Shown: positions 1-45,119, numbered from the stretch's first letter. The stretch: 45,119 nt of DNA from an uncultured Planctomycetia bacterium (GCA_964466525.1 CAYXQY010000007.1:1-45119), one strand, 5' to 3'. Translations and numbers: made by a program. Notes: generated by a model from the sequence alone, not told the origin.

Positions 1-628
1 CCCGTTTCAGGTACAGCGCGGCGGTCAGGGGATGAACGCCTTTCATCATCATCACCCCTCCTCCACTCCGGGACCAGTACGCGTAATCCTCGGAATGAGA
101 CCCCGAATGGGATTCCTCCCCGTGCATCCAGATGATCTGACCCTCACTTTTTCGCAGAATTTCAACTTCCTTCTGAATCGACGGGGCGTACACCCAATTC
201 TCGGCGTATAGAATCTGTCCTTCGCTCTTTTGTTCCGCTTCGATCAGTCGCTCCACGCTACCGATTGCTTTGTCCAGGGCATCCTGCTTGGGAAACGTAT
301 CCCCATTAAAATCTTCGTGGTCTTCTCCGTGGTACCCGGTCAGCGGCTTTTCAACAATCACGGACATGTCACGGTCCAGCACTTCTTTTGCGATGCGTTC
401 ATGTTCCGCTGTGGGTGCACATACATGAACGACGTCCACGCTGTCCATGAGTGCCTCGAGACTGCCAAAGGCCTCTATGCCCTTCTCCTCAGCGAACTGA
501 TCCCGGTTCTCCTTTGTGGGCGAATAAACCCCCGCCAGCTCCACGTCCGTGCTACCGACACGACTTAACGCATCCGCATGAATGTCTGCGACAAACCCCG
601 AACCAGCTAATCCTGCTTTTAGGCTCAT
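1..628 (-). CDS. Gfo/Idh/MocA-family NAD(P)-dependent oxidoreductase, N-terminal part (3' end lies beyond the left window edge)
   Basis: Absent from the ORF track because it runs off the window. My reverse-strand translation from the ATG at 628-626 reads MSLKAGLAGSGFVADIHADALSRVGSTDVELAGVYSPTKENRDQFAEEKG...DMSVIVEKPL. This gives a Rossmann-type N-terminus plus the EKP motif of the family. Confidence 0.7.
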   Translation of the reverse strand, partial: MSLKAGLAGSGFVADIHADALSRVGSTDVELAGVYSPTKENRDQFAEEKGIEAFGSLEALMDSVDVVHVCAPTAEHERIAKEVLDRDMSVIVEKPLTGYHGEDHEDFNGDTFPKQDALDKAIGSVERLIEAEQKSEGQILYAENWVYAPSIQKEVEILRKSEGQIIWMHGEESHSGSHSEDYAYWSRSGGGVMMMKGVHPLTAALYLKR

Positions 629-828
629 TATGGAACTCCTGTGAAATCCATTTCATTTCATGTAAGGCAATCGTTTACAACGAATCGGGAACTATCATAA
701 AAGAATACACGGGAAATTCAAACAGATCATGAAGCGTCTTTGAACCAGGGGTGTGTCGTGTGTAATACCTCGAAATTCCGGTCCACTGAGAGTTTGACTT
801 GAGAAACAATCTGTGGACTTACGAAACG

Positions 829-1755
829 TCATGTAACCGGATTGGATTGATCGTACGATTCTTTTAATTTTCCGTTCGCAATGTGCGTATAAATTTCCGT
901 GGTCTGAAGGTTCTCGTGCCCGAGCATTTCCTGAAGTGTTCGAAGATCCGCCCCGTTCTGCAACATGTGTGTTGCAAATGAATGCCGTATCGTATGGGGG
1001 CTCACCTCTTCGGACAGACCCGCCTTTTCAGCCACGGAGGAAACCGCACGACGAATTCCGCGCGTACTGAGACGATTTCCGAATTTGTTGTAGATCAGGG
1101 GACCGCTGGTCACGGACTGGATTCGACCTTCTTTTTTCCACGTGCGAAGGTATGACTGCATGACGTCAATCGCTATTTTCCCAATCGGAACTACGCGCTC
1201 TTTGTCCCCTTTCCCCTGCACGCGAACCGTCCCTCCAACCTGATCCACATGCTCCACGTTCAACAGGTGCAATTCAATCGCCCGTAAACCGGTCGAATAC
1301 AGGATTTCGACGATCGCTCTGTTTCGTTGACCGGTTAACGTGGATACGTCCGGAGCGTCAAGTAAAGATTCCATCTCCTCTTCCGTCAAGTAATTGGGCA
1401 GACGTTCTGTCAACCGGGGATAATCCATTTTCCGGGTGGGGTTCTGATCGAGTTGCTCGTCCACCTCAACGAGCATGTCGAAAAACGTACGCAGTGCGCC
1501 GAGTTTTCGGCCGATCGAGCTGTTCCTGTAATCCTCTTCCTGCAGTTCGGAAAAATATCGATGAACCACCTCCGCGTCGACCTCCTTTACGGATTGAACC
1601 TCTTCCCGTTGAAGGAAATTTTCGAAATCCTTCAGGTCGGATCGATAGGAACGGATGGTCTGCGACGAGGACACGCGACCACTTGAGAGGTACTCCAGAA
1701 ATTGATCCCGGTGCGGAGCCAGGATTCGTTCTTGTTTCGCTGTCTCTGATGACAT
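829..1755 (-). CDS. tyrosine site-specific recombinase, XerC/XerD family
   Basis: 308-aa ORF. N-terminal core-binding region (QTIRSYRSDLKDFENFL) and catalytic box HTIRHSFATHMLQNGADLRTLQEMLGHENLQTTEIYTH (HxxR, H, Y). I cannot separate XerC from XerD by eye. Confidence 0.85.
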   Translation of the reverse strand: MSSETAKQERILAPHRDQFLEYLSSGRVSSSQTIRSYRSDLKDFENFLQREEVQSVKEVDAEVVHRYFSELQEEDYRNSSIGRKLGALRTFFDMLVEVDEQLDQNPTRKMDYPRLTERLPNYLTEEEMESLLDAPDVSTLTGQRNRAIVEILYSTGLRAIELHLLNVEHVDQVGGTVRVQGKGDKERVVPIGKIAIDVMQSYLRTWKKEGRIQSVTSGPLIYNKFGNRLSTRGIRRAVSSVAEKAGLSEEVSPHTIRHSFATHMLQNGADLRTLQEMLGHENLQTTEIYTHIANGKLKESYDQSNPVT

Positions 1756-2055
1756 GCTCGAGGATCAAGAAGAAAGAATAACAAGTATTTAATTATCGAT
1801 GGCCAGACGAGCGAAACTTTAAAACCCCCGTCAAACCTCCTCCCGTAACATCCTCTCAGTAATACATCAAGGCGGGCCTTCTGTAGTACCCCGCCGTTTA
1901 TTAAGGTGCGGATTGGCGGTACCGGGATGCTTTCAGGCAACCTGTTCATCCTGCGCCGCGGAATCAAAACCAGCAAACCTTGTATGTAATCGGATGAATT
2001 GATATTATATTGAATTCAAACAAACGATCACTTCATGAATTGAAAATACAAGTTC

Positions 2056-2553
2056 ATGTCTTCTGAACAGACCACCGAAGAAAAACAAGCGACTTCAGAT
2101 GGGGAGGGATCGAGGCAGGACAGAGGCGATTCCGTGGCGAACGATTCGGAAAATACGGAGGACGCCGGAGACGACGCACAGCCGGAGCCGAACCGGTCCG
2201 AAACCATAGAAGATGAACAGGTGAAATTTACGTTCGACGGGGAGAGCGAAGTGGCCTACGAGACCCTCGTGACCGCACTGAAAGACTGTTATGACCCCGA
2301 AATCCCGGTCAACCTGTACGACCTTGGTCTTGTTCACGAGGTGAACGTGCAGGGCAGACAGGTGGACGTCGACATGACGCTTACCGCACCCGGATGTGGA
2401 TTCGGACCTCAGATCGCAAAAAATGTCGAGATGCGACTTGCGGAGGAAGAGAGCGTTGACGAGGCCAGTGTGGAGATTGTCCATGATCCACCGTGGGACC
2501 GTGACATGGTCTCCGAGGAAGGTCAGGCTCAACTGAACATGCTGGGATTTTAA
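2056..2553 (+). CDS. DUF59/MIP18-family Fe-S cluster assembly protein (SufT-like) with an acidic N-terminal extension
   Basis: 165 aa. The core LKDCYDPEIPVNLYDLGLVHEV...MTLTAPGCGFGPQI...VHDPPWDRDMVSEEG matches the DUF59 signature. The first ~60 aa are D/E/S-rich low complexity. Confidence 0.8.
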   Translation: MSSEQTTEEKQATSDGEGSRQDRGDSVANDSENTEDAGDDAQPEPNRSETIEDEQVKFTFDGESEVAYETLVTALKDCYDPEIPVNLYDLGLVHEVNVQGRQVDVDMTLTAPGCGFGPQIAKNVEMRLAEEESVDEASVEIVHDPPWDRDMVSEEGQAQLNMLGF

Positions 2554-2633
2554 CGCAGGGAAAACAGGTCAAGCGGGGTTTGCTTCCGGCGCATTCCGTT
2601 GCTCCTCAAATCCACTGCCCCGGTCAATTTCAT

Positions 2634-3062
2634 TCATTCCTGTTCGTCCAGCGTCCGGTTCACGATGCGGTCCGCCTCCTCGTTTTCCTCCCGGGGCACG
2701 TGTTGAATTTCCCAGTCTCCAAGTTGTTCAAGCAGTTCGAAAATTTCATCCTGGATGCTTGAAAGCTGCTCATCTTTTGTTTTCCACTGGCCGTCCACCT
2801 GCTTCTGCAACAACTGGCTGTCCGTCCGAACATCAAGTTTGAGCTCCGATGGATCGGGATCGCTCTCATCGATACAGGCAAACAGCTCCTCGAGCCCGAT
2901 ACGAAAGGCTGTGTATTCCGCCTGATTGTTCGTTGCCCTGCCAAGGTACTCTCCGTGCTCCACAATTGTTCTGTTATTCCGGTCCTTCAGGACGATCCCT
3001 GCAGCCGCGGGACCGGGATTCCCCCGGGCCCCGCCGTCGAACCAGAGTTGATATGTAATCAT
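2634..3062 (-). CDS. rnhA: ribonuclease HI (RNase H type 1 fold)
   Basis: The ORF track gives 2634..3215. The conserved domain starts at the internal Met MITYQLWFDGGARGNPGPAAAG (ATG at 3062). Catalytic-type residues are seen in DGG, NNQAEYTA, TDSQLL and EENEEADRI. The upstream 51 codons look non-homologous. Confidence 0.8.
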   Translation of the reverse strand: MITYQLWFDGGARGNPGPAAAGIVLKDRNNRTIVEHGEYLGRATNNQAEYTAFRIGLEELFACIDESDPDPSELKLDVRTDSQLLQKQVDGQWKTKDEQLSSIQDEIFELLEQLGDWEIQHVPREENEEADRIVNRTLDEQE

Positions 3063-3334
3063 GACTGCCTCACAGAAGGATAAAAATTCATCTGTTCGAA
3101 CGTTCGCACGTTCATTCACCGTACAATATTCCTTTACGATACGACACTCATGATTTGGGTTGCAAGCTATACCCTGATTCGATATGTTGCCTAATCTAAA
3201 TGGAAATCGTTGCAATGATCATGTCGAACCGACGTATTCATCCATGCCTGTTTTTTTTCGCCGGGAACACCGGTATCCTGCCGCTTGCATACATTTCTGT
3301 TCCGATCGGAAGATAAACGAATTCAAATCGGTTT

Positions 3335-4756
3335 ATGAGGGTCCGACCCGGTCCCTTTCCCGTTCACCTTGCATTTGATGTGTCAGAAAAAACCGTGGCC
3401 ACCAACGATCAACACACACTGGAGAACCTGGAAAAACAGCCTCCCCATAATATAGAAGCGGAAGTCTGTGTCCTCGGCAGCCTGATCCTCGATAACGAAT
3501 TGATCGGTGAAGTACTGGAAGTCATTCAACCGGGGGATTTCTATCGCCGCGGTCACCAGCTTATTTTTGAAACCATGGTGGAACTGTACGACGAGAGTCG
3601 ATCCGTTGATCAGGTGCTGTTGTGCGAGGAACTCGAGCAGCGAGAACTACTTGAAGAGGTGGGGGGGCCGGATAAAGTGATTGAACTCGCCGAAGCGGTA
3701 CCGACGACGTCCGCCTGTCTCGAATACGCACAGGTGATCCATGGTAAGGCGATATTGCGACGACTTGTTCACGTCTGCAATACGCTTTCCGAAAGAGCCC
3801 TGCAGGATAGTGCCGATCCGGAAACGCTTCTGGACGAAGCGGAATCCGAAATCCTGAACGTCGCGGGAGACAGTCAGAACCAGGAAACCCTATCCGTCGG
3901 AGAACTACTCAAAGACACCATCGACAAAATCGAGGAAAGCCGGGAGAACGATGGACTGGTCACCGGCATTTCCACCGGGTTGAATGATCTCGACGAACAG
4001 CTTGGCGGACTTCGCAAGGGGGCATTCATCGTTCTGGCCGGCCGTCCGAGCATGGGAAAGACCAGCCTCGCTCGAACACTGGCCGGACACGCAGCCATCA
4101 ACGAAGATGTTCCCACCGCTTTTTTCAGCCTGGAAATGACCTCCAACCAGATCGCCATGACCATGCTTCTTGGCGAATCCGGCGTGCCTCCGTACAAAGT
4201 GAAAAAAGGCATGATCAGTGAACAGGATATGAAGGATATTACCACCGCAGCCGGCCGGTTTGAGAACGCTCCACTTTATGTGGATGATTCCAATGCGGTC
4301 ACCAGTTCTCAGCTACGTGCCCGGATGCGTCGGATGAAATCCAACCATGACATTGAACTGGTTATCATTGACTACCTTCAGCTAATGCAGGGACCGGGTT
4401 CGACCAATAGCAGACAGGAGGAAATTGCGCTCATCTCACGGGCGATGAAAGGCATCGCTCGCGAACTTGACCTGTCCGTTCTGGCCCTGTCCCAGTTAAA
4501 TCGAAACGTGGAACAGCGAAATCCCCCTCGCCCCAAACTTGCCGACCTGCGTGAATCCGGGGCCATCGAACAGGACGCGGACGTGGTGCTTCTGTTGTAC
4601 AGGGATTTTTATTACACCGGAAACGAAGACACCAAAGGAATAACGGAAGTCATTGTCGCCAAGCATCGAAACGGCCCGACGGGAACCGTTAAAATATTCT
4701 TTGACGAGGAGTTAATGGAGTTCCAGAACCTCCACCAGGAGCCCGCTCCAATTTAA
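3335..4756 (+). CDS. dnaB: replicative DNA helicase DnaB
   Basis: 473 aa. N-terminal PPHNIEAEVCVLGSLILDNE, Walker A GRPSMGKTSLA, Walker B-like LVIIDYLQLM, ALSQLNR and KHRNGPTG. No intein-sized insertion. The exact start codon is uncertain. Confidence 0.95.
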   Translation: MRVRPGPFPVHLAFDVSEKTVATNDQHTLENLEKQPPHNIEAEVCVLGSLILDNELIGEVLEVIQPGDFYRRGHQLIFETMVELYDESRSVDQVLLCEELEQRELLEEVGGPDKVIELAEAVPTTSACLEYAQVIHGKAILRRLVHVCNTLSERALQDSADPETLLDEAESEILNVAGDSQNQETLSVGELLKDTIDKIEESRENDGLVTGISTGLNDLDEQLGGLRKGAFIVLAGRPSMGKTSLARTLAGHAAINEDVPTAFFSLEMTSNQIAMTMLLGESGVPPYKVKKGMISEQDMKDITTAAGRFENAPLYVDDSNAVTSSQLRARMRRMKSNHDIELVIIDYLQLMQGPGSTNSRQEEIALISRAMKGIARELDLSVLALSQLNRNVEQRNPPRPKLADLRESGAIEQDADVVLLLYRDFYYTGNEDTKGITEVIVAKHRNGPTGTVKIFFDEELMEFQNLHQEPAPI

Positions 4757-4835
4757 TGGCCCGAAGCTGTGCTCGATTCCGAACGGTTGTTAATTTCGAA
4801 TTCGATCTGAATCACTTGATTTCCGTCATTCCGAC

Positions 4836-5204
4836 ATGGATATTCTGATCAAAAGCAACGACACGGAGTTAACGGCTGAAATCCATCACGATGAATTTGC
4901 GGAAAAACTCCAGGAGGTACTTCCGGTGGATACCAGTGCAAGCACATGGGGAGACGAAGTGTATTTCCGGATTCCGGTCGAAGAGGACCTTGATGAAAAT
5001 GCAACGGACGTGGTCGATCCCGGCACTGTAACGTACTGGGTTCAGGGATCCGCCATGGCCATACCATACGGCCCAACCCCTGCCTCCCATGACGATGAAT
5101 GTCGTCTTGCCGCTCGAGTGAATATTCGAGGGAAACTAACGGACGATCCAGAACGTCTCGACGAGATATCAGCGGGGGATCCCATACGAATAGAGTCCAC
5201 CTGA
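4836..5204 (+). CDS. cyclophilin-like superfamily protein (TM1367/Cyclophil_like type)
   Basis: 122 aa. The pattern WGDEVYF...DPGTVTYWVQGSAMAIPYGPTP...ARVNIRGKL resembles the small cyclophilin-like family of unknown function. Confidence 0.6.
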   Translation: MDILIKSNDTELTAEIHHDEFAEKLQEVLPVDTSASTWGDEVYFRIPVEEDLDENATDVVDPGTVTYWVQGSAMAIPYGPTPASHDDECRLAARVNIRGKLTDDPERLDEISAGDPIRIEST

Positions 5205-5246
5205 ACACGGATCTGAATTGAACAAATATAACATAACTTATCTATC

Positions 5247-6059
5247 ATGCGGGAAACCCCATTCTTTCTGTTCACGGACTTCGGAGCGGAGTCCATATAT
5301 ACAGGGCAGATGCGTGCGGTCATTTCCTCGATCTGCCCGGATGCTGACGTAATGACCCTCACGAACACCGTCCCCCGGCAGAACCTTGTTGCGGCCGCGT
5401 TTCTTCTGTCCTCAAGCCTCGACTATCTACCGGCGGGAAGTCATGTGCTCTGTGTTGTGGACCCCGGCGTGGGATCGGAACGACCGATTATCTGTCTGCG
5501 AACGGACGAGCCCGAACTGACACTGCTGGGCCCGGACAACGGGATGTTTTCCGTGTTGTCCGATCGGATCGTCGTCTGCAGGGAAGTATCCGATACCTCC
5601 TACTGGCTGGAGAAGATATCAAATACATTTCACGGCCGGGATATCATGGCACCTACCCTGGCTCACCTTGCAGCCGGTACGCCGCTTGAAGAAATTGGAC
5701 CCCGGTATGAATCCCTTGAACCCCTCGATGAAAATGAGTGGTTTTCAGTCGAAGAGAACGAGGAAACGTTAACCGGAACAATTTTGTACGCCGACGTATT
5801 CGGCAACCTGATTACAGGCATTTCCGAACAGGACGTCCGCCGGTTTTTCGAAGACCCGGACCTTAACCAGCTGCACGTAACCGTGGGAGATCACGAAATT
5901 ACCGGAATCCACTCGTCGTACAATGCCGTGAAGGCGGGAGATCCCCTGGCGATAATCAGTAGTGCCGGCCAGCTCGAACTCGCAGTTAATCAGGGGTCAG
6001 CAGTCGAGCATTTTGTCAACGGACCGGGGGATTCCGTATCGGTTCGACGTCCGGGCTGA
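5247..6059 (+). CDS. S-adenosyl-L-methionine hydroxide adenosyltransferase family protein (DUF62, SAM hydrolase / halogenase-like)
   Basis: 270 aa. Motifs FTDFG..SIYTGQMRAVI, VVDPGVGSERP, GPDNGMF, TFHGRDIMAPTLAHLAAG, DVFGNLITGI and SSAGQLELAVNQGSA match the DUF62 family. Confidence 0.85.
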   Translation: MRETPFFLFTDFGAESIYTGQMRAVISSICPDADVMTLTNTVPRQNLVAAAFLLSSSLDYLPAGSHVLCVVDPGVGSERPIICLRTDEPELTLLGPDNGMFSVLSDRIVVCREVSDTSYWLEKISNTFHGRDIMAPTLAHLAAGTPLEEIGPRYESLEPLDENEWFSVEENEETLTGTILYADVFGNLITGISEQDVRRFFEDPDLNQLHVTVGDHEITGIHSSYNAVKAGDPLAIISSAGQLELAVNQGSAVEHFVNGPGDSVSVRRPG

Positions 6060-6189
6060 ACAGGGTCTCAGCTTTGACATCATTATTTCGCAGAAACAGG
6101 ACGGAACGTTATCAAAAAAGCATGAGGGAGAACTTGGTTCTATTGTTACCGTCTTACAACACTTGTAAAAAACCAGAACAGGGATTCTC

Positions 6190-7146
6190 TTGAGAACGTT
6201 ATTCATTGCGGCGTCCGGGCTGGGAAACAGCATCCTTCTATCCCCCACCATCCAGCGTCTACGGGCCGATCACTCGAATGATACACTGGACCTGTTTGTA
6301 TATCGTGACTCATTTGCTACACCGTACCGAGGGTCCGATCTCCTCGATCAAATCTTCACCTATAATGGAGTGGAAACCATCCGTCAGTTGCGCAACCAGA
6401 ATTACGACGTTTCGATCTGCGGGTTCCCGTCCAATCGCTGGCAGTACAATGTCTTCAGTCGTCTCGTCGGTGCACCGCGACGAATCGCCCATGACTATCC
6501 CGTGGGATACGCACGGACATTTCGTTGTTTACAAACCGATCTTGTCGAAGCTCGTCAGGGACTTCACGACGTCGAACAAAACTTGCGATTGCTTGACGTG
6601 CTGGACCTTTCCCCTGCTTCAGTTCCCGATCCCATCTTTCATCTTGATCGGCGAGAGATACACAAAGCCAAACAGTTCATTAACCAGCAGGAACTGCTTA
6701 ACGCCCACCTCATTGGGGTTCATCCCGGGTCCGGACCCCAGAAATGGAAACGAGCACCAATGCATCATTTTCTATCACTGATTTCTGAACGTCAGAAGGA
6801 ATCATCCGCCGTGTTAATCTTTGGTGGTCCTGAAGAACAACAACTGAAACTTCGGTTGCAGGAAAAGATCCGATCAACTCTTGAAATGAGAGGGCTTACC
6901 ATCAATACAGACCTGAAACAAACCGCAGCCCTTATCGGCCAATGCGATATATTTGTATCCAATGATTCCGGTTTGAGTCATGTTGCTGCCGCCGTGGATG
7001 TTCCTTCTCAGGTCACGCTGTTTAACGGAACGGATCCAACCCGGACCGCCCCGTGGCGGGACGATGCCGAACGGATCCGGCTCCGGAAGAATCGAATGAG
7101 GTATCCGTTTTTTTCCACAGCACCCCCAATCCTTCCGGTATCCTGA
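6190..7146 (+). CDS. glycosyltransferase family 9 (LPS heptosyltransferase-like)
   Basis: 318 aa with a TTG start. Motifs MRTLFIAASGLGNSILLSPTIQRLR, GVHPGSGPQKWKRAP and VSNDSGLSHVAAAVDVP are typical of GT9. Confidence 0.8.
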   Translation: MRTLFIAASGLGNSILLSPTIQRLRADHSNDTLDLFVYRDSFATPYRGSDLLDQIFTYNGVETIRQLRNQNYDVSICGFPSNRWQYNVFSRLVGAPRRIAHDYPVGYARTFRCLQTDLVEARQGLHDVEQNLRLLDVLDLSPASVPDPIFHLDRREIHKAKQFINQQELLNAHLIGVHPGSGPQKWKRAPMHHFLSLISERQKESSAVLIFGGPEEQQLKLRLQEKIRSTLEMRGLTINTDLKQTAALIGQCDIFVSNDSGLSHVAAAVDVPSQVTLFNGTDPTRTAPWRDDAERIRLRKNRMRYPFFSTAPPILPVS

Positions 7147-7403
7147 ATTCAATTGTCCAGTATTTGTCCCCTCGCCGATGACACGTCTACAGATCGCACA
7201 GGAAAACAAATACAGGAAAACCATCGGCCTGTGACCAGGTGTTCTTTTTCGAAGATATACAAACACCCAGGCCTCTCTTAACTTATTGATGTAAGAGAAA
7301 TTATTACAAAAATTTTTGAAACTAATTTTGATTTCTGTTAGTTTAATCACCGCGGTTTTTTCTTTCTGCGGGAACGTCACATCGATTCATCACATCGGTG
7401 AAC

Positions 7404-8240
7404 ATGGCCAAAACGAAAGAGCTTCTCAACCGGGAAGGATTTGCAAATACGGAACGTACGGATTCATGGTGGATTAAACCATTATCCATCGTGGTGGGCC
7501 TGTCAATATTCATACTTTACGCAAATTTTCGAACGTTTTATCCCCTTTTTACGGATGCGAATCCGGGAATTATTGACGGGCCCCTTCTCTCCCCATTCTT
7601 CGCACCATTGATATTCGCCGAAGGGCCCGCCGCAGGACACGCGTGGTTCGGTACATTTCCAGAAGGCTGGCCGAACTGGCTCAGATCACCGGCCTTTCTG
7701 ATTCTCTGGGCGCCCCTTGGTTTTCGGTTGACCTGTTATTACGCAAGGAAAGCGTATTACCGGGGCTTTTTTATGGACCCGGCGGCCTGCGCGGTGTCGG
7801 AAGGTTCGGAAGAGTATCATGGTGAAAAAGGAGTCTGGATCTTTCAGAACCTCCACCGCTACTTTTTCTATCTCGCCGTGGTCTTCATGTTCATTCTCTG
7901 GTACGACACGATTCAGGCCATGTTCGGATGGGAGCACTGGACGAAATTCAAAATCACGGGCGGGACAATCGTTATTGGTCTTGACGCCCTTCTCATTTCG
8001 GGCTACACGCTCGGATGTCACAGTTTTCGATATCTCGTTGGTGGCTCGAAACGCTGTTTTTCCTGTCCGCAGTCCGGAAAAAACGTATCTTCAAGATACT
8101 GGCTCTGGAAATGGGTCACGAAGTTGAACCTGAATCACCATACCTTCTTCTGGGCAAGTCTTTTCTGGGTGGGATTCACGGACCTGTACATCTGGATGAT
8201 TTCGACTGGTACCTGGTCTGATTTTGTGATTATTGGTTAG
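7404..8240 (+). CDS. sdhC: membrane anchor subunit of succinate dehydrogenase/fumarate reductase (non-canonical, about 5 TM helices)
   Basis: Hydrophobic 278-aa protein whose stop (8238-8240) lies 1 nt before the sdhA ATG (8242). About five hydrophobic segments. Function is assigned from operon context with sdhA and sdhB. The ORF track starts at GTG 7398; an ATG lies at 7404. Confidence 0.65.
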   Translation: MAKTKELLNREGFANTERTDSWWIKPLSIVVGLSIFILYANFRTFYPLFTDANPGIIDGPLLSPFFAPLIFAEGPAAGHAWFGTFPEGWPNWLRSPAFLILWAPLGFRLTCYYARKAYYRGFFMDPAACAVSEGSEEYHGEKGVWIFQNLHRYFFYLAVVFMFILWYDTIQAMFGWEHWTKFKITGGTIVIGLDALLISGYTLGCHSFRYLVGGSKRCFSCPQSGKNVSSRYWLWKWVTKLNLNHHTFFWASLFWVGFTDLYIWMISTGTWSDFVIIG

Positions 8241-8241
8241 T

Positions 8242-10050
8242 ATGAGCGTTACAACACACGAACACGATGTCCTTGTAATCGGCGCTGGTGGTGCCGGGTT
8301 GTCTGCGGCCATTTCTGCAAGCCAGCAGGGAGCCGACGTAGGAGTCGTCAGCAAATCACTCCTGGGGAAAGCTCATACCGTTATGGCCGAAGGAGGAATT
8401 GCCGCCTCGCTCGGGAATGTTGACGAAGAAGATAACTGGAAGGATCACTTCAAAGACACGTACGCGGGCGGATGGGGGGTTAGCAACTGGAAGATGGCAG
8501 AAATCCACGCCAAAGAAGCACCAGATGCAGTTCGACAACTGGAACGATGGGGTGCGCTATTCGACCGTACGGACGAGGGAAAAATTTCCCAGCGACCGTT
8601 CGGAGGTCATCGACATGCCCGTCTGGCCCACGTCGGGGACCGCACCGGTCTTGAGATGATTCGAACGCTGCAGGACAAATGTGTGGAGGAGGGTATTGAA
8701 ACGTATATGGAATGCACGATTACTCACCTGCTGAAGGACGAGGATAAAGAGCGCATGGCCGGTGCATTTGGTTTCTGGAGCAAGGACGGGGAAAGCATCC
8801 TGTTTCGCTCCCGAAAAATTGTTCTGGCAACGGGTGGAATTGGAAAAGCTTATCGTATTACGTCAAATTCCTGGGAATACACCGGGGACGGTCACGCAAT
8901 GGCCCTTCGTTCCGGGGCCGACCTGTGTGACATGGAATTTGTGCAGTTTCATCCAACGGGCATGGTCTGGCCGGAAAGTGTGAAAGGGGTACTGGTCACC
9001 GAAGGAGTACGGGGGGAAGGGGGCATACTAAAAAATTCCGAAGGAGATCGATTTATGTTTAACCATATTCCCGAAGCGTATCAGGGCCGGTACGCTGACA
9101 CCCTCCAGGAGGCCAATGCCTGGGTGGAAGACAAGGACAATAACCGTCCGCCCCCGGAATTGCTCACTCGAGACGTGGTCGCACGAGCGATTCTCGAGGA
9201 AGTGAAAGCAGGTCGGGGAAGTGAACACGGTGGCGCATACCTTGACATCGCCTCAAGACGATCCGACGAATACATCAAGGAAAAACTCCCGGCGATGTAC
9301 CATCAGTTCAAAGAACTGGCCGACGTGGACATTACGGAAGAACCAATGGAAGTCGCCCCCACGTGCCACTACATGATGGGAGGGGTTTACGTCGATGCCG
9401 AACGTCAGGAATCCACCGTGGACGGCCTGTATGCCGCCGGAGAAGCAGCCGGCGGATTGCACGGGGCAAACCGTCTCGGGGGCAACTCTCTCAGCGATCT
9501 GCTCGTTTTCGGTAACCGGGCCGGAATAGCCGCGGGTGAAGATGCCAACGGACTCTCTGAGCTTCCCACCATTAACGAATCACAGCTTGAGGAAGCAAAG
9601 GAGGACCTTGAATTCCCGTTTGAAAACTCGGAAGAACAGGGTGAAAATCCATACCACCTTCACGAAGAGTTACAGACAATCATGGAAGAACACGTGGGCA
9701 TTATCCGTGACGAAGAGCGGCTCGACGAAGGCATCAAAAAGCTGAAAACACTGAAGGAAAGATCAAAAAACATGTATGCATCCGGACCCCGAACGTACAA
9801 CTCCGGCTGGCGTGAATGCTTTGACGTGCGTAACCTGATCGACGTCGGACTGGCGATTGCCCATGCGGCAAAGGAACGAAAGGAAAGCCGGGGTGCTCAC
9901 AGCCGGGTCGACTATACGCAACCGGAAGAAGAATTCGAGCAAACCAAAATCATCCTCCGTTCAAGAAATGGATCGCTTGAAACAGAACACGAGGAATTAC
10001 CCGAAATGGATGAGGAACTCCAGGAACTCGTCGACGAAGACACAAAATGA
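8242..10050 (+). CDS. sdhA: succinate dehydrogenase/fumarate reductase flavoprotein subunit
   Basis: FAD-binding VLVIGAGGAGLSAA, FVQFHPTG, HYMMGG, GANRLGGNSL and ESRGAHSRVDY. The ORF track start 8233 is a TTG overlapping sdhC; ATG 8242 is preferred. Confidence 0.95.
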   Translation: MSVTTHEHDVLVIGAGGAGLSAAISASQQGADVGVVSKSLLGKAHTVMAEGGIAASLGNVDEEDNWKDHFKDTYAGGWGVSNWKMAEIHAKEAPDAVRQLERWGALFDRTDEGKISQRPFGGHRHARLAHVGDRTGLEMIRTLQDKCVEEGIETYMECTITHLLKDEDKERMAGAFGFWSKDGESILFRSRKIVLATGGIGKAYRITSNSWEYTGDGHAMALRSGADLCDMEFVQFHPTGMVWPESVKGVLVTEGVRGEGGILKNSEGDRFMFNHIPEAYQGRYADTLQEANAWVEDKDNNRPPPELLTRDVVARAILEEVKAGRGSEHGGAYLDIASRRSDEYIKEKLPAMYHQFKELADVDITEEPMEVAPTCHYMMGGVYVDAERQESTVDGLYAAGEAAGGLHGANRLGGNSLSDLLVFGNRAGIAAGEDANGLSELPTINESQLEEAKEDLEFPFENSEEQGENPYHLHEELQTIMEEHVGIIRDEERLDEGIKKLKTLKERSKNMYASGPRTYNSGWRECFDVRNLIDVGLAIAHAAKERKESRGAHSRVDYTQPEEEFEQTKIILRSRNGSLETEHEELPEMDEELQELVDEDTK

Positions 10051-10068
10051 TTCCTATCGACATCAACG

Positions 10069-10827
10069 ATGCCTGATACGACTGAAAAAACAGAATATAC
10101 GCTCCGGATCTTTCGAGGGGACGACGAAGAAGGTGAGTTTGTTGATTATGAGGTCCCCGTTCAGGAAGGGATGGTTGTACTGGATGCCATTCACTGGATC
10201 CAGGCGAACAAGGCACAGGATCTCGCCGTACGGTGGAATTGCAAATCCGGTCGCTGTGGTTCCTGTAGCATGGAGATTGATGGACAACCCGCACTTTCCT
10301 GCATGACTCGAATCGATGAGTTCGACCCGGGAGAAACCATCAAGGTAACACCCATGCAGACCTTTCCCATCATTAAAGATCTTGTCTGTGACGTGTCCTG
10401 GAACTACGAAGTGAACGAGACCATCGAGCCGTTTCAACCCGAGGACGACGAGGCGGAGGAGTTCACGTATTACCAGGAAGATCTGGAACGAGCCCGTGAG
10501 TTTCGAAAGTGCATCGAATGCTTTCTCTGTCAGGATGTCTGTCACGTGCTGCGTGAACACGATAAAAAGGAATCGTTTGGCGGCCCCCGTTACTTCGTTC
10601 GTACAGCCGCCCTGCATTTTCACCCGGAGGACGATGCTGATCGAAAAGAATGGTTAGCATCCGAACAAGGTGGAGTGGAACTCTGCAATATTACTCGTTG
10701 TTGTACGAATGTTTGTCCGGAAAACATCGTGATAACGGACAATGCAATTATTCCAATGAAAGAATACCTGGTGGATAATTATTATGATCCATTGCGCTGG
10801 CTCTGGACACAAGTCACCGGCGAGTAA
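10069..10827 (+). CDS. sdhB: succinate dehydrogenase/fumarate reductase iron-sulfur subunit
   Basis: 252 aa. 2Fe-2S cysteines in CKSGRCGSCSMEIDGQPALSC, a 4Fe-4S box CIECFLCQDVC and a third box CNITRCCTNVCP. Confidence 0.93.
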   Translation: MPDTTEKTEYTLRIFRGDDEEGEFVDYEVPVQEGMVVLDAIHWIQANKAQDLAVRWNCKSGRCGSCSMEIDGQPALSCMTRIDEFDPGETIKVTPMQTFPIIKDLVCDVSWNYEVNETIEPFQPEDDEAEEFTYYQEDLERAREFRKCIECFLCQDVCHVLREHDKKESFGGPRYFVRTAALHFHPEDDADRKEWLASEQGGVELCNITRCCTNVCPENIVITDNAIIPMKEYLVDNYYDPLRWLWTQVTGE

Positions 10828-10854
10828 CTACTACTCCTGCCTTTCTACTTCTGT

Positions 10855-11634
10855 TTGGAACATATACCGATCGATCGAAGCAGAAACAGCAACCGTAGCA
10901 AACAGGACTTCTTCTGGGCGGTAAGTGATCTTCATTTACACCCTTCCCGTCCGGGAGTAATACAGCATTTTCGCCAGTTTCTGGATCACGCTGCCGATTC
11001 CACAAACCGACTGTTCATACTCGGAGACCTTTTCGATTACTGGATTGGCCCTTACTCTTTCCACTCCGGTGAGTTTTCGGCGGTGTTTCACGCATTAAAA
11101 AAAGCGACAGAGGAGGGACTGAATATATCTTTTGTCGCCGGAAACCGTGATTTCTTAGCACGTCGAGACCTTGAACGTCAACTGTCAATAACCACGTATC
11201 GTGATTGTTGCGCACTCCGCTCCGAAAGTAGTTCATGGATCGGGATACACGGTGACACGCTCTGCCATCAGGATACGTCCTATCAATTCTATCGTCGCCT
11301 GATTCAGAATCGCTATATCGGGGATGTGATCCAGCGGTTTCCGGACGGAATCAAGTCGAAAATCATCCAGGACTTAAGGCAGGTTTCAAAACGTAAAATC
11401 GAACGGATGGACAGCCCCGGAAAGAAAATGAGCAGGTATCGGATCCGTTCACTCATGCGAAGTGGTGAAGGTTTTGAGCACCTCATCGCCGGCCACGCCC
11501 ATAAACCGGGTCATCACCGGATAACAGTCAATGGCTCTCAACGGTCCGTCTGGATTCTTGGGGACTGGTTTGAACCGGTGGACTGCACGTATTTCATCGG
11601 TCGCCCGGACCAATCAACCCTGGCTACATTCTAA
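10855..11634 (+). CDS. lpxH: UDP-2,3-diacylglucosamine diphosphatase
   Basis: Calcineurin-like metallophosphoesterase motifs in LpxH order: SDLHL, GDLFDYWIG, AGNRDF, HGDTLC and GHAHKP. TTG start as in the ORF track. Confidence 0.85.
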   Translation: MEHIPIDRSRNSNRSKQDFFWAVSDLHLHPSRPGVIQHFRQFLDHAADSTNRLFILGDLFDYWIGPYSFHSGEFSAVFHALKKATEEGLNISFVAGNRDFLARRDLERQLSITTYRDCCALRSESSSWIGIHGDTLCHQDTSYQFYRRLIQNRYIGDVIQRFPDGIKSKIIQDLRQVSKRKIERMDSPGKKMSRYRIRSLMRSGEGFEHLIAGHAHKPGHHRITVNGSQRSVWILGDWFEPVDCTYFIGRPDQSTLATF

Positions 11635-11729
11635 TTCCGACTTGCTCGATCCTTCCACATCCATCGTCGAGTCAATTCAACCCATCTCTAATCCACTCCA
11701 TCCCTTACGGGACGACCCCGTTATTTCAA

Positions 11730-12266
11730 TTATCCCTCGCTTTGATCAGGTACTCCCTCTTCAGGAGGATACATCAAAATACAAAACGCCAGGAGTACGG
11801 CTCCCGTCGTAATACCGGCATCCGCAACGTTGAAAACGGGCCACCTGTATTCCACGACAGGAATCTTGACGTCGATAAAATCCCGGACGTGCCCGAACAT
11901 CAGCCTATCGTAGAAATTGCCCATAGCTCCTCCCATGATCAGCCCAAGAGAAACCACAAAACACCGGCTTCCCAGATCAACCAGGGACGCCGGTTCGACG
12001 AGTGAATGGAGGAAAAACAGAAACAGAAACGGGATCACAAAGAGGTTGACGTAAAAGAGAAGGGTGTCGAATTCTGCGAACTGTCCCCAGATTGCCCCAC
12101 TGTTTTCTACCCGTGTAAACCGTAGGTGGTCAGGAATGATGATCAAAAATTGACCAGGTTCTGTAAGGATACTGAATATATATCGCTTGGAGGCAAGATC
12201 CAGAATGGACCAGAGAAAAACCACGACGAAAAACGATATAATTCGTCGTTCGGAAGATCTCGTCAT
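11730..12266 (-). CDS. lspA: lipoprotein signal peptidase (signal peptidase II)
   Basis: 178 aa and multi-TM. Motifs NSGAIWG, HVRDFIDV and WPVFNVADAGITTG. Its ATG shares one base with the stop of the upstream DksA-like gene (TAATG). Confidence 0.92.
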   Translation of the reverse strand: MTRSSERRIISFFVVVFLWSILDLASKRYIFSILTEPGQFLIIIPDHLRFTRVENSGAIWGQFAEFDTLLFYVNLFVIPFLFLFFLHSLVEPASLVDLGSRCFVVSLGLIMGGAMGNFYDRLMFGHVRDFIDVKIPVVEYRWPVFNVADAGITTGAVLLAFCILMYPPEEGVPDQSEG

Positions 12267-12670
12267 TACACGCCGCCGGTCTTTTCTTCAGATTCTTTCG
12301 CACAATCGATGCAGTACGGTGTATAGGGGATGGATTTCAGTCGATCCTCGTCAATCAATGCAGCACAACTCTCGCAGATGCCGTATTCCGGTGTGTCCTT
12401 CTTCTTCAACTTGTCAAGTGCGTCCTGCACCTGGTCGAGTTCTTTCTGTTCCCTCTTCATTTCATCAATTCCGCGTGTTTGTTCGTACACGTCCGTCCCC
12501 TTGTCCGCGTTATGCTCAGACAGACTCGAGAGATCTCCGGATAAGTCCTGCGTACCGGTGAAGGTGCTTTCCTCAAGACGGGAAAGATCTTCTCGAAGTG
12601 AATGAAGGCGATCCTCAAGTTTCTCCGTTAGTTCTTCTAATAACTCTTCGGGCAGGATCTGTTCGGACAT
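12266..12670 (-). CDS. DksA/TraR-family C4-type zinc-finger protein
   Basis: 134 aa. Acidic coiled-coil N-terminus and C-terminal CESC-x17-CIDC. It starts 21 nt after rpmC and overlaps the lspA start. Confidence 0.85.
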   Translation of the reverse strand: MSEQILPEELLEELTEKLEDRLHSLREDLSRLEESTFTGTQDLSGDLSSLSEHNADKGTDVYEQTRGIDEMKREQKELDQVQDALDKLKKKDTPEYGICESCAALIDEDRLKSIPYTPYCIDCAKESEEKTGGV

Positions 12671-12691
12671 ATCTGTATCGGAGAAACAGAA

Positions 12692-12904
12692 TTACGCTTC
12701 CGCCGCAGGGTCTGCGTCATGTTCACGCTCATTGAGGACGGTCAATATCCGGGCAATATCACGTTTTGTTTTTTCGAACTTTGACGGATCTTCGATGACG
12801 TCCGTAACCCGTTTGAACCTCAGATTTGAGAGGGCCTCACGTTTTTCACCAAGCAAGTTGTGAAGTTCTTCTTCCGTTCTGTCGCGAAGCTCTTCGGGTC
12901 TCAT
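12692..12904 (-). CDS. rpmC: 50S ribosomal protein L29
   Basis: 70 aa. MRPEELRDRTEEELHNLLGEKREALSNLRFK. Position after rplP. Confidence 0.93.
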   Translation of the reverse strand: MRPEELRDRTEEELHNLLGEKREALSNLRFKRVTDVIEDPSKFEKTKRDIARILTVLNEREHDADPAAEA

Positions 12905-12907
12905 GGC

Positions 12908-13327
12908 TTATTGAAGTGGTTTCCGTTCGGAGAGTTTACAGCGAACAGGCATCTTATGGGCAGCACGATTAAACGCCTCTCGTGCCAGCTCTTTGTCCAC
13001 ACCGGCAATCTCAAACAGCATAGCCCCTTCCTTGACGTCAGCGGCATAGTAATCGGGCTCCCCTTTCCCTTTCCCCATCCTTGTTTCAGCCGGAGTCGTG
13101 GTGTAGGGCTTGTCCGGGAAAATACGTATCCATAAATTGCCCGCCTCGCCGATCACCTTATTGATCGCAATTCGACAGGCCTCGATTTCATCCGCTTTAA
13201 TCCGTCCACTCTCAAGCGTTTGTAGTCCATATTGTCCGAAAGCGACTGTATTCCCCCGATTTGCTTTTCCACGGATTTTACCGCGGTGGTGTTTCCGGTG
13301 TTTAATCCTCTTCGGCATAAAGCGCAT
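12908..13327 (-). CDS. rplP: 50S ribosomal protein L16
   Basis: MRFMPKRIKHRKHHRGKIRG...; GAGGAGG lies about 6-8 nt upstream of ATG 13327. The ORF track's longer start 13357 lies deep inside rpsC. ATG 13318 (MPKR) is an alternative. Confidence 0.93.
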   Translation of the reverse strand: MRFMPKRIKHRKHHRGKIRGKANRGNTVAFGQYGLQTLESGRIKADEIEACRIAINKVIGEAGNLWIRIFPDKPYTTTPAETRMGKGKGEPDYYAADVKEGAMLFEIAGVDKELAREAFNRAAHKMPVRCKLSERKPLQ

Positions 13328-13985
13328 CTTTCTTATCCTCCTCTGAAAGAATTTCACCTTTATTGATCCATACTTTGACTCCGATCGAACCCTTCTTGAT
13401 CACAGCAAGAGAAAACCCATAATCAATTCGGGCCCGCAACGTATGAAGTGGTATACTTCCCTCCTCCATCTGCTCAACACGTGCAATTTCCGATCCACCA
13501 ATCCGACCGGACACTTTGATCTTTGCCCCTTCCGCACCGTTATCCATTGCGGCATCAATTGCCCGTCTCATTTCTCGTCGATGTCCACTTCGTCTCCTCA
13601 GTGCATCAGCTATGGATTCCGATACAAGCTGAGCATCCAGTTGAGGATCTTCAACTTCGAGTATTTTCAGTTCGACCTGCTGATCAATCAGATCAGACAC
13701 TTCTTCCGTCATCTGCTTCACCCGGTTCCCCCGACGTCCAATAAGCAAACCGGCACTTGCGGTGTGGACATAAATACGGATCAGTTCCCCCTTGCTTAGA
13801 TCCTTCTTCCGTTCTATGACGATTTTGGAAATGCCGGCATAATCATAGTTCTCACGTATAAACTCCCGTATCTCCTGATCCTGAACGAGATATTTTCCGA
13901 AATCATCGTCGTTGGCATACCACTTACTTTTCCAATTTTCGACGATACCTACACGAATTCCTATTGGATTTACTTTCTGTCCCAT
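13302..13985 (-). CDS. rpsC: 30S ribosomal protein S3
   Basis: MGQKVNPIGIRVGI..., KH domain, acidic C-terminal extension SEEDKKDALYAEED. Confidence 0.97.
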   Translation of the reverse strand: MGQKVNPIGIRVGIVENWKSKWYANDDDFGKYLVQDQEIREFIRENYDYAGISKIVIERKKDLSKGELIRIYVHTASAGLLIGRRGNRVKQMTEEVSDLIDQQVELKILEVEDPQLDAQLVSESIADALRRRSGHRREMRRAIDAAMDNGAEGAKIKVSGRIGGSEIARVEQMEEGSIPLHTLRARIDYGFSLAVIKKGSIGVKVWINKGEILSEEDKKDALYAEED

Positions 13986-14037
13986 ACTGTTCCTCTTCTT
14001 TTTTGCGGACGATCAAAATGAATACGAAAATTCATGA

Positions 14038-14412
14038 TCACACCTCCTCTTCCGGACACAAAATCATCTCCACGTGAGTGGTCTTCTTGTTTTTCGCTGT
14101 GGCCCGACCACGTGCACGGGGCATCCATCGCTTGTACGTCGTGCCTTCGTTAATACGAAGCGTATCAATGACGAGACGTTCCGGGTTTACATCCAGATCC
14201 TTCTCCGTAATTACGTACTCCGCATTCGACACGGCGGAACGGAGAAGCTTATCCAGAAAATACGCACCACGCCTGGATGAGTCCGCGAGGATGTTCTGAG
14301 CGTCCATCACATTGTGATCCCGGATCATATCCCCGACATACCTCATCTTTTGCGGGGTGATGCGTGAAAAACTTAACTTTGCACGGAATGTCTTTGTATC
14401 TTCGTCAGCCAT
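14038..14412 (-). CDS. rplV: 50S ribosomal protein L22
   Basis: 124 aa. RITPQKMRYVGDMIR...RWMPRARGRA. A GGAGG Shine-Dalgarno lies 6 nt upstream of the ATG. Confidence 0.95.
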   Translation of the reverse strand: MADEDTKTFRAKLSFSRITPQKMRYVGDMIRDHNVMDAQNILADSSRRGAYFLDKLLRSAVSNAEYVITEKDLDVNPERLVIDTLRINEGTTYKRWMPRARGRATAKNKKTTHVEMILCPEEEV

Positions 14413-14537
14413 TTTTTGCCTCCAGACAACATCGATAATCGATCCAGCGATGATCGATCGTACGGATTGTAATCCATACGAATAAATTCACCCGGAATAA
14501 GGCACGGGAAGAAATCGAACACACGTCATCAACGGAC

Positions 14538-14837
14538 CTATCCCGGTTTGCGTTTTTTTGCCTGTGCAGCCCCTGCCGTGATACCCGGGTGTCCGTGAAA
14601 CGTCCTCGTTTTTGAAAATTCACCAAGTTTGTGTCCAATCATCTCCTCCGTGGCACGAACCGGAACGAATTTCTTGCCGTTATAGACAAGAAATGTATGA
14701 CCGATAAATTCAGGCACGATCGTGCATGACCGTGACCATGTTTTAATCGGTTCATCGTCCCCTGTTTCCTTCTGCTCAATCACCTTCCGGAGCAAGTTCC
14801 GATCTACGTATGGCCCTTTACTTACTGATCTGCTCAT
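14538..14837 (-). CDS. rpsS: 30S ribosomal protein S19
   Basis: [12 protein letters not shown]...[14 protein letters not shown]...GHKLGEF..TRTFHGH. Confidence 0.96.
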
Positions 14838-14888
14838 GATGCATGTTCGTTATAACCTGATCCTGGAAAAGTTAAACCTCAAAAAAAC

Positions 14889-15731
14889 CTACTGCTGAAA
14901 ACGTCCGCGCTCACGACCACGGATTATCAAATCCGAACTTTGTTTTTTCTTACTCCGGGTCTTTCCCCCTTTTGCCTTGCGTCCCTTGCGTGAACAGGGA
15001 TGCCGTCCACCGGAGCGATGTCCTTCACCGCCTCCCATTGGGTGTGAAACCGGATTCATGGAATTTCCGGTCACGTTCGGTTTTTTTCCTCGATGTCTAT
15101 TTCGTCCAGCCTTGCCAAGTTCGACCTCGTTGGCATCGACGTTCCCGAGTTGACCAACTGTGGCACGACAGTTTTTATGGACTTTTCGTAGTTCCTTACT
15201 GGGAAGCAAGATAATTGCGTGACGACCTTCGAATCCACGGAGTGTCGCCTGACCGCCGGCGCTTCTTACCAGCTCCCCTCCCGCGCCGGGCTTTAACTCG
15301 ATGTTGTGGACGGACAATCCTGTAGGAATACTTCGTAGTGGCATACAGTTTCCGGGGTCCGGTTCCACTTTTTGCCCCGACATTACCGTATCACCGACGT
15401 TTAGATTTTTCGGACAGAGTATATATCGTTTCTCTCCGTCGGAATACTCAAGAAGAGCAATGTCCACGTTTCGGTTGGGATCGTACTCTATGGCCTGAAC
15501 TTCAGCCTGCACGTCATCCTTTTTTCGTTTGAAGTCGATAATCCGATACCGACGTTTGTGTCCCCCCCCCTGTTTTTCAACGGATTTATGTCCAAAGTTG
15601 TTCCGCCCGCCCTTGCGTGGCAGAGGGGTGGTCAGTCGTTTTTCAGGTTCATCCTTCGTAATACGTGAACGGTCACGTCCGGAGCCGTGCCTTCGTCCCG
15701 GCGATGTCGGTTTGTATTTTTTCTGTGCCAT
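14889..15731 (-). CDS. rplB: 50S ribosomal protein L2
   Basis: 280 aa. GRNNFGH...GGGHKRRYRIIDFKR...MNPVSHPMGGGEG. Confidence 0.98.
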   Translation of the reverse strand: MAQKKYKPTSPGRRHGSGRDRSRITKDEPEKRLTTPLPRKGGRNNFGHKSVEKQGGGHKRRYRIIDFKRKKDDVQAEVQAIEYDPNRNVDIALLEYSDGEKRYILCPKNLNVGDTVMSGQKVEPDPGNCMPLRSIPTGLSVHNIELKPGAGGELVRSAGGQATLRGFEGRHAIILLPSKELRKVHKNCRATVGQLGNVDANEVELGKAGRNRHRGKKPNVTGNSMNPVSHPMGGGEGHRSGGRHPCSRKGRKAKGGKTRSKKKQSSDLIIRGRERGRFQQ

Positions 15732-15750
15732 TGGACTTTTCTACAACCTG

Positions 15751-16029
15751 TTAAATTAAATCGATCTGATACGTTGGTTTCAGTGTTACCAGCGCCTTTT
15801 TGATGGATGGGGTCTCCCCTTCCTGAAACCGAAAACTGCGGGTCTTTCCTTTCTGGTTCATCGTACGCACATCTTCGACTTCGACGTCAAACATCTTTTC
15901 GACAGCGTTGCGGATCTGAATTTTATTAGCATCCTCCCTTACACGAAACGTGTATGTGTTGTCCTCATCCTGTAGCCGATAACTCTTTTCGGTCAGGATC
16001 GGCTTTATGACAATCTCTTCCGGTTCCAT
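15751..16029 (-). CDS. rplW: 50S ribosomal protein L23
   Basis: 92 aa. IKPILTEKS...YTFRV...ANKIQIRNAVEKMFDVEV. Position between rplD and rplB. Confidence 0.95.
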   Translation of the reverse strand: MEPEEIVIKPILTEKSYRLQDEDNTYTFRVREDANKIQIRNAVEKMFDVEVEDVRTMNQKGKTRSFRFQEGETPSIKKALVTLKPTYQIDLI

Positions 16030-16691
16030 TATTCTTCTCCGTCAGACGAAATTCCATGAAGCTGTTTCGCACGTTTCTCCGCGTAAGATTTGAACGCCGG
16101 CCGTTCGAGAATGACACATTTTTTCCGAAGGACTTCATACGCGTTCGTGTCTTTTGCAGGCTTCAGCTGCACGTCCGGCAGGTTACGGGTGGCAAGGTGA
16201 GCTTTTCGTTTGCCCCCGTCAGTCAGGACCAACAGCGAGTCCTCCTTCACTCCAATACTATCAAGTACTTCCTCAGCAAGTTTCGTTTTGGGCTGAGGGA
16301 GATCAAAATCTTCAACGAGGAACAACTCGTCATCAACCAGCTTGGCCAGGAACGCATTGTCAAGCGCAAGACGTTTCATTTTCTTCGGCAACTTCTTCGA
16401 GTAATCACGAGGTTGAGGTCCGAAAGCCAGACCACCACCCACCCAGATCGGTGATCCGCGCTCCCCGTGTCGTGCTCGTCCGGTGTTCTTTTGAGGCCAC
16501 GGCTTGATGTTGCTGTAAGCCGTATCCGATCGGCGCTTCGTGTTGGCGGCCCCTTTTCGCTGGTTTGCTTCGTACACGGTGATCGCCTGATGAAGAAGAG
16601 GTATATTCACCTCTTCCCCGAAAATCTCGGGTTCAACCTCCACCTCATCCACCTCGTTGCCCTGTTTGTCAAATACTGGGATATCAAACAT
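16029..16691 (-). CDS. rplD: 50S ribosomal protein L4
   Basis: 220 aa. KPWPQKNTGRARHGERGSPIWVGGGLAFGP. Confidence 0.96.
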   Translation of the reverse strand: MFDIPVFDKQGNEVDEVEVEPEIFGEEVNIPLLHQAITVYEANQRKGAANTKRRSDTAYSNIKPWPQKNTGRARHGERGSPIWVGGGLAFGPQPRDYSKKLPKKMKRLALDNAFLAKLVDDELFLVEDFDLPQPKTKLAEEVLDSIGVKEDSLLVLTDGGKRKAHLATRNLPDVQLKPAKDTNAYEVLRKKCVILERPAFKSYAEKRAKQLHGISSDGEE

Positions 16692-17331
16692 GGTCTTGTT
16701 CGTTCTTGCAGATAGTTATACGTAAAATACCGTCTTCCGGACCGGGCACAGATCCCTTCACCAGCAGAGCATCCCGGTCGGGATCGACCCTCACCACGGT
16801 CAAATTTTCCATTGTCTTTGTATCCCCTCCATATTGCCCCGGCATTTTCTTTCCCTTGAACACCCTGGAAGGATCCGCTGCCTGCCCGGTGGAACCGGGT
16901 TCTCGCACATTCCGGGACCCATGGCTTTTCGGTCCAGTAGACGCCCCATGGCGCTTAACCATTCCGGAAAAACCATGTCCTTTCGACGTTCCCTGAACAT
17001 CCACTTTTTCAACGTCCTCAAAAATCTCAACGGTAATTTCATCACCCGGTTCGTACGTCTCCGGATCATCTACAGCGAACTCGCTGAGATGTTTTCTGGG
17101 TTCCACTCCCGCTTTTTTAAAATGTCCTGCATACGGCTGGTTTCGTCGCTCGCTTTTGCTCGCCTCCCCAAAGCCAAGTTGAACAGCTTCATAACCATCA
17201 CGGTCCTCCGTTTTTCTCTGCACCACCACACACGGACCTGCCTTTATGACGGTAACGGGGATAGCCGTTCCCTCACCCTCAAAGACCTGAGTCATACCCG
17301 CTTTTTTTCCGATAAGTCCTATAACACTCAT
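16684..17331 (-). CDS. rplC: 50S ribosomal protein L3
   Basis: 215 aa. GLIGKKAGMTQVF...VQGTSKGHGFSGMVKRHG. Confidence 0.97.
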   Translation of the reverse strand: MSVIGLIGKKAGMTQVFEGEGTAIPVTVIKAGPCVVVQRKTEDRDGYEAVQLGFGEASKSERRNQPYAGHFKKAGVEPRKHLSEFAVDDPETYEPGDEITVEIFEDVEKVDVQGTSKGHGFSGMVKRHGASTGPKSHGSRNVREPGSTGQAADPSRVFKGKKMPGQYGGDTKTMENLTVVRVDPDRDALLVKGSVPGPEDGILRITICKNEQDHV

Positions 17332-17349
17332 AAGTTCTTTGTGAAATAG

Positions 17350-17658
17350 TTATGCTTTGATTCGAATTTCCACTCCGGCCGGCACGTTTAAGTTCTTCAG
17401 CTCGTCAATGGTCTTCACGGTCGGTTCCGTGATGTCAATCAGCCGCTTGTGCGTCCGTATTTCAAACTGTTCTCGTGACTTCTTGTTAATGTGCGGTGAG
17501 CGGAGGACCGTGTACCGCTCCACATCCGTTGGTAGCGGAACGGGTCCATGCACCCTTGCCCCGCTTTTTTTGGCACGATCCACAATTTCCTCGGCGGACT
17601 GATCAATAATTTCGTGATCGTACGCTTCAATCCGAATTCTTATGCGATCTTGGTCCAT
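17350..17658 (-). CDS. rpsJ: 30S ribosomal protein S10
   Basis: 102 aa. [16 protein letters not shown]...GPVPLPT...[18 protein letters not shown]. Confidence 0.97.
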
Positions 17659-17712
17659 AGAACAGGAACGAATAACGAAGAAATATAGAAGACAATGAAT
17701 AGGATTGCTAAT

Positions 17713-17740
17713 ATTATAACGAATTATCGAAGGAAGTCAA
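17713..17740 (-). promoter_or_regulatory. sigma70-type promoter of the S10 operon (TTGACT-16-TATAAT)
   Basis: The reverse strand reads TTGACT tccttcgataattcgt TATAAT. The -10 element is about 55 nt upstream of the rpsJ ATG. Confidence 0.6.
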
Positions 17741-17797
17741 ACAAAATTCTGTTGCTCAAAATTCCCGGACACGGTCGTATACATATACCCCGAAACA

Positions 17798-18136
17798 TCA
17801 GTTGACACGATCAAACAAACATTCACCAACGTGAATCTGTCCGGGATCTATCCAGAGTCCGACAGCCATGATTTTCTGGATCTCATTGTGATGGCTCGCG
17901 GGTGGATGTGTTTCCTCCATTCCATCAGAACAAGAATTGCGAAAACGTTCGTAATACCGCTTTATGATTTTACCTGTTCCGAAGCGGATCAGGGACAAAT
18001 GAAACCTGCGTGTCGTGGCATCAAAATTTAAAATTTGTAACATGTATTTCGGTGTTGTAAAATAGGATTCTCCTATCTTCGTAGGGCAGAAACCAATCAA
18101 ACTGGGGTATTCACTTTTCGGGAATTCCGTCCACAT
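17798..18136 (-). CDS. hypothetical protein (orphan ORF, weak support)
   Basis: 112-aa ORF with no motif I recognise, in an AT-richer stretch between the yjbQ start and the S10 promoter. It may be non-coding. Confidence 0.3.
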   Translation of the reverse strand: MWTEFPKSEYPSLIGFCPTKIGESYFTTPKYMLQILNFDATTRRFHLSLIRFGTGKIIKRYYERFRNSCSDGMEETHPPASHHNEIQKIMAVGLWIDPGQIHVGECLFDRVN

Positions 18137-18180
18137 CCCGAATACCGTATTTTGTATTTATCGAGGTTCAGGAACGCATT

Positions 18181-18675
18181 ATGACCGTCAGGAATCAGAC
18201 GACTCCGATCCGATCAGAGGGGAACATCAAGTATCATTCCAGCACCATCCAGCTTGAAACAGAGGAAAGCCCGGCCTTCATAAAGATCACATTACCCGTC
18301 AGAGAATTTATCCAGGAAAGCGATATTTCCGAAGGACAGATTTTCATTTTTTCCAAACATACAACGGCCGGGATCACGATTCAGGAGGACGAACCGCTTC
18401 TTCTGGATGATTTTGAGGTATTTCTGGAGGAGTTAGCACCTGAAAGTGGGGATTACGACCACAACAACTTCGAAATACGAACGGTCAATATGAATGAGGA
18501 TGAAAGTGAGAACGGACACTCCCACTGCCGTCACCTGACCATTGGACCTTCCGAAACACTACCGATACAGGACGGGAAGCTTGTCACCGGACGGTGGCAG
18601 GATATTTTCCTGATTGAACTTGACGGCCCACGGGATCGTGAAATTTTTTTGCAGGCGTCCGGCATAAGTCGTTGA
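18181..18675 (+). CDS. yjbQ: YjbQ/UPF0047-family protein (secondary thiamine-phosphate synthase-like)
   Basis: 164 aa. FSKHTTAGITIQEDEP...HNN...NGHSHCRHLTIGPSETLPIQDGKLVTGRWQDIFLIELDGPRDR. Confidence 0.85.
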   Translation: MTVRNQTTPIRSEGNIKYHSSTIQLETEESPAFIKITLPVREFIQESDISEGQIFIFSKHTTAGITIQEDEPLLLDDFEVFLEELAPESGDYDHNNFEIRTVNMNEDESENGHSHCRHLTIGPSETLPIQDGKLVTGRWQDIFLIELDGPRDREIFLQASGISR

Positions 18676-18825
18676 AACGTGCCCCGCCGTTCACGACCTC
18701 CTGTAAGCCTCCTCCTGTGAAAACGTATTCCCCTCTTCTACTCAGGTTCTTCAGACAGCCTTGCACCTGACGTTAACAACGAAGGGCTCAGCAGTCCCTT
18801 TTTCGTCCAAAACCGAACGTAAACC

Positions 18826-18999
18826 ATGCTCCGGGAACTTACCTCAAGAAGTCTTCAAATCGGCGGGATGCTGTTGGCAGGATTGGCCCTCTGGACAGGA
18901 ATCATGGAAAATTCAATGAGGGCCGAGATCACCATCCTGATGGTCGCGATACTGGTATTTTTTGCCGGATGGCTGATCGGGAACAAATCCCGATCGTGA
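18826..18999 (+). CDS. small predicted two-TM membrane protein (57 aa, below the ORF-track cutoff)
   Basis: My translation is MLRELTSRSLQIGGMLLAGLALWTGIMENSMRAEITILMVAILVFFAGWLIGNKSRS. It has two hydrophobic helices with a charged loop and a basic C-terminus. No homology support. Confidence 0.3.
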   Translation: MLRELTSRSLQIGGMLLAGLALWTGIMENSMRAEITILMVAILVFFAGWLIGNKSRS

Positions 19000-19020
19000 A
19001 GACGAATTCCAGCGATAAAA

Positions 19021-19485
19021 TTATCCTTCCTCTTCTTCCGTCCGTTGAACGACCCAGGCATTTATCTCACCCTGGACTTCCGGGTGTAGTCGGAGGGGGA
19101 TCGTGTAAACGCCCAATTGCTGTATGGGTTGCTTGAGTTCGACCTGACGAGCATCCAGGTCAAGGTCGTACTGATGTTGTACCTCGTCGGCTATTACTTT
19201 CGATGTAACGGAGCCGTAAAGCTGTCCCTCCTCATTGGACTCAACTTTTAACACGAGGAATCGATCCTGAAGTTCTTCGAGAAGCGCCTCGTGTTCCCCA
19301 ATTCGTCTCTGTTCCTCTTTCCGTAACCGATCGGCCTCCTCTTCCAGCTCTTTTTGCTTTTCCTCCGTGTTTGGGGTAGCCCATCCCTTTCTAAACAAAT
19401 AGTTTCTCGCATACCCCGGAGCGACGTCGACTACGTCTCCACGATCACCGAGTTTATCGACCGTTCTCCAAAGTAAAATTTCCAT
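19021..19485 (-). CDS. rplI: 50S ribosomal protein L9
   Basis: MEILLWRTVDKLGDRGDVVDVAPGYARNYLFRKGWA...; follows rpsR. Confidence 0.95.
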   Translation of the reverse strand: MEILLWRTVDKLGDRGDVVDVAPGYARNYLFRKGWATPNTEEKQKELEEEADRLRKEEQRRIGEHEALLEELQDRFLVLKVESNEEGQLYGSVTSKVIADEVQHQYDLDLDARQVELKQPIQQLGVYTIPLRLHPEVQGEINAWVVQRTEEEEG

Positions 19486-19491
19486 GGCCGA

Positions 19492-19719
19492 TTACCCCTG
19501 CCCCAGCAAACCAAGAAAACGGGCGTGTTTGACGGCCGTTTTCACCCCGCGCTGATGACGGGTACAATTTCCCGATCGCCGTTTCGGGAGAATTTTCCCC
19601 TGCATGTCAACCATCTTCCGAAGTTCGCCTACGTTCTTATAGTCAATATGTTCAATGCCATCACGGCACCAGCGACAACGGGTCCGGCGCTGAAATTTTG
19701 TATAACGTTTTTGTGACAT
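19492..19719 (-). CDS. rpsR: 30S ribosomal protein S18
   Basis: 75 aa. CRWCRDGIEHIDYKNVGELRKMVDMQGKILPKRRSGNCTRHQRGVKTAVKHARFLGLL. Confidence 0.96.
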   Translation of the reverse strand: MSQKRYTKFQRRTRCRWCRDGIEHIDYKNVGELRKMVDMQGKILPKRRSGNCTRHQRGVKTAVKHARFLGLLGQG

Positions 19720-19756
19720 CAGTACGGATCAATTAATTGTTTAAAGATCTGTCCAA

Positions 19757-20362
19757 TCAAGTCTCAGCTTTCGCTTCTTTCGAAACATCTTCCCCGGTGC
19801 TCTCCGGAAGCTCTCCTTCCTGTGAGATTTCTGATGCGGCATCGTCCCCAGCGTCAGGGACGGAATCCTCCTCTCCCTCAACCTCCTTTTTAACTTCCTC
19901 GGACTCGGATTCCTCATCAGGTGATTCCGGCTCGGAATCCGAGGATCTGGACGATTCATCGTCAACATCTTCGTCCGCCTCCTCCGTCGTTTCCTCGTCC
20001 TCTTCGGATTCTTCCTTATTGGCTTCGATCCGTTCCTGGATCATGTCTCTATAGGTCTGTTCCTTTTGACGGTTCAGGATTAATACGCGAAGGATCCGCT
20101 CATTAATCTGCGTATCCTCTTTGATATCATTAACCAGTGAGGGATCTGCCTGAAAATACGTCAATACATACTTTCCACGTCGCTGCTTCTCGATTTCCTT
20201 TTCAAACTGCTGATCCGCCCAGTTTTCGATATAATCGATCGACGCATCATGTTCCTTAAGCACCTCTTTCACAGCGGATCGTGACTGTTCCCAGGCATCT
20301 TCTCCTCCTCCCCCTTTTGTTACAAACATCCCTTCGTAAAAATTCATATCAGGCTCTGACAT
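19757..20362 (-). CDS. rpsF: 30S ribosomal protein S6 with a long acidic C-terminal extension
   Basis: S6-like core MSEPDMNFYEGMFV...GKYVLTYFQADPSLVNDIKEDTQINERILRVLIL followed by ~100 aa of D/E/S-rich tail. The ORF track start 20416 adds 18 non-S6 residues. ATG 20362 has a GAGG about 10 nt upstream; ATG 20347 is an alternative. Confidence 0.9.
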   Translation of the reverse strand: MSEPDMNFYEGMFVTKGGGGEDAWEQSRSAVKEVLKEHDASIDYIENWADQQFEKEIEKQRRGKYVLTYFQADPSLVNDIKEDTQINERILRVLILNRQKEQTYRDMIQERIEANKEESEEDEETTEEADEDVDDESSRSSDSEPESPDEESESEEVKKEVEGEEDSVPDAGDDAASEISQEGELPESTGEDVSKEAKAET

Positions 20363-20434
20363 TTTACAATTGCCTCGAGAGTACAAATTCAAATATTGAT
20401 GATACCCCACCTGCATAAATTGAAGTGGATAATA

Positions 20435-20463
20435 AATTTATGCGATTCGTTGTGCAATGTCAA
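20435..20463 (-). promoter_or_regulatory. sigma70-type promoter of rpsF-rpsR-rplI (TTGACA-17-TAAATT)
   Basis: The reverse strand reads TTGACA ttgcacaacgaatcgca TAAATT, about 70 nt upstream of the rpsF ATG. Confidence 0.55.
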
Positions 20464-20594
20464 GAGAAACAGTTCATTCGAAATCATTGCATTTTTTTCT
20501 TACGGTATAAGGAAGCAGCTGTTGTTTCGTCCCCAAATACTTACGTTTTTTCACTTGTTTTCCCAGCAAAAATCCCTCCAACTTTTCGACCATA

Positions 20595-21869
20595 ATGGTG
20601 AATCCTGAAAAAGCTTACGATGGATCAAAAGAAAAACGCAGTTTTACGGTACGGTCCGGAAACGAAAAAGAACAGGCCCTCTCCGTATCAGAACTTACGA
20701 ATCGGATCTCCTCCATGCTCGAAAAAGGGATTGGAGACACCTGGGTGAAGGGCGAAATATCCAACCTCAACTTTCCACGTTCCGGTCACGTCTACTTCGA
20801 TCTGAAGGATCAGGAAGCAATTCTTCCTGTCGTCCTTTTTCATCGTTCCGCCAAACAGGTCGATTTCGACCTCAAGGAAGGATTGGAAATACGACTTTAC
20901 GGCAAAGTTTCCGCGTACGAGGAACGGGGTAACTACCAGATTATCGCCCGGGAACTACAACCTCTTGGAGAAGGGGCATTAAAACTCGCCCTGAAACAGC
21001 TTCGGGAAAAATTGGAAAAGGAGGGTCTGTTTGATCACAAACACAAACAACCCCTGCCGGAACTGCCCCGTTCAATAGGGTTAGTTACCTCTGGAACGGG
21101 TGCTGCGGTACAGGACATGATTCGAACCATTTCTTCCCGATTTCCCCCGGTACATATTCTGGTTGTTCCCGTAAAGGTTCAGGGAGAAGCCGCGAAGCAC
21201 GAAATTGCAGAGGCGATCAAATTTTTAAACAAACATTCACTGGTGGACGTTATTATAACAGGGCGAGGAGGGGGGAGTCTCGAGGATCTATGGGCGTTCA
21301 ACGAAGAAAAAGTAGCCCGATCTATTTTCTCTTCTGACATCCCTGTCGTGTCCGCCGTCGGTCATGAAGTTGACACCACGATCAGTGATCTTGTCGCCGA
21401 CCATACGGTACCAACTCCTACAGCAGCGGGACAGGGAGTGGTCCCTGATTATGATCGACTTCTCCTGAAAGTCTCAAACCGTGTTGAACGCCTGCACCGG
21501 CAGGTAAAAAAGATCGTTGCAACAAACCTGAAACGACTCCATGACAAATCCAGACGTGTGTCGAAAGCACATCCCAGGAACAAACTCCAGCGGAATAAGA
21601 ACGCTCTTTCTCGAAAAATGAAATCGATTCATCGCGAGATAAAACATCAGTTCAATAACAGACGGAGACGAGTTTCCGCTGCGGCGGATCAGCTGGATAG
21701 CTTGAGCCCTCTAAACGTTCTAAAACGAGGATACAGCATCACCCGGCAGGCACACACCCAACAAATTGTTCGCGAAGCCTCAACGTTATCAACCGGAGAT
21801 CAGGTCGAAACTCGACTATCCGATGGATCGTTCGAGGCAGAAGTGGTGGATGTGAATCACGAAGAGTAA
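20595..21869 (+). CDS. xseA: exodeoxyribonuclease VII large subunit
   Basis: 424 aa. OB-fold VKGEISNLNFPRSGHVYFDLKD, GRGGGSLEDLWAFNEE, SAVGHEVDTTISDLVAD and a C-terminal coiled coil. No xseB is visible downstream. Confidence 0.92.
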   Translation: MVNPEKAYDGSKEKRSFTVRSGNEKEQALSVSELTNRISSMLEKGIGDTWVKGEISNLNFPRSGHVYFDLKDQEAILPVVLFHRSAKQVDFDLKEGLEIRLYGKVSAYEERGNYQIIARELQPLGEGALKLALKQLREKLEKEGLFDHKHKQPLPELPRSIGLVTSGTGAAVQDMIRTISSRFPPVHILVVPVKVQGEAAKHEIAEAIKFLNKHSLVDVIITGRGGGSLEDLWAFNEEKVARSIFSSDIPVVSAVGHEVDTTISDLVADHTVPTPTAAGQGVVPDYDRLLLKVSNRVERLHRQVKKIVATNLKRLHDKSRRVSKAHPRNKLQRNKNALSRKMKSIHREIKHQFNNRRRRVSAAADQLDSLSPLNVLKRGYSITRQAHTQQIVREASTLSTGDQVETRLSDGSFEAEVVDVNHEE

Positions 21870-22032
21870 ACCAGGCGGTTCTCGGTTCCGTAACAACATT
21901 GCATGAGACGGTGACGCGATTCCGGTGAGCTCCTGCTAATTATATCCGTATTCTGTAAACGTACAGACCTTACCTCCAATCCGATAAGAAAATACGCCCG
22001 TTCCTTTTTGTATATTCAGAATAACGACCCAG

Positions 22033-24207
22033 ATGTTACGCCATAAATTTTTCTCCTCTCTGCTCCTTTTCACTGTTTTCGGCTTCATGCTGTCGGAAGC
22101 AGATCGATTGCTTCAGGCCCAGGGACTGGGTAAGAAACGACGGAGTTCCGCTCAAATTCGCAAGAGTCCGCAGGCCATGCAATTACTCGAGCGTGCACGG
22201 AACCAGCGTGACCGCCAGAACATGGGTAAGTTTATTGAACTCGTTCAAAAAGCCCGGGAAAAGTACAATGAAAAGCTCATTCCGGTACAGGACGTTGAAG
22301 GTCTTTATACCAGCGTGCGAAAACAGACCCTGGATCTGCTCATGTCCATGGACAGCAAAGGCCGAAAGCTGTACAGGAAAACATACGAAACACCTGCACG
22401 CAAATTGCTGCAGGACGCTCAATCCACACATGATCAGGAGACGCTGAAAACCGTGGCTGACCGATATCCACTTACAGAAGCCGCGTTCAGGTCCCTTAGA
22501 AAACTCTATACCAAGCACATTAAAGAAGCAAAATTCGATAAGGCATACGACTTTCTTCGGACCAAATACCAACGTGTAACGAAACAAGATCGGAAAGCCC
22601 GCATTGCTACCAAAATTGCATTCTGTCTTGCCCACCTCGGCCGTCCGAACGAAATCATGGAATTCTCCGGAACGTTCCCGGAGAAACTGGCGTCACGAAA
22701 CATTACGTGGAAAGATGAGTCGTTTGAATTACAGGAATTCATGAAACGCCAGGTCCAGTTTGCAGCTGAACGGGAAAACTCAATTAAATCAAAACAAAGT
22801 GAGAACAGATCTTTTCAACCCGCGACACGGCCGTCCTCCCCATCAGCTACTCCATCCATATTTCAGTTCCGAAGTGAGAACCTGACGCCTATCATTCACT
22901 TTCCGGTTCCGGACAGTGCCTCCCGGGAGTTTCGACATACTCGATTTGTGAAAGGTCGTCAGGGACTCCATACGACGTTCGGATTTTATCCGACACGCTG
23001 GAACGACTGGATTCTGATGAACAACGGCATTACCTGCTGGGCATTCAAGGTTTCTTCCAATCCCTTCCCTTCCTCAAAAACGAACGCCTCCTGGTCCGTG
23101 AGCAAAGAGGGAATGAACGGAGGTCAAGTTATGAAAGATGTCAGACAGGTTTTCCGTGGGACCGTATCCGACGGGGGAAATTATTTCTGTTCCCTGGTCA
23201 CGGATGTCGGAAAATCCCCTGTCCCGACGATGAATCTGCGCGTACGATATCCGATTCCCTGGCGAACACTTTATTCGATAGATGTTAGAGACGGTTCCGT
23301 CAACTGGAAGAGAGGTGGAACTTCGGATACCGGGTTCCTTCAGAACACAAGTTTCCCGTCCGGGGTCGTCCTTGACGACGGGAAACTCTACGGAACGGTC
23401 GTCAAGTTCCAGACGTCCAACCAGACGCCGAATATTTACGGCGTTGCAATTGACGCGAAGACAGGAGATCTTTTATGGCGTTCTTTCATCACGAAAAACA
23501 TGCTTGGAACGAATTTGTTCGGGAATCCAACGAGGGAAGTCATCCCCTCTCCACCGGTACTTGACCGTAACAACGTCTACATCAACACCAATACAGGATT
23601 TACCGCTGCTCTTCATCGTGAGACGGGGACCCTCAACTGGCTTTACAAGTACATTCGATGGGGATCATTACGCACGAGAGGCATTTATCCGCGGCGGCAG
23701 AGCACATTCTGGCAGAACAACCTCCCGTTCTTATTTCACGATACACTACTTATCACGCCGACTGATTCTTTACATCTTCTGGCCCTGGACCGCGAAACGG
23801 GTCGAACCAGATGGAGGCAAAAACAGCTGGATCTGGCCCAGACCCTGAATGACTTTGCTCAGTGGGTGGTGCCGATGAAAGATCACCGCTATGTCATTAG
23901 CAGTCAGAAAGGAATATCTATATTTTCCGGATATACCGGCAAGCAAATTTCGGACGTTTACAACCCCGCCACACCCATCGAAGGGCGACCCGCGGTTCTT
24001 GACGAACACATACTTCTCCCCACGACAAAGGGGATTCTTGTCCTTCGTTACAACTCGGAACGGGCATCTGACCGGATTCGTCTTTCTCGAAAACGGATGG
24101 TTTCTCCAGATCCGTACAAACAACAGGGTAATTTATTCGTTTTCCGCAATATGCTTCTGATGGCTGGACGTAAGAGATTTACTGCGTACATGATCGGCGA
24201 GAATTAA
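22033..24207 (+). CDS. secreted protein: N-terminal helical/TPR-like region plus C-terminal PQQ-like (BamB-type) beta-propeller
   Basis: 724 aa. Signal-peptide-like MLRHKFFSSLLLFTVFGFMLSEA and a helical basic region to about aa 250. Repeated propeller signatures follow: DAKTGDLLWRS, HRETGTLNWLYK and ALDRETGRTRWRQK. Confidence 0.7.
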   Translation: MLRHKFFSSLLLFTVFGFMLSEADRLLQAQGLGKKRRSSAQIRKSPQAMQLLERARNQRDRQNMGKFIELVQKAREKYNEKLIPVQDVEGLYTSVRKQTLDLLMSMDSKGRKLYRKTYETPARKLLQDAQSTHDQETLKTVADRYPLTEAAFRSLRKLYTKHIKEAKFDKAYDFLRTKYQRVTKQDRKARIATKIAFCLAHLGRPNEIMEFSGTFPEKLASRNITWKDESFELQEFMKRQVQFAAERENSIKSKQSENRSFQPATRPSSPSATPSIFQFRSENLTPIIHFPVPDSASREFRHTRFVKGRQGLHTTFGFYPTRWNDWILMNNGITCWAFKVSSNPFPSSKTNASWSVSKEGMNGGQVMKDVRQVFRGTVSDGGNYFCSLVTDVGKSPVPTMNLRVRYPIPWRTLYSIDVRDGSVNWKRGGTSDTGFLQNTSFPSGVVLDDGKLYGTVVKFQTSNQTPNIYGVAIDAKTGDLLWRSFITKNMLGTNLFGNPTREVIPSPPVLDRNNVYINTNTGFTAALHRETGTLNWLYKYIRWGSLRTRGIYPRRQSTFWQNNLPFLFHDTLLITPTDSLHLLALDRETGRTRWRQKQLDLAQTLNDFAQWVVPMKDHRYVISSQKGISIFSGYTGKQISDVYNPATPIEGRPAVLDEHILLPTTKGILVLRYNSERASDRIRLSRKRMVSPDPYKQQGNLFVFRNMLLMAGRKRFTAYMIGEN

Positions 24208-24392
24208 GGGATACGACATGTGCCGGATCCGGATTCTTACCGGGAACATTCTGAGTATTATTGATAGATCTCCTGATATTTCTAAGCTACAACCTACATC
24301 TTTGAAAATTCAGGTGGTTTGAGATAGTATATAGGTTCATTATCTTTTATGTGAGCTGCATCAACTCGGTTAAACTTTACAGGGAAGAATCC

Positions 24393-25523
24393 ATGAGAAC
24401 CATGCTTCATCCGATTGGCGTTACCCGTCCTCAACCCTGGGTTTTTCCCGTTCCAAATGAGATGGTGACTCTATTTTTTTTGTTCGCCCTCCTATCGTTT
24501 TTCCCCGGTCCCTCAGCCACAGCTGAGGATCAGCTGGCACGAAAGGATTTCTCGGATCTTTATACAGAGGACATTCAGCGTTCCGTAAACCGTGGGTTGC
24601 AATGGCTTGCTGAAAATCAAACGTCCGGTGGAGCCTGGAAGTCCATCGTAGGATACAAATTAAACGACGAAGTAAAAGGGAAAGGACCTTATCGGAATGT
24701 TGGTGTCACATCCATTGCCGGGCTTGCCTTTCTCTCAGCGGGGCATTCCCCCGGTCGAGGGAAATACGGAAACGTGGTCGAAAAGGCGATCCAGTTTATC
24801 GTCTCCAGAGCCGACCCGGACACGGGATACATTTCCTATCGGGGCACTCGAATGTACGAACATGCCTTTGCCACGTTATTTCTCGCTGAAGTGTATGGAA
24901 TGACGGGCCGCCCGAAAGTGCGTCGCACCCTGAGAGAAGCCGTCCGAACCATTCGTTACGCCCAGAATGAAAACGGGGGATGGCGATATCAACCCCGGCC
25001 GGACGAGGCGGACGTATCAGTCACCGTCACCGTTTTACAATCGTTACGGGCCGTAAATAATGCCGGTATCACGGTTGAAAAATCGATCATTAATCAGGCT
25101 ATGGAGTACATACGCAAATGTTATCGAAAGGATGGTGCTTTCATGTACCGGGCCAGCAAAATGAGCCGTACCAGCTGGGCTCTTACTGCAGCCGGAATTG
25201 TTTCTCTGCAATCCGCGGGTAGATACGATTCACCAATGGTTCAGAACGCATCACAATGGTTAATCAACCGGATGAGGCATGACCGAAGGACAAGATGGGG
25301 AAAATACCATTATTTCTACGGTCACTACTACGCATCTCAGGCGCTCTACCAGTATGAATGGGATGAATTTCGCTCGTACTATAACAACCTCACTCCGGAA
25401 ATACGTTCCCATCAGAAGACGGATGGTCGCTGGACGGACGATGTGAGCCCAACATATGCCACCTCCATGGCCTGTCTGATTCTACAGCTACCGATTCGGT
25501 ATCTTCCGATCTTTCAAAAGTGA
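24393..25523 (+). CDS. secreted prenyltransferase/squalene-oxidase-repeat (alpha/alpha-toroid) protein
   Basis: Hydrophobic leader LFFLFALLSFFPGPSATA, then repeated aromatic/Gly-Trp units (SGGAWKS, ENGGWRYQ, KDGAFMY, TDGRWTD) typical of the terpenoid-cyclase/prenyltransferase fold. I did not see a DxDD-type catalytic motif. The ORF track start is GTG 24351. Confidence 0.65.
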   Translation: MRTMLHPIGVTRPQPWVFPVPNEMVTLFFLFALLSFFPGPSATAEDQLARKDFSDLYTEDIQRSVNRGLQWLAENQTSGGAWKSIVGYKLNDEVKGKGPYRNVGVTSIAGLAFLSAGHSPGRGKYGNVVEKAIQFIVSRADPDTGYISYRGTRMYEHAFATLFLAEVYGMTGRPKVRRTLREAVRTIRYAQNENGGWRYQPRPDEADVSVTVTVLQSLRAVNNAGITVEKSIINQAMEYIRKCYRKDGAFMYRASKMSRTSWALTAAGIVSLQSAGRYDSPMVQNASQWLINRMRHDRRTRWGKYHYFYGHYYASQALYQYEWDEFRSYYNNLTPEIRSHQKTDGRWTDDVSPTYATSMACLILQLPIRYLPIFQK

Positions 25524-25553
25524 TCGATACGTCCCACCGGATTCCGGAATATG

Positions 25554-26462
25554 TTAGATGATTCTCACTTCTGGTTCGAGCCTTACGTCGTATTCTACGT
25601 GTACCCGTTCCTGTACCTTCCCGATCAACTCCAGCACGTCTCGTGACGTCGCATCTCCCTTGTTGACGATGAAATTCGCATGGTCCGACGATACACGAGC
25701 ATCCCCCACTTCAAATCCTTTCAATCCTGCTTCGTCAATGAGTCGGCCCGCCGAATCATCGTCGGGATTTTTAAACATGCATCCTGCACTGCGCTCACTG
25801 ATGGGTTGGGTTTCAGAACGTTTTTCATGTAATCGTTCATGTGGGGGGGCCTTGTTGTCCCCCTCAATATTTGTACCTGAAAATTCCACCTCGAGGATCA
25901 CCTCATCCGTGAGGCTGCTTGACCGATACGTAAAATCCGGCGAGGTGATAAGTTTTTTTTCAGGATGATCCGGATGAAGAACGAAGACACGCTCGACAAA
26001 ATCACCAATCTCGCCCAGCCGTGTACCTGAATTCCCATGCACCGCCCCCCCGACCGTCCCCGGAATACCCGTCAGTCGTCCGAAGGTAAACCACCCTTCT
26101 TTCACTGCTTTGCGTACAAGCGGGGGCAAAGAGGCACCCGCCCCCGTACGGATCAAAAATTCATCCCCGTCCTTTTTCAATGTCCTCCCGGTAAATGCTG
26201 ACTTGCATAATTCCACCAGCACGTACTGTTCTACTTTGTCTGTAAACACGACGTTCGAACCTCCACCAATGACGATTAGTGTTTTGTTCTGATCCTCCGC
26301 CAGGTTACGGATATCGTGGAGGTCCCTGAGTGATTCGGGTTGAAAAAAGTAATCAGTGGTCTTGCCGACACCGAGTGTTGATTTCTTTGCGAGATCCGTC
26401 GACGGCTGCCAGCAATGTGTAATTTCGCGGTGCTGAACTGCGTGTTGAAGTTTTCGTTTCAA
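25554..26462 (-). CDS. murB: UDP-N-acetylenolpyruvoylglucosamine reductase
   Basis: 302 aa. FAD-binding IVIGGGSNVVF, GIPGTVGGAV, SAGCMFKNP and HANFIVN. Confidence 0.9.
   Translation of the reverse strand: MKRKLQHAVQHREITHCWQPSTDLAKKSTLGVGKTTDYFFQPESLRDLHDIRNLAEDQNKTLIVIGGGSNVVFTDKVEQYVLVELCKSAFTGRTLKKDGDEFLIRTGAGASLPPLVRKAVKEGWFTFGRLTGIPGTVGGAVHGNSGTRLGEIGDFVERVFVLHPDHPEKKLITSPDFTYRSSSLTDEVILEVEFSGTNIEGDNKAPPHERLHEKRSETQPISERSAGCMFKNPDDDSAGRLIDEAGLKGFEVGDARVSSDHANFIVNKGDATSRDVLELIGKVQERVHVEYDVRLEPEVRII
25558..25576 (+). repeat. 19-nt exact repeat partner (ATGATTCTCACTTCTGGTT), overlapping the last codons of murB
   Basis: Identical to 35211-35229. Confidence 0.6.
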
Positions 26463-26742
26463 AATACTGATCGGTGATAACTGGAATTCAATTCGCCTTA
26501 CAGCTATTTTACACTTCTATCGATGTTGACTCAATCCGACCCGTTTACCACAGTGGTTCCAGAATTCACAGAAACGCGATTAACTCGTATCGTTACAAAG
26601 TGTGCTGCGTAACGTCTTCGAAACCCTCAATCATTGATCTTACGAGAGAATTCGGTTGAAGTACCACCGCCTGCAGTTCGAATACCGTTACTACGCATTT
26701 GATACGGGTGTAAAATAAACACTTTTCCACTCATTCTACTCA

Positions 26743-29283
26743 ATGGGGATCCTGATCCAACATCCTTTATATCTCCTGGCTATACCCACCATCATTTTGA
26801 TCGGCTCCGTGGCTTATCTCCAGACGACAAATTATGTTTCACCGTGGAAATTCTTCTGCCTGCTGGGAACAGGTATCTGCCTTTCTCTTGCTTCTTCCTC
26901 CCCGATGCTGCCTCTCGGTGAACAACCTGAACATCTAGTTTTCATTATCGATACATCCGACAGCAACGACATCCCACCAGAGGAAATCATCAGGCCCCTT
27001 TCAAACATGTCCAGAACGCTTCAGGATCGGGATGTGATCAGTATACTTTTGTTTGGAAAAAACAATCGCTGGCTTCTGAAACGAGCCGGACCGGATCGAG
27101 TGCCGAACGCTCTCAATGCCTTCGCGAACAAAAGGGAGCAGATCGACGGCTCCGGATCGAACCCGGCAGACGCCGTAAACAGTGCGTTGCAATTAAACCG
27201 TCAGGACGAGAAGATGATCACTTATTTATTGTCGGACGGTCAATTCCCCGAAAAACAGCGAAAACAGCTTCATTCCATCGCCAGAAATGAAAATGTTCAT
27301 CTTCACACCGCACTATCACGGAACGAAACCCTGTCGGATATATGGATTCAGAGCCTGTCCGCACCGTCCATCATCCAGGAGAACACGGAATTCACAGTGC
27401 AAGTCACTGTACGAGCCAGTCGTTCATATCGCGGAACAATACGCCTGATTGATCAAACAGGCAAGACATCTTTAGACAACCGTTCTTTCACAATTGGAAA
27501 GGACCAGACACGCACGTTTCGAATGAACATCAACCCGCAGGACGCAACGTATCAAAAATATCAAGTCGTTCTGGATACGGAGCAGGAGGAATGGAACACG
27601 AAGAATAACCGGTACACGTTTAACGTTCGGAGCTCGGGAACAGTCAACGTTCTCTGGACCGGAACTGAAAAATTATTTGAACAATTGCGTTCCGGATTAA
27701 ACAAAACATCAGTCCGTTTCGACCAGAAAAATCATCCAACCAGAACGGACAAATATGATTTGTTCATTCTAACCGACACGGTTGCCGACCTTTCCGTGGA
27801 CTGGAGGAATCAGGCTGCACAAGCCATTCGAAATCAAGGAAGCGGTCTCATCATGCTGGGTACCAAACGATCATTCGCCCTGGGTGGATGGAAAGATACG
27901 GAGATAGAAGACCTTTTACCGGTGAGGGTATTTCCCCCGGATCGACTATTTCTCAGTATCCTGCTTGATGTCTCCGGAAGCATGTCTCACGTTTCTCAGG
28001 CAAACCTTACTGAACAAAAAACGAAATTACGTGTCGTCACGGAAGCAATTACAAACGCCCTCCAGTTACTCAAACCGTCCGACCAGGTTGAAGTTCGGAC
28101 GTTTTCCGACCGGGCGACCCTGCTACGTCCCTTCAAAAAAATTGGATCGAACAATTCGATACAGGAAAAATTACAGAACCTCGAAGCTCAGGGTGGCACA
28201 AAGATGCTTCCCCCTTTACAACAGGCCCTGCAGACATTACCCCCAAATCCCACCGAACAAAAACACCTCCTGATCTTTACGGACGGTCAACTCACCGGTG
28301 ATCAAGAAGCGTACGAGCAGGTTTCTAAACGGGTGCAGAAGCAGGACATTCAACTGCTAATACTCACGACAGGCAGCTCATCCGATCGAAAATTACTTCG
28401 AACTCTTACCAATAACGGTCAAAACGGACGGGTTATCTCACTGGATCATATCAACACGCTAAAAACCACTCTCCAGAATGAACTTCGCCGAATTCGACAT
28501 TTGATCCATGAACCTATCACCTCCGTGAAATCAGACATGTCCCGTTTCCCCCTATTATCAGGGGTGGAGAAAATTCCAGAACGAGTCGGCTCCTTCCATC
28601 GAGTAACCGAAAAAAAACACGCAATCGTCCCCCTTCAATCACGCGACGGGCAGGTGTTGCTTGCCGGCTGGCAGCCCGGACAGGGACGAACGGTTGCGCT
28701 GACCCCTCGATACGATGATATGGAACGTCTTTCGCCGTCAGAGCAAACCGCATGGGTCAACCTCCTTAATTCAACGATCCATTGGGCACGGCCGAATCGA
28801 CCTTCGGACTGGTCCGTTCAAACCATGCTCTCAGCTGATACACTGACCATGTTTCTGGAACGGAAGAACGAATCCATGAATCGTGATTCAATACAGCTGA
28901 ACGGTCACCTGAAGCGGGGGGAGAACCGGGTTCGTAAGATGAAAGCGTCAGCTTATTCTCAACGTATGATCCGTTTTCGTACACAACGTCCGCCCGCCGG
29001 AACATATCAATTTTCCGCGGAGGTACACACGGGAAACCAGACTGATACGTTCGAACTACCCGTTAACATCCCTATTGAACCTGAATATCTACATCCCGTC
29101 CCGGATGCCGACGTTTTACAAAATGTCGCCCGGAGTACCGGGGGTTCATATTTCGGTTCGATGGAATCTCTTCGTTCAGAGTCATCGAAGTCGGAAAGCA
29201 GAAAAACCAACCAGTATCCTCTGGACCGGTTCTTTTTATTTGGAGCTCTTCTATTTCTTCTTCTCGTCCCTGTCCGGTTCTAA
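26743..29283 (+). CDS. membrane-anchored double von Willebrand factor A (VWA) domain protein with a BatA-like N-terminal double-TM segment and a C-terminal TM anchor
   Basis: 846 aa. Two N-terminal TM helices, a first MIDAS-like FIIDTSDSN, a second MIDAS LDVSGSMS with GGTKM, and a C-terminal hydrophobic FFLFGALLFLLLVPVRF. Confidence 0.7.
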   Translation: MGILIQHPLYLLAIPTIILIGSVAYLQTTNYVSPWKFFCLLGTGICLSLASSSPMLPLGEQPEHLVFIIDTSDSNDIPPEEIIRPLSNMSRTLQDRDVISILLFGKNNRWLLKRAGPDRVPNALNAFANKREQIDGSGSNPADAVNSALQLNRQDEKMITYLLSDGQFPEKQRKQLHSIARNENVHLHTALSRNETLSDIWIQSLSAPSIIQENTEFTVQVTVRASRSYRGTIRLIDQTGKTSLDNRSFTIGKDQTRTFRMNINPQDATYQKYQVVLDTEQEEWNTKNNRYTFNVRSSGTVNVLWTGTEKLFEQLRSGLNKTSVRFDQKNHPTRTDKYDLFILTDTVADLSVDWRNQAAQAIRNQGSGLIMLGTKRSFALGGWKDTEIEDLLPVRVFPPDRLFLSILLDVSGSMSHVSQANLTEQKTKLRVVTEAITNALQLLKPSDQVEVRTFSDRATLLRPFKKIGSNNSIQEKLQNLEAQGGTKMLPPLQQALQTLPPNPTEQKHLLIFTDGQLTGDQEAYEQVSKRVQKQDIQLLILTTGSSSDRKLLRTLTNNGQNGRVISLDHINTLKTTLQNELRRIRHLIHEPITSVKSDMSRFPLLSGVEKIPERVGSFHRVTEKKHAIVPLQSRDGQVLLAGWQPGQGRTVALTPRYDDMERLSPSEQTAWVNLLNSTIHWARPNRPSDWSVQTMLSADTLTMFLERKNESMNRDSIQLNGHLKRGENRVRKMKASAYSQRMIRFRTQRPPAGTYQFSAEVHTGNQTDTFELPVNIPIEPEYLHPVPDADVLQNVARSTGGSYFGSMESLRSESSKSESRKTNQYPLDRFFLFGALLFLLLVPVRF

Positions 29284-29656
29284 ATACGGTCGGAACCGGC
29301 AGCATTACCAGAAAAGAACGAAGAATGGGTGTGAAGGAACATCGTCAGTAAATCGGTTGCCCGGCCCCATGAGACTCCTGACAGGTTACCAGAAATGAAG
29401 AGAAAGGGGGCGTATGGAAATCAGAGGTTAAAAACAGGCTCGAGCACACCCATTCAAAGAGATCCGGGACCGGCTTTAAGTGAAAATTGTCCCATCGTAT
29501 CGAGTGAAGTAAAAATAAACTCCCGTACTCAACGATTTCTCACTTCCCCAGGTGCTCCTTTCACTTCCGAGAGCAGTACATATGAGAAAGGAGTTGAGGA
29601 TATACGGATAGTGGGGGAGGCTTAGAGAAATATACGAGGTTTGTTCTTGAAATGAT

Positions 29657-31042
29657 TTAATTCTTGCCAGCCCCGGATGTTCCAATATTCTCAGTCGTAA
29701 ATTCCACACCCGCTTCCGCTGCACGGGCTGAGACAATCAAACCGTGCTTTGAAACAAGCAAGAACACCGGACGACGTCTATTCTGTAACAGGTACGAAAA
29801 CCCACTGTACGTTCCTGTGTTCACCACCTGGCCATCGTTACCTGAAAGTACGTATACCTGTTGTTCGGACGAATTTTTTGCATACACCTGACCCTTATTT
29901 TGGAAAAGGAAGGATCGGGGACCGGATTTGTGGCGCCACTTCGTTTCACCACTGTCCCCTCGAACCGCCAGGAACCGATTCTTTTCATCCCGGACATAAA
30001 TCGTTGAACCTGTTATCCAGGGCGTCTGACTGATCGGGGTTTCCAGATGTCGGGTCCAGTTTTCGTTTCCGGAAAAGCGGTTCAGACTGTACAGCTGCAT
30101 GCCTCTGCTGGCCAGGATGACATTGCCCTCATAAGAGACCGGTCGTGCTGCAATTTCACCATCCGTTTTCTTTCTCCAGACCCAACCATTCTCCAGGGAG
30201 TACCCGTATAAGGTGCCTCCCTGAGTGGGGATCAGAAAAAGATCCTCCACCTGGTTCAACTGCGTTACAACGGGAGAATCCATACGAACCCGTTCATCAA
30301 GTTGCTCTTTCAGTCCCTTCTCCGTGTTGTAGAAATAGATAAAGTTACGCGTGTATCCGGGAATGACAAGACGATTACCCGTTGAAAACGGTTGAGCAGA
30401 AGGAGCAAAATCAAGGGACTTGCGATTTAACTGGTTTCCGTACTTGCGATTGACAACGTGAAGTGTGGGGCCGACAATGAGAAACAGGTAATCCCTTGAA
30501 CGAATACTTTCAAGGCGAGATTGTAGATCACTCTGCCGGGATTGTAGTTCTTTAATCTCCTCCTGATCAGGGTTTATGGCCGCTTTTTCCGTCGACAATT
30601 TGTTGTTCACCTCCCGCAACTCCTCCTCAGCAGAGAGAACCTGCTCGGGAACGCCCATAACCGTGGTGGGAGGAAATTTTAACGGTCCGGAAAACGAATA
30701 CGTCCAGACCGGATTACCGGTCCGTCGACTGACGGCCCAGAGATCATGCCCCTCCGTTTCAAGGTACAGGTACTGTGCGTCCGACCATACATTAACCACT
30801 TCCTCGTCAAAACCGAGATGGGACGTCCATTCGATTTGTTTGACGGGTAAGTTGTTGGTAACAGCTTCTTTTGCAGTCCGGATTTCCCGGAGCTCCTCCT
30901 CTGAAACACGGGATCGATCCGCATTTTTTTCCGGGGAAATGCTCCGGTTCGTTTCAGGATGACTGCAGTTCAAAAGCGCCCCGGTCAACAAAAACATGAT
31001 GAAGGGAATTTGTACAAAGTCGCCGTGTTCTAAATCTATCAT
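29657..31042 (-). CDS. BamB-like PQQ-type beta-propeller protein, possible lipoprotein
   Basis: 461 aa. Hydrophobic leader ending LLTGALLNC (atypical lipobox). Repeated G..W propeller signatures (GNPVWTY, ENGWVWRK, GNENWTRH, GETKWRHK). A coiled-coil-like insert lies at about aa 131-183. Confidence 0.65.
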   Translation of the reverse strand: MIDLEHGDFVQIPFIMFLLTGALLNCSHPETNRSISPEKNADRSRVSEEELREIRTAKEAVTNNLPVKQIEWTSHLGFDEEVVNVWSDAQYLYLETEGHDLWAVSRRTGNPVWTYSFSGPLKFPPTTVMGVPEQVLSAEEELREVNNKLSTEKAAINPDQEEIKELQSRQSDLQSRLESIRSRDYLFLIVGPTLHVVNRKYGNQLNRKSLDFAPSAQPFSTGNRLVIPGYTRNFIYFYNTEKGLKEQLDERVRMDSPVVTQLNQVEDLFLIPTQGGTLYGYSLENGWVWRKKTDGEIAARPVSYEGNVILASRGMQLYSLNRFSGNENWTRHLETPISQTPWITGSTIYVRDEKNRFLAVRGDSGETKWRHKSGPRSFLFQNKGQVYAKNSSEQQVYVLSGNDGQVVNTGTYSGFSYLLQNRRRPVFLLVSKHGLIVSARAAEAGVEFTTENIGTSGAGKN

Positions 31043-31048
31043 GTCTGT

Positions 31049-31396
31049 TTATTCTTCAGCCCGATCAATGTGATTCGAGAGATCAATTTCCCATTCCTCT
31101 TCGATTTCTCGAAGCTTTTCAATTCGAGCAAGATCATCTTCGATCCGGTTGTTCAGTTTAAAAATATAAGGGCGCCCTTCCAGCCGATCCTCCAGATCCG
31201 TTTCCATTACCTCCCATGATCCGTCGTACAACTCCTCCCGAAGCACGATCAATGTACGCTCTTCCTGCGTGAAATCCTGGATGATTTCCCGTATCTCCGA
31301 ATTCAGTTGTTGCTCTTCTTCAGTCACCAACGTATCGTTCTTCAACTGCCTGGACAGGAATGGTGAAGACGATAAATTCAGTTTTTTGAAAATCAT
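31049..31396 (-). CDS. hypothetical acidic protein (115 aa) co-transcribed with the BamB-like gene
   Basis: It ends 6 nt before the downstream BamB-like start. E/D/L-rich, with no motif I recognise. Confidence 0.5.
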   Translation of the reverse strand: MIFKKLNLSSSPFLSRQLKNDTLVTEEEQQLNSEIREIIQDFTQEERTLIVLREELYDGSWEVMETDLEDRLEGRPYIFKLNNRIEDDLARIEKLREIEEEWEIDLSNHIDRAEE

Positions 31397-31656
31397 ACCG
31401 ACCGCATTATAAACACGGGGTCTTATCAGTTCAAATGAACCTTTTGAGCGGTTTTGCCAGATGGAGTGGCGTCTTCATGGGACAAACAAGTTTCTTCAGG
31501 TCGCTAAAAGCGCATGTTAACAAACTCGAAATCTGAACATCTTCCGTAAGACCGATTCGAATCACACACAGTCGTCCCCCTTTTAAAACGGGAATCTGGC
31601 ATTATAAAATACGGTGTTTGTTTCTTTTTGAACATAGGCTGTTTCAGAGCATTTCA

Positions 31657-33645
31657 ATGCCCCCTCGGCCAAAACCATCCTCAGCGGTCCATCTCGCTTC
31701 CGATATTGGTGGAACATTTACGGATTTCGTCTGGCTTGATCATAATGGACAGCTCCACACGTCCAAACATCCCACCAGTCAGGAGCATCCTGCATCAGTT
31801 GTCACTGACATGCTTGAGCATGTGTGTCCACGAATCCACAGCCATGGAACAACCATCGCCACGAATGCCGTTCTTGAACGTACCGGGGCACAGGTTGCAT
31901 TTGTAACCACGGAAGGGTTTCAAGACCTTCTTCACATCGGGAGGCAGGATCGGCCGGACCTGTACGATCCTGAAAAAACTCGTACGCCTTCACTGGCAAG
32001 TCGAAAACACGTTTTCACGGTGTCGGAACGTATCGGACCGGATGGGAACGTAATCCAACCACTGACCGACACGGAGGTCGATGAGCTTGAGAAAGAACTG
32101 AACGAATTACAACCGGACTCCGTTGCCATCTGTCTGTTACACGCTTACGCAAACCCCGAACACGAACAGCGAATCGCGGACTCACTTCGCCAGTCGAATT
32201 CAATCTCAGTAAGCTGCTCCAGTGAGGTGCTCCCCGAATTTCGGGAATACGAACGTGCCAGCAGTACCGTCATGAACGCGTATATTGCACCCGTCGTTCA
32301 ATCATATATAAATCAACTTGAACACGAGAAGGACCATTCCCTCTTTCTTATGAAATCCACTGAAGGCGTTGCCCCAAGAAAACAGGTTCTTGAACGACCG
32401 CTGGACCTCCTTCTTTCCGGCCCCGCCGGAGGGGCTGTTGCCGGAGCCCGTCTCGGTGTCCGAAAAGAGGAACAACAAATTATCACCCTGGATATGGGGG
32501 GGACCAGTGCCGATATTTCGCTCGTTGTTGATGGAGAACCGGTCTGGACATCCAGTTCGCACGTCGATGGATTACCCGTTGGACGACCGATGATTGACAT
32601 TGAAACCGTCGGGGCGGGCGGCGGAAGTATCGCTCGATTCGATGAAGGCGGAGCACTTCAGGTGGGCCCGGAAAGTGCTGGCTCTCATCCGGGTCCTGTG
32701 TGTTACGATCAGGGGGGTACGGATCTGACCGTAACGGATGCTCATTTCGTGCTCGGACATATTGGTACGAACACAACGCTTGCAGAACATCTCTCCCTCG
32801 CTCCGGAACGGACCCTGAAAGCGTTCGAGGAGAAATGCTCTGAAACTTCGATGTCCATCCCCAAGCTGGCCAGTGGCATTCTTGACGTAGTCAATTCACG
32901 TATGTCCCGGGCCATTCGAAGTAGCCTGATGAAACATGGTTACGAGCCATCTCAGTTCGCCCTTGTCGTGTTCGGTGGTGCCGGTCCTCTTCACGCCTGT
33001 AAACTGGCCGAGCGTCTGAACATCTCGAAAATCTTGATTCCAGAGCATCCCGGTGTATTTTCAGCGACCGGCGTTCTGCAGGCCGATCAGACCTCCCATC
33101 AAATGCAGACCGTTCTGGAAAAGTTCAGCGGTCTGTCGGAAGACCTGGTTTCAATCCTGAATGAGCTTGAGGACCGTGCCCGAAACAAACTTCAGCAAAC
33201 CCCCCCGGCCTTTTCAGGCAAAGCAAGAGCCCGGTCCAGCCTCGACCTTCGATACCGAGGGCAAAGCTATGAAATCAATCTTCCCCGATCGGTGGCGACC
33301 GTCGAACAGTTTCACAACCGTCACGAGGAACTTTACGGATACAGGGTTCCTGATGAACAAATTGAGGTCGTAAACGCCCGAGCCCGGGCCTGTCTTTCCG
33401 GTTCAACGATAGACGATACCCCCCCTTCGAATTCCTCGTCACCGCCGGAGTCGATGCAATCCAGATCTCCTCTCTATCATGATCCCTTTACTTCTTTTGA
33501 CGTCTATAATCGGGACACCCTGAACCCCGGGCATTCAATAGAACAACCTGCTATTATCGAGGAAATGTCCAGTACCACCAGGGTTGCTGACGGATGGCGT
33601 GCTCATGTAGAACCGGACGGTGTGCTTGAATTGTCTTCACCTTGA
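31657..33645 (+). CDS. hydantoinase A / oxoprolinase A-family ATPase (HyuA-like)
   Basis: ASDIGGTFTDFV and LDMGGTSADIS are ASKHA-fold phosphate motifs in the HyuA arrangement. The ORF track start is TTG 31618; ATG 31657 (MPPRPKP) is preferred. Confidence 0.85.
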   Translation: MPPRPKPSSAVHLASDIGGTFTDFVWLDHNGQLHTSKHPTSQEHPASVVTDMLEHVCPRIHSHGTTIATNAVLERTGAQVAFVTTEGFQDLLHIGRQDRPDLYDPEKTRTPSLASRKHVFTVSERIGPDGNVIQPLTDTEVDELEKELNELQPDSVAICLLHAYANPEHEQRIADSLRQSNSISVSCSSEVLPEFREYERASSTVMNAYIAPVVQSYINQLEHEKDHSLFLMKSTEGVAPRKQVLERPLDLLLSGPAGGAVAGARLGVRKEEQQIITLDMGGTSADISLVVDGEPVWTSSSHVDGLPVGRPMIDIETVGAGGGSIARFDEGGALQVGPESAGSHPGPVCYDQGGTDLTVTDAHFVLGHIGTNTTLAEHLSLAPERTLKAFEEKCSETSMSIPKLASGILDVVNSRMSRAIRSSLMKHGYEPSQFALVVFGGAGPLHACKLAERLNISKILIPEHPGVFSATGVLQADQTSHQMQTVLEKFSGLSEDLVSILNELEDRARNKLQQTPPAFSGKARARSSLDLRYRGQSYEINLPRSVATVEQFHNRHEELYGYRVPDEQIEVVNARARACLSGSTIDDTPPSNSSSPPESMQSRSPLYHDPFTSFDVYNRDTLNPGHSIEQPAIIEEMSSTTRVADGWRAHVEPDGVLELSSP

Positions 33646-33704
33646 CGATCCCCCAATCGTTGATGACCGTGATTGAAGGGGGTTACGGAACGGTCGGGGC
33701 AGTG

Positions 33705-34847
33705 TTACGAGCCTGATATGCTTCGGACGTGTTGTCGCATAAATGATGCAAGCTCCTTCATAGAAGGAGAGTGTGTTTCCCGGACGTAAAAACCGGATGT
33801 ATATACGCCCATGTAAAGGGCTTCCTTCGGATGAAATCCGCACAGTTCGCCGAGACAATATCCTGAATTAAAGTTGTCCCCGGCTCCCGTCGTGAGTTCC
33901 GGTGATTCCGTGTACGGACCCTTTACGGAATAAACATCGTCAGGAGTGGCGACATGAGCACTGTCCACCGGGTGAATAATAACTCGTGAAATGCCGAGTG
34001 TCTCCCGAATCCAGTTTGCTCGATCCCGATGTTCCGTCCCTTCACTCATCCCTAATACGGACGCAACCTGAAGGGATTCATCCTCGTTTAAACCAAGCAT
34101 TACCGTCGCGCAATCCTCAAATCCCGCAATGAGATCAAGCACGTACTCCTGATCCTCTTTGGTCCGTTTCCTCGGATCGGCAAGATCAATGAAAAACGTC
34201 TGTTCCGAATCCATGGAACTGAGCAGTGTTTTCAGGCCACTGAGAATGCCGTTCATATACTGCACCATCGTCCAGTTAAGACAGGCCAGAAGATCCGATG
34301 ACCTGAGAAGTGCTTCGAGCTTACTCTGACCCACCTTTTCAAGCACCCGTTGCCAGGTCACGTCCTTCAACGTCTGATATTTTCCGAGCATCAGTTTTCC
34401 GTCGTTGAACTCAAGGGCTTCCGTATGACCCGGGTCCGACAGTGTTGCCACGAAATCACATCGATTCGCGAACTCCTCGAACACCGGATGGATTCGACCC
34501 CTGCCGAGTGCCCCTATATAGGAGACAGACGCACCCGCATCCAGAAGAGCATTTCCCATGATCGGCCCGTTCCCCCCCAGTTTCTTGCGAATAGGGACCA
34601 TTTCAAAGTTCGCACTTTTGCCGCTTGCCTCATGGATCAAGTCGGCAAATTTTTTCATTACGTCGAGTCGATCATATTCATCCGTCGAGCGACGTTCATC
34701 GACAACATGAATAATCAGATCAACAAACCCGTCAAATCCAAGAAGAACCGACGGCCGCTCCTCAAGTTGTTCAATTTCAGAAGAGAGTTTTTTCACTTCC
34801 TCTGCTTTGGTACCTTCCATATCACTTCTAAATAACAGGATGAGCAA
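33705..34847 (-). CDS. PfkB/ribokinase-superfamily sugar kinase
   Basis: 380 aa. LGGNGPIMGNAL, LNEDE (NxxE) and TTGAGDNFNSGY. TTG start at 34847; an alternative ATG lies at 34820 (MEGTK). Confidence 0.8.
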   Translation of the reverse strand: MLILLFRSDMEGTKAEEVKKLSSEIEQLEERPSVLLGFDGFVDLIIHVVDERRSTDEYDRLDVMKKFADLIHEASGKSANFEMVPIRKKLGGNGPIMGNALLDAGASVSYIGALGRGRIHPVFEEFANRCDFVATLSDPGHTEALEFNDGKLMLGKYQTLKDVTWQRVLEKVGQSKLEALLRSSDLLACLNWTMVQYMNGILSGLKTLLSSMDSEQTFFIDLADPRKRTKEDQEYVLDLIAGFEDCATVMLGLNEDESLQVASVLGMSEGTEHRDRANWIRETLGISRVIIHPVDSAHVATPDDVYSVKGPYTESPELTTGAGDNFNSGYCLGELCGFHPKEALYMGVYTSGFYVRETHSPSMKELASFMRQHVRSISGS

Positions 34848-35166
34848 ATGTCCTCATGTTCAAATATAACTGTCTACGGATGGAACGTAAACTTACATCT
34901 GCTGTCTTTACGAATCCACACCCCACACACCTTCGATGCAACAGTCCGTCAGCGTTCCGCAGGAAACTTCAGCAGTCTGATGGGCCAATTTCGAGAAGAA
35001 AGAAAATCCGGAGTGAAATAAGCGGACAGAACATTTTTATCTGTTTATAGCAATGATGTAAAAACTACAAAAAAAGAGTGAGCAGAAACATACATCCGTT
35101 AAGCAGATTTGAACTTCTGATTCCGGAGTCCCACAGAATTAGTAAGATTGGTGGTTTCATTCATCA

Positions 35167-35195
35167 TTGCCTTTAACATCTCGATCATTTATAAT
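35167..35195 (+). promoter_or_regulatory. sigma70-type promoter upstream of tRNA-Arg (TTGCCT-17-TATAAT)
   Basis: TTGCCT ttaacatctcgatcatt TATAAT. The -10 element is about 160 nt upstream of the tRNA 5' end. Confidence 0.5.
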
Positions 35196-35210
35196 TTTCA
35201 AACTACTTGT

Positions 35211-35229
35211 ATGATTCTCACTTCTGGTT
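35211..35229 (+). repeat. 19-nt exact copy of the murB 3'-end sequence (ATGATTCTCACTTCTGGTT)
   Basis: Identical to 25558-25576 in the same orientation. Confidence 0.6.
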
Positions 35230-35256
35230 TCTGCACCCACAGAAATCCTCCAGAAG
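35221..35256 (+). other. 13-bp interrupted hairpin in the tRNA-Arg leader
   Basis: CTTCTGG (35221-27) pairs with CCAGAAG (35250-56). TTTCTG (35228-33) pairs with CAGAAA (35240-45). The loop is 6 nt. Confidence 0.5.
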
Positions 35257-35353
35257 CGAAGACAGACTGTTTATTGGCTCACTCCTGATCGATCGGCAGG
35301 ACAATACTGAAGATTTTTCCCTGACGACCAAACACAGTCGGTCCAACATCTAT

Positions 35354-35428
35354 GCCCCGATAGCTCAACCTGGATAGAGCACTGGTCTTCGAAACCAGGT
35401 GTTGGGGGTTCGAATCCTCCTCGGGGTA
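35354..35428 (+). tRNA. tRNA-Arg (anticodon TCG)
   Basis: Cloverleaf read by eye. Acceptor GCCCCGA/TCGGGGT (G1-U72 wobble), D arm GCTC-AACCTGGATA-GAGC, anticodon arm CTGGT-CTTCGAA-ACCAG, T arm GGGGG-TTCGAAT-CCTCC, discriminator A. No encoded CCA. Confidence 0.85.
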
Positions 35429-35900
35429 CTCCAGAGTTCTCCATGCACGGTCTATGAGGCTGCTTAAAACCCGCGCAACGTCAGCGAAACGAGTTGCGTC
35501 GAAGAGCGCGGAATCCACCGCAGTAGATGCCGTCAATGCATCCGAGGAGATTACGTAGTAATTGTTCATTTCAAATAGCAACGAAATGTTGCGATTTGAA
35601 TATGTTTGACAAAGGGAACCGACGTAAGTCGTTTCGTATCAAGGAGATCGAATGCAATTGGAGTCTCTGGGCGATTGCGTATTCTCGCCGATGCGCTTTC
35701 GATAACGCCTGCGAATCCGCAGACTACGGAGAACCGAATTGCATTCTACTGACGGAGTGGGGGTTTTTCAGCAGCCTCCAATTATAACCTATCGTTTTCC
35801 TTGTTCACCATCCCGACCACCCTTTTTAACGCGTGACGACTCCGAACGCCTCTTGAACAATTATTCAACTTCACCGTTCTTCCCCTGTTGACCGTCGAGC

Positions 35901-36866
35901 ATGTCCGACAAACACAAAAAGCTGTTTTACCTTGCCCTTGCCACAACCCTGCTGACGTTTCTCCTCATTGGTCTGGGCAATGTTGTCACGCGTACGCAGT
36001 CCGGTCTTGGATGTGGGGACCACTGGCCGACATGCAACGGCGATTGGGTCCCCGACCTGACGAATATTCACGTGGCAATTGAGTTCTTTCATCGTATTCT
36101 CGCTGCGCTCGTTGGTTTTTTCACGCTTCTTCTAACCGTGTGGTCATGGACGGTTCGGAACCCACGATTCGCTCGCTCCATACGGAACCTCTCCATTCTA
36201 TCAATTGTTTTGTTAGGGGGACAGATTGTTCTTGGGGGGTTCACCGTGAAATATCATCTTCCCCCTTCCCTTGTTGTTCTGCATAATGGAACGAGCGTCG
36301 CTTTCCTGGGTGCGCTTACATTTCTGACGGGGCGGATATTTCAACTGAATACGGCGAATGGAAACTCCGTTGAAGATCCGTGTCCGGGCGCCTCTCTAAT
36401 CCCCCTCACGAGCGTGCTATCCGTGCTTGTCCTCGGTCAAATTCTGCTGGGGGCGTATGTGCGCCACTCAGGGAGCAGAGGTGGATGTCCGGACATGATT
36501 CCTTTCTGTCAGGGAGGACATCTGTTGCCTCCGCTCACCAAACCGGCAATCGTCCATTTCTCGCACAGGATACTGGGATTGACCATTGGACTTCTTTTTC
36601 TATACCTGGTGTATCGAGCAATCCGAACCGATTCACGCTACGCCACGTTTCTTGCAATAACCGGATGCCTTCTTGTAGGATTGCAGGTTCTTTCCGGACT
36701 CAAATCAATCTGGACCGGTGGCTGGACCCTCGTTATCTGGTCGTCCATACACCTGCTAACAGCAGCCACCATCTTTGTCGTACTGATCATCCTTCTCGTC
36801 GGCATAAAATCCGTTCATCCCCTTCCGTACATGCAATCGATCGCCGTGGATGAACACCCCACATAA
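35901..36866 (+). CDS. ctaA: heme A synthase (COX15/CtaA family)
   Basis: 321 aa and multi-TM. GLGCGDHWPTCNG cysteine pair, a second pair region (GGCPDMIPFCQG) and conserved His in FHRILA / SHRILG. Confidence 0.9.
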   Translation: MSDKHKKLFYLALATTLLTFLLIGLGNVVTRTQSGLGCGDHWPTCNGDWVPDLTNIHVAIEFFHRILAALVGFFTLLLTVWSWTVRNPRFARSIRNLSILSIVLLGGQIVLGGFTVKYHLPPSLVVLHNGTSVAFLGALTFLTGRIFQLNTANGNSVEDPCPGASLIPLTSVLSVLVLGQILLGAYVRHSGSRGGCPDMIPFCQGGHLLPPLTKPAIVHFSHRILGLTIGLLFLYLVYRAIRTDSRYATFLAITGCLLVGLQVLSGLKSIWTGGWTLVIWSSIHLLTAATIFVVLIILLVGIKSVHPLPYMQSIAVDEHPT

Positions 36867-36869
36867 TCC

Positions 36870-37754
36870 ATGACCACCGCCACCGTCACAAGCCGCCTTC
36901 TGGACTACGGGAACCTGATGAAACCCCGGATCACCCTGCTTGCGCTGTTCACGACATTTGTTGGGTTCCAGTTGGCATCAGCCCCGACTTCTTCTTTACA
37001 ATTGCTGTTTTTTACGCTTGTCGGAACGGCCCTGGGATCGAGTTCGGCAAGTACGTTAAATAATTATGTGGATCGGAACCTGGACAAGAAAATGTCTCGC
37101 ACCTGTGACCGAAGCCTCCCTGCCGGACGGATTTTACCCACCGAAGCTCTGGTACTTGGGCTTGTTCTCGGTGTTTCGGGCATCGGGATCCTGGCCTGGT
37201 TGGTGAATCCGCTGACCGCCGCTCTTCTGCTGTTTACGATCGCATTTTATATCTACGTATACACCCTATGGCTGAAGAGAACATCTCCGTACTCCACCGA
37301 AATCGGAGGGGTGGCTGGATCGATGCCCCCGGTTATTGGCTGGACGGCCGCCACCGGCACACTCAGTGTGGAAGCACTTGCCCTGTTTTTGATCATGTTC
37401 ATCTGGCAGCCACCGCACTTCTGGGCCCTCGGGATATATTACATGGATGATTACAAAAACGCGGGCATTCCGCGATTTCCGGTGGTCAAGGGAGTGGATC
37501 AAACCCGGCGACGAACCCTTTTCTACAACACGCTGCTGATTCCTGCTTCGTTCTCCCTATATCTTCTCGGTATGGCGGGTATAACCTATCTTATTGCCGC
37601 AGCAATTCTGGGTCTCGCCTACCTTATGGTCACGATTCAGTTTACTCGAAATGAACCGAATCCTTCGGACGCTATAAAATTATTTTCCTTTTCCAACCTG
37701 TACCTGCTCCTGCTTTTCGTTGTTATTTTTGTCAGCTCGGATCCGATATTCTGA
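36870..37754 (+). CDS. ctaB: protoheme IX farnesyltransferase (heme O synthase)
   Basis: 294 aa. UbiA-fold motifs NNYVDRNLDKKMSRTCDRSLPAGR and PPHFWAL...YKNAGIP. It starts 3 nt after ctaA. Confidence 0.92.
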   Translation: MTTATVTSRLLDYGNLMKPRITLLALFTTFVGFQLASAPTSSLQLLFFTLVGTALGSSSASTLNNYVDRNLDKKMSRTCDRSLPAGRILPTEALVLGLVLGVSGIGILAWLVNPLTAALLLFTIAFYIYVYTLWLKRTSPYSTEIGGVAGSMPPVIGWTAATGTLSVEALALFLIMFIWQPPHFWALGIYYMDDYKNAGIPRFPVVKGVDQTRRRTLFYNTLLIPASFSLYLLGMAGITYLIAAAILGLAYLMVTIQFTRNEPNPSDAIKLFSFSNLYLLLLFVVIFVSSDPIF

Positions 37755-37758
37755 ATCC

Positions 37759-38703
37759 ATGCGAACAAAAATTTCGAAAAAAACACTTGATCACGCTCGT
37801 GATCGAAATGAGTTGCTCGGCCTCGTCGGGAATACCCCTCTCGTTCACCTGAGCGACGTAGCGGACGATTTATCCGACGGCGTCGATATCTTTGCTAAAG
37901 CCGAGTGGTTCAACCTGTCCGGTTCCGTAAAAGCCCGTCCCGCACTATCGATGATTCTTGGGGCGGAACAATCCGGAGAACTCACACCCGAAAAGGAAAT
38001 AATTGATGCCTCAAGTGGTAATACGGCCGTTGCATATGCCGTGATCGGAGCCGCTATGGACTATCCCGTCAAGATATGCATTCCGGAAAACGCAACCAGA
38101 GAACGGAAAGGCATTCTTTCAGGACTGGGAGCGGAACTCGTCTTCACCGATCCTTCGGAGGAAATGGATGGCGCGATTCGGAAGGCTCGAGAGCTCGTGG
38201 AAGCACAACCGGAGCAATATTTTTATCCGGATCAGTACAACAATGAGCTGAACTGGCAGGCTCACTATCATACAACCGGTCCCGAAATTATGGAGGACAC
38301 GGACCGATCGATAACCCACTTTGTCGCGGGACTGGGGACAACCGGGACCTTTGTCGGCACATCCCGATACCTGAAGGAAGCAAAACCGTCTACGGAAGCC
38401 GTTAGTGTTCAGCCCAAAACTGCGTTGCACGGGCTGGAAGGCTGGAAACACCTCGAGTCGTCCATGGTCCCCGGTATTTATGATCCGGACGTTGCTGACC
38501 GGGAGTTACGAGTTTCCACTGATTCGGCGTACGAAATGATGCACCGGCTTGCGGAACGGGAGGGGTTGTTTGTGGGTCCTTCCGGCGGGGCTGCGGCGTG
38601 TTCGGCCGTTGAAGTGGCTCGAACGATTGATCAGGGAGTTGTCGTCACAATTTTACCTGACGGTGGAGAAAAATACATGGAGCTGTGGCATGATGAAGAT
38701 TAA
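37759..38703 (+). CDS. cysM: PLP-dependent cysteine synthase, CysM-like (probable thiocarboxylate-dependent sulfhydrylase)
   Basis: Motifs SGSVKARPA (PLP lysine), SSGNT, GLGTTGTF and GPSGG. ATG 37759 lies 4 nt after the ctaB stop; the ORF track's 37720 start overlaps ctaB. Confidence 0.85.
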   Translation: MRTKISKKTLDHARDRNELLGLVGNTPLVHLSDVADDLSDGVDIFAKAEWFNLSGSVKARPALSMILGAEQSGELTPEKEIIDASSGNTAVAYAVIGAAMDYPVKICIPENATRERKGILSGLGAELVFTDPSEEMDGAIRKARELVEAQPEQYFYPDQYNNELNWQAHYHTTGPEIMEDTDRSITHFVAGLGTTGTFVGTSRYLKEAKPSTEAVSVQPKTALHGLEGWKHLESSMVPGIYDPDVADRELRVSTDSAYEMMHRLAEREGLFVGPSGGAAACSAVEVARTIDQGVVVTILPDGGEKYMELWHDED

Positions 38704-39121
38704 ACTGTCAAACAAGCAGAGAGAAAAAATTCAGAAGCACGGGGAGGAAGGTTATCCACACGAAATATGCGGAGCGATGCTCGGGACATTCGACGAGAAG
38801 GTCATCTCCGTCGAGGAATTGTACCGATTGGAAAACCTTCGGGATATAAACCCCGAAAGGCGCTATGAAGTAACACCACAGGATCAGTTAGAAGCTCAGA
38901 AACGAGCGGACAAACTGAACCTTGAAGTCGTCGGTTTCTACCACAGTCATCCCGACCATCCCGCTCAACCCTCACAGTACGACCTCGACCACGCCTGGCC
39001 CAGGTATGTTTATGCGATTGTTTCCGTTCGGGACGGCACCGCGGAGACGCTGAATTGCTGGCAGCTGTCCGAAGACCATTCCGAATTCAACCGGCTGTCG
39101 TTCGTTCTTGGGAAGAAATAG
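38690..39121 (+). CDS. JAMM/MPN+ (Mov34) metalloprotease, Mec/QbsD-like
   Basis: 143 aa from ATG 38690 (MMKIKLS). HEICG glutamate and HSHPDHPAQPSQYD (HxHx7Sx2D). It overlaps the cysM stop by 14 nt. The ORF track's 38549 start lies inside cysM. Confidence 0.85.
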   Translation: MMKIKLSNKQREKIQKHGEEGYPHEICGAMLGTFDEKVISVEELYRLENLRDINPERRYEVTPQDQLEAQKRADKLNLEVVGFYHSHPDHPAQPSQYDLDHAWPRYVYAIVSVRDGTAETLNCWQLSEDHSEFNRLSFVLGKK

Positions 39122-39260
39122 CGAGAAGTAGCACATGTCCCTTCTCCTCCTCCCGGATTCATTTCCTGTCTTCTTTGCTACACCCCTTCCCTGACGGCAG
39201 GAGCCCTTCCCGGTATCGATTTTTGTTTTCGACATCACGGAGCTTTCATTATTCATGCAA

Positions 39261-39289
39261 TTGAACTTTATACCTGGATCACATACAAT
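39261..39289 (+). promoter_or_regulatory. sigma70-type promoter of the cysO-moeZ fusion gene (TTGAAC-17-TACAAT)
   Basis: TTGAAC tttatacctggatcaca TACAAT, about 60 nt upstream of ATG 39351. Confidence 0.5.
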
Positions 39290-39350
39290 TATTCTGATTT
39301 TAATACATGCTTGCTACGCTTCTGAATAGACTCACTTGTATTCCAGTCCT

Positions 39351-39623
39351 ATGCCAGTCGTAAAAATACCAACTCCTCTGAGAGAATACGTCGACGAACA
39401 GGAAGAAGTAGAGGTGGATGGAGAGACCGTTGACGAAGCGCTCCGTACACTCACCGAGCAATATGACGAACTGTCTGAACACCTTTACACCGAAAATGAA
39501 GAGAAGCTCCGTCAATACGTAAATATATACGTCAACGAGAATGACATCCGTACGAAAAATAACGAGCAGACCGAGCTGGACGACGACGATGTCATCAATA
39601 TTATCCCGGCCATCGCCGGAGGA
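39351..39623 (+). other. CysO-like beta-grasp (ubiquitin-like) domain ending in the Gly-Gly codons at 39618-39623
   Basis: 91 codons. They resemble M. tuberculosis CysO as I recall it (FVNIYVNDEDVR...ILPAVAGG). The frame continues past GG into the linker IDATKSRAEELKEQGAEEVETELTKEEVE. Confidence 0.8.
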
Positions 39624-40847
39624 ATAGATGCAACGAAATCAAGGGCCGAGGAACTAAAGGAACAGGGAGCTGAAGAAGTTGAAACCGAACTGACGAAGGA
39701 AGAAGTTGAACGATACAGCCGGCATTTCCTCGTTCCGGAAATCGGGGAGGAAGGACAGAAAAAACTGAAATCAGCAAGCATTCTCATGGTGGGGGCCGGC
39801 GGACTGGGAGCTCCATTTGGAATGTATGTCGCCGCGGCCGGCATTGGGAAGCTCGGTATTATCGACCACGACAAAGTCGAACATTCAAACCTACAGCGCC
39901 AGCTGCTCCATGGGTCCAGCGACGTGGGACGTTCCAAGCTCGCCTCCGCCCAGGAGACAATCGGGGAAATTAACCCGAACGTGGAGCTGGAACTGTACGA
40001 AGAGAAATTAACCAGCGACAATGCACTGGAAATCATCGACCAATATGATCTTGTGGTCGATGGCACGGACAATTTTCCCACCAGGTACCTCGTCAACGAC
40101 GCCTGTGTGATGCTCGGGAAACCGAATGTGTACGGAAGCATTTTTCGATTCGAAGGTCAGGTGTCAGTGTTCGACGCGGAAAAAGGCCCCTGTTACCGAT
40201 GCCTGTACGAAGAGCCCCCTCCGCCGGGTCTCGTTCCGGACTGCGCCGAAGGCGGTGTGCTCGGTGTTCTCCCCGGAATTATCGGCACATTGCAGGCCCT
40301 TGAGGCAATTAAAGTGATCACGGGGATCGGTGATCCGCTAATCGGTCGGTACCTTATTTTCGACGCCAAGTCGATGAATTTCCGGGAGCTGAAATTGCCA
40401 AAGAACCCGGACTGCCCAGTGTGCGGAGAGAATCCAGAGGTAACGGAACTTATCGATTACAAGCAGTTTTGCGGTATCGATCTTTCGGAGGAAGAAAAAA
40501 CCCTGCAGGAAGATGAAGAGGAAGACCGCCTCCCTGAAATCGAAGTGACCGAACTGAAACAGCGGTTGGACAGCGGGGAGGAACCCTTCATCCTGGACGT
40601 TCGCTCCCCTCAGGAAGTCGAGATATGCAGGCTTGAGAATTCCCGTGTGATTCCCCTCGGTAAACTCCCGGATCAGCTCGGCGAATTACCCCGTGACCAG
40701 GAAATCGTCGTACACTGCCGGTCCGGGAAACGAAGTGCACAGGCCCAGGAACTGCTTATCGACGAAGGGTTCGAGGACGTCAAAAATCTGAAAGGAGGCA
40801 TTCTTGCCTGGGCCCACGAGGTGGACGACACCATGCCCACGTACTGA
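39351..40847 (+). CDS. tri-domain fusion: CysO/MoaD/ThiS-like sulfur carrier (ends AIAGG), ThiF/MoeB/MoeZ adenylyltransferase (E1-like) and rhodanese
   Basis: 498 aa in one continuous frame. Carrier part MPVVKIPTPLREY...YVNIYVNENDIR...IIPAIAGG. E1 part RYSRHFLVPEIGEEGQKKL..ILMVGAGGLGAP, CYRC and CPVC zinc pairs. Rhodanese part with HCRSGKRS. Confidence 0.88.
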   Translation: MPVVKIPTPLREYVDEQEEVEVDGETVDEALRTLTEQYDELSEHLYTENEEKLRQYVNIYVNENDIRTKNNEQTELDDDDVINIIPAIAGGIDATKSRAEELKEQGAEEVETELTKEEVERYSRHFLVPEIGEEGQKKLKSASILMVGAGGLGAPFGMYVAAAGIGKLGIIDHDKVEHSNLQRQLLHGSSDVGRSKLASAQETIGEINPNVELELYEEKLTSDNALEIIDQYDLVVDGTDNFPTRYLVNDACVMLGKPNVYGSIFRFEGQVSVFDAEKGPCYRCLYEEPPPPGLVPDCAEGGVLGVLPGIIGTLQALEAIKVITGIGDPLIGRYLIFDAKSMNFRELKLPKNPDCPVCGENPEVTELIDYKQFCGIDLSEEEKTLQEDEEEDRLPEIEVTELKQRLDSGEEPFILDVRSPQEVEICRLENSRVIPLGKLPDQLGELPRDQEIVVHCRSGKRSAQAQELLIDEGFEDVKNLKGGILAWAHEVDDTMPTY

Positions 40848-40887
40848 TCCCCGGACACCGGAGACATCCAACGGCGAAAAAATTTCA

Positions 40888-42993
40888 TCAGGGACCACTC
40901 AGCTTCTGCACCTCCTCTTCCGGCCCCATCACGATAAGTTGATCTGCTTCTGTCAGCACCGTTTCCGCCTCCGCCGGTAGTCGCTCCGTTTTCCCGTGTT
41001 CACGAACTCGTTTTACTTCCACGATCATGACGTGATTGTCCTCTCTGATGTTAAGTTCCTTTAAGGAACGGCCACTCCATTGGGTCGGAACATCGATCTG
41101 ATCCACCGTATATCCGGGGGGTAACTCGAGGTAATCCATTTTGCTCTCCCCTTCTTCCTCCGACTGCTGTACGGTCTTCATAAGGGAGGCTTTCTGTTTC
41201 AATATTTCCCGGTTATATACACCGATGATGTTGTGCTCCCAGATCACTCCGCAGAACGTCGGATCCGTTTTCGATTCCACAACCGGCAGCTCGTCGTAAT
41301 GTGTTTTCCAGAGCTGGTTCATCGTCTCCGAAAGTGTCGTATCTCGAGGAATAAGCGGCACATCTGAATCCATAACGTCTACGGCACGAACAAGTGATCC
41401 GAGACGATCAATATCTGCGAATCCATTTTTGATTTCATGCAGGGAAACAATGCCCTGAACATGGTTATTCTCATCGACGACAATGAGGTGATCCGTCTGA
41501 TTTCCGAGAAACACCCGTGCAATTTCACGGAACGTGCTGTCGGACGTTAGCACAGGCTCATTTTGGGCCGGACGCATCACATCCTCCGCAGTGAGGCGAT
41601 CCATAACAAGTTCCTCCGGTTTTTCGTGAATATCAATTCCTTTTCGACGTAACTTGCTTGTGTAAATGGATTCCGTGGTCAGGACCCTTGCGAGAATCGT
41701 CGATATCGAGCAGGAAATCATTAGGGGAATGACAATCTGATAATCATGGGTCATTTCGAAAATAATAATAAGGGTACTGACCGGTGCGTTCGCCACCCCC
41801 GCAAATACAGTTCCCATACCGGCAATAGCGTAGACTTCAGGACCGGCAATTTTCAGGGGCACATACAGGTTTGACACCAATCCCACCAGATAGCCCGTGG
41901 CTGATCCTATGAAGAGTCCCGGCGAAAAAATCCCTCCGGAAAATCCGGAACCAAAACTGATCCCAACCGCCAGTATCTTGCAAAAAATAAGCAGAACTAA
42001 CATCCGAACGGAGGGGTCAAAAAATCCCTCGGGGGAGGAAGCTTTTGCCCCGATAAGATGATCGATCGTTTCATACCCCACCCCGACCGTCTGCGGGAAC
42101 AGAAACAGGCCGATACAGAGAAGCATGACCGCACCGATCACCGGTTTTATGACATCCGGTACGGGAAGTGCTTGAAATCCCTCCCGGAATCCGTCAACGG
42201 ATTGGATAAGTATGACGGCCAGGAAGCCTCCGAGAACACCAAGACCTGCGTACAGGAGGAACTCCAGGGGATGCTCATAGGTAAACGTTTCCACAAGCTG
42301 AAAGGCCGGTTCGGTGCCTAAAAACCGCTGTGCGACGACCGTTCCGGTCACAGAAGCAATCACAATTGGTGCAAAGTTCTCCGTCGAGAAAGACCCGAGC
42401 ACGACCTCGAGTATGAAAAATGCACCACCTACCGGTGTGTTGAATGTGGCCGACAGCCCAGCCGCTCCTCCACAGGCCGTTAACACTCGCCAGTGTTTAC
42501 GGGGTAACTGTACCACATTGTTGACGAGTGACCCGAGTGACGATCCAATCTGGACAATTGGCCCCTCACGTCCCACGCTCGCGATTGTGCCAAGTGAAAG
42601 GGCGGACGCACATAGCTTCGCCGGAGCCAGGTACCACACCATCCGTCCGTCTCTCAATGCCATGGATTCAAGTACTTCCGGTATGCCTGCTCCACGTACT
42701 TTGTCGAAAAAATACCAGGTGATCACTCCGATTACCGCAGCTGCAAGCAGTGGAGCCACGATCAACCGCACCAGACCGGGACTCCGTAAAAAAAAGACCT
42801 GACCAAGCGGCGTGTCACTTGCATATGCAATCTTCTGAACAAACGTTATAGCGGACCGAAATACAACTGCACTCAATCCTCCGAACACCCCGGCCACTGC
42901 GCCAAGGACAATCAGAAAGATATGATGGGTTTCCGGATAATGAAACACCGGAAAATCGAGGAGCTCCCGGAACTTGAACCACAATGGTTTCAT
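40888..42993 (-). CDS. ClC-family chloride channel/transporter with a C-terminal CBS pair and a TrkA-C (RCK_C) domain
   Basis: Motifs GIPE, VGREGPIVQIG and GGIFSPGLFIG. Two CBS-like modules and a terminal RCK_C-like segment. ATG 42993 (MKPLWFKF) has an AAGG upstream. The ORF track's TTG start at 43074 adds 27 residues. Confidence 0.9.
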   Translation of the reverse strand: MKPLWFKFRELLDFPVFHYPETHHIFLIVLGAVAGVFGGLSAVVFRSAITFVQKIAYASDTPLGQVFFLRSPGLVRLIVAPLLAAAVIGVITWYFFDKVRGAGIPEVLESMALRDGRMVWYLAPAKLCASALSLGTIASVGREGPIVQIGSSLGSLVNNVVQLPRKHWRVLTACGGAAGLSATFNTPVGGAFFILEVVLGSFSTENFAPIVIASVTGTVVAQRFLGTEPAFQLVETFTYEHPLEFLLYAGLGVLGGFLAVILIQSVDGFREGFQALPVPDVIKPVIGAVMLLCIGLFLFPQTVGVGYETIDHLIGAKASSPEGFFDPSVRMLVLLIFCKILAVGISFGSGFSGGIFSPGLFIGSATGYLVGLVSNLYVPLKIAGPEVYAIAGMGTVFAGVANAPVSTLIIIFEMTHDYQIVIPLMISCSISTILARVLTTESIYTSKLRRKGIDIHEKPEELVMDRLTAEDVMRPAQNEPVLTSDSTFREIARVFLGNQTDHLIVVDENNHVQGIVSLHEIKNGFADIDRLGSLVRAVDVMDSDVPLIPRDTTLSETMNQLWKTHYDELPVVESKTDPTFCGVIWEHNIIGVYNREILKQKASLMKTVQQSEEEGESKMDYLELPPGYTVDQIDVPTQWSGRSLKELNIREDNHVMIVEVKRVREHGKTERLPAEAETVLTEADQLIVMGPEEEVQKLSGP

Positions 42994-43183
42994 CCTGGCC
43001 TTCGATGTGCTAAATAGCTGTCTCGATGAGTGAAGAGCAGGTAGGAACTGTGTTATGGAACGGTCTCGGGACAATTCCTGACGGATATTCAGGAACCCCT
43101 ACCGTTTGTCGGACCACCGTTTCTGGATTACGGACATGGGCGGGCATGAGGTGACAAAATGATAATCTGTTTACGATGAATGA

Positions 43184-43212
43184 TTGACCTTCCCACGTGC
43201 TTTCGATAATAT
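43184..43212 (+). promoter_or_regulatory. sigma70-type promoter (TTGACC-17-TAATAT) reading toward an ORF-free region and tRNA-Leu
   Basis: TTGACC ttcccacgtgctttcga TAATAT. The nearest downstream annotated element is the tRNA, about 320 nt away. Confidence 0.5.
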
Positions 43213-43229
43213 ATTAATCGCATGGTTGT

Positions 43230-43489
43230 GTTGAAATCCTCGCGTCGTCAGCAGGACCCCACTCCGTTCGTTAGCGCGGTAGTGTTCAAAACCATACCAC
43301 TGGAGTGTATTGTGAGAACAGTCTGGCGCGCTAAAAAGCGAATTAGAGGGTTCTGTTGAAACGAAAACGGTGGGGTTTAGCGCTGTTCTTTTATCCGCAC
43401 CGATTCACATTCGCGTCGGCTGAGGTGACTCTCCGCGCTTACCCTCACATGTTTCTCTGACAGTGCGAGGGTTTTCAGTAGCTTCAACC
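43230..43489 (+). ncRNA. candidate structured non-coding RNA or long tRNA leader of unknown family
   Basis: No ORF of 60 aa or more on either strand. Long-range helices: GTTGAA 43230-35 with TTCAAC 43484-89, and CCTCGC 43238-43 with GCGAGG 43465-70. Four TAGCGC/GCGCTA cores allow alternative pairings. The strand is assumed from the promoter. Confidence 0.3.
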
Positions 43490-43535
43490 TGCTCTCAGCA
43501 ACGGGTGTAAAACTTTTCTTTCCGACCATCGTTAT

Positions 43536-43617
43536 GGGCACTTGGCGGAATTGGTAGACGCGCTGGTCTTAGGAACCAGTGGGTTCTCCCGTGGGGGTTC
43601 GAGTCCCTCAGTGCCCA
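43536..43617 (+). tRNA. tRNA-Leu (anticodon TAG)
   Basis: Acceptor GGGCACT/AGTGCCC, D region GGCGGAATTGGTAGACGC, anticodon arm CTGGT-CTTAGGA-ACCAG, long variable arm, T loop GGTTCGAGTCC, discriminator A. Confidence 0.9.
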
Positions 43618-43651
43618 TCTTTTTCTATCATTATGATTGTTCTTTTATTCG

Positions 43652-45055
43652 ATGAAAAGCAACGTACTTCAAAAGCACAGGTACGAGGCCAATACCAGCT
43701 CATCACCGGTTGAAGGAAAACGAATCGCCTTCGCAAGTCTTGGCTGTGCGAAAGCGCTTGTAGATTCCGAAAAAGTCCTCGGAAAACTTCTGGAAGAGGG
43801 GCTCGTTCTGACGGACGACTACGCCTCCGCGGACGTAATTGTTGTTAATACCTGTGGTTTCCTGGAAAGTGCTGAGAACGAATCGATGGAAGCCATCCGT
43901 GACGCGGTTTCCTACAAAAAAGAAGGTCGATGTCAACACGTGATCGCACTTGGCTGTCTTGCGGAACGCCGGGGGAAGCGAATCAAAAAACAGATTCCGG
44001 GCGTGGACGCGGTCATCGGTGTACGACGGCGTGAGAAAATGAACGAAGCCATACGCGCACTCCTGTCCGGTCTGAAGCGAAAAAACCTCATTCTGACCGG
44101 CGGGGATGAAAAATGCAACCGGGACGTGGGTCGATACCGTCTGACACAGAATCACACTGCCTATATCAAAGTGGCGGAAGGATGTGATAACACCTGCACG
44201 TTCTGTATCATTCCGGATATTCGAGGGGGGCTTCAGAGCAAATCTCTGGATGATCTACGATCCGAGGCCAAAGAACTTGTACAAACCGGTGTGCGTGAAA
44301 TTAACATCATCGGCCAGGACACAAGTGACTACGGGCGTGACATATACGGTGAACGTCGCCTTGGCGAAGCATTGCGGACGATTGCGGACGTGGACGGCAT
44401 CGACTGGGTTCGTCTCCTTTACGCGTATCCCGGCCATCTGCAGGACAACGCCATTGAAGTCATGCGGGATCATCCCAACGTGGTCCCTTACCTGGATGTT
44501 CCGATCCAGCATATTTCGAAGAAAATCCTGAAGCGTATGTCGAGGGGAACCAGCCAGAAAGATGTCATTCAACTGATTGAAAAATTACGGGAACGGATTC
44601 CAAACATTGCCATCAGGACGACGCTCATCGTCGGATTTCCGGGGGAGGGAGAAGAGGAATTTCAGGAATTGAAATCCTTTGTGAGAGAGTATGAATTTGA
44701 ACGTCTGGGTGTGTTTGAATACTCCGACGAGGAAAGTGCACCTTCCCGCAGGCTGGATCAGAAAGTGCCCGAAGCAACAATTGAGGAACGATGGGAGGAG
44801 CTCATGCAGATACAGCGGGACATCGCACGTAAAAAGGCGAAAGAACGCGTGGGGAACTCGGTTGAAGTGCTCCTTGAGAAAGCGGGTGATACCGACCAGG
44901 ACCACCTGATTGGCCGCACGGAATGGGATGCCCCGGAGCAGGACCCCGTCATATACGTAAATAATTGCAACGGTCACACACCGGGGGACATGATCGACGT
45001 AAACGTCACAGGAGCTAATGGATACGACCTGATCGGCGAACCGGTACAGGTCTAA
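43652..45055 (+). CDS. rimO: ribosomal protein S12 methylthiotransferase (radical SAM, MTTase)
   Basis: N-terminal IAFASLGCAKALVDSEKVLG (RimO-type), radical-SAM CDNTCTFCIIP and a C-terminal TRAM-like domain. ATG 43652 is preferred over the ORF track's TTG 43637. Confidence 0.88.
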   Translation: MKSNVLQKHRYEANTSSSPVEGKRIAFASLGCAKALVDSEKVLGKLLEEGLVLTDDYASADVIVVNTCGFLESAENESMEAIRDAVSYKKEGRCQHVIALGCLAERRGKRIKKQIPGVDAVIGVRRREKMNEAIRALLSGLKRKNLILTGGDEKCNRDVGRYRLTQNHTAYIKVAEGCDNTCTFCIIPDIRGGLQSKSLDDLRSEAKELVQTGVREINIIGQDTSDYGRDIYGERRLGEALRTIADVDGIDWVRLLYAYPGHLQDNAIEVMRDHPNVVPYLDVPIQHISKKILKRMSRGTSQKDVIQLIEKLRERIPNIAIRTTLIVGFPGEGEEEFQELKSFVREYEFERLGVFEYSDEESAPSRRLDQKVPEATIEERWEELMQIQRDIARKKAKERVGNSVEVLLEKAGDTDQDHLIGRTEWDAPEQDPVIYVNNCNGHTPGDMIDVNVTGANGYDLIGEPVQV

Positions 45056-45119
45056 TAACGGAAGACATCAGGCTCCACCTATCGAATCTAAATTCCGTTC
45101 AAAAAGATCTACTTATTAC

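Follow-up and report, generated by a model that had tools for sequence, protein, structure and literature searches.

Three consecutive plus-strand genes, at positions 37759 to 40847 of the analyzed window (the whole 45,119-nt stretch of DNA), probably encode a complete set of proteins for the route to cysteine known from Mycobacterium tuberculosis, in which the sulfur is supplied as a protein-bound thiocarboxylate, with the sulfur carrier fused to its own activating enzyme. The genes follow each other in the order CysM-type synthase, JAMM protease, and a 498-aa fusion protein (Table 1); the closest genome is that of an uncultured Planctomycetia MAG (86% identity). The open reading frames and coordinates of the original prediction were reproduced on re-examination, and its domain assignments for the three proteins (PALP; Prok-JAB; and ThiS, ThiF, and Rhodanese) were upheld by Pfam profile searches. 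The three tests that it had offered for its own refutation left it standing. All the motifs that it quoted, which are given below with their positions, are where they would be expected, and, judging from Pfam and NCBIfam models as well as motif and homologue alignments, the catalytic residues are intact in every component. The JAMM start codon (ATG at 38690) does overlap the synthase stop codon (TAA, 38701 to 38703) by 14 nt. The reference to an acidic proteome holds for the soluble proteins of the window, whose median pI is 5.9; that of the fusion protein is 4.37.

Table 1. Features of the cysteine synthesis cassette and their positions in the window
Feature	Position (nt)	Strand	Description
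CysM-type PLP cysteine synthase	37759..38703	+	314 aa; Pfam PALP, 224.9 bits
JAMM/MPN+ metalloprotease, Mec+-like	38690..39121	+	143 aa; Pfam Prok-JAB, 83.6 bits
Intergenic spacer	39122..39350	+	229 nt; sigma-70-like site within
CysO-like beta-grasp sulfur-carrier domain	39351..39623	+	Fusion protein aa 1-91, ends in PAIAGG; Pfam ThiS
Gly90-Gly91, predicted cleavage and activation site	39618-39623	+	Invariant GG
Acidic linker	39624..39683	+	aa 92-111, IDATKSRAEELKEQGAEEVE; gap-rich unconserved columns
MoeB/ThiF/MoeZ-type adenylating (E1-like) domain	39684..40475	+	~aa 112-375; Pfam ThiF
Rhodanese domain	40545..40817	+	aa 399-489; Pfam Rhodanese, 69.2 bits; gene ends at 40847

The synthase contains the PLP-binding Lys in SGSVKARPA (residues 54 to 62), the Asn loop SSGNT (residues 85 to 89), the Gly loop GLGTTGT (residues 191 to 197), and the clade motif LEGWKHLE (residues 226 to 233), which includes Lys230. 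It is not an ordinary CysK: the alignment shows it to lack the CysK insertion, and the tree (neighbor-joining, without support values, as are all trees in this work) places it on the CysM side, inside a clade that consists solely of cassette-linked synthases. It scores below every NCBIfam equivalog cut-off, including that for cysM (322 bits against 394), and its best PDB match is the Salmonella CysM (2jc3; 206 bits). The match to the M. tuberculosis CysM (164 bits) is no closer than that to the Salmonella CysM or to CysK-type enzymes (~206 bits), which counts against the proposed route. Lys230 aligns with Arg210 of the Escherichia coli CysM and with Arg220 of the M. tuberculosis CysM, reportedly the residue responsible for O-phosphoserine specificity. 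In the motif HG-x-EG-x-KH of the cassette clade, the residue is always Lys, and it is basic, as is Arg220. This position is non-discriminating, since the E. coli CysM, an O-acetylserine enzyme, has Arg there too.

In the JAMM protease, Glu25 is part of HEICG, and the sequence H-S-H-x7-S-xx-D occupies residues 85 to 98 (HSHPDHPAQPSQYD). The entire E...HxH-x7-S-xx-D zinc site is thus intact, and it is conserved in 16 cassette JAMMs. The best solved relative of this protein is PDB entry 2kcq (E value of 1e-31), presumably a structural genomics target from Salinibacter ruber.

The assignment of the first 91 residues of the fusion protein to the ThiS/MoaD/CysO type is borne out by the Pfam ThiS score (residues 4 to 91; 55.5 bits, cut-off 22.5) and by the best solved relative, the M. 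tuberculosis CysO (3dwg_C; E value of 1.1e-13). Residues 3 to 91 align with residues 4 to 93 of CysO from end to end, so that Gly90-Gly91 falls on the C-terminal Gly-Gly of the latter. As encoded, this Gly-Gly pair is internal, with 407 residues behind it, and therefore a free C-terminal carboxylate could be attained only through proteolysis; release of the carrier by the neighboring JAMM is probably needed. The junction P-[SA]-[VI]-A-G-G is invariant in all 120 best fused homologues listed, while the ~20 residues past it differ in length and sequence between homologues, and residues 89 to 107 have a pLDDT below 50 in the AlphaFold2 model. An invariant Gly-Gly followed by a variable, low-confidence linker is what would be expected if the protein were processed within an exposed linker. 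Carriers that are encoded separately in the same type of cassette often have 2 to 12 residues past the Gly-Gly (L004, L005, L013, and L018), so it appears that members of this carrier family generally need to be processed after Gly-Gly. Against the proposed processing, the unfused locus L005, whose carrier has two such residues, encodes no JAMM within ~8 kb. None of the fused cassettes examined contains a separate carrier gene; the unfused relatives have one exactly where the fused domain is encoded here.

The adenylating domain matches Pfam ThiF over residues 122 to 357 (283.7 bits) and includes the motifs RYSRH (121 to 125), GAGGLG (148 to 153), and DGTDN (237 to 241), the zinc-binding pairs CYRC (281 to 284) and CPVC (355 to 358), and the crossover-loop Cys298. 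Its PDB matches include Uba4 (6yub) and MoeB (1jw9), and a Foldseek comparison with MoeB gave a TM score of 0.96 and an rmsd of 1.8 Å. The rhodanese domain has the active-site loop HCRSGKRS with Cys456, a residue that is invariant in 60 homologues; GAGGLG, both CxxC pairs, Cys298, and Cys456 are all invariant in the homologue alignment. The scores in NCBIfam searches were 517 bits with the MoeB model PRK07411 (cut-off 633) and 495 bits with the MoeZ model (cut-off 647), the latter placing the protein outside the MoeZ equivalog. The PRK08762 cut-off was passed (466 against 449), only over residues 85 to 375, as was that of the broad subfamily model PRK05690. In the neighbor-joining tree, the E1-rhodanese proteins of the cassettes form a clade of their own, apart from stand-alone MoeZ-like enzymes, and L004, which has a separate carrier, nests within the fused E1 clade.

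The length of the spacer upstream of the fusion gene, originally put at 214 nt, had to be corrected: the distance from the JAMM stop codon (ending at 39121) to the ATG at 39351, from which the 498 residues are counted, is 229 nt, and the value of 214 nt is obtained by counting to a TTG that lies upstream in the same frame (39336). The choice of ATG is supported by the close relative L001, which also starts at MPVVKI and cannot be aligned upstream of that point. The suggested promoter TTGAAC-17-TACAAT is present as a sequence (39261 to 39289), but it matches only 9 of 12 consensus positions, and such sites are not enriched in the region (5, versus 4.2 ± 1.8 in shuffled sequences). L001 has the site TTGACG-17-TAGAAT, which ends 61 nt before its ATG, compared to 62 nt here; this similar placement weakly hints that the fusion gene might have a promoter of its own. 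The spacer matched no Rfam families and could not be aligned with the L001 spacer. Since the cysM-JAMM pair and the fusion gene are 229 nt apart (in L001, 1.28 kb), with a possible separate promoter for the latter, expression of these genes is not necessarily strictly coupled.

The fusion is neither rare nor peculiar to this genome. The same three-domain protein was found in all of the best 120 homologues listed, and look-ups by exact protein sequence, performed independently from the E1 side and from the synthase side, found the three genes together in 8 of 8 contigs. The order PALP, JAB, and carrier (either fused or separate) was the same in all 8 look-ups, as well as in L001 to L003 and L015. 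The cluster was also seen in loci from Planctomycetia, Acidobacteria, Ignavibacteriales, and MAGs labelled Thermoplasmata, so the three genes are indeed kept together in relatives from several phyla. Comparative genomics work of 2010 described Ubl-E1 fusions in Thaumarchaeota as “shared with bacteria.”

The proposed mechanism would begin with cleavage of the 498-aa precursor after Gly91 by the JAMM encoded upstream, yielding a CysO-like carrier of 91 residues, whose C terminus would then be a Gly-Gly carboxylate, and a MoeZ-like enzyme of 407 residues. The subsequent steps are modelled on the M. tuberculosis chemistry. The E1 domain would adenylate the carrier C terminus at the expense of ATP, and the acyl-adenylate could be converted to the carrier thiocarboxylate either via a persulfide on the rhodanese Cys456 or by sulfide directly. 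The CysM-type PLP enzyme would then form aminoacrylate from O-phosphoserine or O-acetylserine; attack of the thiocarboxylate on the aminoacrylate and an S-to-N acyl shift would give carrier-Gly-Gly-Cys. Finally, the same JAMM could hydrolyze the carrier-Cys peptide bond, freeing cysteine and recycling the carrier. In M. tuberculosis, CysO is sulfurated by MoeZR, and, according to a 2022 review and O'Leary 2008, the substrates of CysM are O-phosphoserine and the CysO thiocarboxylate.

The M. tuberculosis system, made up of CysO, CysM, Mec+, and MoeZR, comprises the same four functions, namely, a carrier ending in Gly-Gly, a CysM-type synthase, a JAMM, and an E1 that has a rhodanese domain at its C terminus. 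We take these proteins to be Rv1335, Rv1336, Rv1334, and Rv3206c, respectively. There, the carrier is made as a separate protein of 93 aa that ends at Gly-Gly and the E1 is unlinked, whereas here the carrier is fused to the N terminus of the E1 and the genes for all parts lie side by side. The gene order also differs: mec-cysO-cysM in M. tuberculosis versus cysM-mec-cysO::moeZ here. The synthase belongs to a CysM-side clade other than that of the M. tuberculosis CysM and has Lys in place of Arg220. A 2022 review called the M. tuberculosis enzyme actinobacteria-only, which is contradicted by the cassette loci examined here.

That neighborhoods of this kind had already been catalogued, as the original prediction held, is correct: operon type 4c of Iyer, Burroughs and Aravind 2006 (Table 1, row 4c, of that paper) has the identical gene content, ThiS/MoaD, E1-rhodanese, JAB, and cysteine synthase. 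Its hosts included Pseudomonas aeruginosa, Rhodopseudomonas palustris, Solibacter usitatus, Rubrobacter, Salinibacter ruber, and Chloroflexus (Iyer et al. 2006). The carrier in that catalogue is a separate gene, in contrast to the fused one described here, and the sole ThiS-E1 fusions described there belong to thiamine operons in which a solo ThiS is retained (Iyer et al. 2006). Carriers with residues past the Gly-Gly include QbsE (with QbsD; thioquinolobactin) and CxnE (with CxnF; chuangxinmycin), for which a clustered JAMM has been shown or proposed to expose the Gly-Gly before the action of a MoeZ-type E1. In the methionine pathway of Wolinella, the HcyS carrier precursor is likewise matured by a JAMM, HcyD. 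The tails of QbsE, CxnE, and HcyS consist of 1 to 10 residues and have no function; the “tail” here is a 407-residue activating enzyme. Natural linear fusions of a carrier with an enzyme are also known as MoaD-MoaE proteins, such as the M. tuberculosis MoaX, in which a cut between Gly82 and Ser83 is required for activity, and DR2607 of Deinococcus radiodurans, whose partner is DRJAMM. The D. radiodurans JAMM cuts MoaD-MoaE, and HvJAMM1 of Haloferax cuts linear SAMP1 fusions. The fusion partner in MoaX and DR2607 is MoaE, the sulfur-accepting synthase of the molybdopterin pathway, as opposed to an E1 in a cysteine pathway. The archaeal SAMP1/UbaA/HvJAMM1 and eukaryotic Urm1/Uba4 systems have a carrier, E1, and JAMM homologous to those described here, and Uba4, which also has a C-terminal rhodanese, is the best full-length structural match. 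The SAMP and Urm1 systems additionally attach the carrier to proteins and function in tRNA thiolation or molybdopterin synthesis, and none of them is linked to a cysteine synthase.

Other roles for the cassette were considered. The fused E1-rhodanese could be a housekeeping MoeB/MoeZ in a general sulfur relay, with the released carrier, or another MoaD/ThiS protein, supplying sulfur for molybdopterin, thiamine, or tRNA thiolation; synthesis of cysteine would then be just one outlet or none. Such a relay would fit the name of the homologues at NCBI (“molybdopterin-synthase adenylyltransferase MoeB”), the top NCBIfam matches to MoeB and MoeZ, the documented dual purpose of the M. tuberculosis MoeZR, and the sulfur-trafficking genes (TusA, DsrE, IscS, NifU, and rhodanese) that are neighbors of the cassette in other phyla. 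Nevertheless, it is unlikely, given that both equivalog scores are below the cut-offs, that the cassette E1s are separated from the stand-alone MoeZ-like proteins in the tree, and that the linkage to the CysM-type synthase is constant over the loci with the fused protein. The cassettes of the loci examined contain no moaD, moaE, thiG, or tRNA-thiolase genes. A dual role beside cysteine synthesis may still be envisaged. Decidedly improbable is ubiquitin-like conjugation, in which the E1 alone would ligate the Gly-Gly of the freed carrier to target lysines and the JAMM would act as deconjugase, as in the archaeal SAMPs, Thermus TtuB, and Urm1. The Haloferax models are matched, by the carrier for SAMP1 (59.2 bits), by the JAMM for desampylase (97.4 bits), and for UbaA with 344.6 bits, but none of the three reaches its curated cut-off (60, 130, and 450, respectively). 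The invariant Cys298 aligns with the crossover-loop cysteine of Uba4, which we take to be the thioester-forming Cys225, and the bonds cut by this type of JAMM include isopeptide as well as linear ones. On the other hand, no E2- or E3-like gene lies near the cassette in the window, conjugation would leave the constant presence of a cysteine synthase as partner unexplained, and the SAMP and Urm1 systems known to conjugate also carry out sulfur transfer, so that conjugation here would be an added role, not a replacement.

There is only a slim chance that the N-terminal beta-grasp domain is never released and serves as a built-in docking or regulatory module, the true carrier being encoded elsewhere. 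Ubl-ThiF fusions that co-occur with a solo ThiS provide a precedent, for which Iyer et al. proposed such a role, and the window covers only 45 kb of the genome, so that a solo carrier could be located outside it. What speaks for release is that the fused domain is closely related to CysO, that its Gly-Gly is invariant and the JAMM always adjoins it, that a solo carrier is missing from every fused cassette, exactly where unfused relatives place its gene, and that the nesting of L004 in the fused clade suggests that fused and split forms are interchangeable. As for a frameshift, a lost stop codon, or an assembly error that merged two genes in the window, some relatives do have them as two separate neighboring genes (L004, L007, L013, and L018). 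Such an artefact is hardly credible in view of the continuous three-domain protein in all 120 best homologues listed, from many independent assemblies and sources, the complete-length fused genes on Mb-scale contigs, and the same reading frame in the closest relative.

The preferred reading, cysteine synthesis from the thiocarboxylate of a carrier released from its activating enzyme, concerns a fused layout that is common and is not known to have been studied experimentally. With the operon type catalogued in 2006 and the chemistry solved in M. tuberculosis, this cassette represents a variant of a known system.

It is virtually certain that the three adjacent genes of the cassette encode the components predicted for it: a PLP-dependent synthase of fold-type II, a JAMM metalloprotease, and a single protein that combines a beta-grasp carrier of the ThiS/MoaD type with a MoeB/ThiF-type adenylating (E1) domain and a rhodanese domain (see the table). 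Every motif quoted for these genes in the original prediction was found in them, as was the 14-nt overlap between the ATG of the JAMM gene and the stop codon of the synthase gene. The spacer upstream of the fusion gene, put there at 214 nt, measures 229 nt to the ATG of the 498-aa product. The JAMM protein retains both the Glu residue and the H-S-H-x7-S-xx-D zinc site, and its closest relative of solved structure is 2kcq, an uncharacterized protein (E value of 1e-31).

Coordinates of the cassette genes and of other features in the window
Feature	Position	Strand	Details
Tyrosine recombinase, phage-integrase family	829-1755	-	Near the left end of the window
tRNA-Arg(TCG)	35354-35429	+	One side of the ctaA-to-ClC block
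Gene 1, PLP synthase, fold-type II, 314 aa	37759-38703	+	Pfam PALP, 224.9 bits
Gene 2, Prok-JAB/JAMM metalloprotease, 143 aa	38690-39121	+	83.6 bits
Gene 3, fusion, 498 aa	39351-40847	+	ThiS/MoaD, aa 4-91; ThiF/MoeB, aa 122-357; rhodanese, aa 399-489
tRNA-Leu(TAG)	43535-43619	+	Other side of the ctaA-to-ClC block

The N-terminal part of the fusion protein had been described as CysO-like, and the searches bear this out. With residues 1 to 91 as the sole query, the top match among solved structures was CysO from Mycobacterium tuberculosis (3dwg_C, E value of 1.1e-13), followed by a ThiS/MoaD-family protein from Amycolatopsis (4n6e_B). The alignment with CysO runs from end to end, so that Gly90-Gly91 fall on the C-terminal Gly92-Gly93 of CysO. 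In an alignment of the 120 best listed homologues of the fusion, the junction P-[SA]-[VI]-A-G-G is invariant, the ∼20 positions after the GG are gap-rich and unconserved, and conservation restarts where the E1 domain begins, at L-[ST]-x-E-E-x-x-R-Y-S-R-H. The AlphaFold2 model of the fusion (60 homologues) has a mean pLDDT of 85, with values below 50 for residues 89 to 107. An invariant di-glycine in a variable linker that is modeled with low confidence is the pattern expected of a processing site. The E1 core of the protein superposes on E. coli MoeB (TM of 0.96, rmsd of 1.8 Å), and over its full length the protein is matched most closely by the structure of Uba4, the E1-rhodanese enzyme of eukaryotes.

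Since adenylation of the carrier needs a free C-terminal carboxylate, a cut after Gly91 would be required first. This cut would be made in the 498-aa precursor by the JAMM protease that is always encoded beside it, whereupon the E1-rhodanese part would adenylate and sulfurate the released carrier, in the way that the E1-rhodanese enzyme MoeZR adenylates and sulfurates CysO in M. tuberculosis. The carrier thiocarboxylate would then be consumed by the CysM-type synthase, similarly to the use of the CysO thiocarboxylate by mycobacterial CysM. The JAMM protease is predicted to act twice, once at Gly91-Ile92 of the precursor and repeatedly at Gly91-Cys of the adduct; Mec+, also a JAMM protein, reportedly hydrolyzes the CysO-cysteine adduct. 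Cleavage events of a comparable kind include that of M. tuberculosis MoaX, which is cut between Gly82 and Ser83 and requires this cleavage for its activity, that of a MoaD-MoaE fusion by a JAMM protease of Deinococcus radiodurans, which exposes the C-terminal Gly, and that of linear SAMP1 fusions by HvJAMM1 of Haloferax. JAMM proteases are also described as removing short tails in the QbsE/QbsD pair, and the same is proposed of CxnE/CxnF. The cassette probably makes cysteine via a carrier thiocarboxylate, the carrier being freed from its precursor in a JAMM-dependent step.

The ThiS-ThiF-rhodanese architecture was seen in all 120 best matches listed in a search of 5.8 billion proteins; these come from many independent assemblies, some of them labeled at the source as Vicinamibacterales, Acidobacteria, or Ignavibacteriales. 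The number of independent occurrences excludes an assembly artefact that merged two genes. Full-length fusions are absent from the best 150 matches of the 91-aa carrier in a representative library of 1.84 billion proteins, and the comparison of fused with free carriers is a qualitative one, as this library is rich in fragments and frameshifted calls. In loci with an unfused carrier, this protein often continues past the GG, by 8, 2, 12, and 5 residues in L004, L005, L013, and L018, respectively, and ends at the GG in L007 and L021. Judging by these tails, the family appears to need trimming after the GG in general, with the fused E1 as the most extreme tail.

A rough count, affected by fragments and frameshifts, among the 150 closest CysO-like representatives (P0121-P0270) gave 11 proteins that end exactly at the GG and 54 that have 1 to 15 residues past it. 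Many of these tails begin with Cys or abound in it, such as GG-C, GG-CCCCCCL, GG-CCALI, GG-CCVMTCGT, and GG-ACACYCPCRMNA; a GG-Cys encoded in the gene itself would resemble the carrier-cysteine adduct, the predicted JAMM substrate. In L004, from a Terriglobia metagenome-assembled genome (MAG), the carrier open reading frame (ORF) ends with GG followed by AAPRCTCS, and the E1 ORF comes next in the same frame, with one stop codon between them (positions 7989-8480), an arrangement suggestive of either a sequencing error or a fusion that was split secondarily.

The expected co-conservation of the three genes in relatives was observed from both ends of the cassette. All four neighborhoods of fused E1 homologues on long contigs contain the PALP, Prok-JAB, and fusion genes, in this order, and the same three genes are found in three of the four neighborhoods of synthase homologues; the fourth encodes PALP, Prok-JAB, and a free 92-aa ThiS protein, with the E1 encoded elsewhere, as in M. 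tuberculosis. Of the loci retrieved with the fusion protein as the query, L001 (the closest relative), L002, L003, and L015 have the fused cassette. Cassettes with separate carrier and E1 genes are found in L004, L007, L013, L018, and L021, which belong to MAGs of Terriglobia, Chloroflexia, and Deltaproteobacteria; no JAMM gene was found nearby in the Omnitrophota locus L005. In a neighbor-joining tree of the E1-rhodanese region, without support values, the cassette-linked enzymes stand apart from the stand-alone MoeZ-like enzymes, and the fused forms make up an almost monophyletic group, within which the unfused L004 falls. L002 and L003 (DASPXQ010000125.1 and DASPZJ010000070.1) come from MAGs labeled as Thermoplasmata archaea and encode PALP, JAB, and ThiS::ThiF::Rhodanese proteins, the fusion being 54 to 55% identical to that of the window; either these contigs are misbinned or archaea acquired the cassette horizontally.

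Several loci encode additional sulfur-related proteins. The flanks of L083 and L084 contain Rrf2, NifU, and IscA-like genes, joined in L084 by cysteine desulfurase, whereas those of L087 contain TusA plus DsrE and those of L089 a class V aminotransferase (Pfam Aminotran_5) that is possibly a cysteine desulfurase. Rhodanese-domain proteins of 281 to 283 aa are encoded upstream of the cassette in L082 and L088, and L084 encodes a PALP::rhodanese fusion of 445 aa. Such sulfur-trafficking neighbors, found in other phyla, are a hint that the cassette draws its sulfur from persulfide or thiosulfate.

The top NCBIfam models for the synthase are cysM (322 versus a cut-off of 394) and cysKM (317 versus 344), both below the curated cut-offs. 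Among solved structures, it scores about equally against Salmonella CysM and some CysK-type enzymes (about 206 bits) and lower against M. tuberculosis CysM (164 bits). The cassette-linked synthases were aligned with M. tuberculosis CysM (sequence identical to PDB 3dwg_A) and with E. coli CysK and CysM from the MG1655 record. They lack the CysK-specific insertion and form their own clade that adjoins the CysM proteins of M. tuberculosis and E. coli, so the synthase is not an ordinary CysK. The lysine of their common H-G-x-E-G-x-K-H motif (Lys230 in the window synthase) occupies the position of Arg220 in M. tuberculosis CysM and Arg210 in E. coli CysM, which is Gln in CysK. A conserved basic residue is compatible with a leaving group or sulfur donor that is anionic; the position cannot separate O-phosphoserine from O-acetylserine, since Arg is found at this place in E. 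coli CysM as well. In the synthases of the window and L001, the usual Lys-Asp-Arg after the PLP lysine is replaced by Lys-Ala-Arg (window positions 37918-37944), and the usual SGNTG in the substrate-carboxylate loop is replaced by SGNTA (38011-38025). Among the sequences aligned, both replacements are limited to the Planctomycetia lineage of the window.

The nearest genome, the uncultured Planctomycetia MAG containing L001, encodes a fusion protein that is 86% identical and has the same gene order as the window, namely, ctaA, ctaB, cysM, JAMM, and fusion, followed by a ClC channel gene on the opposite strand. In the window, ctaA (COX15-CtaA) spans positions 35901-36866 and ctaB (UbiA family) positions 36870-37754, and cysM starts 4 nt past the ctaB stop codon. 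Given this gap and the shared order, cysM and the JAMM gene are probably cotranscribed with the heme A genes in this lineage. The 229-nt spacer before the fusion gene (39122-39350) is unalignable with the 1.28-kb spacer of L001 (positions 4813-6092), whose ORFs have no Pfam matches. Rfam searches of the whole window, with a permissive scan of the spacer, returned only the two tRNAs and a chance-level RsmY match (14 versus 57 bits), and no riboswitch 5' of the fusion gene. The promoter-like hexamers proposed for this spacer are indeed present (39261-39289), but their 9-of-12 match is no commoner than in shuffled sequence. A sigma-70-like site ends 61 to 62 nt before the fusion ATG in both L001 and the window; its similar placement is a weak lead toward a separate promoter. 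The remainder of the window is ordinary chromosome, encoding ribosomal proteins, DnaB, SdhAB, MurB, and others. The acidic character noted for the proteome holds for the soluble products (median pI of 5.9, n = 28), including S3 (5.8), L3 (6.3), and S6 (4.15, with 29% Asp plus Glu), and suggests a salt-adapted organism.

The cassette E1 may have a general MoeB/MoeZ role, possibly alongside cysteine synthesis, as suggested by the automatic annotation of its homologues and by the dual purpose of MoeZR in M. tuberculosis. However, such a role leaves unexplained both the constant linkage to cysteine synthase and the separate clade of the cassette enzymes. A noncleaved regulatory Ubl domain, as has been suggested for ThiF fusions accompanied by a solo ThiS, is unlikely here, since the GG is invariant and the cassette has no other carrier gene. 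Conjugation of the released carrier to proteins, in the manner of SAMP, TtuB, or Urm1, must be considered very improbable: the crossover-loop cysteine is invariant and the three proteins match the models of Haloferax SAMP1, UbaA, and desampylase, but each score is below the cut-off and the neighborhood otherwise offers no pointer to conjugation.

A wider reading, itself improbable, would make the cassette a minimal E2-less ubiquitin-like system with a modifier-E1 polyprotein. The JAMM protein would then serve as processing protease, cysteine-releasing hydrolase, and deconjugase, and the carrier would both deliver sulfur to the synthase and be attached to proteins like SAMP, TtuB, or Urm1. Cleavage would be the regulated step by which aerobic Planctomycetes, Acidobacteria, and others switch on a cysteine route that is protected from oxidation, with the JAMM protease resembling a deubiquitinase that acts on ubiquitin fusion precursors. 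An antiphage system was also considered and rejected, as the NCBIfam 6A-MBL cap2_3 model matches only marginally (20 and 44 bits versus a cut-off of 320).

Neighborhoods of this type had indeed been catalogued, as the original prediction held: row 4c in Table 1 of Iyer, Burroughs and Aravind (2006) lists ThiS/MoaD, E1 fused to rhodanese, JAB, and cysteine synthase, and Makarova and Koonin (2010) described the Ubl-E1 fusions of Thaumarchaeota as "shared with bacteria." In the open-access literature, no description of the CysO::MoeZ fusion in this cassette was found and, in agreement with the same prediction, no experiment on it. Both the pathway and the operon type are already known, but neither the widespread polyprotein of carrier and E1 nor the dual-role JAMM protease that it implies has been studied.

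In the medical literature, the CysO-dependent route to cysteine figures as a drug target and is regarded as peculiar to mycobacteria or actinobacteria, and a 2022 review places CysO-dependent CysM only in actinobacteria. The loci collected in several nonactinobacterial groups contradict the latter statement and suggest that environmental Planctomycetia, Acidobacteria, Ignavibacteriales, Chloroflexia, and Deltaproteobacteria commonly carry the cassette, mostly with the carrier fused. Given this distribution, protein-bound sulfide may be a widespread route to cysteine, perhaps favored where free sulfide is scarce or quickly oxidized. Names such as "MoeB" and "cysteine synthase B" given to the homologues hide the pathway in metabolic reconstructions. 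The finding extends a known system and broadens the distribution of its pathway and overturns no current understanding. With cysteine synthesis via a released carrier, the fusion predicts that one small JAMM protease both matures the carrier-E1 polyprotein and recycles the carrier; if so, the cassette would offer a simple model, in bacteria, of how a single enzyme could give rise to both the processing of ubiquitin precursors and deubiquitination.
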